The notes under the pieces: model-generated | The model's database searches: none | The model's input: only the letters and a program-made list of their open reading frames with translations | What the model was told of the DNA's origin: nothing | Part shown: positions 1 through 64,000 of the stretch, one piece after another | How positions within the stretch are numbered: position 1 is the stretch's first letter | Layout of the letters: every line of letters starts with the position of its first letter | Translations under genes and position numbers: made by a program | Source: a virus | Lineage: Duplodnaviria > Caudoviricetes | Virus record (IMG/VR): IMGVR_UViG_3300037400_002156 | Location: 32,001 to 96,000 of that record | Strand: one strand, 5' to 3' | DNA: 64,000 bases

Positions 1-1258
1 GCTTCGGGAGTGACTGAAAGTTCACAGGACTGAAAAAAGTGTTCTTACCATCTGTTCCACAAGCAAGGCGCCCTGTAGGAACACGACACGTAAAGTAGCT
101 GAACCTAATTGGATGCTTTTTCATCTCATCAGGTGATGATATATTTAAAAGTGTTTCAAGATATGAGTTATCAAACTTAAACAGTTTCTTATACTCTACT
201 AACTTCTTAAGATATTCATTATCACCATGTGTAACAAGATAGTTGCCAATAGTTTTAATATCTGTCTTCATTTGACCAGTTGCTGTTCTTGCACCAGTAT
301 CAATTCCCATTTGCTGGAATATTCCTACTAACTCACGACCTGAGTTAATGTTATATTCCATTCCAGCATTTTGATACAAATACTGTTTTAAATCAGCAAG
401 ATGTTTTGCAACATCTCCTTTCATTGACTGAAGATAATTATGATCAATATATACTGGTGTATTTTCAAGTCGCATCAAAGGATATAAAACTTCGTTGTCT
501 AACTTACCTGCTGCACCAGATTCAGCATAGTATTTTTCTGTTTTAAAGAATAGGTGATATGTGCCGAGAGCATCAATACAGGCATATCTATATCCCTGTT
601 CTGCTGGAATATAACCAAAATTTGTTTCATCTCCCATTGTGTCTGCAAATGTTGGAGGATTCCATCCAAGAAAGTGCTTTTCTGACTTTTTCAATGATGG
701 CATCGGTACATTGGTATCAGCCAACCAAACTGAACATTGAACATCGAAGTATTTAGTCTTTGATAGATCGAATCTGTAAATCTTTTCATCTGACTCCGGA
801 GTATAATCATACTTCTCTGGAGTCATTGCTTCAAGGAACCGCATATCGAATCTTGCATTGTATAGCATGTGCAATCTTGATTTACATAGCATGGCATAAA
901 GAACTTTTAATCCTTTATAACCAATATGAAAATCAGGGTGCGTAAGCGGAACATAGTAGCCATTATGACCATCTTGCGTAAATGAATACCCTACTATTCT
1001 ACCTTCAGTGAGATCACCTGTTCTCTTTCCCTTCTCAGGAGAAAGATCGCTGGTTTCAGTGTCCCATGCAAAGAATGAATCTGTCTTAAATTCATTATCA
1101 TAAAAATTCTTTAACTCTTCATATGAATGAATCAGATGATAGTTTAATTTATATACTTCCTCAAAATTTTCGAGGACAGGGACAGCTGGAACAAAATGTT
1201 CGTATGATCCCTTTTTATTTTTATCTTCAGACTCATCTTTATTTTTTCTCGGTGCCAT
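1..1258 (-). CDS. polA: Family A DNA polymerase with 3'-5' exonuclease domain (3' end runs off the window)
   Basis: Absent from the ORF track because there is no stop in the window. Manual translation from ATG 1258 (AGGAG upstream) gives MAPRKNKD...FAWDTETSDL (Exo I motif). The same frame near the edge reads PTGRLACG...PVNFQSLPK, equivalent to PolA TGRLSS..PNLQNIP. Confidence 0.9.
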   Translation of the reverse strand, partial: MAPRKNKDESEDKNKKGSYEHFVPAVPVLENFEEVYKLNYHLIHSYEELKNFYDNEFKTDSFFAWDTETSDLSPEKGKRTGDLTEGRIVGYSFTQDGHNGYYVPLTHPDFHIGYKGLKVLYAMLCKSRLHMLYNARFDMRFLEAMTPEKYDYTPESDEKIYRFDLSKTKYFDVQCSVWLADTNVPMPSLKKSEKHFLGWNPPTFADTMGDETNFGYIPAEQGYRYACIDALGTYHLFFKTEKYYAESGAAGKLDNEVLYPLMRLENTPVYIDHNYLQSMKGDVAKHLADLKQYLYQNAGMEYNINSGRELVGIFQQMGIDTGARTATGQMKTDIKTIGNYLVTHGDNEYLKKLVEYKKLFKFDNSYLETLLNISSPDEMKKHPIRFSYFTCRVPTGRLACGTDGKNTFFSPVNFQSLPK

Positions 1259-1399
1259 ATTTCTTATAACTCCTAATTGGCTAAAAGACGTAATTGCAGT
1301 AACTTTATCTTCAGCATTACAGTATAATATATACAATAAAACCCTGATAGAATTAACTATCAGGGTTTAACAATTCAATCAATCAGTCAATTTTACTGT

Positions 1400-2065
1400 T
1401 TAAAACATATCTGAATCATTTATCATTGATGATAAATTACATTTCTTTTTATTAGGTATTTTCTTAGTAGTACTAATAACAGATGTCTTACTATAATTAA
1501 AGAATGTAATCTGATCTGGTGATATACATAGTGGAGTACTTTCAACTGTATAAGGCTTACCTGATGAAGTTTCAATAAAAGTTGAATTTGATTTTCTTAT
1601 GTATATATTATCTTTATAGAATTTCTTTGTACAATCTGCTATCACAAATATAAGCTTACAATCATCTGATGATATACACATATTTATAAATGAATTAATG
1701 TAATCATTAATATTTGGAGAATTGTCATAACCAAGAAGTTTAATTACTACAACCTGGCTAATTAGTGCCTGAGGGTGCACTATTGACTTTGTATTACATC
1801 TCATTGCATGCCATGATTGATATATCTTTGAATCGTCTAGTACAGTTGGAGCAACTAATTTCTTTGATAGCATATATGTTAATGGGTATGCACACCAGTT
1901 AGACGCATCAATGTCACCAATTGCTACAATCTTGTTGCTAGGCTCTAGACTCAGAAGTAAATCTTTATCTTCATCAGATAATCTACGAATATTACTCGTA
2001 AGCAGATCTCTATATAAAATTGCAATTCTATTTATATTAAATGACTTATTATTTTCTATAGTCAT
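1400..2065 (-). CDS. Hypothetical protein
   Basis: 221-aa ORF with GGAG RBS; no recognisable motif. Confidence 0.7.
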   Translation of the reverse strand: MTIENNKSFNINRIAILYRDLLTSNIRRLSDEDKDLLLSLEPSNKIVAIGDIDASNWCAYPLTYMLSKKLVAPTVLDDSKIYQSWHAMRCNTKSIVHPQALISQVVVIKLLGYDNSPNINDYINSFINMCISSDDCKLIFVIADCTKKFYKDNIYIRKSNSTFIETSSGKPYTVESTPLCISPDQITFFNYSKTSVISTTKKIPNKKKCNLSSMINDSDMF

Positions 2066-2111
2066 CTTTCTAACTCCAATGATGTCGTAATTATTATATT
2101 ATATAATTACA

Positions 2112-2228
2112 TCATTGATTTATTACATTTAACTTTATCTTTGAATATCCGCACGTAAAAGTAGTATAATCATGAGATGTGTATGAATGTTCTAAAACAT
2201 CACTATAGTCTAAAGAGTGCATATAGTT
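2112..2228 (-). pseudogene. C-terminal remnant of a homing-endonuclease-family gene interrupted by IS607
   Basis: Reads NYMHSLDYSDVLEHSYTSHDYTTFTCGYSKIKLNVINQ*, matching the NNY...TCGYS tails of 40601..41908, 45103..46203 and 21864..22946. Confidence 0.8.
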
Positions 2229-3814
2229 GTAATTTACATAGAAATATATTCTAAATAAATTACTTCGTAAATAAATTTACTGGCGTACTACACACCTCTA
2301 TCCCATATTCTATAAAGACGTTTGGGATTTCTTTTCTAAGAATATTTAGCGCACCATTTAGATCAGCATTTATTAATCTGCCATCGTAAGATCTAAATAG
2401 TCCTCGTTTAATTCGTTTTCCTTTATATGTTTCATGTTTGCGAATTTCTTCATCGTCTAAAAATGAGCATTTACTAGTGTATGATTCTTCACGAACTACA
2501 ACTTCAATGCCTTCAAGTTTAGATTTATAAGTAACCATGTGAATAAACATATTGAAAGGAATTTGAACAAATTTCTGATTGTTTGATTTACCTAAATCAA
2601 TGTCTTGTTTCCAATTCTTATTGTGTCCTATTACGATTTTAGACACGTCATTAGAAACTAAATGATTCACCAATTTTCGGCTTGCTTTGTGGATGTAGTC
2701 TTTTACTTTGTTATTTCTTTTCTGCGTTAGCTTTCTAATTTTGTCAGCATTTACATTTCTGTTCTTGCAAAGACCCTGCTTTGATTTTAGATTAGCTAAT
2801 TCTTTATTATAGAATTGGTTGATTGACTTCAAAGGCCTGCCACTTACTAATATCGGAGCAATTTTATTTCCTCCGACTGCTGCCAAGTTATTAAGACCAA
2901 TGTCGATTCCTACATAATTACCGTTGTCATAATGCTGCTTCTCATCAACGTTATATATAACTTCAATAATAAATAATGCGTTCTTAGGTATGACTCTTAT
3001 CTGTCTAACATCTGTATGAATCAACTTTATTCTGCTACTACAACCACTAAGTTTCAGATAGCCAAGTTTCAATTCTTTTCCTGATATAGCCTGATTTGTA
3101 AACGTTAGCATATATCTCGAATTCTTTTCTAGGTATCTAGGTATTGAAACTTTGTGATTTACTTTCTTTGACTTTAAAGAAGCAAAGAATGATCTGAAAT
3201 TCTGGTCTACCTGTTTAACAACCCACTGCGCAACTTTTGCTGGTAAAGAAGTATAGTCGATTTGTTTTTCTTTTGTGAGTTGACCGACATTAGCGTAATA
3301 ATTCAGATATTCTTTTGTATTGAAGTAATGCTGTCGTATTCTATAAAGTGCTTGATTATACAGATTCTTAGACAGAAAGCACATCTGATCTAATTCGCTA
3401 TATAGCGAATTAGACTTCTTTATGATATGTCTCTCTGTTAATAACATGTTAAGATTCCTTTTCGATATCTTTAATAGCCTATTTTACTTTTAACTTTAAT
3501 CTCTTACTTTTACGAAGACCGTAAATTCTTGCAGAGAAGCAATGTATTATTAAGATTAAGTCCTGTGTAATGTCTTCATCTTCTTCTTTAGCCTCGTTAA
3601 TTACTTCGATTCTATTACCTGTTAATAATTGAATGTAATTAAAGCCAAAACGTGTTAGACGATCTTTGTGTTCTACTATGATTTTATCGTACTTGTCATC
3701 TTTTAGAATTTTTGAAAGTTGTTTACGATTGTCATTTAAACCAGAACCAAATTCTTTCACAACTTGTTTTATCTTGTACCCTTTAGCGATGGCATATGCC
3801 TCTAATCGCTTTGC
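2229..3814 (-). mobile_element. IS607-family element with left end and tnpA 5' part deleted
   Basis: Serine-recombinase tnpA fragment plus tnpB. An imperfect hairpin at 2229-2263 (GTAATTTA...TAAATTAC) marks the likely right end, after which host-gene sequence resumes. Boundaries are approximate. Confidence 0.8.
2260..3447 (-). CDS. tnpB: TnpB RNA-guided endonuclease
   Basis: RuvC motifs GIDIGLNNLA, REESYTSKCSFLD and NADLNGALNI are all present; N-terminal SKNLYNQALY is typical. Confidence 0.95.
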   Translation of the reverse strand: MLLTERHIIKKSNSLYSELDQMCFLSKNLYNQALYRIRQHYFNTKEYLNYYANVGQLTKEKQIDYTSLPAKVAQWVVKQVDQNFRSFFASLKSKKVNHKVSIPRYLEKNSRYMLTFTNQAISGKELKLGYLKLSGCSSRIKLIHTDVRQIRVIPKNALFIIEVIYNVDEKQHYDNGNYVGIDIGLNNLAAVGGNKIAPILVSGRPLKSINQFYNKELANLKSKQGLCKNRNVNADKIRKLTQKRNNKVKDYIHKASRKLVNHLVSNDVSKIVIGHNKNWKQDIDLGKSNNQKFVQIPFNMFIHMVTYKSKLEGIEVVVREESYTSKCSFLDDEEIRKHETYKGKRIKRGLFRSYDGRLINADLNGALNILRKEIPNVFIEYGIEVCSTPVNLFTK

Positions 3815-4015
3815 AGTAGATGATCGGCAACCACATGATTTTGTGTGACCACGAATAACACGTTTGTATGGAATATCTTTTACATTACCACATGTACACT
3901 TACATCTGAATACAACAAAATTATTATCGTCTCTAAGTACATCTAGCACTTCTAACGAATCGAATATTTTGCCAATGTATTCACTTTTAAGAATGTCTAT
4001 ATTAATTCTGTTCAT
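3479..4015 (-). CDS. tnpA: Chimera: endonuclease N-terminal Cys domain fused to truncated IS607 TnpA resolvase
   Basis: Residues 1-67 (CKCTCGN...HTKSCGC) match the endonuclease paralogues. The rest (EFGSGLNDNRK, VEHKDRLTRFGF, FSARIYGLR) is IS607 TnpA. The HTH and the catalytic YARVS motif are absent. Confidence 0.85.
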   Translation of the reverse strand: MNRINIDILKSEYIGKIFDSLEVLDVLRDDNNFVVFRCKCTCGNVKDIPYKRVIRGHTKSCGCRSSTAKRLEAYAIAKGYKIKQVVKEFGSGLNDNRKQLSKILKDDKYDKIIVEHKDRLTRFGFNYIQLLTGNRIEVINEAKEEDEDITQDLILIIHCFSARIYGLRKSKRLKLKVK

Positions 4016-4103
4016 GATTATTAAGTAATAAGTGGGTAAATAAAATCCCTATTGCATATATAAATATACACAATAGGGATTTAAAATTTAATTGATGATA
4101 TTA

Positions 4104-6518
4104 TTAGGTGTTAGCCATAGCCTCTTCAATAGTAGTTGAAGATGAGTAAATTACGTAAGATAAATCAAATATTTCCGCCGACTGGTAGAAAATCACACGA
4201 ATAATTCCATTTATCTTGCGGTTCGCAATCTCCTCACGTGATGTTGTATCTTCACCCATTTGAACCATATACTCGCTAAGAGCATTTGACGAAACTAATG
4301 GATCAAGAATATACTGAGAAACATATGTCTTCCACTTATCCCATAGAACAAGACTATTAATAGAGAACTTAAGTGTCTCTGTGTATTCATCAATTTCGCT
4401 ACGAATCCAAACAAGCAAGCGAGCAATATGAGCTGCATTAAGATCTGTATATCCAGCGTTTAGAGTTTCATTTCCGAAAATCTGAACACCTCTTGTGCCA
4501 GTGTCCCAAATAGGATTAATTCTATACTGTACTAACTGATCTCTTTCAAGCTTTGTTTTTGGATTCTGTAAAACTTCTACTGTATCTGGAAGCACGCCAC
4601 CTTGATCTCCAGCTACTGGGAACTGAACGCCTCGATTTCGCCATGAAGTTAGAATATTATTCATTACAAGATTTGTAGGAGCGACTTTAACTTTTACATT
4701 ACGCGCTGAGCCATTTACAATCTTTGTGCATGTCATCTCTAACCATGACCAGTACATCTCTAAATAGAAACTCTGTGTTGCGTAATCTTCAGTATCTGTT
4801 TGACCATATTCCCAAAGATCTACAAAGTCACCTTGTGAAGCAACCCAATTACATGCATCTGTCATCTCCATTGGAGTTAAATCGCCATATTCTTTATAGT
4901 ATGGAGTTGAAAGAATCACCGTAGTGTCTTTGCGCTCACTCGCTATTTCTTTCATATAATAATGAAGTGTACGACGATCTTCGTAGTTTAAAGCATATAA
5001 ACCTGTAAGAGGATCGCTACTATTAGAACGTGTATTTACTGGACAAACAAGATCTGCCATTAAACGGCCATTATATTTCTTGTCTTTGTACTGGTTTAAT
5101 GCATTCACGTAATTAGTAACATTAACTACAAATGAAGGATTGCTTATAGTAACAGGACCGATAACTGGGAATGGGCTTGGTGATAATCCACCATCAGCAA
5201 CTGAATAATCATGTAAAATTTTAACTGCTAATGAATTTAAACCATCTTCTTTTACTGCACATGCATTTGCTGTAGAAGGATCCATTAGTTCAAATCTAAT
5301 TACTGTACCTAGAGCAGAGTTTAAATTATTTACAATTGACTGATTTGTTACTGTAGGATCACTAATCTTAATTCTTGAAGAGGCAAGAACACTATTGTTA
5401 ACATCTTTAACCGTTACATTAAGATAATATACATTTAATGAGTATGGCTTTGTTTTAGTTAGTTCACAATTAAATTGTAAGTCTTCAGCCATTGAAGAGT
5501 ATGCTACCATACAATGCTCAGCACGAGCTGCCGATTTAACTACTAAGATGTGACCACTAGTGAGAGCATCACGTAAAGTAACGGTAACAGACCAAGTACC
5601 GTCTAAATCCTGAGACCACACTACGTTTTCTGGCTCAACTGGTGTTTCTACTGTTGGGCTATCTGAATCATTTACATCTGCAAATGATGTAATTACATAA
5701 CGAGATGAAAGTTTTGTAGCGGTATATTTCTTTGTATCTGTAGAATCTACAGCAAGAGGAATATTCTCTACACCCCATGACTCATCGATAGCGCCTTCAA
5801 CTGAAATATTAGTAGGTTCTGGAATTACACCACTGTCAGGTAAATTTAGTGTAATAACTAAGTCAAATGTACTAATACCATTTACGAAGTGTTCTTCGCA
5901 CTTATATGTAAAATAGTCTGTGTAATCAATATTGCCTACATACGCCGCTGGCATATCCGCTGAGTTAGTTATTACATCGTCTGGCTCACCTTCAACTTCA
6001 CTTTTAACTGTAAATGGTAAAGTATAGAATGAGCTAGCTTCTAAGTCTGGTGTTAAAGAGTCTGTATTAGTAGATCCTGTAACTCGCTTAATGACATATT
6101 TATTACGTAAACCAGTAATTTTCCACTCGCCACTCTCTGGTACTGGATGATGATCACTCAGGTCTTCTTCTGTATCTCTAAGCTGATCATTTACAAATGG
6201 AAATTCATATACACCTGCATCACCTGAATCAACTTTTGCAACCCAACAAGTTCCACCATTTGCAACTAACTGCATAATACTATAAAGATCAACATATTTC
6301 TCAGGGTCAATACGAGGATCACCAAAGTTAGCAATTAGAGTATCAACATCACGAACTAAAATTGGATCATATTGATTTGTTACTGAGTTTTTCTGCACTC
6401 TTGAAATCGGAGTAATGCATGCAAATAAGCCATTAAATGAGGCTATATTTGGCACTACTGATTCGTCTTTTACACGTGATTTTACATGCGCACTCTCACG
6501 ACTATCTATTTTTATCAT
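4104..6518 (-). CDS. Tail sheath protein (T4 gp18-like)
   Basis: N-terminal NFGDP; C-terminal FPVAG...ERDQLVQYRINPI...IFGNETL...LNAAHIARLL sheath motifs. Confidence 0.9.
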   Translation of the reverse strand: MIKIDSRESAHVKSRVKDESVVPNIASFNGLFACITPISRVQKNSVTNQYDPILVRDVDTLIANFGDPRIDPEKYVDLYSIMQLVANGGTCWVAKVDSGDAGVYEFPFVNDQLRDTEEDLSDHHPVPESGEWKITGLRNKYVIKRVTGSTNTDSLTPDLEASSFYTLPFTVKSEVEGEPDDVITNSADMPAAYVGNIDYTDYFTYKCEEHFVNGISTFDLVITLNLPDSGVIPEPTNISVEGAIDESWGVENIPLAVDSTDTKKYTATKLSSRYVITSFADVNDSDSPTVETPVEPENVVWSQDLDGTWSVTVTLRDALTSGHILVVKSAARAEHCMVAYSSMAEDLQFNCELTKTKPYSLNVYYLNVTVKDVNNSVLASSRIKISDPTVTNQSIVNNLNSALGTVIRFELMDPSTANACAVKEDGLNSLAVKILHDYSVADGGLSPSPFPVIGPVTISNPSFVVNVTNYVNALNQYKDKKYNGRLMADLVCPVNTRSNSSDPLTGLYALNYEDRRTLHYYMKEIASERKDTTVILSTPYYKEYGDLTPMEMTDACNWVASQGDFVDLWEYGQTDTEDYATQSFYLEMYWSWLEMTCTKIVNGSARNVKVKVAPTNLVMNNILTSWRNRGVQFPVAGDQGGVLPDTVEVLQNPKTKLERDQLVQYRINPIWDTGTRGVQIFGNETLNAGYTDLNAAHIARLLVWIRSEIDEYTETLKFSINSLVLWDKWKTYVSQYILDPLVSSNALSEYMVQMGEDTTSREEIANRKINGIIRVIFYQSAEIFDLSYVIYSSSTTIEEAMANT

Positions 6519-6543
6519 ATGCTTTACTCCTTAAATGTAAAGT

Positions 6544-6999
6544 CTAAGAATTCTTAAGAATTGTTAATAGATCAAAATATTTAAGTTTACATTTTTTATA
6601 ATCATTATAATATTGACTAAAATCAACACCTATCTCATGTGTTCTAAGATCTTCTGAAAAAATATTCTTTTCTTCATTTGAAAGATTTTGCCATATAGCA
6701 GAAAACACGTGAGATACTGTAAATGGAACTATGCCTAATGTGAGCAAATGATGTGGTTTATATAGTTTATTTTCAGCAAAACAAAATATATGCTCATTAT
6801 GCTCTTCTTTATAGAACTTTGCGGCTGGAGAGTTTGTATTATCATGAAATGGGCAATAACATGGATGAGTTATCATTGGCCAACTAGTTCCAATATATGA
6901 CAATAAGTATTCAAATGTGCAAAAATAATCTATGACATTTAGCTCTAACTTTGTATTACTAAGTAACTCATTTGACATGTCCATATTACTACTCTTCAC
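6544..6999 (-). CDS. Stand-alone primase-type (CHC2-like) zinc-binding domain protein
   Basis: CYCPFHDNTNSPAAKFY...HIFCF resembles the DnaG zinc-binding domain; adjacent to the helicase. Confidence 0.7.
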   Translation of the reverse strand: MKSSNMDMSNELLSNTKLELNVIDYFCTFEYLLSYIGTSWPMITHPCYCPFHDNTNSPAAKFYKEEHNEHIFCFAENKLYKPHHLLTLGIVPFTVSHVFSAIWQNLSNEEKNIFSEDLRTHEIGVDFSQYYNDYKKCKLKYFDLLTILKNS

Positions 7000-7049
7000 T
7001 ATAAATAGATATAAATAAAACGTCTAACTTTATTAGACGTTTTTAATTG

Positions 7050-8543
7050 TTATAAACCAAATATATCGTCGTCAGACTCACTAGATAAGTATATACTTGT
7101 GCCTGCTGGTTTCTGTGCAATATTACATGATGACAACGAGTCTATTAAATCTACTGATAATTCTGACTCATCAACTGAGGCATCTCCACCAAACTTATAT
7201 ACTTCTGGTTCAATATCGACAGGTGTTGGTAATACATTGTTTCCGTATCGTGTTTTAAGAAGTTGTACATAAGCCTGATTAGCGCTTTTCATATCGTCAT
7301 TTGCAAATACAGTCATTACAATAGATGAAAATCGTTCAAGCTCATTTGAGTCTGATAATGCAGTTAGTCTATAGCCTTCAACCTGTGTGTTAAGTGATTT
7401 GTTTTTATCACCTGGGCGATTTATCATTGACAATTTTTTGAAGGATGCAAATGCTTCTTTATAGCCTGAACGATTTGTTTGAGCAACTAGCACAGTTGCA
7501 ACTTGTCTTTTTTTACCATCTTTTTTTCTAAAGTCAACAGTCAATTCACCAAAAAATGAAACATACTTATTGATAATCGCACCTGTATTATTACCATTGT
7601 ATAATGGGCTTCTTAAAGCAAGTTCGCCAACGTGATCTACAAAGATTGCATCAATAGGCATTTCATCGTCAATGCTATATAGTAAATCTACAAATTCACT
7701 TTCACTATATGTCTTAAAACATGATCTATCAATAATCTTAAATCTAGGCTCAATAACTTTACGGTACTCAGGCTCTAATACATCACATAAAAAGTTAAGC
7801 TCATCTTCGTCTAATTTATTCTGCATTATCTTTTTAAGCTGAAGTGGATGATATCCCATTCTTGTAAAGCGACTATCATTTGAAAATAAACTTAATGCAG
7901 AATATTCAAGCTGTTCTTTTGAAACTTCTAATGAAATATATGCAATATTTTTACCTTCAAGAACATTTTTAACTGCTATATTAGTAGACCATGTAGTTTT
8001 AAATGAACCACTAAATCCAGCAAGAGTAGCCATTGCTCCTTTTGGAATTGAGCCTATCTCATCGTCTATCTGATCTACAAATGTTTTTAGACCAGATCGA
8101 TCTTTCATACTTCTAGTGTATCTTTCACGAAAAGAAAGATTCTCTTCTACAATGTCATTATCAAATGATGTCTGTTTGCGAACAGCCTCTGCCATTTCTG
8201 GTGTAATGCCATTCACTGCAGCATCAGCAGCCATCTTATGTAGTAGTTTTGATTTATGAATATTTTGATGTTTTGTTATAAATTGTTTTCTATAATAGCG
8301 CAAATCTACTATAGAAAATGGCTCTACTTCTGTTAGCTGGTATCTGTATTGTGGAAACTTAGAAAGAAATATTGTCTCTGTAGGAAATTCTTTATTTGAA
8401 TTATATTCTCTTTCTAAAAACTTAAATATATCTTGCTCATCACTTGAGAGAGTCTGAATGTTATCTTTTGATAGTATAGTTTGAAGTTCAGCGTAAAACT
8501 CAATGTTACTTTGTCCGAGTAGAGATTTAACAATTTGAATCAT
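7050..8543 (-). CDS. dnaB: DnaB-like replicative helicase
   Basis: Walker A AGFSGSFKTT, YISLEVS, IFVDH, AQTNR, LLKTRYG. Start moved to ATG 8543, which follows an AGGTG RBS. Confidence 0.9.
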   Translation of the reverse strand: MIQIVKSLLGQSNIEFYAELQTILSKDNIQTLSSDEQDIFKFLEREYNSNKEFPTETIFLSKFPQYRYQLTEVEPFSIVDLRYYRKQFITKHQNIHKSKLLHKMAADAAVNGITPEMAEAVRKQTSFDNDIVEENLSFRERYTRSMKDRSGLKTFVDQIDDEIGSIPKGAMATLAGFSGSFKTTWSTNIAVKNVLEGKNIAYISLEVSKEQLEYSALSLFSNDSRFTRMGYHPLQLKKIMQNKLDEDELNFLCDVLEPEYRKVIEPRFKIIDRSCFKTYSESEFVDLLYSIDDEMPIDAIFVDHVGELALRSPLYNGNNTGAIINKYVSFFGELTVDFRKKDGKKRQVATVLVAQTNRSGYKEAFASFKKLSMINRPGDKNKSLNTQVEGYRLTALSDSNELERFSSIVMTVFANDDMKSANQAYVQLLKTRYGNNVLPTPVDIEPEVYKFGGDASVDESELSVDLIDSLSSCNIAQKPAGTSIYLSSESDDDIFGL

Positions 8544-8619
8544 TATATCACCTTGAATATGGGCATAAAAAATTATGTAATGGTAAATTACCATTACATA
8601 ATAATATACACTAGATATT

Positions 8620-9618
8620 CTAGAAATAAATTAGTTTATTATCAGCGTTAAACTTAATTTCTCCAGGTGCACTCTTACTATCTAAGTTAGATCCTTCATA
8701 TTCAAGATTTTTAGCCTTAATTTGTTTCTCAATAAAATTGCAGATAGCTTGATACTTATCATACATTGATTGATCACCAGCGCATTTAAATACCTTATTA
8801 AGGTATTTACTCATCTCATCAGATAGTTTATCTTCATCATAATAGCTATCTCTGCTAGTGGCATCCTGATACTTAATATATGCTTTAACTAAGCCAGATA
8901 AAGCGCCACTTGTAATATCACCAGTTACATTATAAACATACTGCATTACAAGATTAGCACTTGTCTTGTTAGTCTCGCCGTTAATTGGAGCAATTGCAAT
9001 AGTAACGTTTAATTTATGAGCGTTAACAGAAGCATTTGATCTTGAACTTAAGCCAGAGTCGAATCCGTACTGACAGTGACCAATAAATGATGGAGTGTGT
9101 TTATCAGCATCTACATCTGTGTGATAAAAAGTAGTAATACTCAATGGAACCAATCCATCTGATTCAAGACCTTCACTTGCAATTAAATACGCTTTTTTAA
9201 AATCTTTTGATTTAATAGCACTTACAGCGGCTTCAACTTTTGATCCAACTCTTGCGTCAAACTGAATTACCCAATCTGAATGACCTTCGTTAGTGAGCTT
9301 AACTCTAACGTTTCTTATTGTGCCAGGTCTAAATGTATCATTACCTGTAACTCCATCCTCGTATATACGCTGCATATTCATAAATGAATCGAATATTGAA
9401 TAAGAATAGCTTTCATTACCTTTTTTATCTGCGCTCTGATCAGTTGACTCTTTATTCTCTTGGTTTTCGTTTTCACCACCTGTAACTTCTACAGAACCAT
9501 ACTTAATAACAGCTTTTGAAGGCCCATTTAGAAAGCACGTCTTAAGAACTTTACCTTTATCAGATTTTCTATCTTCATATGAGTTAATCTTATATTCAGA
9601 AAACTTTTCATTAGACAT
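8620..9618 (-). CDS. Hypothetical protein
   Basis: 332-aa ORF; no recognised motif. Confidence 0.75.
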   Translation of the reverse strand: MSNEKFSEYKINSYEDRKSDKGKVLKTCFLNGPSKAVIKYGSVEVTGGENENQENKESTDQSADKKGNESYSYSIFDSFMNMQRIYEDGVTGNDTFRPGTIRNVRVKLTNEGHSDWVIQFDARVGSKVEAAVSAIKSKDFKKAYLIASEGLESDGLVPLSITTFYHTDVDADKHTPSFIGHCQYGFDSGLSSRSNASVNAHKLNVTIAIAPINGETNKTSANLVMQYVYNVTGDITSGALSGLVKAYIKYQDATSRDSYYDEDKLSDEMSKYLNKVFKCAGDQSMYDKYQAICNFIEKQIKAKNLEYEGSNLDSKSAPGEIKFNADNKLIYF

Positions 9619-9621
9619 AAG

Positions 9622-11157
9622 CTATCTCTTTCTATTCCATAACAGATTATTCTTTAATGTTTTAATATCTGAATAATCTATGTCAACATAATTACAATCG
9701 CAATTCTCAAGCGTACCTATAGAATCATCGCCAAGTAGTATCTTAATTAAGCCAATACGCTTTTTAAACAATTCTACCTTGTACTCATCTATTGTGTTAC
9801 TAACAGTTATAAAGTAAATATTCTGCTTATCATATGTTGTGTCTGCGCGACAAATTCTCCCGCACAACTGCACCAGCTTCCCGCACGACCACGGAAGATG
9901 GAAACATATAATATTATTAGCTCTCTGAAGATTTCGTGACTGTGATGCAGCTTGACTACATAATATAATTTCTTTTAGTCCTAAATTAGATTCAATAGCA
10001 GCTCTAGTCTCTTCTTTTTCAGCGCCAGTTAGACGATATATGGTTTTAAAGCCAATATCATCTTTGTGATCTAATAAAATCTTCTCTGCCAAGTCAAGAG
10101 AATCTTTATATTCAAAATAAATTAAAGTAGATTCATTTCTATCAATTATCTCTTTAACAGTTGATATTAAAAGTTGCATCTTATTAGAAATATGGTCTTT
10201 ATTCTTTTCTATCAAAGAACTATCCGACGAGTCACATATTCTCTGAAGGTCATGTAATCTACTTCCAAAATCTTTCTCTTCAATAGGATTGGCTTCTTCT
10301 GATTTTTTCTTTGATTTAGATTTTGCTTTTACTTTCTCAGGATGGTATAATACATCAAATAAACCAGATGCAGCTAATTTATACGGTTTTTCACTACTCT
10401 CATCTAGATTGCATTCTTTAAATTCAAAGTTTACGTTATAATGTATACATCCTTTAATAATAAGCTTGTCAAGAAGTTCATTAAGCTCTTGCATATTCTT
10501 AAAGCCAACTATCTCAATAACTTTTCTCTGAATATGAGCCCCGCTTCTTGATTTCATATGTATTACATTTTCTTTCGTAATACAATACCTAGCACGAAAT
10601 CTAAACCAAGAAACAAATATTGAAGGATATACGAAGTGTAATACGTTAAATAAGCCCTCAATATCATTTAATAAAGGTGTTGCTGTCATCGCATATATTC
10701 TTTTACAGTAACAGCGTACTTCCCATGCAGCTCTACAGAACACTGATTCAGGATTCTGTAATGAGTGTGCTTCATCTATCACGAGATGACATGTATTTGT
10801 ATTAGCAAGAGATACAAGATCTTCTACATACTTATTAACAAGAGTATTCTCTATAAAAATGTAGCGATGCTTAACCATATCTGAATATGAATACTTTTTT
10901 GAAGTATCTGCTGTAATGAGATAGTATGGCAATCCCATTCGCGTCTTCATTTCTTTCTCAAAAGCAGCTCTTGCTGACTTTGGAATCATAAAGATGCATT
11001 TATCATTATTATCTTTTAATAAATGATACTTCACAAAATGTAAAACACAAAGCGATTTTCCACAGCCCGGACTTAGTGCGAGTATCGCCATCTTCATCTG
11101 CGACATTCTATCTACAGACATCTTCTGTAATTCATTTAATACATAATTATCTGACAT
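9622..11157 (-). CDS. SNF2/SF2 DEAH helicase
   Basis: SPGCGKS, VIDEAH, MTATP, QLCGRICR motifs. Confidence 0.92.
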   Translation of the reverse strand: MSDNYVLNELQKMSVDRMSQMKMAILALSPGCGKSLCVLHFVKYHLLKDNNDKCIFMIPKSARAAFEKEMKTRMGLPYYLITADTSKKYSYSDMVKHRYIFIENTLVNKYVEDLVSLANTNTCHLVIDEAHSLQNPESVFCRAAWEVRCYCKRIYAMTATPLLNDIEGLFNVLHFVYPSIFVSWFRFRARYCITKENVIHMKSRSGAHIQRKVIEIVGFKNMQELNELLDKLIIKGCIHYNVNFEFKECNLDESSEKPYKLAASGLFDVLYHPEKVKAKSKSKKKSEEANPIEEKDFGSRLHDLQRICDSSDSSLIEKNKDHISNKMQLLISTVKEIIDRNESTLIYFEYKDSLDLAEKILLDHKDDIGFKTIYRLTGAEKEETRAAIESNLGLKEIILCSQAASQSRNLQRANNIICFHLPWSCGKLVQLCGRICRADTTYDKQNIYFITVSNTIDEYKVELFKKRIGLIKILLGDDSIGTLENCDCNYVDIDYSDIKTLKNNLLWNRKR

Positions 11158-11242
11158 AAAATTTCCTATATTAAAAACTTTTCAAAGTTTAATATCAATT
11201 CAATATCTACATATTGTAACCCACTAATATAGGAGATATTAT

Positions 11243-11461
11243 ATGAGTAGCAAAACAACAGATACTGAAAATAGAACAAACGTCAATGTCTCAAAAGAGT
11301 TTAGAGACAAAATGCAAAAAGCGACTTCTTTGTATTACATTAAAACTGGAAAGAAAATTACAATTGGCAATGCTGTTGAAGCGATTATAGATGGTTGTGA
11401 TGAAACACTTTTAAATATATACAAAGAATCCTGCAAACTTGCAAATTCAATGGAGAAGTAG
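11243..11461 (+). CDS. Small putative DNA-binding protein (ribbon-helix-helix-like)
   Basis: 72 aa, AGGAG RBS, RTNVNVSKEFRDKM strand-helix pattern; co-oriented with the endonuclease. Confidence 0.55.
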   Translation: MSSKTTDTENRTNVNVSKEFRDKMQKATSLYYIKTGKKITIGNAVEAIIDGCDETLLNIYKESCKLANSMEK

Positions 11462-11463
11462 AG

Positions 11464-12342
11464 ATGAATCAGAAAGAATGGAAAACATCTGGCAAATTTC
11501 CTGGTAAATATAAATGGTATAATCAAACAAGAAAATTTCAAAGATCTTTGTGTTACGAATCAGATCCTAACGCTAATATAATCCATCATCTTAGAGATAC
11601 AGAAGAGCAAAGAAATTATAATGATACTCATTACGAGTATTGGGGATTCAATGAAGATGGTACTTTTGAGTATGGTAAATATGTAGTCTTTGTAACTGAA
11701 GAGTGGCATAATAATTATCACGCACATTCAGAAGAAACTAAAAGTAAAATACGTAAAGCCCATGAACAATATTGGACTGAAGAAAATAGAATGCTATGGA
11801 GTGTTCAGATGTCTGGTGAAGGTAATGGGTTTTGTGGAAAACACCATAGTGATGAAACCAAAACACTTATAAGTAAAAATAGATCTGGAAAATGTGTGGG
11901 TGAAGATCACCCATTTTACGGAAAGCATCATACTGACGAATCTCGTAAGAAAATGAGTGATGCTCTATCTGGAAACAAACATCCTAGATTTGGTAAGTAC
12001 GGTAAAAATAACCCTATATACGGAAGAAAGCAATCTGAAGAAGCTAAAAAGAAAATAAGTGAAGGTAATAAAGGTAAATGTGCTGGAGAAAAGCATCCAT
12101 TTTATGGAAAACCAGCTTGGAATAGAGGGAAGAATATGTCTGATGAGTCTAAAGAAAAGATGAGCACTATTGCAAAGCCTAAATTTGCAGAAATGTCAGT
12201 TTACTGCAAAGAATATTGTAAAAATGGAGGCACTATCAAGTGGCAACAATTTCAAAAGTATTTCAATGAATATAAAAGATTATCAGTAAATCACTCTACA
12301 GGTGATTTCATTAAATGGATAAATAACTACGAATTGACTTAG
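11464..12342 (+). CDS. Free-standing HNH-like homing endonuclease with NUMOD3 repeats
   Basis: N-terminal IIHH...WHNNYH; repeated HPFYGKHHTDESRKKMS / HSEETKSKI NUMOD3-type motifs. Confidence 0.85.
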   Translation: MNQKEWKTSGKFPGKYKWYNQTRKFQRSLCYESDPNANIIHHLRDTEEQRNYNDTHYEYWGFNEDGTFEYGKYVVFVTEEWHNNYHAHSEETKSKIRKAHEQYWTEENRMLWSVQMSGEGNGFCGKHHSDETKTLISKNRSGKCVGEDHPFYGKHHTDESRKKMSDALSGNKHPRFGKYGKNNPIYGRKQSEEAKKKISEGNKGKCAGEKHPFYGKPAWNRGKNMSDESKEKMSTIAKPKFAEMSVYCKEYCKNGGTIKWQQFQKYFNEYKRLSVNHSTGDFIKWINNYELT

Positions 12343-12423
12343 CGCGAGTATCGCGGCGTTCATTTTAGACATTCTATCGATCGACATTCGTTGGAGTTCA
12401 TTTAATACATAATTATCTGACAT
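12336..12423 (-). pseudogene. Orphaned original 5' end of the SNF2 helicase
   Basis: MSDNYVLNELQRMSIDRMSKMNAAILALS, then runs into the antisense endonuclease and stops. Confidence 0.85.
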
Positions 12424-12509
12424 AATAACCTACTTAACTACATAAAGAAAAACCCATAATGGAATATACACCATTATGGGCAAGTGTTTAATTATGTTAG
12501 ATATTTGAA

Positions 12510-13367
12510 CTATAATGTATTTAGATACTCAATCTTTGACTTAAGAAAATCACCCAGCTCAACTTCAGGATATTGGTAATCACAATGAAGCGGATCCGTT
12601 ATGACATTAAGTTTCATAATGTCAAAGTTTGTACTGAATAATTTGTAAGCATCAATTAACTTATCAACCCACTTCTTTTCACTATCATTAAAATTTAATG
12701 ATATATTTTTAAGCTGTTCAATTGAAGGGCATTCCCCATTATAGTCAAGTAAGCTAACTATCCTTGCAGCCAGTTTTCTTGGGAACCTTATCACCGGTGG
12801 CTTCAATGTATCACTTGCATCGCCAGCTATAGCTCTAAAAATTGGTAACTTTCTTGGTTCAATTTCAAAGAACTTATCTGCATATTCTGCTTTATAAGAT
12901 TCTTCTGTTGTAATCAAACCCTTAAAAGATTCAATTACAGTGTCTTTGTTAAGTGACTGTAACAAATCTTTATCACCTGACAAAATCTTTTTCCTACCCT
13001 CTAATGTACGCGATAGCGTAAATATAATTTCATCTGATTCATAGTCATTATTATAATATACTTTAATACGATCATTATTTAATAAATGAATAAATGACGA
13101 TAAGCCAGCATAAACATTATATCCGCCTTCTTGTTTACGACCAGATTTATAATCTTCTTTTAATAAACGACGTCCTTTAGGATTCGCCCCATCAAGACAC
13201 AAGTGCACACGTGAATCTTCTCTAGCTAATAGTGACCCAAGCTTTTTACAAAGATAATGTAATTCTGCAAATTCAGAGTATACATGTTGCATTGCAAAAA
13301 AGCCTCTATATAGTAACCAACTTACATCAACTAAATAGTGTATCATAATATAATCCTTATAGTTCAA
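12510..13367 (-). CDS. 5'-3' exonuclease / flap endonuclease (T4 RNase H-like)
   Basis: YLVDVSWLLYRGFFA, YKSGR, YESDEII, SGDKDLLQ, AIAGDASD. Confidence 0.92.
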   Translation of the reverse strand: MNYKDYIMIHYLVDVSWLLYRGFFAMQHVYSEFAELHYLCKKLGSLLAREDSRVHLCLDGANPKGRRLLKEDYKSGRKQEGGYNVYAGLSSFIHLLNNDRIKVYYNNDYESDEIIFTLSRTLEGRKKILSGDKDLLQSLNKDTVIESFKGLITTEESYKAEYADKFFEIEPRKLPIFRAIAGDASDTLKPPVIRFPRKLAARIVSLLDYNGECPSIEQLKNISLNFNDSEKKWVDKLIDAYKLFSTNFDIMKLNVITDPLHCDYQYPEVELGDFLKSKIEYLNTL

Positions 13368-14031
13368 TCACAGTTGGTAGATAAGCAACATCGTAATCTT
13401 CATCTAATATGGAAACATTATAAACTCTTGCAATGTTTCCATTATTTAGTATAGTTTGATGTTCACCATGAGATCCAGTATGAATATGCCCGCATATATT
13501 TAGTTCTATATTAGATTCTAATATTCTAACAAGAAGTTCTTTTGAGCCAAGCTCTTTATTAAATCTGCTAACATATCCAACATCATCTATCATCGGCGGT
13601 TGATGAGTGATTAAAATATCAGTGTCATCATCAAACTCATAAGTTTGATTATGCTGCTTTGAAAAAGCCCAACCATTTGGTGACTCATTATTTGGATTAC
13701 CATAAAATTTCTTACCATCAATTATGATTGAACTATGACATAAATAATGCACCTTATCAATCATTCTGTGACGTACTAAAATTCTATCAAGCTCATCTTC
13801 AAAGAAATTATATGTACCGGCAAAGTCATGATTTCCTGGAATAACTACGACATGATCTGTCTTTAATGATTTCATCCATGGTACAAATCGTTTATCCAAC
13901 CAATGTAAAACAGACACACAGTCTTGTTGGCAATATAAAGGAGACCAGTCTCCGGCAATTACAACAGCATCACATTTATCTCTTATATTTATTAAATTAC
14001 CATGAAGATCTGAGATAGCAATAATTTTCAT
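13357..14031 (-). CDS. Calcineurin-like metallophosphoesterase
   Basis: SDLHG, AGD, PGNHD, THQPP, GHIH. Confidence 0.92.
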   Translation of the reverse strand: MKIIAISDLHGNLINIRDKCDAVVIAGDWSPLYCQQDCVSVLHWLDKRFVPWMKSLKTDHVVVIPGNHDFAGTYNFFEDELDRILVRHRMIDKVHYLCHSSIIIDGKKFYGNPNNESPNGWAFSKQHNQTYEFDDDTDILITHQPPMIDDVGYVSRFNKELGSKELLVRILESNIELNICGHIHTGSHGEHQTILNNGNIARVYNVSILDEDYDVAYLPTVIEL

Positions 14032-14104
14032 ATAAGCTCCAAAATAAAATAGGGTATAGCATAATAACTATACCCTATATACACTATAATAAATATGTGT
14101 TGAA

Positions 14105-14668
14105 TTATTTAGCACCCTGAACTACTTCTTCATGGTAACGGTCAACAGATAATTCTAATGTAACTGTCTGTGCGTTAGCACTATCGAATGAAAAAGACTC
14201 ACCCATTCCAAATGATCTAGGCCATACTCCCTCAAGAGTCCATTTACGAATAATTGAACAGTCTGGAGAATACATATAAAGGGTTCCACTAGCTTTATAC
14301 TGACTTACTAAACCCATTAACTTTGTATCATAATCAAATACTTTATTATACCATTTCTGTAGTGTGTTAACTTGATCACGACCAATTGTATCATAGACTG
14401 TAATTGTAAGATCGTCGTAAGTAGGAGCTGCGGCTACTTTAACGGTGTCATTACCATGTTTTAATGGAATAGCCTCTGATGAAATTTTTGGTGTAGAGAC
14501 ATCCTTTGTTGATAAGCGGATGTGTTCTGCTACATCTGCACCTTCACCAGAAAGAATCTTATCTAGATCAAGTACTATTTCAAAGTGGTTAGTACGCTGT
14601 ACTTCAAAATTTGTTTGAGTTGCAAAATGCCCAGCATGGGTATACTCTTTACCGGCAACTTCTGCCAT
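14105..14668 (-). CDS. Tail tube protein (T4 gp19-like)
   Basis: FEVQRTNHF, YDDLTITVYD, RKWTLEGVWP; next to a sheath-like gene. Confidence 0.85.
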   Translation of the reverse strand: MAEVAGKEYTHAGHFATQTNFEVQRTNHFEIVLDLDKILSGEGADVAEHIRLSTKDVSTPKISSEAIPLKHGNDTVKVAAAPTYDDLTITVYDTIGRDQVNTLQKWYNKVFDYDTKLMGLVSQYKASGTLYMYSPDCSIIRKWTLEGVWPRSFGMGESFSFDSANAQTVTLELSVDRYHEEVVQGAK

Positions 14669-14680
14669 AATAACCCTCCA

Positions 14681-16339
14681 TTATATAACAAAATCTATTG
14701 CGATACTCTCAGCAACGCGAGAGAATAATAATATTACATTTATATTAACTGTTTGATAATTGATAGTGTATGATATATCATAGTCTGAAATTATACCATG
14801 TGATTTAAAATCATCAAGTATATTAAATTTAATATTATCCACACAGCTATCAATATTAAACATTGTATTTAATATAAACTTCTTAGTATCAAGATAATCT
14901 CTTATTAGTTTTCTTAATCTAACAAAGTTTCTTGATACGTGGCTAAATCGTAAATTAGGTAAATTAGATAATGACCTATCGCCATATACTGATGGTGATC
15001 CTATATCAAAAAGCACCATTGAGTTACATTTTAAATCTTTAAGTTTAGAAGCAGAACTTTCTGTTAATACTAATTTTACACTATCATTAGAGATATTCAG
15101 ATCAATAAAATTATTCGTTATATAAGCAGAACTAGTTATCATAAGATTGTAAAATGATAGCAATGCTGCAGAATATTCTACTTTTCTATTATGCGAATCT
15201 ACTAATGAGCAGTCAACAAAATCAGTAGCGTAGCCATAAAATAAATCACAGTTAAAATTGCTATTTAGCTGTAGTGCTTCTCTAAATTTGCCACTCTGTG
15301 ATAAAAGCTGAATTGTAGAGCTCACTGTTAAATCTGGTGCGTTAATAAATAGATATGTATTACAGTCTTCATTAAATGCATCTAATAAATGATTATAAAT
15401 CGCTATCTGTGACTCTGATTCAAGCTGTGTCGTTGAAAATCCTGTCAATATATCATCAGTAATATGTGGCTGTAGTTTAATCATTCTACCCATACATAGC
15501 ATTAACGGCTCTACAGAAAGATTGCTAAGTCTATCTATTGCTTTCATATATGATGATAAAGTGACTGTCTCTTCATCAAAATCATACATATAATCGCTTG
15601 TATGAATGTTATAACGATAATCATCAGTATATATAAAATTAGAATCTCTGTATATAGTAATTTCTGACTCTGAAGTTGATCTTAATAGTATACTGAGTTT
15701 ATCGTTATTAGCCTTCTTTATTAGCTCAGATGCAAGTGTTCTATTATTATTTCCAGAATACAATATCTTTAATTCAAATCCGTTACTTTTAAAGTCACGT
15801 ATTATATCTTCATCAGTGACTGAGTTTGCATCAAAAACAAATTCAATTGTATTATATAGTCTTGAACTATGTAATAGATTAATATCACTAATCTCTTTTT
15901 TAGTAAATCTGTCTAAGTAATACAAATTAACATATAGATGAAGTCTATGACTTTCATCTGTTAACTCTATTGTTTGTATTATAGGCTGGATAAATTTCAT
16001 TTCATGTTTTAATTTATAGCCAACTACCTCAAAGCCATTTTCTATAAAGTAAAACTCTGTATATCCGTTATAATGAATACTATCAAAGCCATCTGTATTG
16101 TTGTACATATCGTAAACTGATGATATGTACATTGGAACACCTCTTCTAATAAGATCATAGGCTAATACAAGATCTGCATACAAAGAAGGGTCAATAAAAG
16201 GGTCACCAAACTTCTCTTCTAATTCATCTGTAGATTTAATAAGATCATACTCAACTTTATTTTTAGGAGTATGACATATAAGAGCACCTATGTTAGATTC
16301 ATTTATCAAAAAGTTGTTTTTAACATTTATTATTGTCAT
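14681..16339 (-). CDS. Second, divergent tail-sheath-like protein
   Basis: KFGDPFIDPSLYADL mirrors NFGDPRIDPEKYVDL of 4104..6518; C-terminal VYGDRSL...LRFSHVSRNFVRL. Confidence 0.75.
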   Translation of the reverse strand: MTIINVKNNFLINESNIGALICHTPKNKVEYDLIKSTDELEEKFGDPFIDPSLYADLVLAYDLIRRGVPMYISSVYDMYNNTDGFDSIHYNGYTEFYFIENGFEVVGYKLKHEMKFIQPIIQTIELTDESHRLHLYVNLYYLDRFTKKEISDINLLHSSRLYNTIEFVFDANSVTDEDIIRDFKSNGFELKILYSGNNNRTLASELIKKANNDKLSILLRSTSESEITIYRDSNFIYTDDYRYNIHTSDYMYDFDEETVTLSSYMKAIDRLSNLSVEPLMLCMGRMIKLQPHITDDILTGFSTTQLESESQIAIYNHLLDAFNEDCNTYLFINAPDLTVSSTIQLLSQSGKFREALQLNSNFNCDLFYGYATDFVDCSLVDSHNRKVEYSAALLSFYNLMITSSAYITNNFIDLNISNDSVKLVLTESSASKLKDLKCNSMVLFDIGSPSVYGDRSLSNLPNLRFSHVSRNFVRLRKLIRDYLDTKKFILNTMFNIDSCVDNIKFNILDDFKSHGIISDYDISYTINYQTVNINVILLFSRVAESIAIDFVI

Positions 16340-17262
16340 GGGTTGCTCTCCTGAGAGTCACTTGGCGGAATCTCAAATCTAAGTACAAAACTATCTGGAC
16401 CAAATTTAGAGTATATCGTCAATAGTTTACCAGAGTTAATTGCATCAATAAACTCTTCTAAGCTGCTAAAGCCTAAACTTTTATAATAAGCTTCAAGATT
16501 ACTATAGCCAGATTCATTAAGCTTATTTAAAAACATATCAGATAGTATATAGTCTTCTAAAGATTCAAATCCAAGCTCTCCAATATACTTTGGTACTACT
16601 TTTGATGATATATTACACTTTTCTAGTGACTTTGATTTATATTTACGATAAATATAAGCGTTTATCTTTGCAGTTATCGTAGCTCTGTATAACGCATTAC
16701 CAGAATCAAAGTTTTCAAGATCAGATGTATCTTCTATCTCTTCTATTAATAAATGGCAGGCTTGTGATTTTACTAATTTATCTCTAGATCCATCTGATTT
16801 AAAATTATAAAAGCCAATATACGGTATTGTAAAAAGGTTTTCTTGTAATTCAACAAGAAGAGTATCAAAGTTATCACGTTCAAGAGATATAACGTCTATA
16901 TAATAGGTTAAATCAAAAGTAGAATTAACAACAGATACAGCGTCATTATGTCCAGTGTTTATTATCTGTATAGCAAGTTCAGGATCATAGTTCTGTAATA
17001 TCTTATGGCCTATGCCAGAATCTGCTGTTAAATAAGTCTGACCTGATTTTGCTCTTGACCATGAGTTATACTCTTTTGAGAAGATTGGACAGTTCGTTCT
17101 TCTAACTACTATAATAGGAAACTCAACATCTTTACCATCTAAAATCTTTTTGTTTCGTATTTCTTGAAGTGGAAGATTTGGCCTCATTACAAAATGAGTA
17201 TTATCATAAAATGTCTTTATTCTATCAACTACGGCAAGATCATAATCTCTAATGTCAAGCAT
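16336..17262 (-). CDS. Putative tail completion/terminator protein (gp15-like)
   Basis: IRDYDLAV, FPIIVVRR and FDLTYYID pattern; position in the neck/tail cluster. Confidence 0.5.
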   Translation of the reverse strand: MLDIRDYDLAVVDRIKTFYDNTHFVMRPNLPLQEIRNKKILDGKDVEFPIIVVRRTNCPIFSKEYNSWSRAKSGQTYLTADSGIGHKILQNYDPELAIQIINTGHNDAVSVVNSTFDLTYYIDVISLERDNFDTLLVELQENLFTIPYIGFYNFKSDGSRDKLVKSQACHLLIEEIEDTSDLENFDSGNALYRATITAKINAYIYRKYKSKSLEKCNISSKVVPKYIGELGFESLEDYILSDMFLNKLNESGYSNLEAYYKSLGFSSLEEFIDAINSGKLLTIYSKFGPDSFVLRFEIPPSDSQESNP

Positions 17263-17270
17263 ATCTTACC

Positions 17271-17744
17271 TCATTCAAATTCTTCTCTTGTAGTTACAAG
17301 GAAATTAGTTTTCATTTGTTTTTCTTCTCGTGGTCTATTAGGCTCATCTTTATATGATATTAGTCTCAAAACGTAATGTACACCTAATAAATATACGCTA
17401 TTTACTTCTCTTATCTGATAGGTGTCACCGTTACATAATCTAATAACATTAAATTCACGAAGGTTATACTTATTACCACAAAGTTCAATTGGTGCGATAG
17501 CTAATATAGATTCTCTATTTACATCAAGAGTATTCCACTTAAGATTTGCTAATAGTCTTGTATCAACATACTCCTGTAATAAAATCTTATATGGTACTCC
17601 TTGCTTTAATATTCTATCATCTAAATACATGTTAGAGCTAGAAATATCATAAAGAGTACAATCTATTCCAAACAATTTAAATGCCTCATCTACTATTTTA
17701 CGAGTCAGGCACATTTCTTTATCTGAAAATAATAATGATGTCAT
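17271..17744 (-). CDS. Putative neck/head-completion protein (gp14-like)
   Basis: EAFKLFGIDCTLY N-terminus; synteny. Confidence 0.5.
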   Translation of the reverse strand: MTSLLFSDKEMCLTRKIVDEAFKLFGIDCTLYDISSSNMYLDDRILKQGVPYKILLQEYVDTRLLANLKWNTLDVNRESILAIAPIELCGNKYNLREFNVIRLCNGDTYQIREVNSVYLLGVHYVLRLISYKDEPNRPREEKQMKTNFLVTTREEFE

Positions 17745-18145
17745 GATCTAGCTCCCTGTGATCTACTATGAGCTTTCTTTTCATGTGAAATCTTTCTTTG
17801 TTGTATATAATCGTTCTGAAATCCTCTAAACTTCAAATAAAGTGAATGTATAGAGTTGTTTATATGTTTAAGCTCTTCATACCAGAATCTCTGGCTTAAA
17901 TCATAAACTATGTAATTAATTAACTTCTGATTTGCAAATCTAATAAGTCTGCCATTTACTAGCTCAATAGAATCTATAACATCTTCTGGTGTATAATAAT
18001 CTCTTGATTTTTCATCTAGAAAATACTTACGATCTTCGTCGTCTTTTATAAATACTCTACATTTTTTAGCTAATACTTTCTTTACATACTGTAAAAGATA
18101 TGTATTGAAGTTAATATCATCATACGGAGAAAGAATAGACTTCAT
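17741..18145 (-). CDS. Hypothetical protein
   Basis: 134-aa ORF with GAGGAG RBS; ATGA-coupled to the next gene. Confidence 0.7.
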   Translation of the reverse strand: MKSILSPYDDINFNTYLLQYVKKVLAKKCRVFIKDDEDRKYFLDEKSRDYYTPEDVIDSIELVNGRLIRFANQKLINYIVYDLSQRFWYEELKHINNSIHSLYLKFRGFQNDYIQQRKISHEKKAHSRSQGARS

Positions 18146-18237
18146 TAAAAACTCCTCTATATTGTTTATAAAAATAAAGGGTAGTACTTAAATTTTGATA
18201 TTAAGTACTACCCTAAATTATTTAATAAATAACACTA

Positions 18238-18702
18238 TTAGCGAGTAAAGCGCTTGCAAAGATTACGACGACGTGACTCTGTAAAACGACGCTCAAGAGC
18301 AGCTAGACGCTCTTCTAAAGAACGCTGATATGATTCTTCAGCAGCCTCTTCATCTTCGCTATTTTCTTCCTCAGCTGGCTCTTCTTCTGATTCAGCTTCT
18401 GTTGGAGTTTCTTCTTCAGCTGGCTCTTCTTCATCTTCTGCTGGAGTTTCTTCTTCGCTCTCACCGTCAGCAGCGGCAATTACTTTTTCGAAGCGAGTGA
18501 TAATATCTTCAAGACGAGCTAGTAAAAGATCTGATTCAGAAGCATCATTCTCTGTCTCTGTCTCTTCATTTACTGAATGAACAGCTGATTCATTCATTGC
18601 ATCTTCTGCTTTTACTTCAGTATCAACAGACTCGTTTTTAGCTTCACGAAGTTTACGCATAATATTCTTAATTTCATCAGTACGACTAATCATAATTAAC
18701 AC
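18238..18702 (-). CDS. Acidic putative prohead core/scaffold protein
   Basis: Glu-rich repeats (EEEPAEEE), several NES/TES motifs, C-terminal LEERLAALERRF helix. Confidence 0.55.
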   Translation of the reverse strand: MLIMISRTDEIKNIMRKLREAKNESVDTEVKAEDAMNESAVHSVNEETETENDASESDLLLARLEDIITRFEKVIAAADGESEEETPAEDEEEPAEEETPTEAESEEEPAEEENSEDEEAAEESYQRSLEERLAALERRFTESRRRNLCKRFTR

Positions 18703-18732
18703 CTCTATTTTATTAAAGTTTTAATAAACTAT

Positions 18733-19383
18733 TTATCGAGTAGCATAGAATAAACCAAGTGCAGTTCCGAGCTTCTCTTCAAGAGCTGTCTTCTCAGTGA
18801 TTCCTTCTTGTTTTAATTCAGATCCATTTGTTTCAACAGGTGAACCGGTTATCTTAATCTTAGATCTAATTTCACCTTCAATACATTTTGTTAAAGCAAC
18901 AGAGTAATCAAGAATCCAATTGACATAATCTTCAGTCATTGTGTTTATTGAGTTATCTGTTATTGCTTCAACAGTAAATGGAGCATTGCCTCCATCAATA
19001 TAAAGAGTATCGCCAATAAGACGGAATCCAATAGGATTAAGATCATCTTGAACTGCATCTGTATAATAATTCCAAACAGCCATGTTCTTAATAGATTGAA
19101 CACTGTTTGTAATATAAAATCCGTAGTTTATAGCCTTATCTATCTTAGCAGTATCTAGATCTGAAGCAGATGTGACTCTAATAACAGCGTATACTCTTTT
19201 GTGGCTAAATTTAACTACCTTACCTGATACAGTGAGAACCTCAACATTATTTAGATATGGAATGACTTTGTTTATTGCAAAATCTATTTGCTTTGATATC
19301 ATGTCATCTGTAATCGCTAAATCAATTACTGGGTAGCCAAGTCTAACTTTTACGTTCTCAAGTATCTGGTTTCTATTAAACAT
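18733..19383 (-). CDS. Neck protein (T4 gp13-like)
   Basis: VKVRLGYPVIDLAIT, WILDYSVALTK..GEIRSK, NGSELKQEG. Confidence 0.85.
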   Translation of the reverse strand: MFNRNQILENVKVRLGYPVIDLAITDDMISKQIDFAINKVIPYLNNVEVLTVSGKVVKFSHKRVYAVIRVTSASDLDTAKIDKAINYGFYITNSVQSIKNMAVWNYYTDAVQDDLNPIGFRLIGDTLYIDGGNAPFTVEAITDNSINTMTEDYVNWILDYSVALTKCIEGEIRSKIKITGSPVETNGSELKQEGITEKTALEEKLGTALGLFYATR

Positions 19384-19828
19384 TGCTATGTTCCTGTAAG
19401 AAAGTAATCAACTCGTCTTTCTTTAGACGACATGATTTACTCGTGATGCGCTTATACTCATTCTTTAAATCATTATATGACATTGAAGCGTAGTCAGATT
19501 TGATATCTTCTTGTTCAAAATTACATGAATCTTCGTCACAGCACGTAACTTTATCTTGTTCAACTAATGTATCTTCAGTTAATGCTTCATTGTCTGCTTC
19601 TCTGTGAACTTTTGTGATAGTGTCTTCTGTGTTAGATACTATTTTACACTCAGCATCTTCTTTAGCTTCCTTATCAACTTTTAAACCGAGAGATTTAGCA
19701 AGTGCAACATAATCTTTATATTCTAATGTTAAAACATTTTCACCAGCATGTAATCTATAATGTTTTCCATCTAAAGAATGAATAACTGTTGAGCGAACTG
19801 CTTTAAGCTTTAAAACTTTCGTGCTCAT
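19376..19828 (-). CDS. Hypothetical protein with C-terminal Rho-N/SAP-like helix-extension-helix
   Basis: YASMSYNDLKNEYK...LKKDELITFL. Confidence 0.55.
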   Translation of the reverse strand: MSTKVLKLKAVRSTVIHSLDGKHYRLHAGENVLTLEYKDYVALAKSLGLKVDKEAKEDAECKIVSNTEDTITKVHREADNEALTEDTLVEQDKVTCCDEDSCNFEQEDIKSDYASMSYNDLKNEYKRITSKSCRLKKDELITFLQEHSNV

Positions 19829-19837
19829 ATATAGCTC

Positions 19838-20785
19838 CTATTTAAATAAACGTAGTCTTCTGTTAATATATAAACTTTCTAGTCTTGTAACTCGTCTTAA
19901 TAGACTTTCATAATAATCTTCTTCACTATCAAGTGGATCATTTTCTTCTGCTTCGTCATTATTAGCAACTACATCTTTTAATTGATCTAGTTCTTTATCT
20001 GACATAATTTGCTGAGCATTATCTACATCAGTTGTAAGTTCATTCTCAATTTCTTCATCAGACTGTTTAACACTAACTTTTGCTGTAATACCCTTTGCTA
20101 AATCAACAACAAGATAGCTATCAACTAAAGAAACAACTGCAGCTAAATTACCAGACTCATCATAAAAAGAAGCTGTTGAATCACCAAAGTCTTCATTCTT
20201 TGGCGCTTTCCACCCATAATGATTGCTTAATATGCTTTCTACCTTCTGTAAAATAAATTTTCTGTTATCACGAATAGATTCAACAATCTGTGTATAGCTT
20301 TCTTTTTTACTATTTACAAGATCGTTTAATTCGTCAAGTTTATCATCAAACATTCTACCACTCTCCGTTGCTTTATTATTTATATAATCTATTAAAGCAT
20401 CTTTTGCTTCTTTATCTGTATTAAAACCGTCAGACTTAATTTTAAATCTTTCCATTATACGGTTAGTTAACTCATACGTAACTAATCTACTAACTAGCTT
20501 ATTAAAATTATTATTTGAAATTTTATTATCTTTTATGTTAGCTTCAGGCAAATCGCTCAAAAGTAAATTGTCATTAAACACTAGCATCTCTAAAACAATA
20601 GATGCGTCATTGAATGACGGTGTAATATCAATTGAAAACTCACCTGCTTTACTAAATCTAGTCGGGCATGAGATTGACAATGTATTTTTATTTATTGCTT
20701 TAATTGGAAAAAGTAAATTATCTTTAATTATCTCATTCCATATTGCTTCCCAATCTATAGACTTTGACATTTTTATAACCTCCAA
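19838..20785 (-). CDS. Putative internal head protein
   Basis: Many xES motifs, acidic linker, C-terminal LLRRVTRLES helix; the start is probably the downstream MSKS. Confidence 0.5.
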   Translation of the reverse strand: MEVIKMSKSIDWEAIWNEIIKDNLLFPIKAINKNTLSISCPTRFSKAGEFSIDITPSFNDASIVLEMLVFNDNLLLSDLPEANIKDNKISNNNFNKLVSRLVTYELTNRIMERFKIKSDGFNTDKEAKDALIDYINNKATESGRMFDDKLDELNDLVNSKKESYTQIVESIRDNRKFILQKVESILSNHYGWKAPKNEDFGDSTASFYDESGNLAAVVSLVDSYLVVDLAKGITAKVSVKQSDEEIENELTTDVDNAQQIMSDKELDQLKDVVANNDEAEENDPLDSEEDYYESLLRRVTRLESLYINRRLRLFK

Positions 20786-20813
20786 AGTATATTTACATTG
20801 TAATAGATATAAT

Positions 20814-20847
20814 ATAAACCGTAACTCTTATAAGAGTTACGGTTTAT
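20814..20847. terminator. Perfect 34-bp palindrome, probable intrinsic terminator (representative of about 20 intergenic hairpins)
   Basis: ATAAACCGTAACTCTTA|TAAGAGTTACGGTTTAT immediately after a stop codon. Confidence 0.75.
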
Positions 20848-21765
20848 TTACTTATCTTCTACAACTTTCATGCCTTCAAGACGATATCCTGTTCTCACAA
20901 AGATGTTAGTAAATGACCCTGGATTATACACTGAAATACAATCACCGTTTCGTATTGCTTCCATGACATACTTATGTCTCATTGGCTCTCTATTTTTAAA
21001 CTCACCAGCATGATGCCATATCTTTCCATTATAATAAGTATCGTTTATCCAATAATTTACGAATGACTGGCCGCCATTAAGCATATATACTTTACCAAGG
21101 CCTTTCATAGCATCACTGTCCATCAAATGACTTATTGAACGCTGATCATACTGACGTCTATCACAGTAATACACAATCGATTTAATATCAGGATTATTTT
21201 GTATTATATATTTCCATAATTTAGAAGCGCCACCAATTACGCAAATACCCATTTTACAAGCGCCTCTTGCAATCTCACAATCGTAATTGCCTTTTCCAAA
21301 ATAACTATGGCCGATTAAATAGCACATAAGTGGTTCGTGAGTTTTCTTGTCTTCTAATACGTAAGCTGTTTTAGAATTTCTATATCCAGCTATATTATTT
21401 TCATTAAAAAACTGCTTCATCTTTATAGCAGGATATACTTTAACTTCTGTATTTCTTGCATATACACGTTCTGCTAATCCACAATGATATAGCAAAATAT
21501 TCTTATAAATATTTACTTTATATGGATTATCTAAATCAGGCGGATATATAAAAACACAACGAATACCTTTATTGTGATAAGTCTCCCATCTATTGTAAGA
21601 ATCAAGTTCACCACTTAGCATATCAGCTAAATGAAAGCATAGATTTTTGTTTCTTATTTCAAGATCATTTTTAGAGTTTATAAAGTAGTCTAAATTGTTT
21701 TCTTTAGCCAATTCGATTAAAAATGTAAAATCTTCTATCATAAATACGTTGCCTGCATAAATCAA
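20848..21765 (-). CDS. Hef-like protein: degenerate nuclease region plus GNAT/Mom-like C-terminal domain
   Basis: RVYARNT, FFNENNIAG, CEIARG...VIGGASKLWK...IVYYCDRR match the C-terminal domain of phage Hef-like proteins. The nuclease EFNGxYWH motif is missing. Confidence 0.65.
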   Translation of the reverse strand: MIYAGNVFMIEDFTFLIELAKENNLDYFINSKNDLEIRNKNLCFHLADMLSGELDSYNRWETYHNKGIRCVFIYPPDLDNPYKVNIYKNILLYHCGLAERVYARNTEVKVYPAIKMKQFFNENNIAGYRNSKTAYVLEDKKTHEPLMCYLIGHSYFGKGNYDCEIARGACKMGICVIGGASKLWKYIIQNNPDIKSIVYYCDRRQYDQRSISHLMDSDAMKGLGKVYMLNGGQSFVNYWINDTYYNGKIWHHAGEFKNREPMRHKYVMEAIRNGDCISVYNPGSFTNIFVRTGYRLEGMKVVEDK

Positions 21766-21786
21766 ATACTATAAGTTAAACGGTTT

Positions 21787-21828
21787 AATTTAATATACAC
21801 AGTAGTATTATTCTGTGTATATTAAATT
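21787..21828. promoter_or_regulatory. Back-to-back divergent promoter pair (16-bp inverted repeat)
   Basis: AATTTAATATACACAG-N10-CTGTGTATATTAAATT between divergent genes; each arm carries the TGTATAT motif. Confidence 0.7.
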
Positions 21829-21863
21829 TTAAATTTAACCAATTTACTTTACGTGCTTTTGAT

Positions 21864-22946
21864 ATGAAACTAAAAGACATTTCAGAATTAAGAGATTTAT
21901 ACGTCGGTAAGACTTTTAACAAACTAACTATTACAGATATCTTAAGATCAGGTAAGAATTGGGTATGCAGATGTAAGTGCGAGTGCGGAGTAGAATGTGA
22001 AAAGAATCTAACAAAAGTTATTAGCGGACATACTAAAACTTGTGGCGGACACGTACATAAACTTGAGCAAGCGTCAAGACTGTCTCAACTATATAAAGAG
22101 CATCCAGAAATAGGTAAACGTGCTGGAGAAAAAATATCTTTATGGTATAAAGACGAAGAGAATAAGCCCGTTATACAAGAACGCTCTGATAATCATAGAA
22201 AATGGTGGGATGAGCACGGTGAACAACGAGAGTTTCAGTCCGATCGTATGATTAAAAAGTTTCTCAAAAATAGACAGTCTGCTGACTATTCAAATCTTAT
22301 ACAGATTATACATCCTAAGTATGTAGACGATCTATTATCAGGAAAGATTAAAAGAGACAATATAGTTGAAACGAAATGCCCATTATGCAATAAATACGGT
22401 GAGCATAAGTTTCACGACTTATTCCGTATAGCAAGTAACTCACTTAAGTATAGTCATGCTCTATTGTGTAGTGACTGTCAAAATGAAAAGACATCACATT
22501 ACGAAATAGAAATAGCAAATTATATAAATTCTTTTTGTAATAACGAGTGTATTAAGAATGACAGGTCAGTACTAAACGGAAAAGAGCTTGATTTATATTA
22601 TCCAGAAAAGAAAATTGCAATTGAATTTAATGGTGATTATTGGCATTCAGACGCGCATAAGTCTGATGATTATCACTATAACAAGTTCATAGAATGTTAT
22701 AATAGAGGAATTACACTTATAAGCATTTTTGAAAGTGAGTGGAATTCTAACAAAGATGCTATTAAAAGCTACATTAAAGACTTATTCAATGGCATAGAAA
22801 ATAAGCTATCATATAAGACAGACTCAGCTATTAATTTAAACTATCCGCCAATTAAGTTTGACATATCTCGATACTACGTTGAGAAAGCTTTCTACAGTAT
22901 AGGACATAGAAAAGTATATACTTGTGGATACGCTGTTGAGAACTAA
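21864..22946 (+). CDS. Putative homing endonuclease (Cys domain, Zn ribbon, Vsr/DUF559-like nuclease)
   Basis: CRCKCECG, CPLC/CSDC, ELDLYYPEKKIAIEFNGDYWHS, ISIFESEW. Confidence 0.85.
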   Translation: MKLKDISELRDLYVGKTFNKLTITDILRSGKNWVCRCKCECGVECEKNLTKVISGHTKTCGGHVHKLEQASRLSQLYKEHPEIGKRAGEKISLWYKDEENKPVIQERSDNHRKWWDEHGEQREFQSDRMIKKFLKNRQSADYSNLIQIIHPKYVDDLLSGKIKRDNIVETKCPLCNKYGEHKFHDLFRIASNSLKYSHALLCSDCQNEKTSHYEIEIANYINSFCNNECIKNDRSVLNGKELDLYYPEKKIAIEFNGDYWHSDAHKSDDYHYNKFIECYNRGITLISIFESEWNSNKDAIKSYIKDLFNGIENKLSYKTDSAINLNYPPIKFDISRYYVEKAFYSIGHRKVYTCGYAVEN

Positions 22947-22954
22947 ATAAAGCA

Positions 22955-22982
22955 AAACCCTAAGGCGAAAGCCTTAGGGTTT
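22955..22982. terminator. Bidirectional intrinsic terminator after the major capsid gene
   Basis: AAACCCTAAGGC-GAAA-GCCTTAGGGTTT between convergent genes; the loop reads as UUCG-like on the minus strand. Confidence 0.9.
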
Positions 22983-23001
22983 AATTTTACTTATTCATTT
23001 A

Positions 23002-24495
23002 TTAGCGAAGATTTGCATCACCGCCAACAATTTTCCCTACACAGTACATTTTTGGATTTAACATCTTGGTACCATAATAGCTGACGAGACCCTGACGACC
23101 AACAAAGTCATCGAGCATTACGAGATCTGTCTTTGTAATTGGTAGGAAGTCAGCAACAACAAAGCCAGCATCCATATCGCTACCCTTATAGCCAACAAGG
23201 TAAGCATCCTGTGGAACATATGGTGAGTAAATAACTTTAATCTGACCTTCGAGTTCACCAACTACGAAAGCACCATTGTTAGGAAGTGTAGCACCAGCAG
23301 CTTTGAAGTGATCTGAGCCTGCGGATTTGATGATATTTAGACCCTGACGGCCGACAACTACCCAATTACCAAATCCACGTTTTGTCTCGAAGTTAATGAG
23401 TGATGCACAAGCAAAAATCTCATTAATGAAGCTCATATCGTGATCATGCTGTGAAATATAGGATGTAACAGTACGATCCCATTCACGACGATTACCAGCC
23501 TGACGCATTAGGATGCTAATAACCTCATTATCACGTTCCTGACGAATCTCAGCTGTACAAGCGTTAACGAGAGAATCTTCAACGTTGATGCCGTGAGCTT
23601 TAGAAAGAGCATATGAAGCATCGAATGAGAAGTTAGCACGAATCTTGTGAGGAACAGCTTTGATCACCTCTGTACGGAGACGAAGCTCAAGATTCATTGA
23701 ATCTGTAGGAACTTCACTAAGATCCTGGAAATAAGAAATAGCTACTTCATTATCAGCTTGAATTAAAGTGCTGTCTAATTCGATCTCAATTTCGCCAGAA
23801 GCTGGTGTAAGAAGTTTAACAGTAGCTAGATTTGCAGCTAGATCCATTTCATGACCGTCTGTATCGATCTCTGAAACTTTCCATGTTACATTACCATTGC
23901 TCTTGCATGAACGAATATAGAATGTACGACCTTTTGTCTCATCTTTAAGAGCAAGAGGACTATCAGGATCAACTTTAATTGGAAGATGCTGTACGAAGCC
24001 AGCAATCTTAGATTTACCAGTTGTTGTATCGAGAACTGCCTTACCAAGCATTTCGCTATCAATACGCTCACGTGCTACAAACTTACCATCATCAGCACCG
24101 CGCATTGCGCCCCACTGATCAATAGCAACTTCACCCTTAATAGCACGACCACGATCCTGACCATAAACATACTGTAAGAAACGAATTATGCCAAGAGGTG
24201 AATCGATTGACTGAACAGAAACGATATCATCAATAATCTGGCTTGCGTAAATTGCGCTAACCATATCGATTGAATGCTCTGGGAACCAATCTATTCCGCT
24301 GTACTGTGATGAAGGAACGTCGCGACAAACGCTCTCATTCTTCATTGCACTAATTGTACGGAGATCATCTAGAGCATTATTTGTATTGTTAAGAACACGA
24401 GCTAATGTATCTTTAGCATCATCACTCATTCCACCACGAATGCTCTCAACAACATTAATTTTATCTTTCCAAGCTTCTAAAACAACTTTATTCAT
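23002..24495 (-). CDS. Major capsid protein (T4 gp23-like)
   Basis: DIVSVQSIDSPLGIIRFL, IRANFSFDA..LSKAHGINVE, EIRQERDNEVI, YLVGYKG, GLVSYYG. Confidence 0.93.
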   Translation of the reverse strand: MNKVVLEAWKDKINVVESIRGGMSDDAKDTLARVLNNTNNALDDLRTISAMKNESVCRDVPSSQYSGIDWFPEHSIDMVSAIYASQIIDDIVSVQSIDSPLGIIRFLQYVYGQDRGRAIKGEVAIDQWGAMRGADDGKFVARERIDSEMLGKAVLDTTTGKSKIAGFVQHLPIKVDPDSPLALKDETKGRTFYIRSCKSNGNVTWKVSEIDTDGHEMDLAANLATVKLLTPASGEIEIELDSTLIQADNEVAISYFQDLSEVPTDSMNLELRLRTEVIKAVPHKIRANFSFDASYALSKAHGINVEDSLVNACTAEIRQERDNEVISILMRQAGNRREWDRTVTSYISQHDHDMSFINEIFACASLINFETKRGFGNWVVVGRQGLNIIKSAGSDHFKAAGATLPNNGAFVVGELEGQIKVIYSPYVPQDAYLVGYKGSDMDAGFVVADFLPITKTDLVMLDDFVGRQGLVSYYGTKMLNPKMYCVGKIVGGDANLR

Positions 24496-25501
24496 AAGAA
24501 TTCCTCCTAAATGGTGAACACATTTTTTCTAAGGCAGTATTATCTTTATTAAGTATGCCATTTATATTTATATTTTCATTTAAATGACGCTCTGTATTAA
24601 ACTTGTTAATACTAATATCATCACTACATATATTAGATATTGAATGCTTTTTATTGGTGCTTTTATTTACTGATCTAGAGCTTGACTCATTAAATTTTTT
24701 CGCATCAGAAATAAGATCTTTAACTTCTTTAATTAAAGAAGTTAGCTGCTTTTCATATTTGATATGTTGTAATTTGTTTTCTGATTTATTTAGAGTATCT
24801 GATAATCTATCTACTGATTCAAGAATAGCATGAATATCAGCTTTATTCTCTCGCTTACAAATTTCTTTATCAAGTGTACGAATGCGAGATTCAAACACTG
24901 GATTTTTAAAAGAACGTAGTGCTGTGACAGATTCTTTTAACTCTTTTGTTGACATTTTGTCTACAGGTTTCGAAACTGAATCAACTTGCTCAAGACGAGC
25001 ACATTTAAATCCTGGTTCTGGTACAGCATCAAACGTAATAAGTTCGTATGAATTCTCTAATATAACTTCGTGTCCATCTTTCTGAATTGAGTCAGCAACT
25101 GCGCGAGCTGAAATACCGAGCTTTGTACCATATTTAACAAGTGTCTCAAGAATTCTTCCAGTTGGCGTATCAAGGATTGCAAAACGGCCCCATAGCATAT
25201 CACCGTCACCTTCAGGAATCCAGAGTTTTTCAACGGCTAATGCAACTTCAGGATAACTAATATCTACACGGTTCTCAGGGTGACCACCCTCGCCAAGCAT
25301 TGCACGATTCTTAATTGCTTCCTGCACTGTAGGATTTTTTAATATGCGATCTTCTACTAACTTTCTAGAATAAATTCTGTTATTGCGATTAACAGCGCCA
25401 AATTGCATACAAGGGCCGGACATTATACATAATGTGCCAGGCGACTTGCTATTTTCAACAGGCTTCATTTCTGAAACTATTGATTCTGTAAATACTTTCA
25501 T
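24488..25501 (-). CDS. Prohead protease (T4 gp21-like) with C-terminal coiled-coil extension
   Basis: NRNNRIY, LGEGGHP, ILDTPTGRIL, GISARA, FDAVPEPG. Confidence 0.93.
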   Translation of the reverse strand: MKVFTESIVSEMKPVENSKSPGTLCIMSGPCMQFGAVNRNNRIYSRKLVEDRILKNPTVQEAIKNRAMLGEGGHPENRVDISYPEVALAVEKLWIPEGDGDMLWGRFAILDTPTGRILETLVKYGTKLGISARAVADSIQKDGHEVILENSYELITFDAVPEPGFKCARLEQVDSVSKPVDKMSTKELKESVTALRSFKNPVFESRIRTLDKEICKRENKADIHAILESVDRLSDTLNKSENKLQHIKYEKQLTSLIKEVKDLISDAKKFNESSSRSVNKSTNKKHSISNICSDDISINKFNTERHLNENININGILNKDNTALEKMCSPFRRNSYE

Positions 25502-25641
25502 ATGTAGCCTCCAAATATATAAATACTACATTATTACAATCTAAAATAGATATATAAATAAATTGATATAAGTATATAAAACAACAGCGTAGATAATTTA
25601 TCTACGCTGCTTAATTGTTTATATTATACTATATAATTTTA

Positions 25642-26310
25642 TTAACCTTCACCGCCATCGCCTTCTTCTACAGCTGGAGCCTGAAGTGTAATAACTTTTG
25701 TATGTGGATCCATAGCGCGAATGTTGAAACGTGTCTCATTGTGTTTTAGATCTGCATAACGAGCCCAATTGCAGAGAGCATCAACATGAGCTTCACCTAC
25801 TGGATTAATATAAAAAGCACCATTGCAAAGAGGATCTTCACATGTGCCTGTTGCAACCTGAACACCAACTAACTCAACTGTAGCAACGCCTTTAAGACCT
25901 TCAACTGTTAGCTGTAAAGTCGCTGGTTTACCAGTACCATGATCAACATAAGATTTAGTAGCACCGGCAACACCATTTACTAAAACATTAAAACCGGCAA
26001 GTTCTGCTTCGTATGGTGCTGTTGTCTTAAGTTCAATACCAGTATCAGCAACACCAGCATTAAATGTTACAAGACGTTTTACATTTGCAGTAAATGTAGC
26101 ATTAATCTGTGATGGAGTTGTAACTGTAACTGTTTTTGCAAACTTAACATGAGCATTAACAGCAGCATCAACAGCGTTACCTGAACGATGGAGACTGAAA
26201 ACACCTACTGCTTCTAGTGCTGGATCTGCTTGAAATTTAATTCTAGCCTTACCGTTTGTTACTTCATCATGTAAGAATCGTTTATCTACATCTAATTTTA
26301 AATTAAGCAT
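25642..26310 (-). CDS. Putative virion (head decoration) protein
   Basis: Ala/Val/Thr-rich beta protein upstream of the protease; preceded by the ATATCTA motif. Confidence 0.5.
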   Translation of the reverse strand: MLNLKLDVDKRFLHDEVTNGKARIKFQADPALEAVGVFSLHRSGNAVDAAVNAHVKFAKTVTVTTPSQINATFTANVKRLVTFNAGVADTGIELKTTAPYEAELAGFNVLVNGVAGATKSYVDHGTGKPATLQLTVEGLKGVATVELVGVQVATGTCEDPLCNGAFYINPVGEAHVDALCNWARYADLKHNETRFNIRAMDPHTKVITLQAPAVEEGDGGEG

Positions 26311-26397
26311 ATCTTCCTTCCTTTTAAATTAAGAGTTCTGATAAATGTGTAGTACACCAAAATGAGATTGTTACACAATAATAGATATTATATGCAA

Positions 26398-29166
26398 CTA
26401 ATCTGTGTGGTCATCATCAATAATAACTTCTTCTGAATTGTTTCCACTATATAATGTAACTGTACCATCAACGAACCAATAACCAAGTGCAGAAATCTCT
26501 GATCTACTAATCCATGTATCTGTTACAGTAGGTATACAATATATAGCATTTAATAAGTCATTCGGATCTGTCTTAGTATCACAATAGCATTCAATTATAT
26601 CATCGCTAATAAGTGGATTAAACACTTGTAATTTAGTTCTAATTATACCGTGATGTGGATCACTGTAGAAGTCTTCGTACGAAATTGGAGTGTCACCATC
26701 AATGCTAACATTTTCTAATTCGTCATTTACAAACACTGGTAGTAATGAGTTAATTGATGTATCATACATTGATATACTGTCTAAACTTGGACGAGTTTTT
26801 TGCCAACGATTTATTCCGAATAAGCCATTCCAGTAGACGTCGTATTTAGGATCGTACCATACAAGTGGAATGTTATTTTCATCTCTTATAATAGATGGAC
26901 ATAGATTTGATGTTATTCCGTGCTTATATAAGCTATCACCTTCATGTGAATCATCGTACGATCCTATTCTTATAAAGTTATAATCATTAGATATAGTCAA
27001 ATTAACTATTGAGTTAATATCTTCATATACATATTCATTCTTATCATTGTTATTAAGATATTCATTATAGTTATTATATAGTTTTGAACTATCTATTATC
27101 TTTGTCTCACTTCTATAAATAGGAACTGTTTTATCTGTTAAATTAAATAATTCATCGCCTAAATCAAATGACTCATTCCAACGTCTGTCAAGAGAATTAT
27201 TACCTAGCCAATATGAAGATGACCAGTATGTGCCTGTGTCAGCGTTATACCTAAATTCTTCAGATAAAGGAATATTACTTGATGGCGTAGTACTATTCTT
27301 TTTATATAGTGTTAAAATATTTGATGGAGTTGCAGAATAGCCGTAGTATGAAGTTGGCTTATCATTGTCTGGATCACTATCACCATCCCAAATGTAGTAT
27401 GTATTTGTATCTTCATCTAATCTTACAAGTAAACTTATCTGATTAGATAAATTGTAAAACGTCTTTTGTGAATAACCTGCTGAAGTAGAATTATCATTGA
27501 TGATAGAATATATACTAGAAAATAAGTCATAAGATAATATCTGATCAAAATACGTTGGTACTAAAGTGTCTTCTGATTTCTTAATATACTTATTATATAT
27601 TCCATACAATTTAGCTGGAGATGATTCTACTATAGGAACTTCACACTCATAATATGTAACAATCGCTGATAAATCACTATTATCTGTATTTATAGGTATC
27701 GCGTAATGAAGCTTATTACTATCAACAGATCTCGGTACTACATATAAGCAATCTGTACTTCCGTCAGTGCTAATAAAATTAGTTTGATCATATTTTATCC
27801 AACCAAGACAGCCGGTATACACATAATACTCTTCATTATGCGATGGTGATAAATATGTAAAGTCTTCAGCATCTTCATCTTCTTTATAGCGATATGCTCT
27901 AAATATAACTACAGGATCATTGCCAATATATCTTACCATTGACGCCTCTGATCCTGATATAACTCCTTTTTTAGTATCGCTATATTGTATCTTTTCATCA
28001 ATTGGATGCCAACTCCATGATACAGTATTGTCTGGTGATATATTTGCTACTAAGTAAGAGCCTCTTAGAGTATGATCTCCGCCTGTTATATTTGTTGAAT
28101 AAGAATATAATATATGCTCTGACTCATTTACATTACTGTTAACGTATAAGCAAAAGCAATACTCTTCATCACTAGCTAAAGATTGTCCACTTAAGAAATC
28201 TGCATCATTAGTAAAGTTCCATATCTTGTTATCTTGTATTTCTTTGTACTGATCATAGAAATTATTATCATCAGATAACCCAGTTACATCTTTTATTTCT
28301 TTTGTCCAATGAAAATGAAATACGAACCATGCAGTTCTTACAAGATTGTATAAAGAATCAGTATACCAATATTCAGGATCTAATCTCCAAATGACAGAAT
28401 CACTATAGCCTAGGCATTTGCATCCATATAAAACGCCTAACGCATATGCATACATTGCTTTGTAATCAAATAGCCTATACACTTCGCTATTTGAAAGTCT
28501 ATTTTCATGAACTTTTATTATTGACTTATTATATGCAGTGATGTCTTTTTTTATCTTGTAAATTGTATCATCACTAACACCTGCATTGAATTCTAATTTA
28601 TCAATGTCAATGTAATAATCAGGATAGTACTCATTGTCTATCTTTTCAGTTAGCGAAGTATCGTATCCTATATCGTTGAAAATATTATATATAGCTTGTG
28701 CCTGTAAATCGCGATAAGACATTTCTGATTTAGTGCGATCAGATAATCTCACTAGAGAATTACTCTTACTTTCTAATAAAGACTTATTTGAGTCACTTTT
28801 AAATATAATAGGTACTGTTCTGTCATCACCTGTGCCAGTAATATCATTTAGCAGTAACTTTAATCCATAGCAGTTAAACTTTAAATAGTGCTCATAATCT
28901 TCTACACTACCATAACCAGAAAGAAATGAGTATATGTCATCATATATTTCTTCAATGCCTTCAAGAGTTTTAATAGAATCTGTGTCTCTATAATAAGCAT
29001 TTTTGGATATTTTAATACTATCTGTCTGTGATTTAGATCCTGTTGTTACAGATTCTAAGCCTAAAAGAAATAACAATGTTGGCTCAGCTATCTTCCATTC
29101 GTATAAAACAGAATCATAATAGAAAAAGCAGCCATTTCTTGAAGAGTATAGCATGCTGTCCTCCAA
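26398..29166 (-). CDS. Large Tyr/Asp-rich putative virion protein, paralogous to 38671..39435 plus 37848..38666
   Basis: Shares DYKAMYxYALGVLYGC and ISYxDFY...GIIR...YCIP blocks with those ORFs. Confidence 0.7.
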   Translation of the reverse strand: MEDSMLYSSRNGCFFYYDSVLYEWKIAEPTLLFLLGLESVTTGSKSQTDSIKISKNAYYRDTDSIKTLEGIEEIYDDIYSFLSGYGSVEDYEHYLKFNCYGLKLLLNDITGTGDDRTVPIIFKSDSNKSLLESKSNSLVRLSDRTKSEMSYRDLQAQAIYNIFNDIGYDTSLTEKIDNEYYPDYYIDIDKLEFNAGVSDDTIYKIKKDITAYNKSIIKVHENRLSNSEVYRLFDYKAMYAYALGVLYGCKCLGYSDSVIWRLDPEYWYTDSLYNLVRTAWFVFHFHWTKEIKDVTGLSDDNNFYDQYKEIQDNKIWNFTNDADFLSGQSLASDEEYCFCLYVNSNVNESEHILYSYSTNITGGDHTLRGSYLVANISPDNTVSWSWHPIDEKIQYSDTKKGVISGSEASMVRYIGNDPVVIFRAYRYKEDEDAEDFTYLSPSHNEEYYVYTGCLGWIKYDQTNFISTDGSTDCLYVVPRSVDSNKLHYAIPINTDNSDLSAIVTYYECEVPIVESSPAKLYGIYNKYIKKSEDTLVPTYFDQILSYDLFSSIYSIINDNSTSAGYSQKTFYNLSNQISLLVRLDEDTNTYYIWDGDSDPDNDKPTSYYGYSATPSNILTLYKKNSTTPSSNIPLSEEFRYNADTGTYWSSSYWLGNNSLDRRWNESFDLGDELFNLTDKTVPIYRSETKIIDSSKLYNNYNEYLNNNDKNEYVYEDINSIVNLTISNDYNFIRIGSYDDSHEGDSLYKHGITSNLCPSIIRDENNIPLVWYDPKYDVYWNGLFGINRWQKTRPSLDSISMYDTSINSLLPVFVNDELENVSIDGDTPISYEDFYSDPHHGIIRTKLQVFNPLISDDIIECYCDTKTDPNDLLNAIYCIPTVTDTWISRSEISALGYWFVDGTVTLYSGNNSEEVIIDDDHTD

Positions 29167-29237
29167 ATAATGGTTATATAAATAAAAGGAGCTAGACTAG
29201 TCTAGCTCCTTTTTATTGATATATTTATTTGTTTAAT

Positions 29238-29690
29238 TTATTTATCATTTTTCTTCTGATATTCAACTACACCTGTATCTGTCTGTATTAAAAAAGAAGG
29301 TAACTGTGGTAAATCTACGTTTGGAAACGATTTTTGAGTAGATATATTTCGCAACCTGCTACGATATTCTTTAACTTCTTTTATTTCATCATCAGATAAT
29401 ATAGAATCAATCACCATAAACTTATCTGTTTCATTAAGAAGTTTATTTCTATGTTCTCGTAAAATACTTGATTTATACTCTGTTAAATCACTGATAAGTT
29501 CCTCTACTTTTACATTACCTTTTTTAATTTCTTCTAAGATATAGTTACTTATCTCAGATTCGTCCTCTTTGTCTAATGCAATAAAATACCCAAAAGGTTC
29601 TCCGTCTTCTAAATCTGAAGAACTAATAATAGCTATAGCCTGGTTTGGATTTACGCCAACTTTTTTTACTTTATGTATCGTTATCTTCAT
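29238..29690 (-). CDS. Tail fibre assembly chaperone
   Basis: REHRNKLLNETD...YRSRLRNI...FPNVDLP signature; directly after a fibre gene. Confidence 0.8.
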   Translation of the reverse strand: MKITIHKVKKVGVNPNQAIAIISSSDLEDGEPFGYFIALDKEDESEISNYILEEIKKGNVKVEELISDLTEYKSSILREHRNKLLNETDKFMVIDSILSDDEIKEVKEYRSRLRNISTQKSFPNVDLPQLPSFLIQTDTGVVEYQKKNDK

Positions 29691-29701
29691 AATAACTCCT
29701 T

Positions 29702-32700
29702 TTAGTTATAACGTAAACAAGGAACATATACATTTGCTGTTGCACCAGCTGCTATTTTAAATCTTAACATAGTGTAATATGTGCCAGAAAAAGTCGAAGT
29801 ACCATAAGAAGCACTCGTATCATCTACTTTTTCTTCATAAGAATTTATATATAAAAGTGAAGTTGCATTTTCATTAGTTGTAAAGTAGGTTCCACTTGAT
29901 AATGATGTGCCTCTTGGAACAGTATAAGATGTAGACGAACTCTTATTTGTTATATTTAACTTAAAAAAGTAAAGACCGCCTGCTGATCTACTGAATAAAC
30001 AGTCTAAATCACCAGTATGATTTATCATTACCCAATATGTACCATCGTAGCGAAACATAACTGTTTCACCTGCATTCCATGAATGTATTGTATCGTTACC
30101 TACGTAGGTGCCTTCAACTCTTCTTATAAATTTATAACCTCCTCCAACAACTGTATCATCTGAATTTCTAACTCGAAGTGCTGGAGAATTAATAGTATTA
30201 CTATTAGTAAATTTAATTAAGATGATCATTCCAGTTGTAAAAGCATCAACATATCTGTTACTATTAGTTGTTAGCTTAACTTCTTTAATTTGTGTAACTG
30301 CTTCAGAAGAGCATTCACCATACGGTATACCAAAATTTTGTGCATATACGTTGTTAGCAAATACACTAGTAGTTGGATTTGCTCCACGTCCTATATAGTC
30401 ACACACTATATCTTTGCACATCAAATTTCCATTATGATCCTTAGATGCATCTACAGTTTCTCTAACTAGCTTTAATGCAAGAAAATCTGTTACTCCATTA
30501 CTAACAACAGAAAGAGCTATCTTTGGATCTAGTGCATAATCAATATTAACAGAGTCTTCACTAATATTGTGTAAGGTTCCTAAAGCTAGAGTAGGTGTAG
30601 AGATAAACATAGGATGCAGATTAGTGCCTTTATAATCTGTATACTTATCATTACCAGCTACTCTTGATCTTATCTTAATAACACCAACTTCATTAAATGT
30701 TGATTTACAGCAATTTTCAATATATTGATTAAAAACAACACTATTATAATCTTCTTCACCCTCATAATCACTTAAAGATTGAACTGCATTTTCTATGTAT
30801 ATATTAAGATTTTTACCTGTTACATCCCAATGTGACTGCCCTGAGCCTGTACTATCATAAGTGTATGAACTACTGCTCTGCCATATCTTAAAACTATCTT
30901 GATTACCTTCATGATCGTTGTCCCAATTACCAAAGCAAATAACAGGAGTCCAGCATTCACTATCACCAACAACCAAGCCAGTTCCGCCACTATCTCCAGC
31001 AACATATATAAAGCCATCGCTAGCAATCTGTAGAGCATTAGAACTAGAATAATCATTAAGATAAGCTATACTAGCATTACCAAAATTAAGATAATAACCT
31101 GGGGATATAGTTTTACTTGCTGTTATTGTCTGTGTTGTATCTGTAGTAACATATATATCTGCAACAGTGTCTATAATTTCAGCGCTTGTCTGTCTTATTT
31201 TCCCGTTCTTAAAAAAGAATATAGGATGGTCAGTTTCTAGGGATATAATACTATTAGAAGTACCTGCAACCATACCAAGATACACATAAAATTTATTATC
31301 TTCTGTAGATGGTAAAGTTTGAGTCCACCATGTATCATCAAGATAAAATTTTCTATCGGTACTATTAAAAGTAACTACTAAATATATTGCCTGATTATTT
31401 GTTAAAGAATTACTTAAACAATTGAAACTATATTTTCCATTTAAACTAGGATAACTTGTATATAGGTAAGTTGATAAAGCTATCTCCCCAGAATTTTTTG
31501 TAAGTGAATAACTATAATATAAAATTTTATCCAGATAAAAACCATGTGGATTTTTAGTTTTAGTTGTATCTGTTGTACAAGAAGTGCAGATAGATTCATA
31601 TAAATTATCACCTACTCTAAAAACTAACTGGTATCCATAAATATTACCTGTGCCTGCTATAACACTTGACGCTTTATTATAGGCGTAATCAACTGATGGT
31701 ATACTTGGCTTGTTAGTTAAATCATTATAGCTACCTGTAAAAGCAACTGTTTTTAATTTATCTTCTAAAACCTGTGACAAATCTTCTAAAGGTATATCAA
31801 TATCTGACTTATTAGCATCAGCATTAAAATGAAAGTGTAAACATTTTACTCCTTCTATAGTAGCAACATTAAGATAAAAGGTCATTGTACTAGAGTTATA
31901 GTTAGATGAAGCTAAAATAGCATTATAAACATCTTGTGAAGAATCTCCTGTATAAATAAATGCGGGAAGACTTTGATCAACTAATTGTTTAGCGTCATTA
32001 AGTTCTATACCAAGACCATCTTTTACAGCTTTTATTGTTGAAATTCTAGAGTCATAATTTACTAAAACAACACCCTCTGTATCTCCATATAAAGGAGGCG
32101 TAAGTTGTCCAACAGTAACTACAGAGACACTATCAAGCATTCCATCTTTAGTAAATGGAGTTGCATCAATATCTGTATTTAACTTTGTATTATTGCTATT
32201 ATAAAATTCTATTTTACCAGTAGTAGAATTGTATTGTGCTGATGAAATCTGATTAGATAATTTTGCATCAACCTGAGGCTTAGAATAAACAGAATAAGAA
32301 TCATCTGCTGACGTAGATTCATCCTCAATATGAACAATACCGTCTGTATTTAAAGATGCTGATGCTGGACTTGCTTGAATAGATGTTATAGAAAATCCAT
32401 TTGTAAAGCAGGAAGCGTCAAAAGATAAAAATAAATTTATTTCCGAAGACGAATTTTTATTGACAATATTATTTACGTTTGAATATGCCGCTACTATCTT
32501 CTTGACGTTATTCACTAACTTATAAAGTAGTATAGTTTTAGCTTGATACGAGTTAGAAGAAAGATCTCTAATTCGTAGATTAAGATAAGTACCCGTTGAA
32601 TTTCCAGTTGAATCATCTTCAAATAATACTGGTAATGAAGAAAGATTTTCTAGTGAAGATATTTTTGGTATGTAAGGAGAAGTTAAAGCTATACCATCTA

Positions 32701-32758
32701 TTTGCATATTAGTAGAAACTTGTGACTGACCATAAGTTGTTAGTGATAGGCTAAACAT
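29702..32758 (-). CDS. Tail fibre protein
   Basis: TVAFTGSYNDLTNKPSIP, FRYDGTYW and a Ser/Thr-rich mosaic; N-terminus similar to 34180..36855. Confidence 0.85.
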   Translation of the reverse strand: MFSLSLTTYGQSQVSTNMQIDGIALTSPYIPKISSLENLSSLPVLFEDDSTGNSTGTYLNLRIRDLSSNSYQAKTILLYKLVNNVKKIVAAYSNVNNIVNKNSSSEINLFLSFDASCFTNGFSITSIQASPASASLNTDGIVHIEDESTSADDSYSVYSKPQVDAKLSNQISSAQYNSTTGKIEFYNSNNTKLNTDIDATPFTKDGMLDSVSVVTVGQLTPPLYGDTEGVVLVNYDSRISTIKAVKDGLGIELNDAKQLVDQSLPAFIYTGDSSQDVYNAILASSNYNSSTMTFYLNVATIEGVKCLHFHFNADANKSDIDIPLEDLSQVLEDKLKTVAFTGSYNDLTNKPSIPSVDYAYNKASSVIAGTGNIYGYQLVFRVGDNLYESICTSCTTDTTKTKNPHGFYLDKILYYSYSLTKNSGEIALSTYLYTSYPSLNGKYSFNCLSNSLTNNQAIYLVVTFNSTDRKFYLDDTWWTQTLPSTEDNKFYVYLGMVAGTSNSIISLETDHPIFFFKNGKIRQTSAEIIDTVADIYVTTDTTQTITASKTISPGYYLNFGNASIAYLNDYSSSNALQIASDGFIYVAGDSGGTGLVVGDSECWTPVICFGNWDNDHEGNQDSFKIWQSSSSYTYDSTGSGQSHWDVTGKNLNIYIENAVQSLSDYEGEEDYNSVVFNQYIENCCKSTFNEVGVIKIRSRVAGNDKYTDYKGTNLHPMFISTPTLALGTLHNISEDSVNIDYALDPKIALSVVSNGVTDFLALKLVRETVDASKDHNGNLMCKDIVCDYIGRGANPTTSVFANNVYAQNFGIPYGECSSEAVTQIKEVKLTTNSNRYVDAFTTGMIILIKFTNSNTINSPALRVRNSDDTVVGGGYKFIRRVEGTYVGNDTIHSWNAGETVMFRYDGTYWVMINHTGDLDCLFSRSAGGLYFFKLNITNKSSSTSYTVPRGTSLSSGTYFTTNENATSLLYINSYEEKVDDTSASYGTSTFSGTYYTMLRFKIAAGATANVYVPCLRYN

Positions 32759-32831
32759 ATATTACTCCAAATAATATAAATAGCAAGTAAGTCGACTTAC
32801 TTGCTATTGTGTCTACAAATATACTTAATTT

Positions 32832-34010
32832 TTACGATAATTTTGATATGCGTAAAGCAGATGTATAATAATTATCATTAAATTGTGATACTGACATCTC
32901 TACCCAATCACCTTCACTATTTTTACAGAAAACTTGAGTACTACCTGAAATAACTATATCTTCAGAAATCTGAGTGTCTGTATTAGAATCAAACAACTGT
33001 AGATATAATAAATATTTAGGTACAAGGTCTGTACCTTCACTGTCTACATTGCAAATCATAGCTGGCATTATCATTCTGACAGGCAATCTTAGAGTATCTG
33101 CTCTAGGGCCTGGCCATGAATTAGTAAGGTAACTAGACCCCTCTTGAGAAATACAGTTAGAGTCTAAGTCTTCATAGTTATCTTCTGATACTAACTTAAT
33201 TAGCTTAAAAGAAAAAGCTCCGTATTCAGACTCATAACCATCCCAACAACTAAATAATAGAAGAGAAGACTGGAGCCATGACTCTATATTAGTATCATTA
33301 TTAAAAGTTGATGAACTAATGTAATTATTAGTTGGTTGCTCAGATAAAGGTATATAGCCAAATTTATAATATACTTCTCTATCGCCTATCTTTAGAGACG
33401 ATGTTACATAATCATACTGTACATCTAAAGTTTGACCATCCTGTAAAACAATTCCTACTTCAAAGTTTGGGTTTGCTAAGCTAATAACAGGCTTTAAGCT
33501 ACTATCACTATTTGTAGTATTTTCAATTAAAGGGTTTAACGTAATATTGTTATTTAGAATTTTATTTGCTGTTGCAGTAGTATTATCACTAGGCTCACAT
33601 CCAGATAAGACTAACTTAGATACTCTAGTCTGGGATAAGTTCATTGTGATATCTTCTATTGTCGTAAGATCATATTCATCTGGTGATAGCTTATCCAGAG
33701 AAGCTGGAAAGTTAGACACACCCTGATTTGGCTCGTTACAATAAGGAATTTCTACATATAACAACTTATCTCCATCAGAAAAATTACCCAAAGAAGCGGA
33801 AGTTACTGCGTCAGTTATAGTGTTAGTAGTTAATAGAAATGTTGCAAATTTACTTTTAATACGCGCTACTAAATGATCAAATGTACTATCATTATAAACA
33901 CCATGAAATTGAAGAACAGCATCTTTCATAAAAAAATTTATGAAAGACTGCTCTCTATTACTAAGGTTACTCCATCCATCTACTGTTATTGAAACTTTCA
34001 TATCAGGCAT
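32832..34010 (-). CDS. Putative tail/baseplate protein
   Basis: Lies between fibre genes; N-terminal VSITVDG resembles their LSLTTYG / FTVTSAG starts. Confidence 0.55.
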   Translation of the reverse strand: MPDMKVSITVDGWSNLSNREQSFINFFMKDAVLQFHGVYNDSTFDHLVARIKSKFATFLLTTNTITDAVTSASLGNFSDGDKLLYVEIPYCNEPNQGVSNFPASLDKLSPDEYDLTTIEDITMNLSQTRVSKLVLSGCEPSDNTTATANKILNNNITLNPLIENTTNSDSSLKPVISLANPNFEVGIVLQDGQTLDVQYDYVTSSLKIGDREVYYKFGYIPLSEQPTNNYISSSTFNNDTNIESWLQSSLLLFSCWDGYESEYGAFSFKLIKLVSEDNYEDLDSNCISQEGSSYLTNSWPGPRADTLRLPVRMIMPAMICNVDSEGTDLVPKYLLYLQLFDSNTDTQISEDIVISGSTQVFCKNSEGDWVEMSVSQFNDNYYTSALRISKLS

Positions 34011-34179
34011 AATTTCTTACTCCTTATATAAATTGTCCACTCTCTTAAAAGAGTGGACAATCTACTGTAAACTTCTATAATGTATTCTAACTAACTGAGA
34101 ACGATCCAGTGCTAAAGACTCCTGCTAGTGACGGGGTTGGTTCGTCTCCACCTCCGCTAGGTTCGTCGGAGTCTGGCAG

Positions 34180-36855
34180 TCAAGCTGTTTTCATAGCTAA
34201 AACTAGACATGGCTCTGTTGCTGTACGTCTAAAAGCTACAGAAAGAAGTGTCCATGTACCTGTTCTAGCGCTACCAGACTTTAAATAAGATATTTGACCA
34301 GAATTTGGAAGAGACATTCCTACTGGGTAGAGGTTTGATCCAGAAACTGTAGATCCTATTTCTTTCTTTGCATCATCCGCAGATGTACCTGTAGCTACTA
34401 ACATAAACAAACCTATTGCTCCAATACTGTCACCACTATTTAGTGATGATATAGCATTTGTAATGCCAGCATTCACAACTTCTACAGTTGGTAATTTGGA
34501 ATTATTTGATGACGCATTCCAATTTGATGTGGATGATTGTACACCGTCACCTGTATAAGATACTGAAGATACTGAAGTTGAAGCTGTAATTGTTGGGGTA
34601 GTAATGCTATGATTAGTAGTTACTGTGATATCATTAAATGTGTTAGATCCAGTAAATACATTGTTTCCTGATAATGTTGCATAATTACCAATAGAACCAG
34701 TGTATGCTTGCATATAATCTACGGTAACCAGTCTTCCATCTGACGGTGAAGCTGGTGGATTTGTAGGTATATCAGAGTAATCAGCTACTGCGTCTCCAGT
34801 TACAGAGAAACCGTTACAGTTAGTAGAAGCATCATAAGTTGGGGATATACTTATAGCAGTTTTATTTGTATAAGTACTACTCCCAGTTTTTTCTTTTAAT
34901 ATTAAAGAAGCTGAAATATTGTTTACAGGATCTGTACCTTTTCTAAACTCAATCCAACCACTTACATTACTACCATCAAAAATACCTGCATAATTTATAC
35001 TTGTTGCAGAAGCAGATATCTGGAAACGACCGGTACCCGTAGTAGTATTAGAAATAAGTGATATATTATCATCACGAGCTATAGAAATATCATCTACGCG
35101 TAAACCACCGTCTATTGTAGACTCCCCAGCGTTACCAGAGGTAACATTTAACTTACCAGTAACACTTAAAGCAGGTGTGCCTGATATATTACCTGTAACA
35201 CTTAAACAAGAAGATATTTGTTGTACAGTTGCAGAAGATAGTTTTACATAATTATCTGAAGTATAGTCTTCTACATATCCTGTTACAGCAGATACTGTTG
35301 GAATTAAAGAATTTGATCCTGAATATCCCCACTGACCAGCAGAAGATGAACCCTCTGTATATGATGATAAAACACCGTTTCCACTATAAGACCCAGAGCT
35401 TATACTAGTTGCAGTAATAGCATCAAATTGATTTGTAGTTGCAGGATCAGAACCTGCGTGTCTAAAATCATTAGAAGCATTAGATTCTGCAAATTTATTA
35501 TCTGCTTCTGTTTTTGTGTATGAGTCACTACCGTATTTACCAATATAAGTCCATGTTCTTGGATCTGTAGTTGTCAAGTTATATACTGTTGATGCGCCAT
35601 CTTGAGTTTCATCAGCAAGTACCTGTACTTTATCTCCTGACTGAAGATTTGTAGTATCTAACGTGTCTAATGCTGCTTTTGTAGCTACCATATCAGCTAA
35701 ATTCTGGCCAGCGTTTAAAGCATCAATTTGAGACTGTAAACCGCTATCAGCAGCTTGATAAGCGCTAGTTATTGATGATGCTGTAGAATTTATAGTGCTG
35801 TTTATGGATGTTACTGTAGAATCTATAGCGCCTTTTACCGCTTTAACTGTAGGTAATTTTGTTTCATTTCCAGAATTTTCCCAGCCTGCATCACCGCTGC
35901 CTGTTACATATGTAGCATATATCCCTGATCCAGATATAGTAGAATTAGCAACTATACCACCTGTAAATGTCTTTGAGCCTGTAATTGTTTCTGCACCAGC
36001 CTTATGTACAAAATCATTACCTGTTCCATTTACTAATTCATTTACAGCATGACCACTAACTAATTTATCAGTAGCTGCATTATTAACTTTAACAGAACTA
36101 GAATAAATACTGTCTATATATTTTTCATTTACTACTTTATAAGAGGAAGAGGCTCCTGATATAGTGTGTGATGAGAAAGAAGCTGATGAGGAAACTACAT
36201 TACCTGTAAGGGTTTTATCAATAGAAAGCTGCCCTGTTTGATTTTTTATAGTAATTTCATTTGTAGACGTTCCTCTAGTAGTCTGTAATTTAATTTGATC
36301 TAAAGAAACTTTACCTGTGTTAATAACACTGCCAGATATATCCCAAGGAACATAGTTACTACCAAGATCTGTTAATTTACTATCAATGTCAGCAGCGCTA
36401 TAAACAGTATTTGCTTTTTGAATCTCTCCACTACCTCTAGCTATTCTTATAACACCTTCTCTATACTGTGTAGCATATGGTAAATTTACTACAGTTGTTA
36501 AAAAAATACACTTAGAAGCATTATCAAACTGTGCAGAAATTCTAAGAATTAAGTTTTTATTTGCTGTTTTTACTATAGAGATGTTAGTGTCAGATGAATA
36601 TGCTACCTCAGTGCTGCCACTAAACAATGATATCTTTGTTGCTGTGTAAGATGCGCTTCCATTGTCTTCAAGAGAAATAACAACACAGTCACCTACACCA
36701 GTTCCAGCGTTATCATCTTTAATAACAGCACCTTTAAAATCTGTTGATGTTAATTTAGCTGCATTAGTACTATCGTAAAGTATAACTTTATCAATTGTAA
36801 CATTTCCACCAGATAATGCTGTAGCACCTGCTGATGTAACTGTAAAGTTTAACAT
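34180..36855 (-). CDS. Tail fibre protein
   Basis: FVHKAGAETITGSKTF, ATLSGNNVFTGSNTF and repeated KLPTV motifs; Ser/Thr/Gly-rich. Confidence 0.85.
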   Translation of the reverse strand: MLNFTVTSAGATALSGGNVTIDKVILYDSTNAAKLTSTDFKGAVIKDDNAGTGVGDCVVISLEDNGSASYTATKISLFSGSTEVAYSSDTNISIVKTANKNLILRISAQFDNASKCIFLTTVVNLPYATQYREGVIRIARGSGEIQKANTVYSAADIDSKLTDLGSNYVPWDISGSVINTGKVSLDQIKLQTTRGTSTNEITIKNQTGQLSIDKTLTGNVVSSSASFSSHTISGASSSYKVVNEKYIDSIYSSSVKVNNAATDKLVSGHAVNELVNGTGNDFVHKAGAETITGSKTFTGGIVANSTISGSGIYATYVTGSGDAGWENSGNETKLPTVKAVKGAIDSTVTSINSTINSTASSITSAYQAADSGLQSQIDALNAGQNLADMVATKAALDTLDTTNLQSGDKVQVLADETQDGASTVYNLTTTDPRTWTYIGKYGSDSYTKTEADNKFAESNASNDFRHAGSDPATTNQFDAITATSISSGSYSGNGVLSSYTEGSSSAGQWGYSGSNSLIPTVSAVTGYVEDYTSDNYVKLSSATVQQISSCLSVTGNISGTPALSVTGKLNVTSGNAGESTIDGGLRVDDISIARDDNISLISNTTTGTGRFQISASATSINYAGIFDGSNVSGWIEFRKGTDPVNNISASLILKEKTGSSTYTNKTAISISPTYDASTNCNGFSVTGDAVADYSDIPTNPPASPSDGRLVTVDYMQAYTGSIGNYATLSGNNVFTGSNTFNDITVTTNHSITTPTITASTSVSSVSYTGDGVQSSTSNWNASSNNSKLPTVEVVNAGITNAISSLNSGDSIGAIGLFMLVATGTSADDAKKEIGSTVSGSNLYPVGMSLPNSGQISYLKSGSARTGTWTLLSVAFRRTATEPCLVLAMKTA

Positions 36856-36933
36856 ATAAATACCTCCATTGAGTTGTAATAATTAAAAATCAGCTTATGT
36901 TATAGTTCATACTAGATAACTCAAAAGAGAGGT

Positions 36934-37833
36934 TTATAAATCGTAGGATATAAATTCTGTAGCTGAGTCATGACTATCATCTTCAAGGCGATTACCTTCT
37001 TCTGTAATAATGTCTTCAACTTGTTGAACAGAATTATTTGAAGTTGCAGAAGATAATAGTTGAGCGACAGACTCTAATAAATCATTGTGATCTTCATTCG
37101 AAATCTTTGTAGCAAACACTATGCACGGTTTACTTTCAGAAGATCCGATTGTCTCAGTTAAAATTTTCCATGTACCTGTTAGCTGAATTGAATGTAGCTT
37201 TGTGTATGAAAGATCTCCGGAATCCGGAAAACTAATACTTATTGGTGTTAATCTATCTCCAGTTACAAGAGTGCCATAATGAGTTGCTGAGCCATTTTCA
37301 CTATAATAAGAAAATAATCCAGTTGCGCCAATTGTATTTATGTCACCAGAATAATCACTATAATCAGGCGGGTTGTTGTACCAATGACAAGTATCAACAT
37401 CCCAATATTGATCTATGTCTTTGTTATACCAGCATTTAATTATAGTATCTTTTATAAAATATATTGATGATGGTGTGTGCGTTACACCAAAGCTTAAATG
37501 CATATTCTGAAAAGACTGTAGACATCCGTTATATTCATACATTTCATTTCCATGAAATGTATAAACGTCTAAGTTTAGCTGATTAGAAATTAAATATGCA
37601 TTAGTAAATTTTCTATCTTGCTTTAGCCAATAAGTAAGATCATCTGGAGTATACCATTGATTGTCTCTAACAACCCAAATATTATTATCTCTATCAGCCC
37701 ACGCAGCATATCTGTTTAGATTGTAATCATACACATATATTGATGTTGATGGATATAGCGTTATACCATAGTTATCATATAAATCTGATATAGATCTCCA
37801 GTCTCCATCATAGTAATATAGTCGTTCATTCAT
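36934..37833 (-). CDS. Putative tail-associated protein sharing the fibre-tip domain
   Basis: IGATGLF...SGDLSY...TGTWKIL...PCIVFATK aligns with the C-terminus of 34180..36855. Confidence 0.65.
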   Translation of the reverse strand: MNERLYYYDGDWRSISDLYDNYGITLYPSTSIYVYDYNLNRYAAWADRDNNIWVVRDNQWYTPDDLTYWLKQDRKFTNAYLISNQLNLDVYTFHGNEMYEYNGCLQSFQNMHLSFGVTHTPSSIYFIKDTIIKCWYNKDIDQYWDVDTCHWYNNPPDYSDYSGDINTIGATGLFSYYSENGSATHYGTLVTGDRLTPISISFPDSGDLSYTKLHSIQLTGTWKILTETIGSSESKPCIVFATKISNEDHNDLLESVAQLLSSATSNNSVQQVEDIITEEGNRLEDDSHDSATEFISYDL

Positions 37834-37847
37834 AAAGGCCTCTTAAG

Positions 37848-38666
37848 TTATTTACTATGAAGGCGCAGTTGTTGCGAGCCTAAATAAAAATATGAAAAAT
37901 CATTAAAAGTAGAATATATGCTTGTAAACTCAACAGCACTCATCCACGTAGATGTAATATGAGGTATACAATATTTATCAGAAAATGAATCATAGTAACA
38001 ATCATATGTCTCATCTGGATTCTCTATTGTATATGCATACATTACATCTCTAATAATGCCATTGGTTTGATCTAGATAAAAATCATTATAAGAGATAAAA
38101 AAGTCATCAATATAAAAACAATTATTCATACTGTCTTCATATATATCTTTTATCTCGTATGTGTCTGACTTGTATGAAGTAACTTCAGTATCGTAAAGAT
38201 AGGCTATCCAGTAGTGACGGTTTAATCTATCATCAAAATAAAGAGATGTAGTGTCATCATACCACACTCTGTTTTTAATAATATCTTTACATTTATACTG
38301 TGTTAATCCATATCGTGTATATAAAGTATTTATATAATGAATAAAACCGTCATCATAAAGTAAATATCTTAACTCTCTATTTTTATCTGTGTCTGAATAA
38401 CACTTATATTTACTATAGTGCTCACCTCTGTAAAAAGTGTAATCACCAATATATGAATATAATCCAAGAAAGTTTATATCATTATACCAACTAAGAGTCT
38501 CTCTATCGTAGTATGTATCTGTGTCAATATCTTTTATTACTGTTTCAGGCTCACCATGAAGATCGTAAAGTGTAAGTGATTGTGGTGGTGATAAAGTATA
38601 TCCTAAACTATGAGCTTGAGTATAATTAAGCCATTCTCCGTTTATATAAAATAATCTTTCTGACAT
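37848..38666 (-). CDS. Tyr-rich hypothetical (putative virion) protein
   Basis: MSERLFY start resembles 36934..37833; C-terminus resembles 26398..29166. Confidence 0.65.
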   Translation of the reverse strand: MSERLFYINGEWLNYTQAHSLGYTLSPPQSLTLYDLHGEPETVIKDIDTDTYYDRETLSWYNDINFLGLYSYIGDYTFYRGEHYSKYKCYSDTDKNRELRYLLYDDGFIHYINTLYTRYGLTQYKCKDIIKNRVWYDDTTSLYFDDRLNRHYWIAYLYDTEVTSYKSDTYEIKDIYEDSMNNCFYIDDFFISYNDFYLDQTNGIIRDVMYAYTIENPDETYDCYYDSFSDKYCIPHITSTWMSAVEFTSIYSTFNDFSYFYLGSQQLRLHSK

Positions 38667-38670
38667 GTAA

Positions 38671-39435
38671 CTACCTCGTATTAGTGTAGTTCCATATTTT
38701 ATTTATTTGAATGCATTTGTATTTCTTATGAAGATGTAAATCATTATCTACACCTTTAATGTATTTTAAATGAAAGTTAAATGTGTGAAGCGCAGTTCGT
38801 ATTAAATTTGAATATTCTCCATCATACCAGCTATTATCATATGATTTAAAATCAAATGAGTAGCCTAATAAAGTACATCCGTAAAGTACTCCAAGCGCAT
38901 ATGAGTACATTGCTTTATAGTCAAGTTTCTTATATACTTTACTGTAAAGCTTTTTTGTTTCGTGCTCTTCTTTTAATAAATTGTTATAGTTATCTGCTCC
39001 TGCAAGATATTTAACAGATACATCTCTTGTATCATATCCAGCATATTCAAATATCTTAATTAGTTCATCAGCTTCTTTATTAAAATCACTTATTGGCTCT
39101 TTATCAAATCCGTCATGATATATTATAGGAACTATTCTGTCTTGAGATGACCCAGAAATTTCTGATAATATCTTTTTAAGATTACCACAATAAAATTTAA
39201 TCTCACTAGAGTTAAGTGATTTATCTGTATTATTAAGATATTTATAAATCTTATCAAGAATATCTTGTGAAATAAGCGTATTGTTCAATACTATGTCGTC
39301 AAATGAATATTCATTACTTGGAGTAATCACAGCTTCTAATCCAAGTATGAATAGCATTGTAGGTTCACATAAGAATGGCTCATCATGTTGAAAATCATAG
39401 TAACAAATTGAGCCTAATCGTGACCAATATTCCAT
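38671..39435 (-). CDS. Hypothetical protein, paralogue of the 26398..29166 N-terminus
   Basis: EPTMLFILGLEAV, DYKAMYSYALGVLYGC, KIWNYTN. Confidence 0.75.
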   Translation of the reverse strand: MEYWSRLGSICYYDFQHDEPFLCEPTMLFILGLEAVITPSNEYSFDDIVLNNTLISQDILDKIYKYLNNTDKSLNSSEIKFYCGNLKKILSEISGSSQDRIVPIIYHDGFDKEPISDFNKEADELIKIFEYAGYDTRDVSVKYLAGADNYNNLLKEEHETKKLYSKVYKKLDYKAMYSYALGVLYGCTLLGYSFDFKSYDNSWYDGEYSNLIRTALHTFNFHLKYIKGVDNDLHLHKKYKCIQINKIWNYTNTR

Positions 39436-39448
39436 AATGAGATCTCCA

Positions 39449-40312
39449 TTATGAGCAGATGAGATTAAGAATGATATTATTTATGAATGATTCATTTCTT
39501 GTTTCTATAGAAGCATTTAGTTTACTAATAAGAGATTTTACATCTGAATCAAGCATAATATTAAATCCATTCTTTTTCTGATCAATGAGCTTTAATATAT
39601 CTTGAACTGATTTAAGTTTGCCAATAAATTTATTATTGAGCGATTTAGCAACTGGTTTTGAAAGATCTTTTAACATTACACTAGGATCTTTTCCATCATA
39701 AAAGTCGCTATCTGTAAATAATGAAACTTTTGTTGGTCCAGAGTTTTTATAGCTAATATAATCTTTATATAATTTATCACAAGCTGATTTAAAGTCTGTA
39801 ATTATTTCAATGTCTGTCTCTGTAGGCACTGTACTATTACTATTATCTTTAGCACTAGTTGATTTTTGCAATTCAGACTTCTTTGGATTCTGTTCTTTAA
39901 ACATACTATATATTGCAGTGTAATCTTTTTTCATTTGATTAAGAGCAACTATAATATGCTTACAAGCCATACCTTCTTTGTTTGGATTCTTAATAACTGG
40001 AGCTCTATCTTCTTTGTTAATGCCAGCATTACTTTTATATGTAATATACTTAAATCCAGAGTATAAAAACGCAGGACAAGTGCAGTGCACACGAACAGAG
40101 CCAGAAAGAGATTGTTTTAACGACTTTAGTTTATTGCCAGTTAAATCAAGTAGCTGAACTGTTACGTAATACTGCTTATCATGCTGGCTTGAATCTACTG
40201 TGTAAATTATCTTATTATCTTCTACTTTATATAATCTTGCGCCAATACCTTGGCTGGTGGCTCTTTCTTTAGAGCCTTTATCTGATTTGTTAATAATATC
40301 AGAAGGACGCAT
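39449..40312 (-). CDS. SWIM-type zinc finger protein
   Basis: VHCTCPAFLY...MACKHI. Confidence 0.75.
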   Translation of the reverse strand: MRPSDIINKSDKGSKERATSQGIGARLYKVEDNKIIYTVDSSQHDKQYYVTVQLLDLTGNKLKSLKQSLSGSVRVHCTCPAFLYSGFKYITYKSNAGINKEDRAPVIKNPNKEGMACKHIIVALNQMKKDYTAIYSMFKEQNPKKSELQKSTSAKDNSNSTVPTETDIEIITDFKSACDKLYKDYISYKNSGPTKVSLFTDSDFYDGKDPSVMLKDLSKPVAKSLNNKFIGKLKSVQDILKLIDQKKNGFNIMLDSDVKSLISKLNASIETRNESFINNIILNLICS

Positions 40313-40420
40313 AGTTCATCACCTTAAATAAAGTTGTATAGTTTATAGATTAGTTGATATAAAAACACCCCATGATAGAAAGTGATACTATCATGGGGTT
40401 TATTATTCCGCCTTAGAAAA

Positions 40421-40588
40421 TTAGCGGTTTCTGAAGCGCTCAACTAATGATCTCTTTTTTGGAGATTCATTATTTTCGTGTTCACGCTCAAGATCTTCAT
40501 TCATCATTTTTTCTAAACGATTCATGCGCTTTTCGATTATAAGAGCACGTTTCTCATCATCAGAAAGCTTCTCATATTTATTTGCCAT
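40421..40588 (-). CDS. Small charged protein (55 aa), putative prohead core protein
   Basis: Below the ORF-track cutoff. MANKYEKLSDDEKRALIIEKRMNRLEKMMNEDLEREHENNESPKKRSLVERFRNR; GAGG RBS; followed by a terminator hairpin. Confidence 0.7.
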   Translation of the reverse strand: MANKYEKLSDDEKRALIIEKRMNRLEKMMNEDLEREHENNESPKKRSLVERFRNR

Positions 40589-40600
40589 AATTACGCCTCA

Positions 40601-41908
40601 TTATGAGTTTAAAATTTTTGAATAACCACATGTGTTTACTGTTATATTATTATATAGATAATTTAGCTCAACGTAACTTTCATTTTCATCTATGCTAATG
40701 TTAAGAGCTGGATAATTATTATTCATATATCCTTCTTTTAAAAAAGATAGATTATTATTTTTATTATTAAAAAGATCTCTAATGTAATCTTTAATTAAAG
40801 AATTAATTGAATTCCATTGAGATTCGAATATTGAAATAAGAGTTATCCCAATATCTCTGCACTTCTTAAATTTGTTATAATGATAATCTTTATCTTTAAA
40901 TATATTTGAATGCCAATAGTCTCCGTTAAATTCTACTGCTATGGATATATCAGGGTAGTATAAGTCAAGCTCATAAGGTGAAATTATTTCGCGAGAGTTT
41001 CTTATACATTCTCCGTTATAGAAAGTAGAAATATAATTAGCTATTTCATCTTCATATTTAGAAGTTACAAGTGATCTTAAGCATTTAAAGCATAGCGGTA
41101 TAGATTTAATCTTATTAATAGAATAGTCAATAATATTACCTATTCTGTGAAATTCATAGTTACCGCATGCTGGACATCGTGTTCTAACTTTTTCTACAGA
41201 TAAAGTATTACCAGAAACTACATTGTCTAAATCATCTTCGTGAATAAAACTAAGATCAATAGATGATACATCATTAGATCTCTTAATTATGTTAGATTTA
41301 ATAAGTGATTCACTTTGTAACTTTGATTGCTGTAATTTCTTATCATAATTATTCTTAATGTAATCAGATAGTTTCTTTCCAGCAATTTTTCCAATGTAAG
41401 GATGTTCAATGTAAAAATTATGATGCTGTACACCCTGATTAATAAGAATTTCAGGATTATCTTCTAACGTTTTCTTACGTTTTTCTGTCTTAGACTTTAC
41501 TTTATCAGGATTATTTTTACACCATTCAGAGTATCTATTTCCTTTTTCTAGAAGTTCATCTTTATGATTCTTGCACCATTCAGAATATTTCTTACCTCTT
41601 TCTTTCAACTTATCCGGATTCTGTGATATCCAGTTTCTTACTTTTTCAGATATCTTCTTACTGATGTCTGGATTGTTTTTACATAATTCTCTAAATCTGT
41701 ATGCTTTCTCTTTAGATGAGTTATAACATCCACACGATGTTGTCTTTCCACCATATACTCTTTTTAAATCTTTAACAGTAATGTTACCACATTTACATTG
41801 ACACTTACATACGCGATTTCCATGTTCATCTCTAAAAACGTCTAGTATTGTAAGCCATCCATAAGTGTGCCCAATCATCTCTGTTTTATAATCATCTAAA
41901 GTTTTCAT
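40601..41908 (-). CDS. Putative homing endonuclease (same family as 21864..22946)
   Basis: CKCQCKCG, WCKNNPDK repeats, CPAC/CFKC, ELDLYYP..AVEFNGDYWHS, TCGYS. Confidence 0.85.
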   Translation of the reverse strand: MKTLDDYKTEMIGHTYGWLTILDVFRDEHGNRVCKCQCKCGNITVKDLKRVYGGKTTSCGCYNSSKEKAYRFRELCKNNPDISKKISEKVRNWISQNPDKLKERGKKYSEWCKNHKDELLEKGNRYSEWCKNNPDKVKSKTEKRKKTLEDNPEILINQGVQHHNFYIEHPYIGKIAGKKLSDYIKNNYDKKLQQSKLQSESLIKSNIIKRSNDVSSIDLSFIHEDDLDNVVSGNTLSVEKVRTRCPACGNYEFHRIGNIIDYSINKIKSIPLCFKCLRSLVTSKYEDEIANYISTFYNGECIRNSREIISPYELDLYYPDISIAVEFNGDYWHSNIFKDKDYHYNKFKKCRDIGITLISIFESQWNSINSLIKDYIRDLFNNKNNNLSFLKEGYMNNNYPALNISIDENESYVELNYLYNNITVNTCGYSKILNS

Positions 41909-42042
41909 ATAAATATCTTATCTCTATTATATAAAAATAGCTAACGTAGAAATTAAACAATCTCTACATTAGCTATATACATAGAATTCTAATCTATTTA
42001 CATCTCATCAAAATTAAACTCTTCATCTTCTCCACCGCCTGG

Positions 42043-43515
42043 TCATTTACTGCCTTCAGATTCTCCACCTTCTTGTATTTCACCTGTTGAAAGTTTGTGA
42101 AGATTTAAAGCATCAACAATATCTTCATCATTAGAAACACGATTAAGAAGTGCTGCCATGAGCTTTGGCTTATTTGCTACGTTAAGAGCATTCTCATCAA
42201 CACCTTTAATAAGATCAAGAATTGAATTTGTAACCTCAATCTCTGACTTTTGAATGTCTGATAAACGAGTATCTTCAGCAGTTAAGATACGAGGCATTTC
42301 AACTGTAAAACTTGGTGGAAGTATGTTGTGTATTGAACAGAACCAATAAATAAGATCCTTCAAACCTGACTTAATAATTCGTTGACACCTTTTAACAGTA
42401 CGAGCATACCTAATGTCTAATTGAGTTAACGTGGTATCACCAATACCACCAGGAGCTTCATCAGACTGTCCTAAAAACTGCTTTGGAACTTTTAATGCAC
42501 CGTAATAACGATCATCAAAGTAGTCAATATCGGCAAGAGCAGATACATTTACTTCACCGCCAACTTCTTGTACAGTTACAGCACCTTGACCATTTCTTAC
42601 AGGGAAATAAACGTTGCCGCCTGTTAAAATTGGAGATGATTTTGAACTAAATACTTCGGTACTTACATTAATTGACTGTTTCGATGAAACTGCTGTTTTT
42701 AATTCCCTCATCATTCGTGCAGTATCTTGTGAAGATGCAGCACCAACATCAACAGAGAATAAACGATAGAATGAAGATCTTGTTAAACGTGCAAGAATAA
42801 GAAGATCGTCTAGCAACTGACGTTGTTTATAATATGGTCTTGCTGCTTCAAGAAATGAAGCACCATATTGAATATATGAATCTGATGATAAATTTTCTTT
42901 GTTTGCTCTATCAGAAATGAAATGAATAAACGATCTTTCTGGTAAAAGCTTATCTGTATCTACTAAAGATTTATCTTTACTCTGTGGTCTATATAGATAG
43001 CCAAGCGGAACTCCAAAACGATATATGTGAACTACATCTTCTGGCTCTGCTATAGTAAAGAAATCGCCAACATTATACTCCTTGCGATAATCTTCGTTTG
43101 AATAATTTGTGTCAAGAAAGCACTCACCGAAAGCAACGATATTAAATGCAAGAGGATAAATAATATCGTTTATACGAAGTTTGTTCTTTAAAAAGTCTGT
43201 TACCATCTCTGCAAAATCAGGATTATCTGCTGATTCAACCCATGCAGCTAATCCTGTATCAGCATCAATCAATGATGCATCTTCAGAAATTAATTCTACT
43301 GCGCTCATCGTGACGCCGTCTTTCAACATCTCACGATAATCTGCGATACGAGAAAGTCTATCATTAGAAAACTCTCTCAATGATGTTAGAATATTATTGT
43401 CTCTATTTAAAAATAAATTTTCTAATTTATCATCTCTTGCGTCATTTGTATCTTTAATGACTTCAACTTTATTTGAGAGGCCAAATAAATTTTTAAAAAA
43501 TGATTTAAGGCTCAT
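42043..43515 (-). CDS. Portal protein (T4 gp20-like)
   Basis: YGASFLEAAR, RLTRSSFYRLFSVDVG, DIDYF..YYGALKVPKQFL, DIRYARTVKR. Confidence 0.93.
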   Translation of the reverse strand: MSLKSFFKNLFGLSNKVEVIKDTNDARDDKLENLFLNRDNNILTSLREFSNDRLSRIADYREMLKDGVTMSAVELISEDASLIDADTGLAAWVESADNPDFAEMVTDFLKNKLRINDIIYPLAFNIVAFGECFLDTNYSNEDYRKEYNVGDFFTIAEPEDVVHIYRFGVPLGYLYRPQSKDKSLVDTDKLLPERSFIHFISDRANKENLSSDSYIQYGASFLEAARPYYKQRQLLDDLLILARLTRSSFYRLFSVDVGAASSQDTARMMRELKTAVSSKQSINVSTEVFSSKSSPILTGGNVYFPVRNGQGAVTVQEVGGEVNVSALADIDYFDDRYYGALKVPKQFLGQSDEAPGGIGDTTLTQLDIRYARTVKRCQRIIKSGLKDLIYWFCSIHNILPPSFTVEMPRILTAEDTRLSDIQKSEIEVTNSILDLIKGVDENALNVANKPKLMAALLNRVSNDEDIVDALNLHKLSTGEIQEGGESEGSK

Positions 43516-43730
43516 CTTTTCTTCCTAAAATATGTGAATATCCTGTTTCTATAATATAATTTATGTTCAGAATATGATGCTTCTGTTATAGCATTATGAT
43601 AATTGTTGTTCATTGTAAAATCATCAATGACTGAAAGTTTGTTACTTCTATTATTAAACAAGTCATATAAGTATTGTTTAATTTCGGTTTGACGATTAAT
43701 CAACTCAGACTCAAATATTGATATTAATGT
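43512..43730 (-). pseudogene. C-terminal remnant of another endonuclease-family copy
   Basis: In frame upstream of the called start: TLISIFESELINRQTEIKQYLYDLFNN...MNNNY; the catalytic region is absent. Confidence 0.8.
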
Positions 43731-43750
43731 ACACAGTAGTCTGTAAATTG

Positions 43751-45091
43751 TTAATCTGTAACTATAGGTTGTGGGTGTTGTAAGCCTACTGGAAGTAACT
43801 CATTTTTAAGAAATATTTTACTTTTAATTAAACTGATGTCATCTGTAGAAAATAAGTTATTATCTCCACCATCTAAATATAATAAGTTAATTATCCAATA
43901 TAAAGCGCTATTTTTATCTTCATCTAATAATAAACTTGCATTATTACATTCAATGTACTGCTTTCTAAAGTTTTTACATATAGGGTATTTATCTTCATTA
44001 TTTAAAAATAAACTATAGAAATTTTCTGAAATCTCTGTTTGACTTTTACAGCCAGATTCATTTTTAATATAACTATCAAACTCATCACCGATATAAAGAG
44101 TAGTCTCAGAATCAGTACTATAATCAAATCTTGTAAACACTGATGTTATATAATTATACATATTAAATGATTCATTCTTTAAAGCCGTATCTATTTGACG
44201 ATATAACTCTGTTTTATTATATCTGCTATAATAATATTCTATTGCGGTCATAAAAATACCATAGTTTAGAAATTTGCTTATTAAGCCATCATCTTCTAAG
44301 TCTGCTGCAATAGAAAAAGCAGATTGAGATTCTCCATTTATTGGCTTATTTGTATATTCAATTGCTCTTTTACAATTATCATTATCACTTATTTTAGATA
44401 GAATAAGGTCAACAGATTCATAACATTGTGCTTTTGTTGCAGCTATTAGTGGAGTGTTTCCGTATATGTCAAATTTCTGGCATAAGCCGCCGTTGTATTT
44501 ATTCTTTGGAGCATCTTCTTCATTGTAAAATAAAGTTCCTTTGTATTGCTTAAGAAGTGAATTTAATACATCACTGCTATTAGCACTTGCTGCATTATAT
44601 ATACATTTTTCATCTAACAATGTTTTTAAATCATCTTCACTTAGTTCTCTAGCGTAAACTGTCTTTGTCTGAAACTCAACATTGCCTTTATCATCTAAGA
44701 CAAGCATTCCATCATTATTTTTAGGTATTTTTCTACCAGTAGACTTATCCCAATCATTAACAGTGACACCAGTATTCCCTAAAAGAATATCTATAGCAAC
44801 AATGTTTCCTGACATTATTGCTATTTGTAGAGGTGTTTTACCTTTATTGCATTTTTGTGTAATTGATGCACCTTTACATTTTCTATCATACTCTATTTCT
44901 GTATCTTTACTACCAGTGATATATACTAATACTAGAGGATCTGCATTATTCATAATTGCAGCACATAATAGTGTATATCCTTCTTTATCATTATAATAAT
45001 CTAGTGATGATATACTTTTAATAATCTCATTAACTGAGTCTAGATCTTTGAAATTATCTGATGAAAATTTAATTTTATCTGATGACGACAT
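43751..45091 (-). CDS. Ankyrin-repeat protein
   Basis: GYTLLCAAI, GKTPLQIAIMSGNIVAIDILL, GNTPLIAATKAQCYESVDLILS, SAFSIAA. Confidence 0.85.
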   Translation of the reverse strand: MSSSDKIKFSSDNFKDLDSVNEIIKSISSLDYYNDKEGYTLLCAAIMNNADPLVLVYITGSKDTEIEYDRKCKGASITQKCNKGKTPLQIAIMSGNIVAIDILLGNTGVTVNDWDKSTGRKIPKNNDGMLVLDDKGNVEFQTKTVYARELSEDDLKTLLDEKCIYNAASANSSDVLNSLLKQYKGTLFYNEEDAPKNKYNGGLCQKFDIYGNTPLIAATKAQCYESVDLILSKISDNDNCKRAIEYTNKPINGESQSAFSIAADLEDDGLISKFLNYGIFMTAIEYYYSRYNKTELYRQIDTALKNESFNMYNYITSVFTRFDYSTDSETTLYIGDEFDSYIKNESGCKSQTEISENFYSLFLNNEDKYPICKNFRKQYIECNNASLLLDEDKNSALYWIINLLYLDGGDNNLFSTDDISLIKSKIFLKNELLPVGLQHPQPIVTD

Positions 45092-45102
45092 TTTTTAACT
45101 CA

Positions 45103-46203
45103 CTATAATGAATATCCACATGTGTAAACTACATTATCTCTAAATGTATAATAAAGATCATTATAATTTACACATTTAATATTCTTAAATGGCAATGGAT
45201 AGTTGTTATTCATTCCTAACTTATATATTGATAGACTATTTTCTTTATCATTAAAGAGATCTGTAATATAAAATTTTATGGCATCTTTATTGCGTAGCCA
45301 CTCAGATTCGAATATACTTACAAGTGTGATATTATTCTTATGACATTCAACAAATTTATTATAATGATACATCTCATCTTTAAATAAGCTAGAATGCCAA
45401 TAATCACCGTTAAATTCAATAGCAATCTTCTTTTCAGGATAATAAAGATCTAATTCAAACGGTGATATTATATTCCTTGAGTTTTTGATAAGAGTTCCAT
45501 TATAAAAAGTAGAAATGTAATCTATTATTTCAGACTCATATGATGAAGTTGAAAAGCATTTATCACATAAACGAAAACACTTTAACATCTTTTCAGATAT
45601 GTTAAATATATCTCTAACGTTATGCTCTGAAAAGTTTCCACATTGAGGACATCTTGTTTTTATCTTATCTGAAGATACTAGACTACCAGATAATAATTTA
45701 ACAAGGTCGTCTTCTTCTATCATATCACGAATATTATTATTCTCTACTATCTCACGTAAAGAGTTGACTCTATTAATCTTAGACAGCTCTTTATTTTTGT
45801 TAACATTTAATTCAATCATTCTCTGACGATTATTGTTTCTAATGTCTTCATGAGAATAAAACCATTCATGATGTCTCAGTGCTTGTTCTGCAATCTTATC
45901 AGGGTTGTTTTTGCACCATTGCTTATATTTATGAGATCTCTGTATAAGAATGTCTGGGTTATCTTTATATATCTGCTTACATTGATTAGAATATTCTTCT
46001 GATTTATTAAAACATCCACAAGATTTTATTTCACCTTTACGAATAACCTTAAGTAAATATTCTTTTACTGATCCACATCTGCATTGGCATTTACAAACAG
46101 TTCTATTATTTGAATTTGTATACACATCTAACACAGTTAACCAATTTATAGATTTACCAACTAATTCTGTTTTAAGATCATCAATGTTATATTTAATAGG
46201 CAT
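45103..46203 (-). CDS. Putative homing endonuclease (same family)
   Basis: CKCQCRCG, CPQC/CDKC, ELDLYYPEKKIAIEFNGDYWHS, TCGYS. Confidence 0.85.
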   Translation of the reverse strand: MPIKYNIDDLKTELVGKSINWLTVLDVYTNSNNRTVCKCQCRCGSVKEYLLKVIRKGEIKSCGCFNKSEEYSNQCKQIYKDNPDILIQRSHKYKQWCKNNPDKIAEQALRHHEWFYSHEDIRNNNRQRMIELNVNKNKELSKINRVNSLREIVENNNIRDMIEEDDLVKLLSGSLVSSDKIKTRCPQCGNFSEHNVRDIFNISEKMLKCFRLCDKCFSTSSYESEIIDYISTFYNGTLIKNSRNIISPFELDLYYPEKKIAIEFNGDYWHSSLFKDEMYHYNKFVECHKNNITLVSIFESEWLRNKDAIKFYITDLFNDKENSLSIYKLGMNNNYPLPFKNIKCVNYNDLYYTFRDNVVYTCGYSL

Positions 46204-46265
46204 AATTACATTTACAAATCAACCCTCTATAGATTTATTTAGCTCTATAGAGGGTTATTATTTAA

Positions 46266-47348
46266 TTACTCATCTTCTTCAGAAACTTCATCCGGATCGT
46301 AAGTTGCATCAGTAGATAGCTCTGATTCTGAATCAACTACTTCGTCCTCTTCATTTGGGATAAGAGCAATTCCACCAAGTCCATCTGCAACTTCTGCAAA
46401 ATATTTTAAATGATCTTTAATAAAGCCTTCAACCTCATCTACTTTTACATATATATCTTCATTTTGATATTTAACACGATATCCTTTTCTTGGAACTCTC
46501 TCAACTACACCGTGATATTCAAGTACAGAACGAATCGCGCCTGCATTAGAAATGCCTTTACCAAAATGTACTGTAATAACTTTCTTTAATAATGGACGAG
46601 CATAACGGTTCTTATCAGTCCAAATTGCAAGATCACATCCGTATGGGACAGGTTTTTCGTAACCAGGTAATGTTTGTTCAAGCATCTTAACTTTCTTCAT
46701 CATAATTCGAACATCCATATAATAACCTAATGCCTGTCCACCAGCCTGAGTAAGTTTAGTAACCTGACCATAACCCATTGCAATTTTTGTTCTTAATTGA
46801 TTTACAAAAATCACAGTTTTATTTGAGTTCTTAAAACGTGATTTAAATTTCTGCATGAAGTTTGATTGAATACGAGCTGCAACACCTGGTTCATTCATTT
46901 CATCTACATTCTTTTCAGTTAATTTACCAGGTACTGTTGCTGTAATACTATCATAAATGATAAGTGCAACCTCTTTATCTTCTAGAACCTGCATTAAAAA
47001 GTTGTCAACTTCACCATATGTCTGAAGTCTAACTGGAATGAATAGCATCTCTTCTACGTATTGTCTTAAACCGAAACAATCAATCTGATTTCCATTTAAG
47101 CCTGATTCAGTGTCAATATATATTACTCGTCTTCCTTGTGAGCAATACTTTTTTGTAATGTGCAAACACATTGTAGATTTACCACATCCTGATTCAGATG
47201 CAATTTCAATAAATGTGCCTTCTGGAATACCTCTACCATTTGAAATTACTGCGTCTAAAATGATGCTACCGCTAGGTGAGAAATTTTCTTCCTTTGCTGT
47301 TAAATCAATCATCTGAGAATAGAGCGCAGTGAAGTCGATTTTAGCCAT
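46266..47348 (-). CDS. recA: RecA/UvsX recombinase
   Basis: GIPEGTFIEIASESGCGKST, YIDTE, YDSI, FVNQLR, GGQAL. Start moved to MAKIDF at 47348 (AGGAG upstream). Confidence 0.95.
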   Translation of the reverse strand: MAKIDFTALYSQMIDLTAKEENFSPSGSIILDAVISNGRGIPEGTFIEIASESGCGKSTMCLHITKKYCSQGRRVIYIDTESGLNGNQIDCFGLRQYVEEMLFIPVRLQTYGEVDNFLMQVLEDKEVALIIYDSITATVPGKLTEKNVDEMNEPGVAARIQSNFMQKFKSRFKNSNKTVIFVNQLRTKIAMGYGQVTKLTQAGGQALGYYMDVRIMMKKVKMLEQTLPGYEKPVPYGCDLAIWTDKNRYARPLLKKVITVHFGKGISNAGAIRSVLEYHGVVERVPRKGYRVKYQNEDIYVKVDEVEGFIKDHLKYFAEVADGLGGIALIPNEEDEVVDSESELSTDATYDPDEVSEEDE

Positions 47349-47678
47349 AAATAAACAGCTCCTATGATATAATCTATTGTAATTAAATGCTAAATTAAAT
47401 ATACATGCCAGTTGCACTGCTTTTAATTGTTTTTGAAATTCATTCTATGACAAAATGCAATGTATTAAGTTAATCAGCAGAACTCATGTTATGTGTTTAT
47501 ATTCAGTGTCGTATATGAAGCAATATAGTAGTGTATTGATTAGAATTGTATTTAAGATGTTTTAATTTCTTTACAGAGTGTATTGCAAATTGCAATTGAT
47601 CATTCTTGTTGATTCACATTTATATTAATTAAACACCCAGATTGAAGCAAAAATCAATCTGGGTTTACTTATATTACA

Positions 47679-48296
47679 TTACATATTAGACAAAATTGCT
47701 GCTACTACAATATTTACAGCTTTTGTAATGTCGTTTAAAAACGCATAACTAACGATGCTATTATTTTTATTACAAATAATTTTCATTTTAAAATCTTTAT
47801 CATTATCTCTAATAATCATAAATAGCTGAGGCTCTGTACTAGTTAATGAAGATACTGAAATCTCTACAACATCTGTTCCTGTTCTCTTATAAGCGTCATC
47901 AATACGAAGGCTTAACAGCTTATTTGGTGATACTGTACCATCCGCATTATTAACTGGACGTGTTAATTGGCATAGCTCTTTTTCTAATAAAGACATAAAT
48001 TGTTTTCTTAACTCATCATAATCTGATGAAATCTTTTTAATAAGTTTATTGAGCTGATTAAGTTTATTATTAAAACGATCTGCAAATGAGCTTATCTGTT
48101 TTGCTGTCTTTAAAAGATTTTCAAAATGTTCTTCTGCTAATGGCTGTAATGATAATATCTCTCCAGTACTATCATCAATTTTGTCTGTACAAACAAATCC
48201 AAGTAATCTATCTGCATATTCAGAACATGATTGAAGAGATTCAAGTAAAATTACACATTCAGATTGGACATCACAAAAATCATTAGTTGTTACCAT
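47679..48296 (-). CDS. Hypothetical coiled-coil protein
   Basis: 205-aa ORF with AGGAG RBS. Confidence 0.7.
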   Translation of the reverse strand: MVTTNDFCDVQSECVILLESLQSCSEYADRLLGFVCTDKIDDSTGEILSLQPLAEEHFENLLKTAKQISSFADRFNNKLNQLNKLIKKISSDYDELRKQFMSLLEKELCQLTRPVNNADGTVSPNKLLSLRIDDAYKRTGTDVVEISVSSLTSTEPQLFMIIRDNDKDFKMKIICNKNNSIVSYAFLNDITKAVNIVVAAILSNM

Positions 48297-48402
48297 GTTT
48301 TATTCTCCTTATATTTGTTAACCATTAAGTTGCAATGACCTATTCACTACACCATAAATGATTACCGCTTGAGATTATGTATACATTATTATATAAGAAT
48401 AT

Positions 48403-48693
48403 TTAACATCTGCATGGAGTTGAATCAGAAATAACTAAGCCAGTATCATCATTTGTACCTGCTTTTATAAAATCAACTTCTGCATATCGTGTTAAATGTA
48501 ATGTGTTATCTTCATCAGCAGATCCTGTTGCCATATACAATCTGTATTGACCACATGGTGTTTTAAGTAGTATTAGATCACCTAATGAAACATCTGAAGC
48601 TTCAACCTCAGTTAATTTATATATCTTACTGTATTTTGACTTATTGTCTAATAAAGTATGATTAGCGTAGTCTGTAGTAAAATCAAGAGACAT
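48403..48693 (-). CDS. Hypothetical protein
   Basis: 96-aa ORF with TAATG overlap and GAGG RBS. Confidence 0.7.
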   Translation of the reverse strand: MSLDFTTDYANHTLLDNKSKYSKIYKLTEVEASDVSLGDLILLKTPCGQYRLYMATGSADEDNTLHLTRYAEVDFIKAGTNDDTGLVISDSTPCRC

Positions 48694-49445
48694 TATGTTA
48701 ACCTCATTCTCCAGTTATATAAAGAAACGTACATCATCTTAACTGCAAATAAGAAAATAAGAAATATCTCATATAGTGAGTACTTATATGAAATAGGCTT
48801 TATTTCTAACTTATCTGGTTTATAGATAGGAGGTCTTAGTCCATTATAATATTCTAATGAAGTGTTAAATTCATAATTAATAAAATCATTAGAAAAGTCA
48901 GATTGAATCTTTACAGCTAAAGGACTCTTAACATAACACTGACATGTTGAGTTATTCACTGCGTCTGTGATATTTTTAAATGGAACTATAATTAATCTAT
49001 TATCTAAACCAACATGAAATAGAAGTGAATAAAGCTTATCTCTATATGGAAGTTCATCTATATAGTCAACTATAACTACTGGCATATCACTTGCCAGCTG
49101 CATTAGAATTTCAGTAAGAACTAGATCTTCTTTACTGAGTTGGTAGAAATGTAGCCATAAAAAGTGATTTATGCTAAAATAACTTAAGTACTCTATGAAT
49201 TTATCTTGATTTATATGTCTACATTTCTTTATATAGCGAAAAATATTCTTATATATGTTATAGTCTTTTCTAATATAACTAATAAATGATTCAGATAATA
49301 CATGATGCTTATTGATGATATACTCAGAATGTTTAAGCTTTCTAATAAAAGCTTCTAAATACTCAGTATTTGTTGAGTATACAGACATAACATTTCTAGT
49401 TATAAATCTAAGATTTAATTTATCATCAACTAAATCAGCTATCAT
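48693..49445 (-). CDS. Hypothetical protein, possibly a degenerate ABC-ATPase fold with C-terminal membrane anchor
   Basis: QLSKEDLVLTEILMQLASDMPVVIVD echoes the signature/Walker B spacing; hydrophobic C-terminal helix; no Walker A. Confidence 0.45.
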   Translation of the reverse strand: MIADLVDDKLNLRFITRNVMSVYSTNTEYLEAFIRKLKHSEYIINKHHVLSESFISYIRKDYNIYKNIFRYIKKCRHINQDKFIEYLSYFSINHFLWLHFYQLSKEDLVLTEILMQLASDMPVVIVDYIDELPYRDKLYSLLFHVGLDNRLIIVPFKNITDAVNNSTCQCYVKSPLAVKIQSDFSNDFINYEFNTSLEYYNGLRPPIYKPDKLEIKPISYKYSLYEIFLIFLFAVKMMYVSLYNWRMRLT

Positions 49446-49448
49446 AAT

Positions 49449-49907
49449 TTACTCTTCAGAAGTATCATCGTCATCAGGCTCAGCAAGTGCTTCTTGTAAT
49501 TGCTGAAGTGTTTCTGCTGACATGTTCTTTAACAGATTATACACAGTGTCAATACGAGCGGTGTTCTCAGTCTCAACAGCTTGTTTAGATACCTGACTAC
49601 AAATAGTCATAATCTCTGCCTGAGCTTTCTTTGCTTCTTTATAACGTGCATTAAGTTCTTTCATGTCAAGCTTCTGAACATCTACATTATATAAACGATC
49701 TTCTGCTTCTGAAATAAATTTATTAAGATTTGCTAGACGTGATAAAGATGCTGCTGAGAAATATGATAAATATGCATAAATTTTACGAGACAAAAGAGTA
49801 AGATTTTCACTTAGCTCTACTGGCATATCTGCTACTACTGCAGCATCAATTACTTCAAGAGCAGAATCTTTTTTCTTTTTTACAATATTATTACTCATTA
49901 TAATCAC
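49449..49907 (-). CDS. Hypothetical helical protein (possible small terminase)
   Basis: Coiled-coil with acidic tail; the function is a guess. Confidence 0.4.
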   Translation of the reverse strand: MIIMSNNIVKKKKDSALEVIDAAVVADMPVELSENLTLLSRKIYAYLSYFSAASLSRLANLNKFISEAEDRLYNVDVQKLDMKELNARYKEAKKAQAEIMTICSQVSKQAVETENTARIDTVYNLLKNMSAETLQQLQEALAEPDDDDTSEE

Positions 49908-49914
49908 CTAAAGA

Positions 49915-50787
49915 TCAAATAACATCTCGCGAGTTAATGATTCTCTTAATAGACGCTACTGAATTTCCATACTTATTAGAAAGATCTTCTACTGATGAGC
50001 CATTATTATAGTCATCACAGATAGATATATCATTGAGAAGATGTTTAACCAATATTGTAGAAGGAATATTAAACTTGTCTTCCTGAAATACATCTAAGAA
50101 AGCAAGAAATTTGTCACCTAACAATTGGTATAGAGTGTTAAAGTAATTCTGACCAGTTACTGAATCAAGCTTATCTGCAAGTGTTTCAATTTGATCTTCT
50201 GTATATTTATCATAGCAAGGAAGTAAATCGCATGGATTTTTCATATTTTTAGCCTCTGAATAAGATTCCCATTCTTTTAAGTCATCATTCGAATCATTAA
50301 TAGTATATTTTCTTTTTGCACCGTTCGTTTTAAACAGTTTCCATGTTCTTAAAGATACTGTGCGAAATGAATCTATTGAATCTATTGAAAGATCATGCAT
50401 GTCAATAAGATCTGATTTCATTTCAAATAACTTTGGATATACTGTTTGCTTATCCAATATATCATCTTCTGTAGAGATTAACTTATTAGATCTGAAAATG
50501 AAATTAGATAAAGTATTACGAATACGAGTAAAAAGAACATTACGAATATTCTTTATATCTTCATCTGTCTGTAATGTAGAAACTTTAATAATAAAAGCAA
50601 CTGCGTCTGAAGTAGCCAATGAAGCAAGATCGTCTTTATCAAAATGCTCAGCATATTTACTGAAGTATTTAGAAATAACTACTTTTGATAAAGTAGAAAT
50701 GTAATCCCAGCATAGCTGGGTTGGCTTTCCACTTATAACAAATTCACTTAGCTTAGGCATTGGCGGATGATTACTACGTCTTGGCAT
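49915..50787 (-). CDS. Putative transcription factor: sigma region-2-like N-terminus plus Mor-like C-terminal HTH
   Basis: DKDDLASLA...TRIRNTLSNF; FLDVFQEDKFNIP...DYNNGSSVEDLSNKYGNSVASIKRII. Start MPRR at 50787 follows AGGAG. Confidence 0.6.
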   Translation of the reverse strand: MPRRSNHPPMPKLSEFVISGKPTQLCWDYISTLSKVVISKYFSKYAEHFDKDDLASLATSDAVAFIIKVSTLQTDEDIKNIRNVLFTRIRNTLSNFIFRSNKLISTEDDILDKQTVYPKLFEMKSDLIDMHDLSIDSIDSFRTVSLRTWKLFKTNGAKRKYTINDSNDDLKEWESYSEAKNMKNPCDLLPCYDKYTEDQIETLADKLDSVTGQNYFNTLYQLLGDKFLAFLDVFQEDKFNIPSTILVKHLLNDISICDDYNNGSSVEDLSNKYGNSVASIKRIINSRDVI

Positions 50788-50859
50788 AATATAATGAACT
50801 CCTTTAAATATAAATATTACGTATGTTTGATGTGATATTATATACATGAATATACTATA

Positions 50860-51531
50860 TTACTGAAGACATATAAGAGAGTTTTTTACTGACGTGACAT
50901 AGTAATCATAATCGTCTATTTTGTTCTTATATAAACAATCTAAAACATCACCAAAGTCCTTCAGATAATCACCTTCTAAGCTCATTGGTGGTTTTAACCG
51001 CTTTATACGAAAACCATCACGAGAGTGTTTTCTACATATGTTATGAAATGAACTTTCACCAGCTTCATCATTATCAAATGCACAGTACACTGTAGAAGAT
51101 GTTCCTTCAAGAAAAGACATAATATTCTTTGAAACTGCTACTCCATTTGTTGCTATTACAAATGGATAAAAATTTCTTAAAAAATCAGAATCTAATACAG
51201 ATTCAACAATAATCCATGGTTTATAATAAGGCTTCTCATTAAACCCAGCGCCATAAGGGATATATTGACATGTATTATAATATCTGAATTGCTTTTCAGA
51301 ACATGATCTTAACATAATAGCAATTACTTCATTGTTCATAATATTAGGCATTGCAATGCATTTACCTTGCTCTGCTATGAACTGTTTTATATAAGTATCA
51401 AAATCATATCTGAATGCATCATAGCCAGTAACTAGTCTATATGGATTATTAAATGCAAGTGAATATGATGCATACTTATTGTAAGAGTGATCTATTTTAG
51501 GTAGTGAATAAAAATACTCAGTTAGGTTCAT
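50860..51531 (-). CDS. DNA primase catalytic (TOPRIM) subunit without zinc-binding domain
   Basis: IIVESVLD, AFDNDEAG, KDFGD. Confidence 0.85.
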   Translation of the reverse strand: MNLTEYFYSLPKIDHSYNKYASYSLAFNNPYRLVTGYDAFRYDFDTYIKQFIAEQGKCIAMPNIMNNEVIAIMLRSCSEKQFRYYNTCQYIPYGAGFNEKPYYKPWIIVESVLDSDFLRNFYPFVIATNGVAVSKNIMSFLEGTSSTVYCAFDNDEAGESSFHNICRKHSRDGFRIKRLKPPMSLEGDYLKDFGDVLDCLYKNKIDDYDYYVTSVKNSLICLQ

Positions 51532-51535
51532 ATCA

Positions 51536-52174
51536 TCACTCTCGGGTGTTCTCTTGCTCTTGAAGAGTGAAATTACCCTTGTCAGCTACATATATTCTAT
51601 CTCCATATTCAATGAACTTATTATCGTGTGTGATAAGAACTATAGATAATCCTGTTTCATCACATAGTGTTTTAATAAATTCCATGAACTGAGGAACATA
51701 CAATTTAGAAAGCTGACTTAATTGCTCATCAAGAAATAAATATTTCTGAACGTCTGTATTTATAATAAAGAAGATCTGAATAATAGTTGCAATTACAACT
51801 AATATTCCACCAGCAACATTTGAGTTCTTAATAGGAATAAGATTTCCATTATCATTTAACAGAAGTTCTACACATTTTGAATTTCTCTTATCTGTAACTT
51901 TAATCTGAACAGAATAGTCTCTATCATAGAATATCTGTTTTAGACCAAGTGTTAAAAGCTCTTCTAGCTTTCTTAGAAGTGAATCAGAGAATTTACTAAT
52001 AATATCATCAATAATTGGTTTGCATAATCGTAGAGTGTTTTTCTCACATTCTAGATCACTTATTTTAGATTCAATATCTTCAATAGAATGTTTCGTATTT
52101 TCAATTGAAGACTGAATGCCACGATATTTAATTAGAAGATTTGTTAGTTCACTCTCAAAATTTTGGTCAATCAT
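51536..52174 (-). CDS. SbcC/Rad50 (gp46-like) C-terminal half
   Basis: Coiled coil, then degenerate signature VAGG, Walker B LFLDE and H-loop LITHD. Confidence 0.85.
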   Translation of the reverse strand: MIDQNFESELTNLLIKYRGIQSSIENTKHSIEDIESKISDLECEKNTLRLCKPIIDDIISKFSDSLLRKLEELLTLGLKQIFYDRDYSVQIKVTDKRNSKCVELLLNDNGNLIPIKNSNVAGGILVVIATIIQIFFIINTDVQKYLFLDEQLSQLSKLYVPQFMEFIKTLCDETGLSIVLITHDNKFIEYGDRIYVADKGNFTLQEQENTRE

Positions 52175-52440
52175 ACTTAAGCACTTTTTATAATAGAAGT
52201 TCTTAATTGCTTACACAACCGGCTGCGCTGGGTTGTTCTGCAAAAGTTTATTGTTTATTGAAGTTCATAATAGAAGTTTAATGATGAAGATTGTAATCGG
52301 AATTTTTTAATAAAAAGTTTTTATTGAAGATCTCATAGAGATTTTTATAATAGAGAAGTTCTTATTTGAAGATTTATTAGATTGAAGATCATAAAATAGG
52401 AATCATTTAGATTCATTGAATACAGATTCAGATTAAGATC

Positions 52441-52509
52441 TTATTTAAATAATAAATATTATTTTATATTATATAATAAATAAATATATATATATTTTAT
52501 TATTTTATT
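52441..52509. other. A/T-only tract (candidate DNA-unwinding element)
   Basis: 69 consecutive A/T bases next to the tandem repeats. Confidence 0.7.
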
Positions 52510-52605
52510 GATTAGAATTTTGATTAGAATTTTGATTAGAATTTTGATTAGAATTTTGATTAGAATTTTGATTAGAATTTTGATTAGAATTTTGATTAGA
52601 ATTTT
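52510..52605 (+). repeat. Tandem array of 8 exact GATTAGAATTTT units (iteron-like)
   Basis: Counted directly; followed by a partial GATTTT. Confidence 0.98.
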
Positions 52606-52626
52606 GATTTTGAGTTTCAGCTTCTT

Positions 52627-52966
52627 TAGTTCATAAACGACTTATTTCAATCTTATGAACCTTCAATAATGAACTTCTTAGAAAGAAAAGAGTGGAAAAA
52701 GCGGCTCACTCTTTTGAGTTCATCATTGAAGATACCCTGCCGTCCGGGTTTATTGCTTGTATGTCTCATATCCTTCTGTTGTTGATGGACCATACGAAAT
52801 GTGCTTATTCAGTCGATGAACAGTTCAACATCTCTATTTAATAGAAGCTGCAGTCTTCAATTAAACTGGTAAGAAGGCTTAGGGCAGATATGGCAATCGC
52901 CAGTTGTACAAACGATATATAGCAGTATCTCCAACCAGGACATCGTGGTGCGTTATTGGCTACACA
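52627..52966 (-). ncRNA. Candidate structured RNA 1
   Basis: No long ORF; GC-richer than flanks; promoter motifs at 52974-52980 and 53001-53012; 15-bp stem CTTCAATGATGAACT/AGTTCATTATTGAAG plus further stems. Confidence 0.5.
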
Positions 52967-53131
52967 AGTAATTATATACATTTAAGTATTTAGCAATTTA
53001 ATTTAGATATAAAAATATTCCTAATAATGATTGTAATTCACTATTAGGAATATTCAATTCTAATAATTGATTCAGCTATTAGCAAACTGTCATACCGATC
53101 TAGAACAGTATGAAGCAACCTATTCGTTGCC

Positions 53132-53209
53132 ATTAAACGACTGGAATCGAACCAGTTTCTATATTAGAATATATTCTAATATATGCTTTACCTAATAAGC
53201 TACATTCAA
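53132..53209 (-). tRNA. tRNA-like element with a 24-bp palindrome in place of a normal anticodon arm
   Basis: TTGAATG/CGTTTAA acceptor, TAGCTT-ATTAGGTA-AAGC D arm, ACTGG-TTCGATT-CCAGT T arm; no readable anticodon and no CCA. Confidence 0.65.
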
Positions 53210-53314
53210 CATATACTTTGATATATGATTCTATATTCTAATCAAGAAGTCTATTATAATCTTGATTAGAATACAAGAAAAGCTATTCTAATAGAGATTA
53301 GAATAGCTTATTAA

Positions 53315-53388
53315 GTTAGGCGATAAGATTAGAGTTTACGACTTCAAAAACCATAATCTTATGTTCTACTAACTGAACTACACCTAAC
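53315..53388 (-). pseudogene. Degenerate tRNA-His-like gene (anticodon ATG)
   Basis: 8-bp acceptor GTTAGGTG/CGCCTAAC with G-1:C73, D arm GTTC/GAAC, loop TT-ATG-GT, eroded T loop CTCTAAT. Confidence 0.7.
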
Positions 53389-53394
53389 AAAGAA

Positions 53395-53667
53395 TTATCT
53401 TCATGAGATAACCTTTTAAATCTGATGCCTCACCTTAATTGGCAATCTGGATTATCACCCACTAGTGAATGACCTCTAGAAAGTCTCCTAGCTGCTAAAG
53501 GACTACCTTTTGAGTAGTAGGTGTTCCAAGTGCAGAATTACCTATATCACTATAGGTTACGATAATCCTAAGCGGCCGTGTACTTAAGTCCCATACGGGA
53601 TTATCGACTTCATCGAGTCTTCTGGTTGAGCATTATCTGAGGTACCAAGTAAGAGGCTTGAAGACTA
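53395..53667 (-). ncRNA. Candidate structured RNA 2 (about 270 nt)
   Basis: Stems AGTCTTC/GAAGACT, CGATAATCC/GGATTATCG, ACCTATA-GTGA-TATAGGT (GNRA loop), TCATTCAC/GTGGGTGA with G-U pairs; promoter motif at 53677-53688. Confidence 0.6.
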
Positions 53668-53700
53668 CTATTAATTATTTAGATATAATAAGTTAGTTTA

Positions 53701-53862
53701 TTACATAGGAATCTTTTCTTTCTTAAATCCATGAATTTTATATTCAGAGAACTCATCGTGTACATGATCTTCTTTAATTTGATTTTTTCGACGTTTATAA
53801 TCTTTTGACTTATTACGATTATTGTTCTCAGAAAAATTTTCCTTCCTAAAAGACTTTCCCAT
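53701..53862 (-). CDS. Small basic protein (53 aa)
   Basis: Below the ORF-track cutoff. MGKSFRKENFSENNNRNKSKDYKRRK...KEKIPM; GAGG RBS. Confidence 0.65.
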   Translation of the reverse strand: MGKSFRKENFSENNNRNKSKDYKRRKNQIKEDHVHDEFSEYKIHGFKKEKIPM

Positions 53863-53883
53863 AACCTCTATTTACTATCCTTA

Positions 53884-54993
53884 TTATCTGTTATAAATAT
53901 TAATGATTGCCTGTGTATTGCTGTCAAATAGAATAATGCTATTCTGATTACTCAGCATTTCATCAGAAATATAGATATTGATATCTCTAGATCGCTTATC
54001 TTGAAATAGTTTTAACGCCTTTAGTAAATTATGTGATGATACTTCAGCCTCACTAGATGTGTCTTGTACGTCACCTACAGGCGTAGATTTTACGATCGAG
54101 CTATGCTTTGCTGCAAGAACATTTTTAATGCTCACATTAAGTTTACCATTTTTAATAGACATTCCTATAATATGCTTAGAAGCAGAATACTCTTCTGAAA
54201 ACATTGTTAACTTAAATAACTCATCTCCATTTATGCTTAGATAATTATTTAAGTTATTATTATATTCTAGATTATTCGAATCAATTCCAGCTGCAATTAC
54301 AGTAAATTTAAAATTTGGACCTACAAATAATAGTTTTTCTGCAATAGAAGATTCTATTTTACATATTCTAAGATCAAAATTATCCTTTAATAATAATCTT
54401 AGCATAGAAGCATCATCCCTATGCAGAGTCATTTCAACAAAATCATCTGACATAATAACACTAGACAATCTAGAAGTTACTACCATTTGAGTCTTGCTAA
54501 ATTGAATATACTTATCACGAGCATATGTATATTCCTGAGTATAACCTAAAACAGATGATATAGCATTTCTTAATTTTACAGAGTTTATAGTACCGAGCTC
54601 AGTCTGAATACCATCAACTTTGTATTTGTTAATGTCTACGTCAACTGATCTAAAAGGAATCCATCCATTACCTATTACATTGAACTCATACTGGTTGTAA
54701 CTTTTACGAATAGTAAATTTATCATTATCAGTACTCTTAATAAGAGCATATAAATCAGTAACTGGTGCTGCTATAACTTCATTTATCTGATCACTAGTAT
54801 CATACAATTCTACATTATACTCTATTATATTAGAGACGTCATCTACAGCTCTGCATACCAACTTACTATCTTCAACAGATAACGTAGCAATTCTAGATCC
54901 TTTTACTTTATCTCTAGTGTTCATTGATTTTACAAATAATATGAAATTAGTAAAATCATTCCCATTAAATTTCAAATAATATACTTTATCCAT
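53884..54993 (-). CDS. Putative sliding clamp (beta-clamp-like)
   Basis: 369 aa with three repeats of about 120 aa (FNGNDFTNFI / INSVKLRNAI / INGDELFKL); replication context. Confidence 0.6.
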   Translation of the reverse strand: MDKVYYLKFNGNDFTNFILFVKSMNTRDKVKGSRIATLSVEDSKLVCRAVDDVSNIIEYNVELYDTSDQINEVIAAPVTDLYALIKSTDNDKFTIRKSYNQYEFNVIGNGWIPFRSVDVDINKYKVDGIQTELGTINSVKLRNAISSVLGYTQEYTYARDKYIQFSKTQMVVTSRLSSVIMSDDFVEMTLHRDDASMLRLLLKDNFDLRICKIESSIAEKLLFVGPNFKFTVIAAGIDSNNLEYNNNLNNYLSINGDELFKLTMFSEEYSASKHIIGMSIKNGKLNVSIKNVLAAKHSSIVKSTPVGDVQDTSSEAEVSSHNLLKALKLFQDKRSRDINIYISDEMLSNQNSIILFDSNTQAIINIYNR

Positions 54994-54995
54994 AA

Positions 54996-55892
54996 TTAAG
55001 CTCCAACTGCATCAAGATATTTTGCTATTTTTTCTTTACATTCATACGGAATTTGGAGTTCATTAAAATAGTCTCTTATATTCATATCAGAAGAAGAGTA
55101 CGATGTAGAAATAAATTGTATTAAGTCTCTCATTGAGAATGAAGCTTGATCATTTCCATCTATTTGAGCCACAAACACATTCTCTGCAGGTTCACACGCG
55201 ACTTCAATATAACACGCCTTGTGATTAACACAGTTAAATAAAAGTGCACGTGGTGTTCTTAACTTATTATATGCTTCTGATGTATTTCTTGACAATGAGC
55301 CTGGTCTATATAGTTTAGTGTTATGTACTGTAATAGTATCACATGGATTATGAAGGTGTCCTAGAATCATAGCATCATAGTTTAGCCGTTTTAAATCATC
55401 AGATTTAAGAGAATCATTTGTTGCTAGATTAAATTCATAATACAAATGAGCAACACATACTTCATAGTTGTCAGATAATTTAGGATCAAGTGTCTCAGTA
55501 TAATTATAACACTTAAACGTAGTATTATCAACAACTAATTCTCTAGGTGCTAACTGAACATACCCTGTTGAAATTAGAATGCCAAGCGCCGTTTGTTGAA
55601 GACTGTCCATACGATTATTTTTAAGATCATGGTTGCCAACAATAGTATATACAGTTATACCTTTTTCTTTAACATCTTTAAACGTATTAATCACTTCTGC
55701 TAAATACGGTAATGATGTAATAGGTGAATCAAACACATCACCAAGTAGCATAAATGTATTACACTTATAAGTGCTAGCCACATTTGCAAGATATTTTATC
55801 TTGTTTAATATAGCAATTGGAAAATCATCACGTCTAGAAACTGGTGGCTTACATTTTAAATGTAGATCACCAATAAAAATAATGTTGCACAC
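54996..55892 (-). CDS. sbcD: SbcD/Mre11 (gp47-like) nuclease
   Basis: GDLH, GDVFD, GNHD, GHLH, PGSLSR. Confidence 0.92.
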   Translation of the reverse strand: MCNIIFIGDLHLKCKPPVSRRDDFPIAILNKIKYLANVASTYKCNTFMLLGDVFDSPITSLPYLAEVINTFKDVKEKGITVYTIVGNHDLKNNRMDSLQQTALGILISTGYVQLAPRELVVDNTTFKCYNYTETLDPKLSDNYEVCVAHLYYEFNLATNDSLKSDDLKRLNYDAMILGHLHNPCDTITVHNTKLYRPGSLSRNTSEAYNKLRTPRALLFNCVNHKACYIEVACEPAENVFVAQIDGNDQASFSMRDLIQFISTSYSSSDMNIRDYFNELQIPYECKEKIAKYLDAVGA

Positions 55893-55894
55893 GA

Positions 55895-56164
55895 TTATAC
55901 CGCCTTAAGCTTAGCATATTGCTCATTAATATTTGCTAACTCTGACTCTAGCTGACTTGTAAGATCAGCAATAATATGCTCAACTGAATCTACTGAAGAT
56001 AGATCATATTGAGGATATTTATCCTGAATAGACTTAATTTCTGAAGCAAGCTGTTCTTTCTTAGCTTCATATTTTAATTTTTCATTTATTAGCTCTGTAT
56101 GCTTTGCTTTAAGTTCTTGAAATTTGCTGACGAGATCATCATTCATAGTTAACTCCATATACAT
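55895..56164 (-). CDS. Small coiled-coil protein
   Basis: Heptad-rich helical hairpin directly upstream of sbcD; the real start is probably MNDDL. Confidence 0.7.
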   Translation of the reverse strand: MYMELTMNDDLVSKFQELKAKHTELINEKLKYEAKKEQLASEIKSIQDKYPQYDLSSVDSVEHIIADLTSQLESELANINEQYAKLKAV

Positions 56165-56249
56165 ATAAAAATATCCCCAAGCATCTATAGAACACTTGAG
56201 GATTTAGTGTCCATGTATAATATACATGGAAATTATATTTTGTTATAAA

Positions 56250-56531
56250 TTATTTATCATTAAGATTCTTCTTAAAAGCACCTGATGTTTTAAATTTAAG
56301 AACTTTCTTTGCTGGAATATCCATTGCCTCTCCAGTACGTGGATTATGTCCTTTGCGTGGAGCACTCTCTGTAACAACAAATTTACCGAGTGTGCCTAGC
56401 TGAACTTCTTCACCAGCTTTAACAAGATCTGCAACCAAAGTTGTAAACTTATCAAGCATATCTTCAGTAGCTTTAATTGAATTAAGTTCAAGTGCTTCTT
56501 TAACTTTCTTTACAAACTCTGCTTTTAACAT
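56250..56531 (-). CDS. hup: HU-family DNA-binding protein
   Basis: GEEVQLGTLGKF...RKGHNPRTGEAMDIPAKKVLKFK. Confidence 0.95.
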   Translation of the reverse strand: MLKAEFVKKVKEALELNSIKATEDMLDKFTTLVADLVKAGEEVQLGTLGKFVVTESAPRKGHNPRTGEAMDIPAKKVLKFKTSGAFKKNLNDK

Positions 56532-56594
56532 ACTAGTAACTCCTTTTGTTAATAAATAACTAGCTTAACGCCAACAAATAATATAGATATTAAG

Positions 56595-57026
56595 CTAAAA
56601 TAGTGATTCAAATGCAAAACTGATATTAGTAGAGTAGTATATTCTACGAATGCCAGTATTGAGAATTAAATTCATACACGCAGCACATGGACGAGCTAAA
56701 CCATAATCGCGATCTCTTCTAAGTCTAACTATATAAAGTTCAACATCTTTATAATTAATATCTCTTTCTTTTATCATACTAAGACATGCTATCTCAGCAT
56801 GCAAACTATGTATATTCTTTGGATCACTTCTTAAATTGTTATTAAACTCTCTATATTTATCATATTCTGCTTGTTTTGGGTGAGTTTTTAATTTGTTTGA
56901 AGAAGCAGATATTATACGATTTTTTAGAACAGCAATACATCCAACATGATACTGCTCAAAATCAGACTGTGCAGCAACTTCTGCTGCCTTATCAAAAAAT
57001 CTCATCTGCTGTTTAGAAAACTGCAT
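56595..57026 (-). CDS. Zinc-dependent cytidine/dCMP-type deaminase
   Basis: HAE and RPCAAC motifs; start MQFS follows GGAG. Confidence 0.88.
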   Translation of the reverse strand: MQFSKQQMRFFDKAAEVAAQSDFEQYHVGCIAVLKNRIISASSNKLKTHPKQAEYDKYREFNNNLRSDPKNIHSLHAEIACLSMIKERDINYKDVELYIVRLRRDRDYGLARPCAACMNLILNTGIRRIYYSTNISFAFESLF

Positions 57027-57104
57027 AAAAACTCCAGTAAGCCACATAGTTTCACGTATAGCATAAAAGCCACATACTATATTTACATAGTATGTGGCTT
57101 TTCT

Positions 57105-57410
57105 TTAACTAATTAAAGAATCATAATCATCTTCAACTGGCTCTTCTACATAGTCATTTACATCATCAGATTGTGTTACAAGTTGATTAGAATCACTTCG
57201 TTTACATATTCCAAATAATTCGTAGTATTTCTTTTTAGCTAATCTCCACTCGTAATATGAGTTCATTATTTCTTTACAAGAATTTGTTTTAAATGATGAT
57301 CTATAACGCTCTTCACATTCTTCAATATGTTGTTTTAGATCATCTGCATTAATATCTTTAATATCGTCTTTTACAAGACATGTATTTTTACTTTTCTTAT
57401 TATGTTTCAT
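57105..57410 (-). CDS. Hypothetical protein
   Basis: 101 aa; ATGA-coupled to the sbcC N-half. Confidence 0.65.
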   Translation of the reverse strand: MKHNKKSKNTCLVKDDIKDINADDLKQHIEECEERYRSSFKTNSCKEIMNSYYEWRLAKKKYYELFGICKRSDSNQLVTQSDDVNDYVEEPVEDDYDSLIS

Positions 57411-58669
57411 TTATGTTCCTGAATAGCAAGATGATTTCCACAGAGAGGGCATACATCGAATTGTGATAACCGTTTATTGACTGACACACATTTCTTTTCA
57501 GTATTGTTAATATCTTTGTTTACGTTATCTAGCAATAATAGTTTATCATTTAAAATTAGCATATCATCAATATACGATATCTTACAGCTATTAATACTAT
57601 TAATAAGAGATACAATAAGTGAACATTTATTATAATTCATGTTATTATATTTTTGTTTTACAACATCATTAACTAGTGATTCTCTTAACTCAGTATTTTT
57701 AGGTATGCATTTTTCTATAATTTCTCTGTTATAAGAGACAGTATCATAATATTTCATTAGATGATTAAGCTTACTAAATAACTGTATTTCTTGAACTTTA
57801 TCTATAGCCTTCTCATAACTATTTATTAGATTATTATAAATTTCTATAGATAGAATAACTCCATCATAGAGTGATTTCGTAACTTCATACGATTTAATAT
57901 CATTTAGTGATAATATTAAATCTAAAACATGTTGAATACTATTTATAGTATTGCTAACATTGTAAATATATTTAGAAGACGCATCTAACGATATCATCAT
58001 ATCACGCAAATTACTTATTTTACTAAGTAACTCACTCTTATGCTTATAAGCCATATAATCACTGTATAAAGTTTCAACAGGCCGTAACAATTCAGCATGA
58101 GTCTCTAATGAAGCTAGACTACTTTCTAACTGTTCTTTTAGCTTTGTATTTGCTGCTAGGTCTGACGCATTACTTTTAATATCAGCTACGTAATAATCAT
58201 TTATTGACGAGATGTCAAACGTACTACGATAAGTTAAAACATTATACAGTGTTGATTGACTACCAAGAATAAGAAATGGTGAAGAAAATTGCAGATTAAA
58301 ATTAAAGTTAATTTCTTCACCATTAATATTTACATTGCCTATCTTTAAAACATTACTAACAGCTGGTAGTGCTGTTCTACCAACTTTAGTATATACCTCG
58401 TTGTTAACAGTATAATAAAATCTCTCTCCTTTTGCCTTTAAGCTTCTACTGTACTCTATAACATTGTTGTCAACAGTGATATTAACATTCATAGTGTTGC
58501 TACCAAATGCGATATCACTGTCTGAAAACTCATTCACTGCCATATTATATAGACAGCGCATTAGTGTTGATTTTCCTGATCCTGATGATCCTATTATAAG
58601 ATTAATCCCAGGATTAAACTCAACGTCACAGCTTTTTATAATACCTACATTACTTAACTGTACTCTCAT
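57407..58669 (-). CDS. SbcC/Rad50 (gp46-like) N-terminal half
   Basis: Walker A GSSGSGKST, Q-loop NLQFSSPFL, coiled coil ending in zinc hook VCPLCG. Confidence 0.88.
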   Translation of the reverse strand: MRVQLSNVGIIKSCDVEFNPGINLIIGSSGSGKSTLMRCLYNMAVNEFSDSDIAFGSNTMNVNITVDNNVIEYSRSLKAKGERFYYTVNNEVYTKVGRTALPAVSNVLKIGNVNINGEEINFNFNLQFSSPFLILGSQSTLYNVLTYRSTFDISSINDYYVADIKSNASDLAANTKLKEQLESSLASLETHAELLRPVETLYSDYMAYKHKSELLSKISNLRDMMISLDASSKYIYNVSNTINSIQHVLDLILSLNDIKSYEVTKSLYDGVILSIEIYNNLINSYEKAIDKVQEIQLFSKLNHLMKYYDTVSYNREIIEKCIPKNTELRESLVNDVVKQKYNNMNYNKCSLIVSLINSINSCKISYIDDMLILNDKLLLLDNVNKDINNTEKKCVSVNKRLSQFDVCPLCGNHLAIQEHK

Positions 58670-58971
58670 AATTCTCTCAATAGAGCTTTAAGCTCATCAG
58701 CAATTTTATTTTTATTTTCATCAGCAGCTAATAATCTATCGTACAAATTAGATAATAAAGGTTCTTTATTTCCATTGTTATATATATAAATCATCTTTTC
58801 ATATCGCTCAGATAAATCTTCACTCAACGTATTAATTGTTTTGTTAATAAACTCTATATATGAATCAAGAGATTTAGTTTTATTATACACATCAACAAAA
58901 CTCTTATACTCATTATATTTTTCAATTGCTAATTTTAAGCTTTTGCTTTTCTTATCAAGTTTGCTATTCAT
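58666..58971 (-). CDS. Hypothetical protein
   Basis: 101-aa coupled ORF. Confidence 0.65.
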   Translation of the reverse strand: MNSKLDKKSKSLKLAIEKYNEYKSFVDVYNKTKSLDSYIEFINKTINTLSEDLSERYEKMIYIYNNGNKEPLLSNLYDRLLAADENKNKIADELKALLREL

Positions 58972-58973
58972 GA

Positions 58974-59342
58974 TTATTTCCTTTTACTAATCTTAAATGG
59001 ATTTTCAAACGTACTAATATATAAAATATACGAATATGCTTTCTGTATTCTAGAAGCAAGTGATTTATATTTCTTTAGTGTATCAATATCAAATCCACTC
59101 GGTGGAATTTCATTATCACTATTAATCACCATAACATAATCATTGAAGAGCATTTCATAAAAAGATGTAACAGTGTAATTTGCTTTTTCCAACTTTACTA
59201 AAAGTTCTTTAAGCTCTTTACAATTACTGATATTATTTAATGAAATAGAGTTTATAAAATCTTCATCATATTCATTTATAAGTTCAGATACATTTAAATT
59301 TTTAACCTTGCTCATACTATCTCCAGTGTAAAATAAAACCAT
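58974..59342 (-). CDS. Hypothetical protein
   Basis: ORF; the real start is probably MSKVK after GGAG. Confidence 0.65.
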   Translation of the reverse strand: MVLFYTGDSMSKVKNLNVSELINEYDEDFINSISLNNISNCKELKELLVKLEKANYTVTSFYEMLFNDYVMVINSDNEIPPSGFDIDTLKKYKSLASRIQKAYSYILYISTFENPFKISKRK

Positions 59343-59402
59343 ATATAGAAAGCATCTATATATGGTTATTAGTACATAAAAATTACACTATATTTAATCA
59401 GT

Positions 59403-60095
59403 TTAGTGCCATACTACTGATATTCTGTTGTCCATATTGATATAAACAGTTCCATATTCTATATTACGTTTCTGACTATCTTCGTCCATTTTAATAATTA
59501 GTCCAACTGGCACATTCTCTTCTTTCTTTCTACGAATATTTATCGCTACAAAGTCTTTTGACTTTAAGAAATCTGAATTTTGTAGTTTGTATGGAAGATC
59601 ATATTTTGATGATTTAAATAATGCATCGTATAACTTACGTCTGTCATATATACACTGCTTTACTGTATATTCATTAAATAGCGTAATATATAGACGATAT
59701 TCGTTTACGGAAATATCCTCATTTATACCGTTAAATGCCGGTAAACAAGTCGCATCTATGACTCCACCAACACACTTACCAACATTACTATCTACCTGTT
59801 TAACACATTTTAATTTTTTGCTTTTCTTACATGGCGTAAAGTTATTTGAAACATTTATAATATGAGCTGGAAACCAGTCAGCAACACTATTAAGATCTTC
59901 ATTTGTATAATAGAATCTATTTTCTTTGCTTATAATGTTTCTAGAGCTTACGCTTGTAATACAAAATGGCTCATTTTCTTTAAAGCATTTACTAGAATTA
60001 TAGCACTCTACACCTTCTCTTAATGGCTCTTTAGAGTATACTTTATATTTACGATCTAATAACTCATTTATTTTATTGAATGATAATACTAGCAT
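59403..60095 (-). CDS. Hypothetical protein
   Basis: 230-aa ORF. Confidence 0.7.
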   Translation of the reverse strand: MLVLSFNKINELLDRKYKVYSKEPLREGVECYNSSKCFKENEPFCITSVSSRNIISKENRFYYTNEDLNSVADWFPAHIINVSNNFTPCKKSKKLKCVKQVDSNVGKCVGGVIDATCLPAFNGINEDISVNEYRLYITLFNEYTVKQCIYDRRKLYDALFKSSKYDLPYKLQNSDFLKSKDFVAINIRRKKEENVPVGLIIKMDEDSQKRNIEYGTVYINMDNRISVVWH

Positions 60096-60280
60096 AATAA
60101 ACTCTCGCTTAAATATATGTTAAAACATCTTCCTAATATTAATATTAGGAAGATGCAAAAGGAGCTTATAGTATGAACTCATTATCACTATGGATAACGG
60201 ACTTAATTCTAAACTTAAATCAGTAAAGAAGCAAATGATATCTCTTATATTATCACAACATTAGTGATATCACCAATCAG

Positions 60281-60562
60281 TCAAATATCTAGATATTTTC
60301 TACTATCTTTGAATATCACAAGATTCTCAAAATCAGGCGTAAACTTAAATTCTTGTTTAACATAAAAAGACCATGCAATTGGAAAGCTTTCTATATCCTC
60401 TAATATAGAATCAAGCTCGTTTACTTTTGCGTCTGCGATTGGCTTCTTATATGCATTTTCTGTAGCTATTTTTATTGCTGACTTAAATCTTGAGTATAAC
60501 TTACAAAGAATCTTATACTTTTCTTCATCAGATAAATTACATAAATTTAAGCTTTGATACAT
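60281..60562 (-). CDS. Hypothetical protein
   Basis: 93-aa ORF ending in TGA-CTG. Confidence 0.6.
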   Translation of the reverse strand: MYQSLNLCNLSDEEKYKILCKLYSRFKSAIKIATENAYKKPIADAKVNELDSILEDIESFPIAWSFYVKQEFKFTPDFENLVIFKDSRKYLDI

Positions 60563-61166
60563 TTGTTTGTTTCACTTCATTGAAGATGTTAAGCTTAGAA
60601 ATTGTTGCAGTTGCTTTATTAGAATGACTAAATTCAAATTCACAGTCATGATCAGCAAACCACACAATAATGTTTCCACTATCATCCTTTATTCGATATA
60701 GATAATATTTACTAGATCCGCTGTTGAACTTAGAAGTGCCTGATTTAACTAATTTATATTCTGCTATTGTAAAAGTTACTTTATCTCCCTCTTCACCTAA
60801 GAAATTAGATGATTTATCTGCATCATTCTTCACTTTATACGATCTGTATCTATCGTAAGATGCAAATGAACTAGCAATTAATCCGATTTTCATTTCATCT
60901 ATCGTAGGCTTGCATGCTTCAATACGTAAATTATCAAAATATTCTCCAGTCTGATGATCAATATCATTTATATAATTAAACCAACCAGACACTCTATCTT
61001 TAACATCTTCTAAATCTGAATCTGCTATAGAATTTAGTTCAATAGCATCTATTACTTTATCAGCAGTACATTCTACATTTGGATTATCAGATCTTTTAAT
61101 ATATCCTTCTTTATCAGTTAAATAAGCACTAATTCTTATTACATCTTTAGTAGAAATTTTAGACAT
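60537..61166 (-). CDS. Hypothetical protein with probable C-terminal OB-fold
   Basis: SNFLGEEGDKVTF...YLYRIKDDSGNIIVWF...KQTNVSK. Confidence 0.6.
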   Translation of the reverse strand: MSKISTKDVIRISAYLTDKEGYIKRSDNPNVECTADKVIDAIELNSIADSDLEDVKDRVSGWFNYINDIDHQTGEYFDNLRIEACKPTIDEMKIGLIASSFASYDRYRSYKVKNDADKSSNFLGEEGDKVTFTIAEYKLVKSGTSKFNSGSSKYYLYRIKDDSGNIIVWFADHDCEFEFSHSNKATATISKLNIFNEVKQTNVSKLKFM

Positions 61167-61269
61167 AGTATATCTCTAATAAATGTTTTGCTATATAGAC
61201 AGTAAATTATATTTACACAAAATAGTACATAAATGTAAAGCGGTATTCATATGAATACCGCTTATTTTA

Positions 61270-61476
61270 TTATTGCATATCTTTCAATGACGCTCCACTT
61301 TCTTTTATATATTCTGAAGAAAGACGAACTACATTAGTAAACTCATGAAAAGACATGCTATCACTTTCTGAGAAAGAAATACTAAGGTGTCTCGACAGGA
61401 ATATCTGGTTCTTTAACAGCGCCTGCCAAATTTCCCTTCTTGCTTGTAATGCCGAGAGACTTGCATTTTGTGGAGC
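61270..61476 (-). CDS. Frameshift-extension ORF of the gp26-like chaperone (gp51/T-like)
   Basis: Open +1 frame after TTT TTC: APQNASL...QIFLSRHLSISFSESDSMSFHEF...; no convincing independent start. Confidence 0.6.
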   Translation of the reverse strand, partial: APQNASLSALQARREIWQALLKNQIFLSRHLSISFSESDSMSFHEFTNVVRLSSEYIKESGASLKDMQ

Positions 61477-62188
61477 GAAAAAAGTCAGATCCAATGTCAA
61501 TATAAGTTGTAAATAGCTTATCACATTTAGAGCATTTAACTTCATGTGTCATCTTTACGCCAAATGAAGCTCCCATTTCAGAAAATGCATCATCAATATA
61601 AATAGCATCGCATGGATTAAGATTTTCATACCATTCTGCTTTTTCTACAATGTCTTTACCATCAACATCAATAAGTGAAACAGTAGTATAAATTTGTAAA
61701 AACTCAGACATTGGCTTTTTAAATTTACTTGCACGACGATCAGCTTCTTGTTTTGCTTTGTTAATATCTGCGCCAGTTGGAAAACGAATAGAAATTTCTT
61801 TTCCACATTTAGGTAACGTGATTGGAATAGGATATTTGTCTACATATAAATAATTAATCTCTAGATCTCCAAGATCCCAATCAAGATTTTCTATGCTATT
61901 ACATTCTGGGCATTTAATTTCCATTTTAATAATATTACCAAGAGTCATCTCACGAGTTTTAAATAAAATAGCAAGAATATCTTCTTGATGCATATCTTTC
62001 GCTTTAACTGGACAATCTACTAAGCAAGTGTCAACAAATTGGCGGATTCCGGTTTCGGATGCGTTCGCTGAGAGTAAATCTTTATATGACTTTGTAGTAA
62101 AAGGCTTAACTTTTACATTACCATCAAATTCTGGTAAACGATAAATTATTCCCCTTGAAGGTAGAAGTAACTCTTCTGTAAAAGACAT
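61382..62188 (-). CDS. T4 gp26-like baseplate hub / tail assembly chaperone
   Basis: LLLPSRG..Y, VKPFTTK, CPEC and CSKC, RFPTG, DFF near the end. Confidence 0.8.
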   Translation of the reverse strand: MSFTEELLLPSRGIIYRLPEFDGNVKVKPFTTKSYKDLLSANASETGIRQFVDTCLVDCPVKAKDMHQEDILAILFKTREMTLGNIIKMEIKCPECNSIENLDWDLGDLEINYLYVDKYPIPITLPKCGKEISIRFPTGADINKAKQEADRRASKFKKPMSEFLQIYTTVSLIDVDGKDIVEKAEWYENLNPCDAIYIDDAFSEMGASFGVKMTHEVKCSKCDKLFTTYIDIGSDFFRSTKCKSLGITSKKGNLAGAVKEPDIPVETP

Positions 62189-62297
62189 AACGTAAGCTCC
62201 TATAGCTAATTAAGTTAATAGACTAAATCATTTTAAATAGATATAATTTATATACACATTATGTATGTAAAATAAATAACTTTATTCTACTTTAGCA

Positions 62298-63146
62298 TTA
62301 TTTCCATTTAGCAATTACACCACGATCTCTGTAATATCTTACTTTTTCTTTAAACTCTTCCCATTTAGCATCACCTTTTTCAGGCGGCCACACAAACGGT
62401 TGTGGACATAACTTTCCTGTAGCCATGCAATGAGTTATTATATGTGAATCATCAATCTTATAAACATTTGCTAAATAAGCAACTGTCTTTGCAACATTTT
62501 CAATAGTCTCATCTTCAAAATACCAGTCAGTATCTGTTGCTTTTTTAGAAGCTGTGCTTTTCTTTTTAACACAGAAATCAATGCCAAGTGAATAATAGTT
62601 ACCTTTAAAATCATCACCTTCAGATTGCCATTTTAAATGGCTCTTTGCGGCAAGATCATATCTCCAGCCATTAGTTTTATAATTAGCAAGCTGCTCCAAT
62701 GTCATCTCTTTATCTTTCTTTGGTTGTTGAACTTTACCACCACACACATGCCAGGCCGCATACTTTAATGGAACAGCTGCATAAATGTCTTTTTCATCAA
62801 TATAGAAATGTGACGATGCACCTGTATTGTTTTTCATTGCTTTGCACATAGATTTTGCACTGACATTAGCGCATGCTGTGTAATGTACAACGATCCAAGT
62901 TGGTGGGTTACTGAATTTCTTTCCATGGGCATATTCATATATTGAATTATGAATAGTTATTTCAATAGGTTCTTTCTTTTCTGATTTAATCTCTTCAGTT
63001 TCAACTGCTATCGTAGGTTCTTCTGTTTTAGAAGATTCAAATAAATCTGCGTCAGAAGTAGCTGCACTCGTAACTTTCTTTTCTATTCTAATATCACCTA
63101 TAACTGATTTAAGCGCACATCCAATTTTACTACACCAATCAAACAT
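62298..63146 (-). CDS. N-acetylmuramoyl-L-alanine amidase (Amidase_2), endolysin-like
   Basis: IVVHYTA, ASSHFYID, AWHVC, SLGID, ITHC..TGKLCP. Confidence 0.9.
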   Translation of the reverse strand: MFDWCSKIGCALKSVIGDIRIEKKVTSAATSDADLFESSKTEEPTIAVETEEIKSEKKEPIEITIHNSIYEYAHGKKFSNPPTWIVVHYTACANVSAKSMCKAMKNNTGASSHFYIDEKDIYAAVPLKYAAWHVCGGKVQQPKKDKEMTLEQLANYKTNGWRYDLAAKSHLKWQSEGDDFKGNYYSLGIDFCVKKKSTASKKATDTDWYFEDETIENVAKTVAYLANVYKIDDSHIITHCMATGKLCPQPFVWPPEKGDAKWEEFKEKVRYYRDRGVIAKWK

Positions 63147-63222
63147 AATAAATTCTCCTAAAATAAAAGCTGTAAATATGGGTCTAATTTATAGATAACA
63201 TATTTACAGCTTTAATATTAAG

Positions 63223-64000
63223 TTACTTATTATCTCTGAATGATGTAACTAGTTTTGCTACTTCGTCTTTTATAGTTGCTAACACATCATCTTTATCATA
63301 GTTGTCCAACACTTTATTGATATACGCAGCAACTGTATTCATATCATCCTCTTTCATACCGATCGTTGTTAGAATAGAAGTACCTAATCTAATTCCAGAT
63401 GACTTAGATGGAGGTAATGGATCGTATGGGATTTGGTTTGCATTACATTCAATGCCAGCTTTTTCTAATGCAATAGCCGCTGTTTTTCCGTCAATTCCTT
63501 TTGAAGTTAAATCAACAACCATTAAATGCGAATCGGTACCACCAGATACTATCTCTAAACTGTACACATGCTGTAACACATCTGCAAGCTTTTTTGCATT
63601 CTTAATAACCTGTTCTGCATAATCTTTAAATTCTTCAGTTGTAGCTTCTTTTAATGCAACAGCAATTCCAGCAATATTATTCATATGCGGTCCACCCTGA
63701 CATCCACCAGGAAACACTGATCTGTCAATTTTCTTTGCAAACTCATTTCTACACAAAATAATAGCGCCTCTCGCTCCACGAAGAGTTTTATGTGTAGTCA
63801 TAGTAACTACATCAGCATATGGAACCGGTGAAGGATAAACACCACCAGCAATTAGTCCAGCAACGTGGGCTACGTCTGCAACAAAGTAGCATCCAGCTTT
63901 ATTTGAAATTTCTCTTAATCGTTTCCAGTCAAGAACTCTACTGTATGCAGTTGTTCCAATCAACATTATTTTTGGGTGAACATTGTATACAAAATCTTCA
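63223..64000 (-). CDS. glyA: Serine hydroxymethyltransferase (5' end outside the window)
   Basis: ADVAHVAGLIAGG, TTHKTLRGARG, QGGPHMN, SGGTDSH, SGIRLGT. Confidence 0.97.
   Translation of the reverse strand, partial: EDFVYNVHPKIMLIGTTAYSRVLDWKRLREISNKAGCYFVADVAHVAGLIAGGVYPSPVPYADVVTMTTHKTLRGARGAIILCRNEFAKKIDRSVFPGGCQGGPHMNNIAGIAVALKEATTEEFKDYAEQVIKNAKKLADVLQHVYSLEIVSGGTDSHLMVVDLTSKGIDGKTAAIALEKAGIECNANQIPYDPLPPSKSSGIRLGTSILTTIGMKEDDMNTVAAYINKVLDNYDKDDVLATIKDEVAKLVTSFRDNK

Follow-up and report, generated by a model that had tools for sequence, protein, structure and literature searches.

An intact IS607 tnpB and its omega-RNA scaffold between homing endonuclease gene fragments in a 204-kb phage

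The stretch of DNA analysed here, 64,000 nucleotides long and referred to as the window, belongs to the record of a 204-kb phage and carries a composite locus with all of its parts on the minus strand. The order of the parts is the N-terminus of a homing endonuclease gene (HEG), a tnpA remnant, an intact tnpB, an omega-RNA scaffold and a HEG-family C-terminal end. It is likely that an IS607-family element entered a HEG, that a recent deletion private to this phage removed parts of both, and that tnpB is a relic that has yet to decay and retains some potential for homing. An earlier note, made from the sequence of the window, had proposed an IS607 element bracketed by HEG fragments with the nuclease core and the IS left end gone. 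That description was confirmed and its boundaries were corrected by comparison with an intact IS607 element, L019, the one useful match of a metagenome TnpB scan (77% identity).

HEG fragments, tnpA remnant and deletion junction

The N-terminal HEG fragment (3803..4015, minus strand) is of the two-module free-standing type and contains a CxCxCG...SCGC module. Residues 1-67 of the open reading frame (window 4015..3815) match three intact paralogs of the same genome with E values of 1e-12 to 2e-15, and the fragment shares 79-96% identity with the N-terminal ends of the full-length proteins P0121-P0124 (505-527 aa). The disrupted gene is classified in PHROG 3339 ('homing endonuclease') and is located between conserved structural genes. 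The nuclease core of the paralogs and of P0121-P0124, ELDLYYP...EFNGDYWHS (ELDLYYP...IAIEFNGDYWHS; PD-(D/E)xK/MTES_1575-like), is absent at the locus, where the N-terminal module and the C-terminal tail alone remain. The tail (2112..2222, minus strand), approximately 36 codons ending in ...FTCGYSKIKLNVINQ and a stop codon, was identified by alignment with the ends of the paralogs and orthologs (...FTCGYSKI...). The earlier note had assigned 38 codons at 2112-2228 to this fragment; the identity of the fragment stands, although its HEG-derived part begins at approximately 2222-2220 and not at 2228. A likeness to NYNYM / NNNYP upstream of 2222 was not accepted as HEG-derived, since L019 carries identical bases although its flank is unrelated. 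When the 36-aa fragment was searched against 1.84 billion representatives, the matches were all multi-stretch and of low identity.

The N-terminal fragment is fused in frame to the C-terminal two thirds of TnpA in a chimeric open reading frame of 178 aa (3479..4015, minus strand). The tnpA remnant (3479..3814, minus strand), delimited by Pfam and by alignment with L019, corresponds to residues 70-180 of L019 TnpA and covers only positions 20-115 of the Pfam Resolvase domain. L019 residues 1-69, including YARTSS, are absent, and the remnant has neither the HTH nor the YAR[VT]SS catalytic serine. A premature TAG (3481..3479) ends it ten codons short of the usual stop, and it is 92-96% identical to full-length TnpAs of 190 aa. 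The IS607 ancestry of this defective copy is clear. tnpB lies directly 3' of tnpA on one strand, and the right end is kept.

Similarity of L019 to the window begins at 3814 in a DNA comparison, and no similarity to L019 was found upstream of that position, indicating that the left end has been deleted. The boundary of 3815 given previously for the HEG N-terminus is therefore exact at the DNA level. The codons AKRL (window 3814..3803) are present in both parents and constitute microhomology at the deletion joint; AKRL is visible in the HEGs P0121 and P0123 and in the TnpA of L019, and P0121-P0124 read ...SCGCRSST[A/S/V]KRLDV... at the junction. In a protein search of 5.8 billion protein clusters the fusion was unique among the matches listed, and the close TnpA relatives among the matches listed were all full length at 190 aa, results suggesting that the deletion is probably recent. 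An intact tnpB is expected from recency alone.

These features are best explained by a history in which the element, comprising tnpA, tnpB and omega-RNA, would have entered a free-standing HEG approximately 36 codons ahead of its stop, in a gene placed just downstream of a sheath-like gene. One later deletion of approximately 1.5 kb would then have fused HEG codon ~72 with tnpA codon ~70, taking the nuclease core, the IS left end, and the DNA-binding domain and catalytic serine of TnpA. The remaining element is incapable of transposition even if TnpA were supplied in trans, and tnpB and the entire omega-RNA scaffold are left intact and functional in appearance. Further independent 5' truncations (P0130 and P0150) and tnpB-only phage loci in IMG/VR (L002, L003, L010 and L011) show decay of this kind to be common.

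TnpB, the omega-RNA scaffold and the right end

The tnpB gene (2260..3447, minus strand) encodes 395 aa, is assigned to a PHROG transposase and scores 75.9 bits with Pfam OrfB_IS605 and 39.4 bits with Cas12f1-like_TNB, both over the cut-offs. The RuvC motifs were said earlier to be kept, and D182, E321 and D362 are indeed invariant across 120 TnpB relatives (67-92% identity); the GIDIG motif aligns with GVDVG of ISDra2 TnpB. The predicted fold resembles that of ISDra2 and ISFba1 TnpB, with 8H1J, 8IAZ and 8EXA as the top Foldseek matches to an AlphaFold model that has a mean pLDDT of 65 and a weak C-terminal half, for which no active-site geometry is claimed. The domains, the fold, the RuvC triad and the structured omega-RNA at the 3' end of the gene are those of a TnpB. 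The CxxC...CxxC zinc finger of the TNB domain is absent in the whole lineage, in which only C327, C336 and H338 are found, and residue 336, Cys in 93% of the relatives, is Arg in the window. The protein has three rare substitutions compared with a family median of two across the 120 relatives, and dN/dS relative to L019 is approximately 0.1. As judged from the sequence, tnpB is without decay, but with no sign of selection postdating the deletion.

The core of the omega-RNA scaffold (2221..2335, minus strand) has five helices, overlies the 3' end of tnpB and was delimited by folding and covariation. Fold z-scores were -4.7 for the window and -3.75 for L019, which has an identical architecture, and scaffold model R1 matches at the tnpB 3' end of approximately 38 relatives. 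Paired cells make up 92.7% of the R1 alignment compared with 58.5% after shuffling and 38-47% after sliding, and compensatory changes occur at 30 of the 32 scaffold pairs, the alignment used for both counts having been fitted to the model. Third-position identity is 0.75-0.80 in tnpB codons 276-385 compared with 0.42-0.56 upstream, synonymous-site conservation from which the constrained RNA may start near 2622. The right-end hairpin GTAATTTAT.TAGAA / TTCTA.TGTAAATTAC (2229..2263, minus strand), which spans the tnpB stop codon and had been noticed previously, is real: a G-C to A-U compensatory change is present in L019, and helix 5 covaries at all 14 of its pairs across the family. An Rfam search of 1900-4200 returned no match at E<=1, and on that basis both a RAGATH-18 reRNA and a group I intron or IStron were rejected.

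The right end of the element falls between 2223 and 2221 and not at 2229. Similarity with L019 extends up to ...GTAAATTAYAACTATAT (window 2221) and is followed by an unrelated flank, placing the conserved motif AACTAT(AT) (2221..2228, minus strand) at the terminus of the IS. In relatives the scaffold-model match terminates with the motif (A/T)AACT(A/G)T. A related IS is present as three independent insertions (L006, L023 and L024), which diverge straight after the homologous ACTGT.

Predicted guide, target searches and candidate promoter

The guide of TnpB is derived from the sequence flanking the right end (PMC8612924, PMC11061315). Since AACTAT belongs to the conserved IS terminus, the predicted guide is approximately GCACTCTTTAGACTATAGTG (2201..2220, minus strand), with a 5' end that may shift by 2 nt. 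The guide proposed in the earlier note began 6-8 nt too early and included the IS end AACTAT(AT). If transcription proceeds from the HEG's own promoter region, the TnpB guide would be a copy of window 2220..2201, and any co-infecting genome having this sequence beside a suitable TAM could be cut. Repair of the break templated by the present genome would then copy the tnpB locus. That TnpB is expressed and active and that a target exists is what we infer.

A match of the guide to the uninterrupted gene in sister phages, as had been claimed, was unsupported. The guide region reads ...HSLDYSDVLEH... in the window and ...NNNYPSFECNIDLNNF... in P0121-P0124, the only full-length alleles found. No target was detected in IMG/VR with either a degenerate DNA pattern for HSLDYSDVLEH or the exact right-end sequence. 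An empty allele would contain GCACTCTTTAGACTATAG without AACTAT before it. Within the phage itself no guide match beyond chance was found elsewhere in the window or genome, and self-targeting of the HEG paralogs was rejected on that basis. The TAM of IS607 TnpB guided by RAGATH-18 reRNA is AGGAG or GAGGG (PMC11061315). At the present locus the left flank that bore the TAM is deleted; homologs of the ORF upstream in L019, sought as a means of placing its left-end boundary and TAM, were not found, and comparison of the regions upstream of tnpA across relatives revealed no clear TAM.

Megablast of 1400-4200 against GenBank phages returned no match. The GenBank phage relatives of the sheath-like protein are only approximately 25% identical and it has no relatives in IMG/VR, leaving no sister phage for comparison. 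TnpB relatives are present in 48 GenBank phage records, and identity to the TnpB of the window reaches 53% in IMG/VR and 45% in GTDB genomes. The TnpBs P0002-P0040 are 79-92% identical, and several of them lie on contigs of 184-290 kb; close relatives (>67% identity) were recovered from phage-like or uncultured contigs only, and the closest in cellular genomes are just 45% identical.

The sequence GTGTATAT (4071..4064) precedes the chimeric ORF by approximately 56 nt and occupies the loop of a hairpin, ATCCCTATTG...CAATAGGGAT, that was found by inspection straight after the sheath-like gene and is followed by a T-run (4041..4080, minus strand). Among 8-mers preceding ORFs of the window it is the most enriched (14-fold), and six of its 13 copies there are intergenic, 17-69 nt ahead of an ORF start. 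It is thus a candidate promoter element of the phage, and the upstream phage promoter motif reported previously at 4064-4070 is plausible. A second arrangement with GTGTATAT in a hairpin is present at 12471.

Alternative readings and relation to known systems

The locus could encode a maintained RNA-guided homing or exclusion nuclease that replaces the destroyed HEG and is aimed at the uninterrupted allele of co-infecting sister phages, a reading we consider unlikely. It is favored by the intactness of tnpB, scaffold and promoter motif and by the derivation of the guide from HEG sequence; homing driven by TnpB is an established feature of IS605 and IS607 (10.1101/2023.11.20.567912), and co-infecting phages have been proposed as targets of homing (PMC13565253). 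Opposed to it are the divergence of P0121-P0124 in the guide region and the IMG/VR scans that gave no target. The HEG tails also vary strongly between alleles, which narrows the possible target range. No second genome with the deletion was found among the matches listed, leaving retention over time without evidence. The anatomy required for the earlier proposal that an RNA-guided nuclease has replaced a protein-guided one is present, but a maintained replacement is not supported given the uniqueness of the fusion and the full-length TnpAs among the matches listed. The more specific proposition that the stranded TnpB and omega-RNA are active in a lytic jumbo phage, as a transposase-independent nuclease for homing or competitor exclusion against sister phages with the uninterrupted allele, is still less likely. 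To about the same degree it is doubtful that the locus is a dead relic which will decay, TnpB being unexpressed or inactive through C336R, lost coupling to tnpA translation or want of a usable promoter. C336R is indeed a rare substitution in the TNB region, but E or G occupies this position in other intact relatives. The extra nonsense codon in the tnpA remnant removes the proximity of tnpA stop and tnpB start seen in L019 and could have uncoupled tnpB from tnpA translation, but tnpB comes with an AAGGA ribosome-binding site of its own. The upstream hairpin and T-run could terminate incoming transcription; the scaffold is nonetheless complete and the rare-substitution count is at the family norm.

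The two HEG fragments may stem from one mosaic allele or else from distinct HEG genes. That they derive from different genes, or that the junction is an assembly chimera, so that the IS does not lie inside the gene bearing the N-terminus, is the least probable of these alternatives. The C-terminal fragment is only ~35-40% identical to the tails of P0121-P0124, compared with 79-96% for the N-terminal fragment, at least three further HEG paralogs are present in the genome, and the locus is known from a single metagenome assembly. On the other hand, the stretch shared at the junction, approximately 12 nt, is too short for an assembler error, the fragments are on the same strand in the order expected of one gene, and the tails of P0121 and P0122 likewise differ by approximately 50%. 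Insertion of the element into one HEG followed by a recent deletion remains the preferred account.

Copies of tnpB alone and phage TnpB genes are already known, from crAss-like csAssE-Sib, Lak-A1, and Staphylococcus and Bacillus phages, and the present locus is an ordinary further example. It shares with other tnpB-only copies a tnpB and RNA scaffold without a working tnpA; unlike them, the cause is visible as one in-frame deletion with its second breakpoint in a HEG, and the left end is demonstrably lost. As in the IS607 elements ISFba1, ISXfa1 and CboIStron (PMC11061315, 10.1101/2023.11.20.567912), a serine-recombinase tnpA precedes tnpB on one strand, a structured RNA covers the 3' end of tnpB as well as the right end, the guide comes from the right flank, and TnpB has the RuvC D/E/D triad and a fold like that of ISFba1 and ISDra2. 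Unlike known IS607 elements, the locus has lost its left end together with the part of TnpA responsible for catalysis, it gives no RAGATH-18 match in Rfam, its right end is AACTAT whereas GG is reported for most, and its lineage lacks the CxxC...CxxC zinc finger. The location between structural genes and the several paralogs per genome are shared with free-standing HEGs of the T4 Seg/Mob type (PMC13565253), from which the locus differs in the deleted nuclease core; any homing would here need RNA guidance through TnpB. A TnpB-derived gene at a phage locus without transposase is also characteristic of TldR, the nuclease-dead TnpB repressors of phages (10.1101/2023.11.30.569447). Identity as a TldR was rejected on the basis of the intact RuvC triad and the full 395 aa, and, unlike TldR, there is no evidence of long-term retention at the locus.

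Were the stranded TnpB to cut the alleles of sister phages, it would represent a natural case in which TnpB serves as a free-standing homing endonuclease when phages compete, and an RNA-guided nuclease would occupy, at one locus, the niche of a protein-guided homing endonuclease. The idea of TnpB as a homing endonuclease in phages was proposed in a 2026 review and is not demonstrated in phages. The analysis has also fixed the right-end boundary of the lineage and its terminal motif, AACTAT, and has yielded an omega-RNA scaffold with covariation support that is distinct from RAGATH-18, and an IS607 lineage with close relatives recovered from phage-like or uncultured contigs only. For the present, the locus offers a clean case, with well-defined boundaries, of the origin of a tnpB-only copy by a single microhomology deletion.

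The disrupted endonuclease gene and its candidate promoter motif

The locus is in a virus record of 204,068 bp, estimated to be 95% complete, of which the window represents bases 32001-96000. It comprises, all on the minus strand, genes encoding a protein of 804 aa whose C-terminal domain is of the tail-sheath type (6518..4104), a 178-aa chimeric ORF (4015..3479), tnpB (3447..2260), the only one in the record, a short ORF (2222..2112) and, after it, a 221-aa ORF without assigned function. Over residues 1-67, the chimeric ORF is matched by three intact paralogs, all encoded within the window, at 41908..40601 (435 aa, minus), 46203..45103 (366 aa, minus) and 21864..22946 (360 aa, plus). The paralogs were assigned to PHROG 3339 'homing endonuclease', and their core (ELDLYYP...IAIEFNGDYWHS) shows weak similarity to the MTES_1575 restriction-endonuclease-like domain. 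When longer proteins were sought, four full-length relatives (P0121-P0124, 505-527 aa) emerged, with 79-96% identity over the 67 residues. These contain two tandem CxCxCG...SCGC modules, of which the window retains the first; the tandem duplication of this N-terminal module is absent from the three window paralogs. The frame downstream of tnpB terminates in ...HDYTTFTCGYSKIKLNVINQ* and can be aligned with the C-terminal ends of every paralog and ortholog (...VYTCGYS...). Endonuclease tails are ~50% divergent even among alleles with N-termini ~90% identical. These alignments confirm that the IS is bracketed by fragments of one endonuclease family, as proposed in the earlier note.

The IS-terminal AACTAT (2221-2228) reads the same as two codons, AAC TAT, in the MNNNYP motif conserved in intact endonuclease genes, located just upstream of the insertion point (paralog N-N-Y-P codons are found, for example, at ~45200 in the 366-aa paralog). 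In AT-rich DNA this identity could arise by chance; alternatively, it may hint at a preference of the serine recombinase for targets resembling its own end.

The sequence GTGTATAT (4071..4064), previously taken for a phage promoter motif, shows the strongest enrichment upstream of ORFs of any 8-mer in the 64-kb window. Of its 13 copies, six are intergenic, 17-69 nt ahead of an ORF start; among these six are the copies in the two arms of the divergent promoter region of the paralog at 21864. A promoter is plausible on this enrichment, although at the locus the motif occupies the loop of a terminator-like hairpin with T-run (4080..4041, minus; arms ATCCCTATTG...CAATAGGGAT) 3' of the tail-sheath-domain gene. 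It recurs in the loop of a hairpin with T-run at 12471 (CCCATAATGG-TGTATATT-CCATTATGGG; 12440-12480, minus) and within a 16-bp inverted repeat at 21793-21822 (region 21790-21825). The arrangement suggests combined terminator/promoter cassettes adjoining endonuclease genes.

The tnpA remnant and the deletion junction

The remainder of the chimeric ORF derives from an IS607 serine recombinase, of which it covers the C-terminal two thirds (Pfam Resolvase positions 20-115). A metagenome scan yielded one intact close relative, L019, encoding a 190-aa TnpA and a 395-aa TnpB 77% identical to that of the window. DNA similarity with L019 stops at window 2221 and only starts at 3814; thus, all upstream of L019 TnpA residue 70 is absent. 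Tests for IS607 features found neither the left end nor the TnpA HTH and YARTSS catalytic serine. Loss of the nuclease core and IS left end, as read in the earlier note, is borne out. Full-length endonuclease alleles read ...SCGCRSST-AKRL-DV... and TnpA reads ...LDNQ-AKRL-EAYA..., placing the junction inside a four-codon AKRL microhomology that accounts for the in-frame fusion. One deletion would have removed ~400 endonuclease codons, the left end and ~69 tnpA codons, roughly 1.5 kb in total, an estimate presuming a single gene of origin for both endonuclease fragments. The remnant has a TAG ten codons ahead of the usual stop, with the old frame (AIKDIEKES*) still legible behind it.

TnpB, omega-RNA scaffold and predicted guide

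The RuvC motifs of TnpB are retained as previously reported: D182, E321 and D362 do not vary in either of two alignments, of 40 and 120 sequences, and Pfam OrfB_IS605 and Cas12f1-like_TNB both exceed cut-offs. The database contains thousands of relatives, the best 120 being 67-92% identical. In both alignments the window TnpB has 2-3 substitutions at columns ≥95% conserved, the family median. Position 336 is Arg versus Cys in 93% of relatives, with Glu and Gly also present in intact relatives. The predicted structure is of modest confidence (mean pLDDT 65), and its best PDB matches are ISDra2 TnpB, ISFba1 TnpB and Cas12f.

The 200 nt before the right-end boundary fold much better than shuffled sequences (z = -4.7), and L019 has the same fold architecture (z = -3.75), two of its helices differing by compensatory changes. 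A covariance model of the final 115 nt recovered the same five-helix structure at the tnpB 3' end in ~38 relatives with 36-53% protein identity, in accord with the reported right-end hairpin (2263..2229, minus). Paired cells in that alignment were 92.7% versus 58.5% shuffled and 38-47% slid, and both-sided changes occurred in 30 of 32 pairs, the alignment being fitted to the model and thereby favoring structure. Third-codon-position identity with L019 is 0.75-0.80 in the final ~120 tnpB codons (2260-2622, minus) versus 0.42-0.56 upstream of them, as expected from an overlapping RNA; this synonymous-site conservation suggests that the constrained region may be longer than the modelled 115-nt core. 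An Rfam search of the locus matched neither RAGATH-18 nor an intron.

Directly after the terminal hairpin is AACTATAT, identical in L019 despite an unrelated flank. Relatives finish in (A/T)AACT(A/G)T, and where one related IS has inserted independently three times (L006, L023 and L024), divergence begins straight after the terminal motif. The shared bases and the point of divergence place the right end at 2223-2221, so that the guide proposed earlier, AACTATATGCACTCTTTAGA, includes 6-8 nt of IS sequence at its start; the predicted guide would be about GCACTCTTTAGACTATAGTG (2220..2201). It has no further match in the genome above chance, and no target was found in IMG/VR. The guide was also proposed to match the uninterrupted gene in sister phages, which does not hold for P0121-P0124; these would not be targets since they encode CNIDLNN versus HSLDYSD of the window in the guide region. 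The published IS607 TAMs (target-adjacent motifs) AGGAG/GAGGG and the predicted TGGG are from other clades (PMC11061315; 10.1101/2023.11.20.567912).

Recent accident or maintained replacement

The evidence favors a recent accident over a maintained replacement of the endonuclease. The dN/dS of tnpB versus L019 is ~0.1, a value that mirrors history before the deletion and not selection after it. Among the matches listed for the chimeric ORF the window's own protein is the only fusion, and its close TnpA relatives, 92-96% identical where they overlap it, are all full-length 190-aa proteins. Several of these are on contigs equal in size to those with close TnpBs, and the relatives are therefore probably complete, mobile elements. 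Two more independent 5'-truncated or fused TnpA variants (P0130 and P0150) belong to the same lineage, in which 5' loss of tnpA appears recurrent. The P0150 contig is 9,787 bp, as is that of an intact 395-aa TnpB, P0036.

The lineage is characterized by a TnpB without the CxxC zinc finger and a right end finishing in AACTAT. Its close relatives number in the thousands and are on contigs that are uncultured or phage-like, Lak megaphage records among them. Close relatives were not found in IMG/VR, GTDB genomes or GenBank phages; related TnpBs are present in 48 GenBank phage records. Since no relative above 45% identity turned up in 185,579 species-representative cellular genomes, the lineage may be a phage-adapted transposon.

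Among IMG/VR phages, loci with tnpB only and an RNA scaffold are common. The idea of RNA-guided homing agrees with current thinking, because homing driven by TnpB is established for both IS605 and IS607 (10.1101/2023.11.20.567912) and a 2026 review includes 'transposon non-restorative homing' into co-infecting phages among its categories (PMC13565253); at this locus such homing is putative. Overall, the original observation is confirmed with refined boundaries and its interpretation has partial support. The locus is a decayed phage IS607, ordinary in kind but cleanly resolved, with the TnpB/omega-RNA module still intact.

Follow-up and report, generated by a model that had tools for sequence, protein, structure and literature searches.

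A putative homing-endonuclease cassette and a duplicated gene start in the SNF2 helicase gene of a phage

The stretch of DNA analysed here, which we refer to as the window, comprises 64 kb of the 204-kb genome of a phage represented by a metagenome-assembled viral contig. All of the related loci with which it is compared below likewise come from metagenome assemblies. The features of the locus are listed in Table 1. On the minus strand, the gene for a 5'-3' exonuclease is followed by a terminator-like hairpin and then by a gene for a SNF2-family helicase, the start of which is present twice. Both copies open with an ATG and encode helicase residues 1-29. The downstream copy reads on into the intact 511-aa helicase; the upstream copy loses the helicase frame right after the A-L-S codons that precede the P-loop (Walker A) and runs on into junk as part of a 46-aa ORF (12283..12423). 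A truncated orphan of codons 1-29 is left behind the upstream terminator. The plus strand between the two copies carries two ORFs, both antisense to the helicase, the longer of which ends inside the orphan: its TAG stop codon (12340-12342) is the antisense of the orphan's Leu-28 codon.

Table 1 Features at the helicase locus of the window
Feature	Coordinates	Strand	Evidence and remarks
5'-3' exonuclease gene (RNase H/FEN-like), upstream neighbour	12510..13367	-	Pfam 5_3_exonuc_N, E 1.2e-15
Terminator-like hairpin of the exonuclease gene	12442..12481 (hairpin 12481..12452)	-	11-bp stem, TGTATAT loop, T-run
Orphan helicase codons 1-29, ending after A-L-S	12337..12423	-	frame open to 12283
Homing-endonuclease gene, 292 aa	11464..12342	+	NUMOD3, PHROG 314; stop inside orphan
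Companion ORF, 72 aa	11243..11461	+	2 nt upstream of nuclease gene
Divergent intergenic region	11158..11242		helicase leader and RBS (~35 nt beside ATG)
Second copy of helicase codons 1-29, joined to intact gene	11071..11157	-	
SNF2-family helicase gene, 511 aa, probable insertion host	9622..11157	-	Pfam SNF2-rel_dom, Helicase_C, ResIII; PHROG 62

Self-BLAST of the 64-kb window returned the duplicated start as a direct repeat of 90 nt (11070-11159 and 12336-12425, spacing 1266 nt, identity 73/90) with an E value of about 1e-18 to 1e-20, and found no other flanking repeat of this kind within the window. All 17 mismatches between the copies fall within codons 10-27, and the codons that differ are five synonymous and five non-synonymous ones. 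An AGGA-type ribosome-binding site precedes the ATG of the downstream copy by 9 nt. On all of these points, namely the repeat and its spacing, the break before Walker A, the intact downstream copy with its own RBS, the nuclease stop codon within the orphan and the confinement of the mismatches, the repeat and the ORFs agree with a preliminary description of this DNA that had been made from the sequence alone.

The preliminary description had also regarded the second copy as a recoded N-terminus. In other phages, however, intact helicases begin with one or the other of the two 29-codon versions, and half of the codon differences are non-synonymous, so the term is wrong and the second copy is better described as a natural foreign allele. 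The first 33 nt are identical in the two copies, and the 11-residue start that they share is absent from all other helicases examined. This combination suggests a later gene conversion between the copies, or a local duplication, and points against a simple history with one resident and one imported copy.

The exonuclease gene precedes the helicase in all related loci and marks the native left context of the locus. The orphan ATG follows its terminator hairpin at the native spacing of ~20 nt, and at the protein level the orphan agrees at 25/29 positions with the beginnings of P0127 and P0179, both intact helicases. The TGTATAT word upstream of the orphan, which had been taken for a promoter motif, turned out to be the loop of this hairpin. 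It occurs 41 times in the window, on both strands, and the word alone is therefore uninformative. The same loop is found before the helicase start in the empty (cassette-free) loci L003, L100, L104 and L118/L119; since the loop is conserved in these relatives and the stems covary, it may still be a signal. Beside the other copy, the ~35 helicase-proximal nt of the divergent intergenic region recur upstream of the cassette-free helicase in L003/L094, and the entire region is 94% identical in L093, a locus discussed below. The cassette's own promoter presumably lies in this region, where a promoter-like plus-strand site at 11214-11242 is a consensus match only.

The 292-aa protein contains five NUMOD3 repeats (Pfam, E 1e-26) and belongs to PHROG 314/655 'homing endonuclease'. 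It consists of a conserved N-terminal nuclease domain, the NUMOD3 repeats and a C-terminal helical domain, and it is full length in comparison with relatives; 1222 homologues were found. Its gene is single copy in the genome. The closest homologues of the nuclease are P0001 (95% identity) and P0002-P0005, and those of the helicase, for which 191 homologues were found at E ≤ 1e-50, are P0122-P0125. The nuclease domain gave no match to Pfam HNH models at E ≤ 10, its model no match in Foldseek, and a comparison of the nuclease sequence with the PDB nothing meaningful. Five residues (H41, H42, N53, H82 and H86) are invariant in 100 sequences of the domain. When residues 1-119 were modelled (pLDDT 94), positions 39-42 and 74-77 came out as strands and 79-86 as a helix, and VIA-align of this model returned HNH nucleases in four of seven rows, as weak matches (Z 2.0-2.9); the full-length model (pLDDT 59) was too poor for use. 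The domain is tentatively taken for a probable beta-beta-alpha-metal, HNH-like one. The earlier assignment to HNH/NUMOD3 enzymes was thus correct for NUMOD3, and plausible rather than proven for HNH. As it has no Pfam match and is presumably directed at defined target motifs, the domain could be of interest as a new specificity scaffold.

The 72-aa ORF had no match in Pfam, PHROG or NCBIfam. Its nearest named atlas clusters are MetJ, ParB C-terminal and RHH_1, at 0.89-0.91, a range that chance matches reach as well. It is possibly a ribbon-helix-helix protein, an assignment that we use as a lead only; the small gene that had been described is present, and its proposed DNA-binding function is plausible at the level of that lead. 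In L093 (90% aa) and L097 (45% aa), the nuclease gene is immediately preceded by a homologue of the ORF. Among GenBank phages, megablast with the region returned no match and tblastn only relatives less than 25% identical; a scan of viral contigs with the nuclease protein and two further scans of genome contigs returned nothing.

Endonuclease genes at conserved motifs of phage genes are usually borne by introns or inteins, and a related nuclease gene in the distant locus L083 lies between two group I introns. By this precedent, the orphan would be a first exon that is spliced to the gene body. The window offers little room for such an arrangement: no Rfam match was found at E ≤ 1 in positions 10900-12600, the orphan leaves the helicase frame into junk, and a complete second start with its own RBS would be superfluous. 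The nuclease gene is, moreover, antisense to the helicase and therefore cannot be an intein. We regard an intron or intein as extremely improbable, which upholds the earlier proposal of a splicing-free insertion at a conserved coding motif.

The layout of the window recurs in L098, an independent assembly, with the exonuclease gene, the terminator, a 29-codon orphan, an antisense nuclease gene and an intact helicase. The L098 orphan stops at the same A-L-S codon and its nuclease-side junction can be aligned to that of the window. The orphan itself represents another allele, which agrees at 28/29 positions with the beginnings of two intact helicases, P0172 and P0230, and the nuclease gene next to it is decayed, being broken into three frames. 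These data bear on whether the repeat could have been created by an assembler that joined two strains which occurred together and differed in their helicase starts. The population does contain both versions, and the genome is a metagenome-assembled viral contig. However, the copies are 1.2 kb apart across unique coding sequence with precise junctions, the nuclease ORF crosses one of these junctions to end in the orphan, and the same architecture is found in independent assemblies from other samples (L098, L099, L097 and L014). An assembly artefact is accordingly very improbable.

L099 and the empty locus L100 form a near-isogenic pair at the same site. They are 99.94% identical over 1589 nt, up to the end of the L099 orphan and including the leader and the terminator. 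After the orphan, L099 contains a 737-nt insert that consists of an intact nuclease gene, here on the same strand as the helicase, and a new gene start. The two loci differ by 48 mismatches in the stretch that opens with the ATG of this start and closes ~55 nt beyond the site, after which they return to near identity. The upstream orphan of L099 is the start of the empty L100, and its downstream copy is foreign.

The replaced tract also ends ~55 nt past the S|P boundary in a comparison of L093 with the empty L092. L093 has the same cassette as the window (93.9% over 839 nt, in a comparison that covers the helicase-proximal side of the cassette), and its helicase body is 93.5% identical to that of L092, with the first 47 codons replaced. 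By analogy, the imported tract of the window might extend to about codon 47 (~11017). The L093 cassette is joined to a helicase start quite unlike that of the window. Because the two loci share the cassette and not the start, the spare start is not stably linked to the cassette and is not a fixed part of it.

L093 shares the cassette of the window; L092, L003 and others lack it. The site is empty in L092, L100, L003, L104 and L118; it holds an intact element in the window and in L099, a frameshifted one in L098 and a deleted remnant in L005/L096. As far as can be read from these sequences, every stage of a homing-endonuclease cycle is represented at this one site. A sequence rule around the site that would separate occupied from empty alleles was sought and none was found, though the site sequences differ.

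The preliminary description had proposed a search for the same two-gene cassette with host-gene duplications elsewhere, and such a case was found at motif VI of the helicase. In L097, a cassette of the two-gene type is accompanied by a complete gene with a divergent 3' part, and after the cassette follows a fragment that is 100% identical to the 3' end of the empty allele L104. Upstream, 1152 nt of the two loci contain 2 mismatches. A diverged tract of 636 nt extends to the stop codon, and ~390 nt of it lie on the gene-body side of motif VI. In L099, L093 and L097 alike, flanking sequence has been co-converted with the element.

In L014, a related nuclease gene lies inside another gene, between the native first 20 codons, which match the empty alleles L109-L111, and a divergent new start. 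Presence and absence of an element at one site can be followed in near-isogenic pairs in all three cases (L099/L100, L097/L104 and L014/L109-L111). Of 68 NUMOD3 loci that we screened for flanking repeats, L014 alone had a comparable coding duplication. The flanking repeats of L013 were ruled out as a multi-copy intergenic family, and those of L083 as two group I introns.

For the genome of the window itself, no isogenic empty allele was found among the related contigs. The nearest empty allele, L092, is not isogenic (helicase 81% aa, exonuclease gene 74% nt), and its start is closer to the downstream copy (79/87) than to the orphan (67/87). According to the preliminary description, cassette-free alleles should match the upstream copy, and a match to the downstream copy had been named as the outcome that would contradict it; taken literally, L092 is that outcome. 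The expectation was borne out in L099/L100 and L014/L109 and, mirrored, in L097/L104. Given that starts swap freely among otherwise near-identical helicases, we consider the L092 match uninformative.

The same match can be read as a sign that the downstream copy is the original start, in which case the cassette would be an ordinary intergenic one upstream of the helicase, and the orphan a one-off scar of illegitimate repair or a local partial duplication, without a role in mobility. In the cassette-free L003, the leader that stands beside the downstream copy serves as a native helicase leader, and a cassette whose end is at the ATG could be expected to border on an unrelated helicase start, as that of L093 does; T4 intron homing, in addition, offers a documented case of one-sided illegitimate break repair (PMC2988022). 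A one-off scar, however, does not readily account for L098, in which the same junction codon and an alignable nuclease-side sequence stand beside a different, undecayed orphan allele. The near-isogenic pairs have the orphan as the native end and the functional copy as the foreign one, and the orphan of the window lies at the native distance behind the terminator. Furthermore, the orphans are open over all 29 codons and match living alleles, which argues for recent and repeated formation. An intergenic cassette with an incidental scar is, in our view, unlikely.

We consider it highly probable that the window contains a free-standing homing-endonuclease cassette lodged in the SNF2 helicase gene immediately before the P-loop (A-L-S | P-G), with the gene kept whole by its second start. 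The helicase gene survives because the insert is followed by a leader, an RBS and a complete second copy of codons 1-29. In the mechanism that we propose for the spread of the cassette, the nuclease would cut cassette-free helicase alleles at or near the P-loop codons during a mixed infection. The break would be repaired from the occupied genome, with one arm pairing with the gene body a few dozen nt past the cut and the other with the donor's orphan and its upstream flank. The cassette and the donor's gene start would thereby be copied in and the recipient's own start demoted to an orphan, and differences at the site might render the new copy immune to the enzyme. Which of the two copies in the window is the resident one would be read, by analogy, from the sister loci. 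The first junction would necessarily have arisen by one-sided illegitimate break repair from a phage with the cassette in the spacer upstream of the helicase, and later recombination between the copies could delete the cassette, leaving a chimeric gene start.

In this manner, a free-standing endonuclease gene could occupy the most conserved, and hence most durable, target sites inside an essential gene, with neither a splicing machinery nor a split protein. The natural pairs of occupied and empty loci open the mechanism to direct tests.

The nearest parallels in the literature are endonuclease elements of fungal mitochondria that carry duplicated gene ends. Beaudet et al. 2013 (PMC3630166) described mobile endonuclease ORFs (mORFs) that make 'gene hybrids' in fungal mitochondria, in atp6 of Allomyces macrogynus and in atp6, atp9, cox2 and nad3 of Glomus. 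As in the sister loci of the window, a coding gene harbours an endonuclease ORF, its body has acquired a divergent end of foreign origin, and behind the ORF stands the displaced native end, which matches close relatives without the element. At the 3' end, L097 versus L104 reproduces this pattern exactly; at the 5' end, L099 versus L100 shows its mirror image, and by analogy the window probably does as well. Two versions of a gene's end surround an endonuclease ORF in the window, L098, L099, L014 and L097. The mORFs, however, replace C-terminal ends and use LAGLIDADG or GIY-YIG enzymes, whereas the gene start is replaced here, so that new translation signals are needed, and the enzyme is a NUMOD3 protein with a probable HNH-like domain, accompanied by a small ORF, in a 204-kb phage.

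A mobile insert described in 2020 in a mitochondrial protein-coding gene reportedly carries a duplicate of the N-terminal part of its host gene (PMC7315562); from alleles with and without the insert, the authors proposed that the element, as it is gained and lost, exchanges a foreign fragment of the gene. These elements are annotated as introns of mitochondrial genes; the element described here is a phage element without a ribozyme signature, its nuclease gene can be antisense, and the spare start brings its own leader and RBS.

Among phages, the intronless homing of T4 SegF, SegG and MobE, reviewed in PMC2988022, resembles our case in several respects. It involves a free-standing nuclease gene that lies beside an essential replication gene and is present in some relatives and absent from others; markers on its flanks are co-converted with it, and a polymorphism of the target site presumably shields the occupied genome. 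Elements of the T4 type are, however, intergenic or divide a gene into two functional parts (mobE in Aeh1 nrdA, mobA in gene 60), whereas the present insert lies within a reading frame and the gene is kept whole by the duplicated end. The word stem 'duplicat' is absent from that review. In the full-text literature that we searched, which excludes most subscription journals and cannot prove absence, we found no account of a phage in which an endonuclease gene stands next to a duplicated gene end. The illegitimate one-sided double-strand-break repair that Parker, Belisle & Belfort (1999) observed in T4 intron homing, as summarised in PMC2988022, likewise combines homology on one side with a microhomology junction on the other, and by analogy it is a plausible origin of the first orphan-nuclease junction. 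According to that summary, the T4 cases were laboratory events with engineered homology, whereas the junction seen in the window and in L098 is inherited and has spread in nature.

We lean, with limited confidence, towards a broader reading in which homing endonucleases have, besides introns and inteins, a third general means of settling in conserved motifs of essential phage genes, namely the replacement of a gene end. The orphan would then be a working homology arm and not debris, and repeated gain and loss of the element would turn the helicase ends, up to motif I and from motif VI, into modules that are freely exchangeable across the phage group. Among 530 pairs of helicases that are at least 97% identical over residues 60-395, 52% are less than 60% identical in the first 47 residues and 48% less than 70% identical in the C-terminal part. 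Swapping of gene ends would explain this mosaic, in which about half of the near-identical helicases of the phage group have swapped N- or C-terminal modules. The mosaic also speaks for the cassette reading given above, and it bears on phage phylogenetics and recombination analysis, and also on gene calling, in which orphans are called as small ORFs.

The window comes from a 204-kb viral contig of IMG/VR with an estimated completeness of 95%. Read along the minus strand, the locus runs from the orphan helicase start through approximately 1.2 kb lying antisense to two plus-strand genes, and then through an 85-nt spacer into the intact helicase gene. The orphan frame departs from the helicase sequence right behind the residues A-L-S and closes as a 46-aa ORF, while the TAG stop of the nuclease gene is the antisense of the orphan's Leu-28 codon.

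Features of the helicase locus in the window
Feature	Position	Strand	Remarks
5'-3' exonuclease gene	12510..13367	minus	
Terminator-like hairpin	12481..12442	minus	11-bp stem and T-run
Orphan helicase start	ATG at 12423	minus	29 codons identical or similar to the helicase start
292-aa ORF (nuclease)	11464..12342	plus	starts 2 nt after the 72-aa ORF
72-aa ORF	11243..11461	plus	
Intact SNF2 helicase, 511 aa	11157..9622	minus	Pfam SNF2-rel_dom, Helicase_C, ResIII

The preliminary description had proposed a helicase start duplicated around an antisense nuclease gene, which the ORF layout and the repeat bear out. The two copies form a direct repeat of 90 nt (73/90 identical, 1266 nt apart), the sole such repeat within the window, and all 17 mismatches fall in codons 10-27, as had been noted; five of the codon differences are synonymous and five are replacements. 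No intron signature was found at the insert, and an intein is impossible there because the nuclease gene is antisense to the helicase. With the insert lying within the frame, the reading as a splicing-free insertion into a conserved coding motif stands. Elsewhere in the window, diverged repeated coding segments (61-66% nucleotide identity) occupy 40619-41239 and 45109-45714, with 22491-22865 inverted relative to 40691-41065 and 45229-45531; these are presumably paralogous genes. Short tandem and inverted repeats (43-67 nt units, 88-93% identity) cluster at 52419-52609.

Helicase-based scans of viral and metagenome contigs yielded about 20 distinct loci. The empty alleles (among them L092, L003/L094, L100/L101/L009, L104/L008 and L118/L119) share the order exonuclease gene, terminator hairpin, short leader, helicase. 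The insert sits inside the reading frame and is present or absent in near-isogenic genomes. In the occupied locus L099, helicase and nuclease gene share a strand; the nuclease gene is preceded by a 26-codon orphan and followed by a new helicase start that overlaps the nuclease stop. L099 matches the empty allele L100 with 99.94% identity across 1589 nt ending within the orphan; its extra 737 nt comprise the nuclease gene and the beginning of the new gene start. Between the new ATG and ~55 nt beyond the S|P boundary (A-L-S|P-G, before the Walker A P-loop) there are 48 mismatches, after which the two loci are virtually identical except for one patch near motif VI. Here, then, the empty allele equals the orphan together with its native leader and terminator, and the functional start is foreign. 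The prediction that an empty allele would match the upstream copy thus holds for this pair. The exceptional patch (L099:3500-3790) is sharply bounded, with 77 mismatches in ~290 nt from motif VI to near the gene end, and contains no nuclease gene; it resembles the trace left by an earlier visit of the motif-VI element, or by a cleavage that was repaired with no inheritance of that element.

A second occupied locus, L098, has the gene order of the window (29-codon orphan, antisense nuclease gene, helicase). Its orphan stops at the same A-L-S codon, and the nuclease-side sequence just past the junction can be aligned to that of the window. The orphan allele differs from that of the window and shows 28/29 identity with the start found in the intact helicases P0172 and P0230. 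Decay of the nuclease gene is seen in some lineages: in L098 it is split into three reading frames, with no small ORF present, and all that L005 and L096 retain of such a gene is a C-terminal remnant of 95 aa.

For the window itself, the expected match to the upstream copy was not recovered. None of the loci from the helicase scans is an isogenic empty allele, and the closest empty allele, L092 (helicase 81% identical in amino acids, not isogenic), is nearer to the functional copy than to the orphan (79/87 versus 67/87). The first 33 nt are identical between the two window copies, and the resulting 11-residue start is absent from all other helicases examined. It is possible that the copies underwent conversion, or that long resection imported both from a donor. 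The cassette of the window recurs in L093, where 839 nt align at 93.9% identity, extending across the spacer and the first 11 nt of the helicase; this contig breaks off within the nuclease gene. The helicase body of L093 is 93.5% identical to that of the empty L092, but codons 1-47 belong to an unrelated type, which repeats the L099/L100 picture seen from the opposite side. Since the cassette is shared and the gene start is not, the spare start is exchangeable rather than fixed cargo. Both versions of the start are natural alleles, so that "recoded" is a misnomer. Downstream of the L093 helicase, on the helicase strand, a second nuclease-gene start (L093:2649-2780, 92% identical to window 11464-11549) runs into the contig end, so this phage may harbour an element at either end of the gene.

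The search for the same cassette beside host-gene duplications elsewhere was successful. L097 has a complete helicase gene and, behind it, the two-gene cassette type, with a small-ORF homologue of 64 aa preceding a 327-aa nuclease; next comes a helicase fragment starting in motif VI (G-R-L-I-Q-V). Its sequence agrees completely (100%) with the 3' end of L104, an empty allele; upstream, the two loci differ at 2 of 1152 positions, whereas the functional gene of L097 is ~40% diverged from nt 2053 to the stop. L097 thus mirrors the window, with the new gene end followed by the small ORF, the nuclease gene and, last, the native end that was displaced. L014 concerns an unrelated gene of 157 aa: its native codons 1-20, which are those of the empty alleles L109-L111, are separated by a related nuclease gene from a divergent new start, and this start overlaps the stop of the nuclease gene. 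Among the helicases, 530 pairs reach at least 97% identity across residues 60-395; of these, 52% fall below 60% identity within the N-terminal 47 residues (minimum 29%) and 48% below 70% in the C-terminal part. Both helicase ends thus act as interchangeable modules that have motifs I and VI as their borders.

The 292-aa protein, present as one copy in this genome and full length relative to its homologues (more than 1200 in metagenomes), contains five NUMOD3 repeats (Pfam, E 1e-26) and matches PHROG homing-endonuclease families; its identification as a NUMOD3 homing endonuclease is safe. The HNH part of the original assignment is plausible. The first ~115 residues are strongly conserved, and the domain was predicted with confidence (pLDDT 94, 100-sequence alignment), with strands at 39-42 and 74-77 and a helix at 79-86 bearing the invariant H41, H42, N53, H82 and H86. 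Pfam HNH models did not match this N-terminal domain and Foldseek found nothing with the model; in an exhaustive structural comparison, HNH nucleases accounted for 4 of 7 rows with weak Z scores (2.0-2.9). The 72-aa ORF matched no protein family. In two other loci its homologues immediately precede the nuclease gene, and its closest named look-alikes are ribbon-helix-helix proteins, with scores within chance range.

The foreign gene end travels with the element and the native end remains as an orphan. We infer that cleavage of empty alleles by the nuclease occurs close to the P-loop codons. Repair on the gene-body side would use homology ~55 nt past the site, where a conserved block begins, and on the other side the donor's orphan and its upstream flank. 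Such arm usage would explain why the orphans of different genomes are fresh copies of living alleles, yet the window and L098 share their junction. In L003, the leader that stands next to the functional copy of the window serves as a native leader of the helicase, hence the cassette probably sat ancestrally in a spacer ahead of a helicase gene. One-sided illegitimate repair, as documented for T4 (PMC2988022), would then account for the first orphan junction. Transcripts from the native promoter would run through the cassette in antisense yet still include the new ribosome-binding site, and recombination between the copies would delete the cassette cleanly, leaving a chimeric start.

The TGTATAT sequence, previously taken for a promoter motif, forms the loop of the terminator hairpin upstream of the orphan (window 12452-12481). 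Because this loop is conserved over covarying stems in L003, L100 and L118, and a -35/-10-like match includes it, a role as a signal is possible. Another terminator-like hairpin with TGTATAT in its loop occurs at window ~4050-4090 (minus strand); these hairpins are possibly combined terminator and promoter or protein-binding signals.

Mobile endonuclease ORFs of fungal mitochondria create "gene hybrids" (Allomyces atp6; Glomus atp6, atp9, cox2 and nad3), in which the ORF is followed by the displaced native C-terminus, which matches relatives without the element (PMC3630166); the 3'-end version of the phage layout corresponds to this pattern. Partial C-terminal duplications also adjoin endonuclease genes in Endoconidiophora (PMC6279837). 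A T4 mobile-DNA review (PMC2988022), a survey of nuclease genes at recombination boundaries (PMC10448857) and a pipeline for fragmented phage genes (PMC8351571) describe phage elements that are intergenic or split genes into two pieces; a duplicated gene end is absent from all three. What sets the present case apart is the phage host, the 5'-end replacement with its own translation signals, the occurrence in either orientation, a NUMOD3 nuclease that has a small ORF as its companion, and the targeting of a single gene at its two ends, in helicase motifs I and VI. The core of the initial interpretation is supported, with corrections, and the mechanism is an elegant one that is general within the phage group and lends itself to direct testing on the natural pairs described above.

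An arrangement different from gene-end duplication was seen in the distant viral contig L083, where a free-standing NUMOD3 nuclease gene of 264 aa (3665..4459) is bracketed by two group I introns (RF00028; 3284-3626 and 4561-4889, 68.5 and 62.3 bits) with ~75% mutual identity. Possibly one intron was duplicated, or else the nuclease gene occupies the short exon region that separates two introns. In L013, a family of ~140-nt direct repeats (644-765, 3389-3546, 4908-5057, 6120-6267 and 6776-6922; 68-78% identical) is found in the spacers that precede small genes in the surroundings of a related nuclease gene, probably representing repeated promoter or leader regions.

What the first reader, a model, noticed from the sequence alone, without database searches (positions are those of the whole stretch)
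52180..53690. Composite non-coding locus: repeats, AT tract, two structured RNAs and tRNA relics sharing one motif
Seen: about 1.5 kb with no long ORF in a gene-dense genome. Left to right: a GC hairpin (ACAACC..GGTTGT, about 52216-52237), dispersed GAAGWT repeats (52190-52445), 69 bp of pure A/T and 8 x GATTAGAATTTT. Then a promoter-led structured segment aimed at the repeats, hairpins built from the same ATTAGAAT word, two tRNA-like elements and a second structured segment. Known: iterons plus an AT tract are the usual origin layout, and T4 origins are primed by promoter-driven R-loops. Inference: an RNA-primed origin physically joined to an unknown ncRNA cluster, possibly read by one ATTAGAAT-binding protein. 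This is my best candidate for an undescribed system.
Basis: partly seen in the sequence, partly recalled or inferred. Interest (0 to 1): 0.85.

Follow-up and report, generated by a model that had tools for sequence, protein, structure and literature searches.

The report
New phage RNAs beside likely origin
This gene-free stretch of a large rumen phage holds several small RNA genes and one previously uncatalogued 340-base folded RNA that always points into a repeat-plus-AT-rich block resembling a replication start site, so the RNA may start DNA copying, though that is not shown.

Summary
(1) RNA C (52618-52965, minus strand) is a promoter-led RNA of about 340 nt with no Rfam match. In an 11-sequence alignment 37 of 65 pairs show compensatory changes, including a pseudoknot. 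Wherever the flank is assembled, it runs without a terminator into repeats and an AT tract. The genome holds a second, inverted RNA C + AT-tract module at 146-147.5 kb that leads no gene. An origin is likely (about 0.55); RNA priming is my best mechanism (about 0.4), with no skew or expression support. (2) Upstream is a swappable island of small RNAs: an orphan abiF-antitoxin-like hairpin (below Rfam cut-off, no AbiF gene; possible defence decoy), a conserved tRNA-like RNA without an anticodon (8-bp acceptor) fused to three hairpins (13 relatives), module B, and a broken tRNA-His. The shared ATTAGAAT-protein idea is not supported: the word occurs 7 times upstream here, 0-1 times in 15 relatives, and the repeat unit differs between phages. 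This scan has noted orphan abiF-like RNAs and origin-side large RNAs in other phages (unchecked). No sequencing reads could be examined.

The parts
53701..53862 (-). Conserved basic 53-aa ORF directly upstream of the RNA island (border; no family)
   Evidence: Seen at the same place in the relatives examined; no PHROG or Pfam hit
53679..53687 (-). Promoter-like TATATCWA motif in front of module A
   Evidence: Motif is intergenic 22 times against 6.3 expected, mostly upstream of same-strand genes; not a mapped promoter
53616..53665 (-). Module A1: abiF-motif-like bulged hairpin, orphan antitoxin mimic candidate
   Evidence: RF03085 25.1 bits, below cut-off 37; the only match in the genome, E 0.003; likewise in G001 and G005; covarying stems; no Abi_2 gene
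53536..53612 (-). Module A2: stem with internal loop plus a GNRA-tetraloop hairpin, always following A1
   Evidence: Nine-sequence alignment, compensatory changes in the last hairpin; second A copy in the tRNA cluster, C1:135851-135979
53417..53530 (-). Module B: about 115-nt conserved element, optional among relatives
   Evidence: 95% column identity in 5 sequences, no compensatory change, so the fold is unproven; absent from L007/L032, L030, L036
53315..53388 (-). T2: degenerate tRNA-His (anticodon AUG, G-1:C73, damaged T loop), seen only in this genome
   Evidence: Rfam tRNA 40.7 bits; 81% over 42 nt to a phage tRNA-His; features read from the sequence
53229..53309 (-). Two AT-rich hairpins built from the ATTAGAAT word; lineage-specific
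   Evidence: z -6.9; the word is essentially absent from relatives' islands
53217..53225 (-). Promoter-like TATATCWA motif placing the start at the first base of T1
   Evidence: A like motif lies a few bases before the acceptor stem in all 14 loci; the first base is a purine in 13
53132..53210 (-). T1: conserved tRNA-like domain with 8-bp acceptor, D and T arms, and a freely varying hairpin in place of the anticodon arm
   Evidence: Rfam tRNA 42.4 bits; the -1:73 pair is kept in 14 of 14 loci as A:U, G:C, U:A or G:U; length 65-89 nt
53057..53131 (-). D: three-hairpin domain directly fused to T1
   Evidence: Follows T1 with 0-1 nt between in 14 loci; 6 of 23 pairs covary; no HDV-type fold found
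53013..53055 (-). Intrinsic-terminator-like hairpin closing the T1-D unit
   Evidence: 18-bp stem plus T run; a similar hairpin follows D in relatives
52974..53011 (-). Promoter-like motifs TATATCWA (53003-53011) and TGTATAT (52974-52980) before RNA C
   Evidence: Both enriched in intergenic DNA; TGTATAT also precedes the second copy (C1:145917) and RNA C in L022
52618..52965 (-). RNA C: about 340-nt structured RNA with 5' hairpin, multi-stem core, 3' H-type pseudoknot and a final 34-nt bulged hairpin with A-rich tail
   Evidence: 37 of 65 pairs with changes on both sides, 94% of cells paired against 36-43% for slid controls; pseudoknot stem specific to each sequence; no Rfam match
52508..52609 (.). 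12-bp tandem array, 8.5 perfect copies; one instance of a variable repeat block
   Evidence: TRF; unit and copy number vary among relatives
52441..52509 (.). 69-bp pure A/T tract, candidate DNA unwinding element
   Evidence: Longest in the genome; a 50-bp window with 0-6 G+C follows the repeat block in all 14 loci measured
52386..52441 (.). Conserved segment right of the AT tract in RNA direction, candidate protein-binding site
   Evidence: 81% over 57 nt to L011; recognisable in L010, L012, L016, L037
52196..52389 (.). Eight dispersed GAAGWT repeats, candidate initiator sites
   Evidence: Densest cluster in the genome; mirrored beyond the AT tract of the second copy

Best explanation
The interval holds two independent units. 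Unit 1 (52196-53011) is a replication-origin module. A phage promoter makes RNA C, which folds and is transcribed without an intrinsic terminator into a short repeat block next to an easily melted AT tract. There the transcript's 3' end stays hybridised to the template and primes the phage's family A polymerase, as in T4 R-loop origins or ColE1; the folded body probably controls or stabilises that hybrid or recruits proteins. The genome has two such modules in opposite orientation, each pointing the way local genes are transcribed. Unit 2 (53013-53687) is an island of small, separately promoted RNAs that relatives gain and lose: an AbiF-antitoxin mimic (about 0.5), a tRNA-mimic RNA T1-D whose anticodon-free cloverleaf most likely caps and stabilises, or is cut off from, the three-hairpin domain, module B, and a dying tRNA-His. 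Shown: the conservation, the folds of C, A and T1-D, the layout, the duplication. Inferred: transcription, origin activity, priming, all functions.
For: RNA C covariation and pseudoknot. Fixed order RNA -> repeats -> AT tract in the type I loci with assembled flank and also behind unrelated large segments in L002, L003, L015, L038. The second copy at C1:145942-146262 has its own TGTATAT motif, the second-longest AT tract and the mirrored GAAGWT cluster, and is followed by a convergent gene, so it leads nothing. In six loci the block just after the RNA recurs 250-970 bp later directly before the AT tract; the two copies are 92-98% identical within a genome but 44-80% between genomes, while sequence between them is still shared between phages, which fits a need for the RNA tail to match the DNA beside the AT tract. 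The locus sits among replication genes: beta-clamp-like protein, primase, SbcCD, RecA-like; the genome has Pol A and a separate 5'-3' exonuclease. T4 oriF/oriG are promoter plus unwinding element with a persistent hybrid (PMC4412123); ColE1 uses a folded primer RNA (PMC5043065).
Against: Raw GC skew follows the coding strand with no inflection. Fourfold-site G/C skew shifts near the locus but with gene-permutation p 0.057, polarity opposite to the usual bacterial rule, and in G002 and G005 the shift lies 7-15 kb away, so gene content explains it as well. The RNA strand over the repeats is G-poor (177 nt without G here), whereas ColE1 and mitochondrial primers need a G stretch. No RNase H family gene and no initiator identified. 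The pseudoknot is only 4 bp in the window's own copy and absent in L037. Within-genome repeat identity could also come from recent duplication or gene conversion with no function.
Confidence: 0.4

Rival explanations
1. RNA C is a free-acting large non-coding RNA (scaffold, decoy or ribozyme, in the manner of GOLLD/ROOL-type phage RNAs). The G-poor repeats after it serve as an unstructured Rho-loading or trimming tail; the AT block is either a protein-initiated origin that is merely adjacent, or only a spacer.
For: Elaborate covarying fold with pseudoknot, more than T4-type priming needs; the neighbourhood is a hot spot for RNA genes, including tmRNA in L016 and tRNAs in L036 and L039; C-rich, G-poor tails are what Rho loads on (established knowledge; composition); a homing-endonuclease-like gene has invaded RNA C in L036 and a replacement first hairpin follows it, as happens with needed genes.
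Against: Unlike module A, RNA C was never found away from a repeat/AT block; unrelated large segments take exactly its place in other relatives; the second copy moved together with the whole block.
Confidence: 0.35
2. The repeat/AT block is an origin opened by a protein initiator binding the repeats or GAAGWT boxes; transcription of RNA C only helps melting (transcriptional activation), or the block is a packaging or recombination site.
For: Repeats plus AT tract is the classic iteron layout; conserved segment and short boxes beyond the AT tract; contig ends of several relatives fall here (L014, L015, L030, L038).
Against: Repeat unit, period (3, 12 or none) and copy number vary far more than the flanking proteins (67-77% identical SbcC-half), which is hard for a sequence-specific initiator; the contig breaks are explained by low complexity; the genome record has no end repeats.
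Confidence: 0.18
3. One reading: one ATTAGAAT-binding protein reads the array, the hairpins and the tRNA-like element and couples the RNA cluster to the origin.
For: The word is over-represented in this genome's island (7 against 0.13) and forms the array unit.
Against: 0-1 copies in 15 relatives' islands, including L001 and L010 whose arrays contain the word; L012's array has a different unit; T1's arm that carries the word is the part that varies freely.
Confidence: 0.07

Closest known systems
Phage T4 oriF/oriG R-loop origins (PMC4412123)
   Same: Promoter followed by an AT-rich unwinding element in a large phage; several copies; sits among replication and recombination genes.
   Different: Here a conserved 340-nt folded RNA with a pseudoknot and a variable repeat block lie between promoter and AT tract; hybrid formation untested.
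ColE1 RNA II pre-primer (PMC5043065)
   Same: Long, folded, promoter-led non-coding RNA without terminator running into the presumed start; a family A polymerase is available.
   Different: No sequence likeness tested or found in Rfam; no G stretch in the RNA tail; AT tract present, which ColE1 does not need; no antisense RNA I found; no RNase H family gene in the phage.
abiF RNA motif / RCd22 / AbiFr (Rfam RF03085; bioRxiv 10.1101/2025.04.15.648962; PMC12737573)
   Same: A1 has the same outer stem, bulged A, AGC/GCU stem and 3' single-stranded bulge, and is the model's only match in three genomes.
   Different: 25-26 bits against cut-off 37; loop replaced by a longer inner hairpin; single motif, no downstream abiF gene; followed by A2.
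Pseudo-ToxI of phage PhiTE (PMC3475682)
   Same: Phage-borne copy of an RNA antitoxin without the toxin.
   Different: Different toxin family; no repeat expansion; activity untested here.
Theta ribozymes (PMC10879173)
   Same: Gut-phage RNA element starting with G right at the 3' end of a tRNA-like element.
   Different: D folds as three consecutive hairpins, not the HDV double pseudoknot; its loops are not conserved; not in the paper's held supplementary text.
GOLLD / ROOL large phage RNAs (PMC12286853, abstract only)
   Same: Large structured RNAs of phages; ROOL is rumen-derived.
   Different: No Rfam match even at E 10; smaller; tied to a repeat/AT block.

Membership tests
T4-type R-loop origin | Promoter directed at an unwinding element | tested here: met
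   Enriched promoter-like motifs before RNA C; AT tract downstream in all loci measured. Motifs only, not mapped starts.
T4-type R-loop origin | Persistent RNA-DNA hybrid priming leading-strand synthesis | not testable with these tools
T4-type R-loop origin | Strand-composition or coverage signature at the site | tested here: inconclusive
   No raw skew inflection; fourfold-site shift p 0.057, wrong polarity, not co-located in relatives
ColE1 RNA II primer | Folded non-coding RNA upstream of the start, no terminator | tested here: met
   no terminator-like site on the minus strand after RNA C
ColE1 RNA II primer | G-rich stretch in the RNA pairing with a C-rich template | tested here: not met
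   RNA strand over repeats is G-poor
ColE1 RNA II primer | Antisense RNA I control and RNase H processing | tested here: inconclusive
   No PF00075 in the phage; a host enzyme or the phage 5'-3' exonuclease could serve; antisense RNA not looked for beyond a consensus scan
Iteron origin | Conserved repeat unit bound by a cognate initiator | tested here: not met
   Unit and copy number differ or are absent among close relatives; no initiator identified
abiF RNA (RF03085) | Score above the gathering cut-off | tested here: not met
   25.1-25.9 bits against 37
abiF RNA (RF03085) | Stem, bulged A, AGC stem and 3' bulge topology | tested here: met
abiF RNA (RF03085) | Adjacent Abi_2/AbiF gene | tested here: not met
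   No PF07751 in this genome or five partial relatives
abiF RNA (RF03085) | Binds and neutralises an AbiF RNase | not testable with these tools
   Bench assay needed
Theta / HDV-like ribozyme (element D) | G at the tRNA 3' end | tested here: met
   G follows position 73 directly in 10 of 14 loci
Theta / HDV-like ribozyme (element D) | Nested double pseudoknot with catalytic C | tested here: not met
   Own descriptor found none in 8 sequences (no positive control was run); consensus is three hairpins; no Rfam ribozyme hit
Canonical tRNA (T1) | 7-nt anticodon loop on a 5-bp stem | tested here: not met
   Arm length and sequence vary freely; ARAGORN gives no anticodon
Canonical tRNA (T1) | Acceptor, D and T arms | tested here: met
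   Rfam tRNA above cut-off here and in L003, L007, L010
GOLLD / ROOL / OLE / RNase P / introns (RNA C) | Rfam model match | tested here: not met
   None at E up to 10 for the window or L012
Group II intron domain V (last hairpin of RNA C) | AGC/CGC triad and AC bulge in a 34-nt hairpin | tested here: not met
   Same size and bulge position, but no conserved triad, bulge is GU; no reverse transcriptase PF00078 in the genome

The most novel reading that the evidence does not exclude
A phage family starts DNA replication with an exchangeable, pseudoknotted primer RNA whose 3' tail is matched to a repeat beside the AT tract, so that RNA tail and origin repeat evolve together and no protein initiator is needed; at least two unrelated RNA folds do the job in different relatives.
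Probability: 0.22. Interest if true: 0.85.

Novelty: new variant of a known kind. Interest (0 to 1): 0.66.

Why it matters
How most large uncultured phages start replication is unknown. A covariation-backed, uncatalogued RNA fixed in front of an origin-like block, duplicated in inverted orientation and swapped for unrelated RNAs in relatives, gives a specific, testable candidate. Even if priming is wrong, the locus yields at least two RNA families missing from Rfam 15 (RNA C; the anticodon-free tRNA-mimic T1-D) and a probable RNA decoy against AbiF defence.

Tried and rejected
GenBank phage collection: no relative by DNA or by the clamp-like protein, so host and taxonomy remain unknown. A degenerate RNA C core pattern in 185,579 prokaryote genomes gave two hits, short core matches only, judged chance. 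D as theta/HDV ribozyme: rejected on fold; pistol, hatchet, twister and hammerhead were not hit by Rfam. Telomerase- or retron-like synthesis of the repeats: no PF00078 reverse transcriptase. Repeats as coding sequence: the frame through the array has no start codon and the unit is not conserved. RNA C as riboswitch or leader of sbcC: 440-1300 bp from the next gene, and the second copy leads no gene. Skew as origin evidence: inconclusive. Type II RNA as homologue of RNA C: neither HMM nor covariance model links them. Fremin et al. candidate viral RNAs (PMC10690425) could not be checked, no supplements held; the AbiFr structure paper is not held, so bulge nucleotides were not compared directly. 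Literature searches found nothing on this locus.

Full report
Setting. The window is C1:32001-96000 of a 204-kb, 32% GC virus record, about 95% complete. The finding is the gap between a beta-clamp-like gene (53884-54993; features and structure match DNA pol III beta, TM 0.82) with a 53-aa ORF, and the C-terminal half of a split SbcC followed by primase. About 100 homologues of the clamp-like protein exist in metagenomes and none in the GenBank phage collection. From them I obtained 16 or so distinct loci covering the interval. Sample names suggest rumen metagenomes (my reading of the identifiers); the host is unknown.

Observation. Every feature listed is present and, apart from the GC hairpin, exceeds chance: see the observation check. 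The gap is the longest in the genome, and the third longest is a second copy of part of it.

RNA C. The promoter-led segment (52618-52965, minus) has homologues at the same place in L001, L010, L011, L012/L021, L014, L016, L022, L030, L036 and L037, and a paralogue at C1:145942-146262 on the plus strand, 64% identical. In an 11-sequence alignment 65 pairs are predicted, 37 with changes on both sides; 94% of cells pair against 36-43% when partners are slid. The structure was derived from these sequences and they are related, so the shuffle counts are not probabilities, but the compensations are spread over all 11 helices. The 3' half is an H-type pseudoknot: a 6-9 bp stem pairs an upstream strand with the loop of a long hairpin, in several different sequence versions, each significant against shuffles (p 0.003-0.03); in the window's own copy it is only 4 G-C pairs (p 0.57) and in L037 it is replaced by a longer hairpin. 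The RNA ends in a 34-nt hairpin with a 2-nt 3' bulge and an A-rich tail, with no terminator. Rfam has no match at E 10. In L036 a NUMOD3-type gene interrupts it after the first hairpin, and a different first hairpin follows the gene. L002, L003, L007/L032 and L015 carry an unrelated large segment (type II) in the same position, and L038 a third; the type II fold rests on too few sequences to be called proven.

The block after RNA C. In all 14 loci measured a repeat or low-complexity block is followed by a 50-bp window with at most 6 G+C. The period is 12 in the window, L001, L010, L012 and L002, 3 in L038, and weak or absent in L011, L016 and L037; the unit differs between phages. In six loci (second copy, L001, L022, L036, L002, L015) a 44-60 bp block starting 5-25 nt after the RNA recurs 250-970 bp later, and the second copy, not the first, abuts the AT tract. 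The two copies are 92-98% identical within a genome and 44-80% between genomes, although sequence between them is still alignable between phages. The window shows the short form, one array directly on the AT tract. Beyond the tract lie a conserved segment and the GAAGWT cluster, which is mirrored at the second copy. The second copy faces a convergent gene, so RNA C is not a leader.

Mechanism of unit 1. The arrangement is that of promoter-plus-unwinding-element origins (T4 oriF/oriG, PMC4412123) with a folded RNA as in ColE1 (PMC5043065); the phage has Pol A and a 5'-3' exonuclease but no Pol III alpha or RNase H family gene. I put the block being an origin at about 0.55 and RNA C priming it at about 0.4. 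Against: no expression or coverage data; no raw skew change; the fourfold-site skew shift is marginal, of the wrong sign and displaced in relatives; the RNA tail is G-poor, unlike ColE1 and mitochondrial primers. A free-acting RNA with a Rho-type tail is the main rival.

Unit 2, the RNA island. Modules A, B, E (E absent here), T1-D, tRNAs and tmRNA appear in different combinations between the 53-aa ORF and RNA C, behind a TATATCWA motif enriched 3.5-fold in intergenic DNA. A1 matches the abiF RNA model at 25-26 bits, below cut-off but as the only match in each of three genomes, with covarying stems and no AbiF gene. The abiF motif RNA neutralises AbiF in trans (10.1101/2025.04.15.648962) through a single-stranded bulge (PMC12737573), and phage antitoxin mimicry has a precedent (PMC3475682); decoy probability about 0.5. 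Module A also lies in the main tRNA cluster here and at a distant site in G001, so it does not depend on the origin block. T1 is not a relic: 14 loci keep an 8-bp acceptor with a covarying -1:73 pair, D and T arms, and a promoter motif that would start the RNA at the first acceptor base, while the anticodon arm changes freely; D follows at once and a terminator closes the unit. The position recalls theta ribozymes (PMC10879173) but D lacks the HDV fold (without positive control). Most likely the cloverleaf is a stabilising cap or RNase Z mark for D (about 0.4); a decoy for tRNA-binding defence proteins (0.3) and a new self-cleaving fold (0.15) remain open. T2 is a decayed tRNA-His seen only here. 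B is highly conserved but shows no covariation.

The ATTAGAAT word. It is truly enriched in this genome's island but occurs 0-1 times in 15 relatives' islands, and it sits in the arm of T1 that is free to vary. It is best read as a local accident of this lineage.

Verdict. A real and richer locus than first described, but not one system. RNA C and T1-D are new RNA families by Rfam 15; the working model is a new variant of RNA-primed origin plus an island of accessory RNAs. Earlier notes of this scan on other genomes describe similar themes; they are unchecked leads, and one later check rated a comparable primer reading low, which tempers my odds.

Noticed in passing
G000 C1:145880-147620 (L008:17880-19620), + strand: Second RNA C module in long form: promoter motif, RNA C, 60-bp repeat, GC-richer segment shared with L022, repeat again, 55-bp AT tract, mirrored GAAGWT cluster, terminator of a convergent gene.
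   Followed up: yes
G000 C1:135851-135979; G001 C1:145348-145481: Further copies of module A away from the finding; in G000 between tRNA-Leu(CAG) and tRNA-Leu(CAA).
   Followed up: partly
L002:10497-10856, L003:5877-6251, L015:7662-8224; L038:9140-9655: Two other large non-coding segments, unrelated to RNA C, occupy its position before the repeats; type II also ends in a bulged hairpin plus A-rich tail; no Rfam match for L015.
   Followed up: partly
L010:8001-8086, L011:7318-7404, L003:5430-5515, L036:8472-8551: Module E, a conserved 85-nt element followed by a terminator, in many relatives' islands; absent from the window. Fold and function not examined.
   Followed up: no
L010:11920-12000, L014:9140-9235, L016:9580-9660, L022:8415-8510, L037:8390-8480, L015:7490-7600: Another promoter-led short element with a conserved AAGCAGAAC loop and terminator, absent from the window's interval; candidate small RNA.
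   Followed up: no
L036:9443-10720: NUMOD3 homing-endonuclease-like gene inside RNA C, with the first hairpin left upstream and a different one supplied downstream.
   Followed up: partly
L016:7630-8000; G000 C1:133032-133398: tmRNA with the same tag peptide sits inside this island in L016 but in the main tRNA cluster in the window's genome.
   Followed up: no
L010:10290-11854: IscB-like gene (RRXRR, HNH) with an upstream non-coding stretch inserted in the same interval.
   Followed up: no
window 53701-53862 (-): Basic 53-aa protein conserved directly before the island in the relatives examined, no family; candidate nucleic-acid binder.
   Followed up: partly
window 57407-58669 and 51536-52174 (-): SbcC/Rad50 is split into two genes that flank SbcD, the clamp-like gene and this whole locus; same split in relatives.
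   Followed up: partly
G000 C1:132900-136710: tRNA cluster with unusual anticodons (Tyr AUA, Leu AAG, Ile UAU) and several further degenerate tRNA-like sequences.
   Followed up: no
G000 about 79-86 kb: G/C skew at fourfold sites of minus-strand genes changes sign near here; similar shifts in relatives lie 0-15 kb towards the structural genes, probably a gene-class effect.
   Followed up: yes

Follow-up and report, generated by a model that had tools for sequence, protein, structure and literature searches.

Background

AbiF is a HEPN RNase which is blocked by its RNA (PMC13064643, PMC12737573), and a C in the bulge of this RNA is reported to inhibit the RNase (PMC12737573). The RNA has been described as abiF (RF03085), as the AbiFr of the Prevotellaceae AbiF (PDB 8VZ6) and as the RCd22 motifs of C. 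difficile. RCd22 is active in trans and tolerates compensatory changes in its stem, the structure of the stem being needed rather than its sequence (10.1101/2025.04.15.648962). The release of a toxin upon host shut-off is established for ToxIN (PMC13728456). We assume that this would hold for AbiF too. To our knowledge, RNA-based anti-defence is known from few cases.

Genomic setting and make-up of the cassette

We analysed a window of 64,000 nucleotides from the genome record (G000; 204,068 bp, 32% GC, 95% complete) of a rumen-type phage, in which a stretch of 294 nt is real, conserved non-coding RNA with the make-up of a modular cassette. The cassette is located within a 1.5-kb gene-free stretch, 3' of a conserved 53-aa ORF. 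Its modules (A1 to A3), hairpins (H1 to H3) and surroundings are listed below in window positions:

53701 to 53862, minus strand: basic 53-aa ORF, conserved and without a Pfam family; upstream of the cassette, it serves as the marker of the syntenic site
53677 to 53687, minus strand: promoter-like motif of the ATATCWA class, putative in function and not conserved before A1 in relatives
about 53672 to 53540, minus strand: A1 (H1, H2 and H3), in which all three hairpins covary
53667 to 53672, minus strand: short 5' leader with an AG end, equivalent of the ACAG/YAG start of bacterial abiF RNAs
53616 to 53666, minus strand: H1, putative abiF-type antitoxin RNA by sequence, fold and covariation
53637 to 53649, minus strand: 13-nt insert by which the apical stem, naturally 2 bp in abiF as judged from bacterial copies, is made longer
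53560 to 53606, minus strand: H2, with a 9-bp stem, an internal loop, a 6-bp upper stem and a 9-nt loop
53540 to 53557, minus strand: H3, a 7-bp hairpin with a GNRA loop (GUGA in 12 copies, GUAA in 2)
53424 to 53529, minus strand: A2, a separate module of ~106 nt, 97% identical in 9 phages
53393 to 53414, minus strand: closing stem only of A3, which is ~90 nt in 10 relatives and has its core deleted here
53315 to 53387, minus strand: degenerate tRNA-like gene (RF00005, 40.7 bits), missed by ARAGORN and directly downstream of the cassette
53011 to 53001, minus strand: second copy of the promoter-like motif, which precedes element B

The related phages come from gut and rumen assemblies, their adjacent 369-aa protein being 53-72% identical, and two runs assembled as contigs contain parts of a close relative; the stretch itself had no match among GenBank phages by blastn, and two other pattern scans gave no matches or chance matches. 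At gathering score Rfam returned tRNAs only (two tRNA-like genes downstream of the cassette), and the one at 53315..53387 has AUG at the anticodon position and a non-canonical T loop. The tRNA/tmRNA cluster of the phage genome is at 133-137 kb, the tmRNA lying elsewhere than the cassette.

An earlier note on this DNA had described a structured minus-strand RNA behind a promoter. A structured ncRNA on this strand, near tRNA-like genes and probably led by a promoter, is backed by covariation and conservation. All seven helices which it listed, and the motif at 53687-53677, are present in the minus-strand sequence. On their own, the 294 nt did not fold better than shuffles (z −1.3 on either strand); the reality of the helices was settled by homologues. 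Covariation among these upheld helices 1-3 and gave no significant support to the four 3' helices, because A2 hardly varies. The note's failure to match the RNA to tmRNA, RNase P, introns or small ribozymes was confirmed, with no Rfam model match to these, or to GOLLD/ROOL, up to E 10. Resemblances to RNase P P4 and group II domain V were rejected for their wrong topology and lack of Rfam support.

Homologue searches recovered 15 A1 copies (5' unit), 9 A2 copies (3' unit) and 10 A3 copies; the A1 copies come from related gut/rumen phages, one being a paralogue in the tRNA cluster of the same genome. A1 and A2 adjoin in six phages and, among the loci compared, A2 was never seen without A1 upstream, which would favour all 270 nt being one folded RNA, as the earlier note had it, and of a new GOLLD/ROOL-like class. 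However, a ~95-aa gene lies between the halves in L022, L042 and L044, A1 is found without A2 in six loci (L003, L012, L025, L036, L038 and L041), L038 retains H1 and H3 with H2 deleted, and there is no conserved long-range pairing. These split, solo and H2-less loci point to a shuffled row of modules rather than one RNA, so that the single-RNA reading is largely refuted and we regard it as very improbable. Elsewhere, L039 has A3 alone, no cassette module was found at the corresponding site in L001, L049 and L050, and in L012 and L045 the tRNA cluster houses the cassette, which is immediately preceded by the 3' half of a 23S GTPase-centre-like RNA.

The A1 paralogue, at G000 135978-135842 (−) (L003:7846-7982), repeats the first 140 nt (E 5e-8) and is flanked by a tRNA-Leu gene on either side. 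It shows compensatory changes relative to the window copy, has AUA in place of CUC in its H1 arm and also differs in its H2 loop. L047 pairs a paralogue-type H1 with the common H2, which shows that modules have recombined. A3 in L042:5996-6091 and L033:3522-3610 has an AAGC...AUGCUC helix of its own, abiF-like and without the loop arm and bulge, and the A3 insert has two sub-types; A3 is possibly a diverged antitoxin-like RNA.

Promoter-like motif and neighbouring elements

The exact 11-mer of the promoter-like motif has only two occurrences in the genome. Its ATATCWA class is strand-biased in non-coding DNA, with 18 minus vs 2 plus occurrences in the virion block and 13 minus vs 1 plus in the replication block, and was found in 10 of 30 regions upstream of virion genes (0.8 expected). 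The motif is real, though not specific to virion genes: what had been called a virion-gene-type promoter is indeed of a class enriched there, but this class also occurs in the replication block and is missing before A1 in 10/10 relatives checked, which have a TGTA(A/T)ATA or TATATA-like motif instead. No sigma-70 site was found at the right distance.

Several other elements were observed nearby. At 53209-53087 (−) of the window there is a unit shaped like a tRNA, with a variable arm in place of an anticodon arm; two hairpins (53131-53087) follow at once and are near-invariant in at least 10 relatives, including relatives without A1-A3. Element B (window 52963-52700 (−), ~250 nt) is structured and conserved, follows the second copy of the promoter-like motif and has a paralogue at G000 145930-146190 (+) and copies in L001 (7945-8174), L038, L039, L049 and L050, with no Rfam match. 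At 52610-52510 (−) a 12-nt unit is repeated eight times in tandem, accompanied by an A/T-only tract, with other tandem units at the same site in L038 and L050; this site is possibly a replication origin. Within the tRNA cluster, two short structured non-tRNA segments (G000 134500-134370 and 135360-135290 (−)) each precede an HNH/zinc-finger-like ORF with a common leader.

Relationship of H1 to the abiF RNA

From its sequence and fold, H1 very probably belongs to the abiF family. The abiF model matched five loci at 25.1-25.9 bits over its full length with a 13-nt insertion, H1 lying below the Rfam gathering cut-off of 37 bits for RF03085; the RNA is thus unrecognised, as the earlier note put it, at gathering score only, and the stem-extended form of abiF escapes Rfam annotation. 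H1 consists of a closing stem, an NGC/GCN helix, a CUC loop arm, an extended apical stem and a 3' bulge CAACCA (53628-53623), the insert sitting in the 3-nt loop of the 2-bp apical stem. With positions 53649-53637 removed, the H1 of the window agrees with the core of the abiF RNA in L084 over 21 identical nt; the L084 core is found 26 nt upstream of a 311-aa Abi_2 ORF. This two-block core matches once in the genome and is expected by chance at 3e-7 per 294-nt strand and 4e-4 per genome, rates to be read in the light of the pattern having been picked after the match had been seen.

Two-sided changes were found in 11/15 pairs of H1, with 97.6% of cells paired (0/500 shuffles, counts which are not probabilities because the copies are related; slid controls were far lower). 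The closing stem and the inner AGC/GCU helix were paired in 98.8% and 100% of cells, with two-sided changes. Within the NGC/GCN helix the G-C and C-G pairs are invariant and the first pair covaries, its swaps being found in phage and bacterial copies alike; the bulge C and A are also invariant (14 copies). Of the phage copies, 9/14 retain the nucleotides which are unpaired in abiF, in the AAGCCUC arm and the GCUCAA bulge. The CUC arm is replaced in three, including the paralogue of this genome, so specificity may differ or be lost in these. It should be noted that H1 covers only a fifth of the 294-nt stretch, that the single-sequence fold of the window H1 (z −0.5) did not give the family fold, that one of its apical pairs is a C-A mismatch and that, unlike bacterial copies, it has no terminator U-tract.

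A pattern scan of bacterial genomes recovered abiF RNAs mostly from Bacteroidales and some from Clostridia; 9 of the 10 tested scored above the Rfam cut-off and 8 of 10 tested downstream ORFs were Abi_2. Among bacterial copies, covariation of the apical pair (UC..GA / UU..AA) was seen in 41/45, and YAG/GAG stands 4-7 nt upstream in 35/45. Longer apical hairpins were found in Bacillota abiF RNAs before Abi_2 genes (L181, L182, L184, L204 and L206), the bulge of L184 being one base apart from that of the window. The C-ended bulge CAAAC, present in most phage copies, occurs in 4/8 clostridial matches and is rare in Bacteroidales, a weak pointer to the host. The host of the phage may lack AbiF, which 25/151 sampled Bacillota genomes carry. 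In one clostridial genome (L173, L184; G003 contig 18) about 5 kb separates an AbiF system from a ToxN-type one.

Among viral contigs the extended-core pattern gave 24 matches, of which five are in this phage family. About eight of the others have the abiF fold, and no Abi_2 was found in the surrounding DNA analysed. Extended orphan copies are present in unrelated phages (L218, L219, L226 and L227). The one at L218:2890-2950 is directly before tRNA-Arg in the tRNA cluster of a 135-kb phage.

Hairpins H2 and H3 and module A2

The loop of H2 is UAAGUACAC in 12/14 copies. H2 and H3 together show two-sided changes in 11/22 pairs, with 92.4% paired (0/500 shuffles, to be read with the same reserve as for H1; slid controls again far lower), in a test of six diverse copies; hand-registered counts refer to 14 copies. 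In A2, the CTAGGA/TTCTAG and TCATTCAC/GTGGGTGA helices have no two-sided change and TGCC/GGCA loses its inner pair in 2/9, while a competing nested fold holds the sole two-sided change, which is not significant (108/500). At 97% identity, A2 is too invariant to choose between the hairpins read earlier and this nested junction; A2 is probably a multi-way junction with a 3' hairpin.

The H2+H3 model (R3) had no match in 151 genomes of G003's class and 151 of G007's phylum, searches which lacked a positive control and in which only 31 candidates were scored per genome. It likewise matched none of 82 loci in the vicinity of Abi_2, ToxN or rRNA genes. The H2 pattern was found in 0/401 genomes and, among viral contigs, only in this phage family. 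AbiV upstream regions gave no match. None of H2, H3 and A2 had a counterpart in Rfam, in the sampled bacterial genomes or beside Abi_2, ToxN or AbiV genes, the bacterial searches being of limited sensitivity for all three and without a structural model for A2.

A probable decoy for host AbiF

No Abi_2 (PF07751) gene was found in the 95%-complete genome, nor in five related, mostly partial records. As this gene is missing both downstream of H1 and genome-wide, H1 is an orphan abiF RNA and not part of a toxin-antitoxin system. A phage copy with neither toxin nor terminator tract makes use as a decoy probable, with pseudo-ToxI against ToxN (PMC3475682) as a precedent, and our favoured reading of the sequence is that H1 holds host AbiF inhibited in trans. 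In a bacterium, AbiF (Abi_2, HEPN RNase) is kept inactive by its own abiF RNA; infection would halt host transcription, deplete this RNA and free the RNase, so that the infection is aborted. The phage would transcribe a cassette of independent small RNA modules, from which H1 would bind AbiF in trans and keep the RNase off to the benefit of the phage. The inhibitory bulge C of PMC12737573 would correspond to the invariant bulge C of H1. We found no paper on phage abiF decoys, although recent Cell work (2025) on AbiFr may cover them. Against a decoy we count the sub-cut-off score of H1, its poor single-sequence fold and C-A mismatch, its small share of the stretch, the CUC arm replaced in three copies, the missing cassette at this site in L001, L049 and L050 and its partial decay here (A3 stump, degenerate tRNA).

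This decay, together with the marginal stability of H1, might suggest a relic with no present function in this phage, but the abiF core has stayed intact and those substitutions in H1-H3 which are the window's own are compensatory, making a relic highly improbable. It is also rather unlikely that H1 is a captured abiF hairpin in a new role (5' stabiliser, processing signal or attenuator) with H2, H3 and A2 doing the work. H1 is always the first module, stands directly behind a promoter-like motif in three phages and has an altered loop arm in three copies, and terminator activity is also known for bacterial abiF (10.1101/2025.04.15.648962); however, the U-tract of bacterial copies is missing, and the unpaired nucleotides kept in most phage copies would be superfluous for a mere stabiliser. 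Less likely still, the cassette might imitate rRNA sites and titrate ribosomal proteins or rRNA-cutting toxins, as 23S GTPase-centre mimics would. The H44-like half of such a mimic is just upstream of A1 in L012 and L045, but was not found in this genome. A2 53463-53432 matches E. coli 23S 973-1004 (H40-H41) at 23/32 ungapped positions (0/40 shuffles), but this was one of about 50 comparisons, the match drops to 20-21/32 or shifts elsewhere in three Bacillota 23S rRNAs, and the partner strand of H41 is missing. H2 resembles 16S h13, with a different covarying register (p about 0.15). Both likenesses were leads which did not hold up, failing across species or in pairing register.

Under the decoy reading of H1, the modules H2, H3 and A2 would probably be further protein-binding modules of the same anti-defence kind, and their neighbours (the abiF copy, the GTPase-centre-like RNA and tRNAs) suggest that they may be further decoys. 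A more tentative proposal, which we consider possible rather than likely, is that the hairpin units act as decoys, each for an RNA-controlled host effector of its own: AbiF for H1, and undescribed RNA-regulated defence systems or rRNA sites for H2, H3, A2 and A3. If true, such systems or rRNA-site targets could be sought with the modules as bait.

Comparison with known systems

H1 shares with the abiF RNA the closing stem, NGC/GCN helix, CUC arm, apical UU/AA pair, 3' CAA bulge and AG leader, and differs from it in 13 additional nt in the apical stem, the absence of a downstream Abi_2 gene and of a U-tract, and the unrelated modules which follow. GOLLD and ROOL are phage ncRNAs beside tRNA genes, as here; however, a single RNA akin to these two, which the earlier note had named for comparison, is not supported, there being no Rfam match, the parts here being short and separable and the first module very probably abiF. 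The pseudo-ToxI of phage TE (PMC3475682), like H1, imitates a type III RNA antitoxin and is encoded by a phage without the toxin, but it is directed at another toxin family (ToxN) and consists of tandem pseudoknot repeats that had to expand, whereas H1 is one copy in a mixed cassette. No internal repeat of the ToxI type (tandem 34-57-nt pseudoknots) was found in the stretch, and Bacillota ToxI arrays have another topology and no match to the H2/H3 model. Cyanophage S-CREM1 (PMC9964418), a large lytic phage, likewise has an annotated abiF sRNA with other ncRNAs close by; this sRNA has the canonical 37-nt form, above the Rfam cut-off and with a putative function, whereas H1 is extended and below the cut-off. 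The cos-site hairpin of sk1 inhibits AbiF (reviewed in PMC13064643), a phage sequence protecting against AbiF as proposed for H1, and is reported to be unlike the abiF RNA, which H1 resembles.

Unrelated phages also carry the putative abiF decoy form. Its position in a shuffled cassette, next to three conserved modules not described before, suggests that large phages may stock RNA decoys as they do tRNAs, the undescribed modules offering bait for RNA-binding host targets. Compared with these systems, the abiF module is a stem-extended variant of a known RNA, and what most deserves to be followed is the mixed cassette with its undescribed modules.
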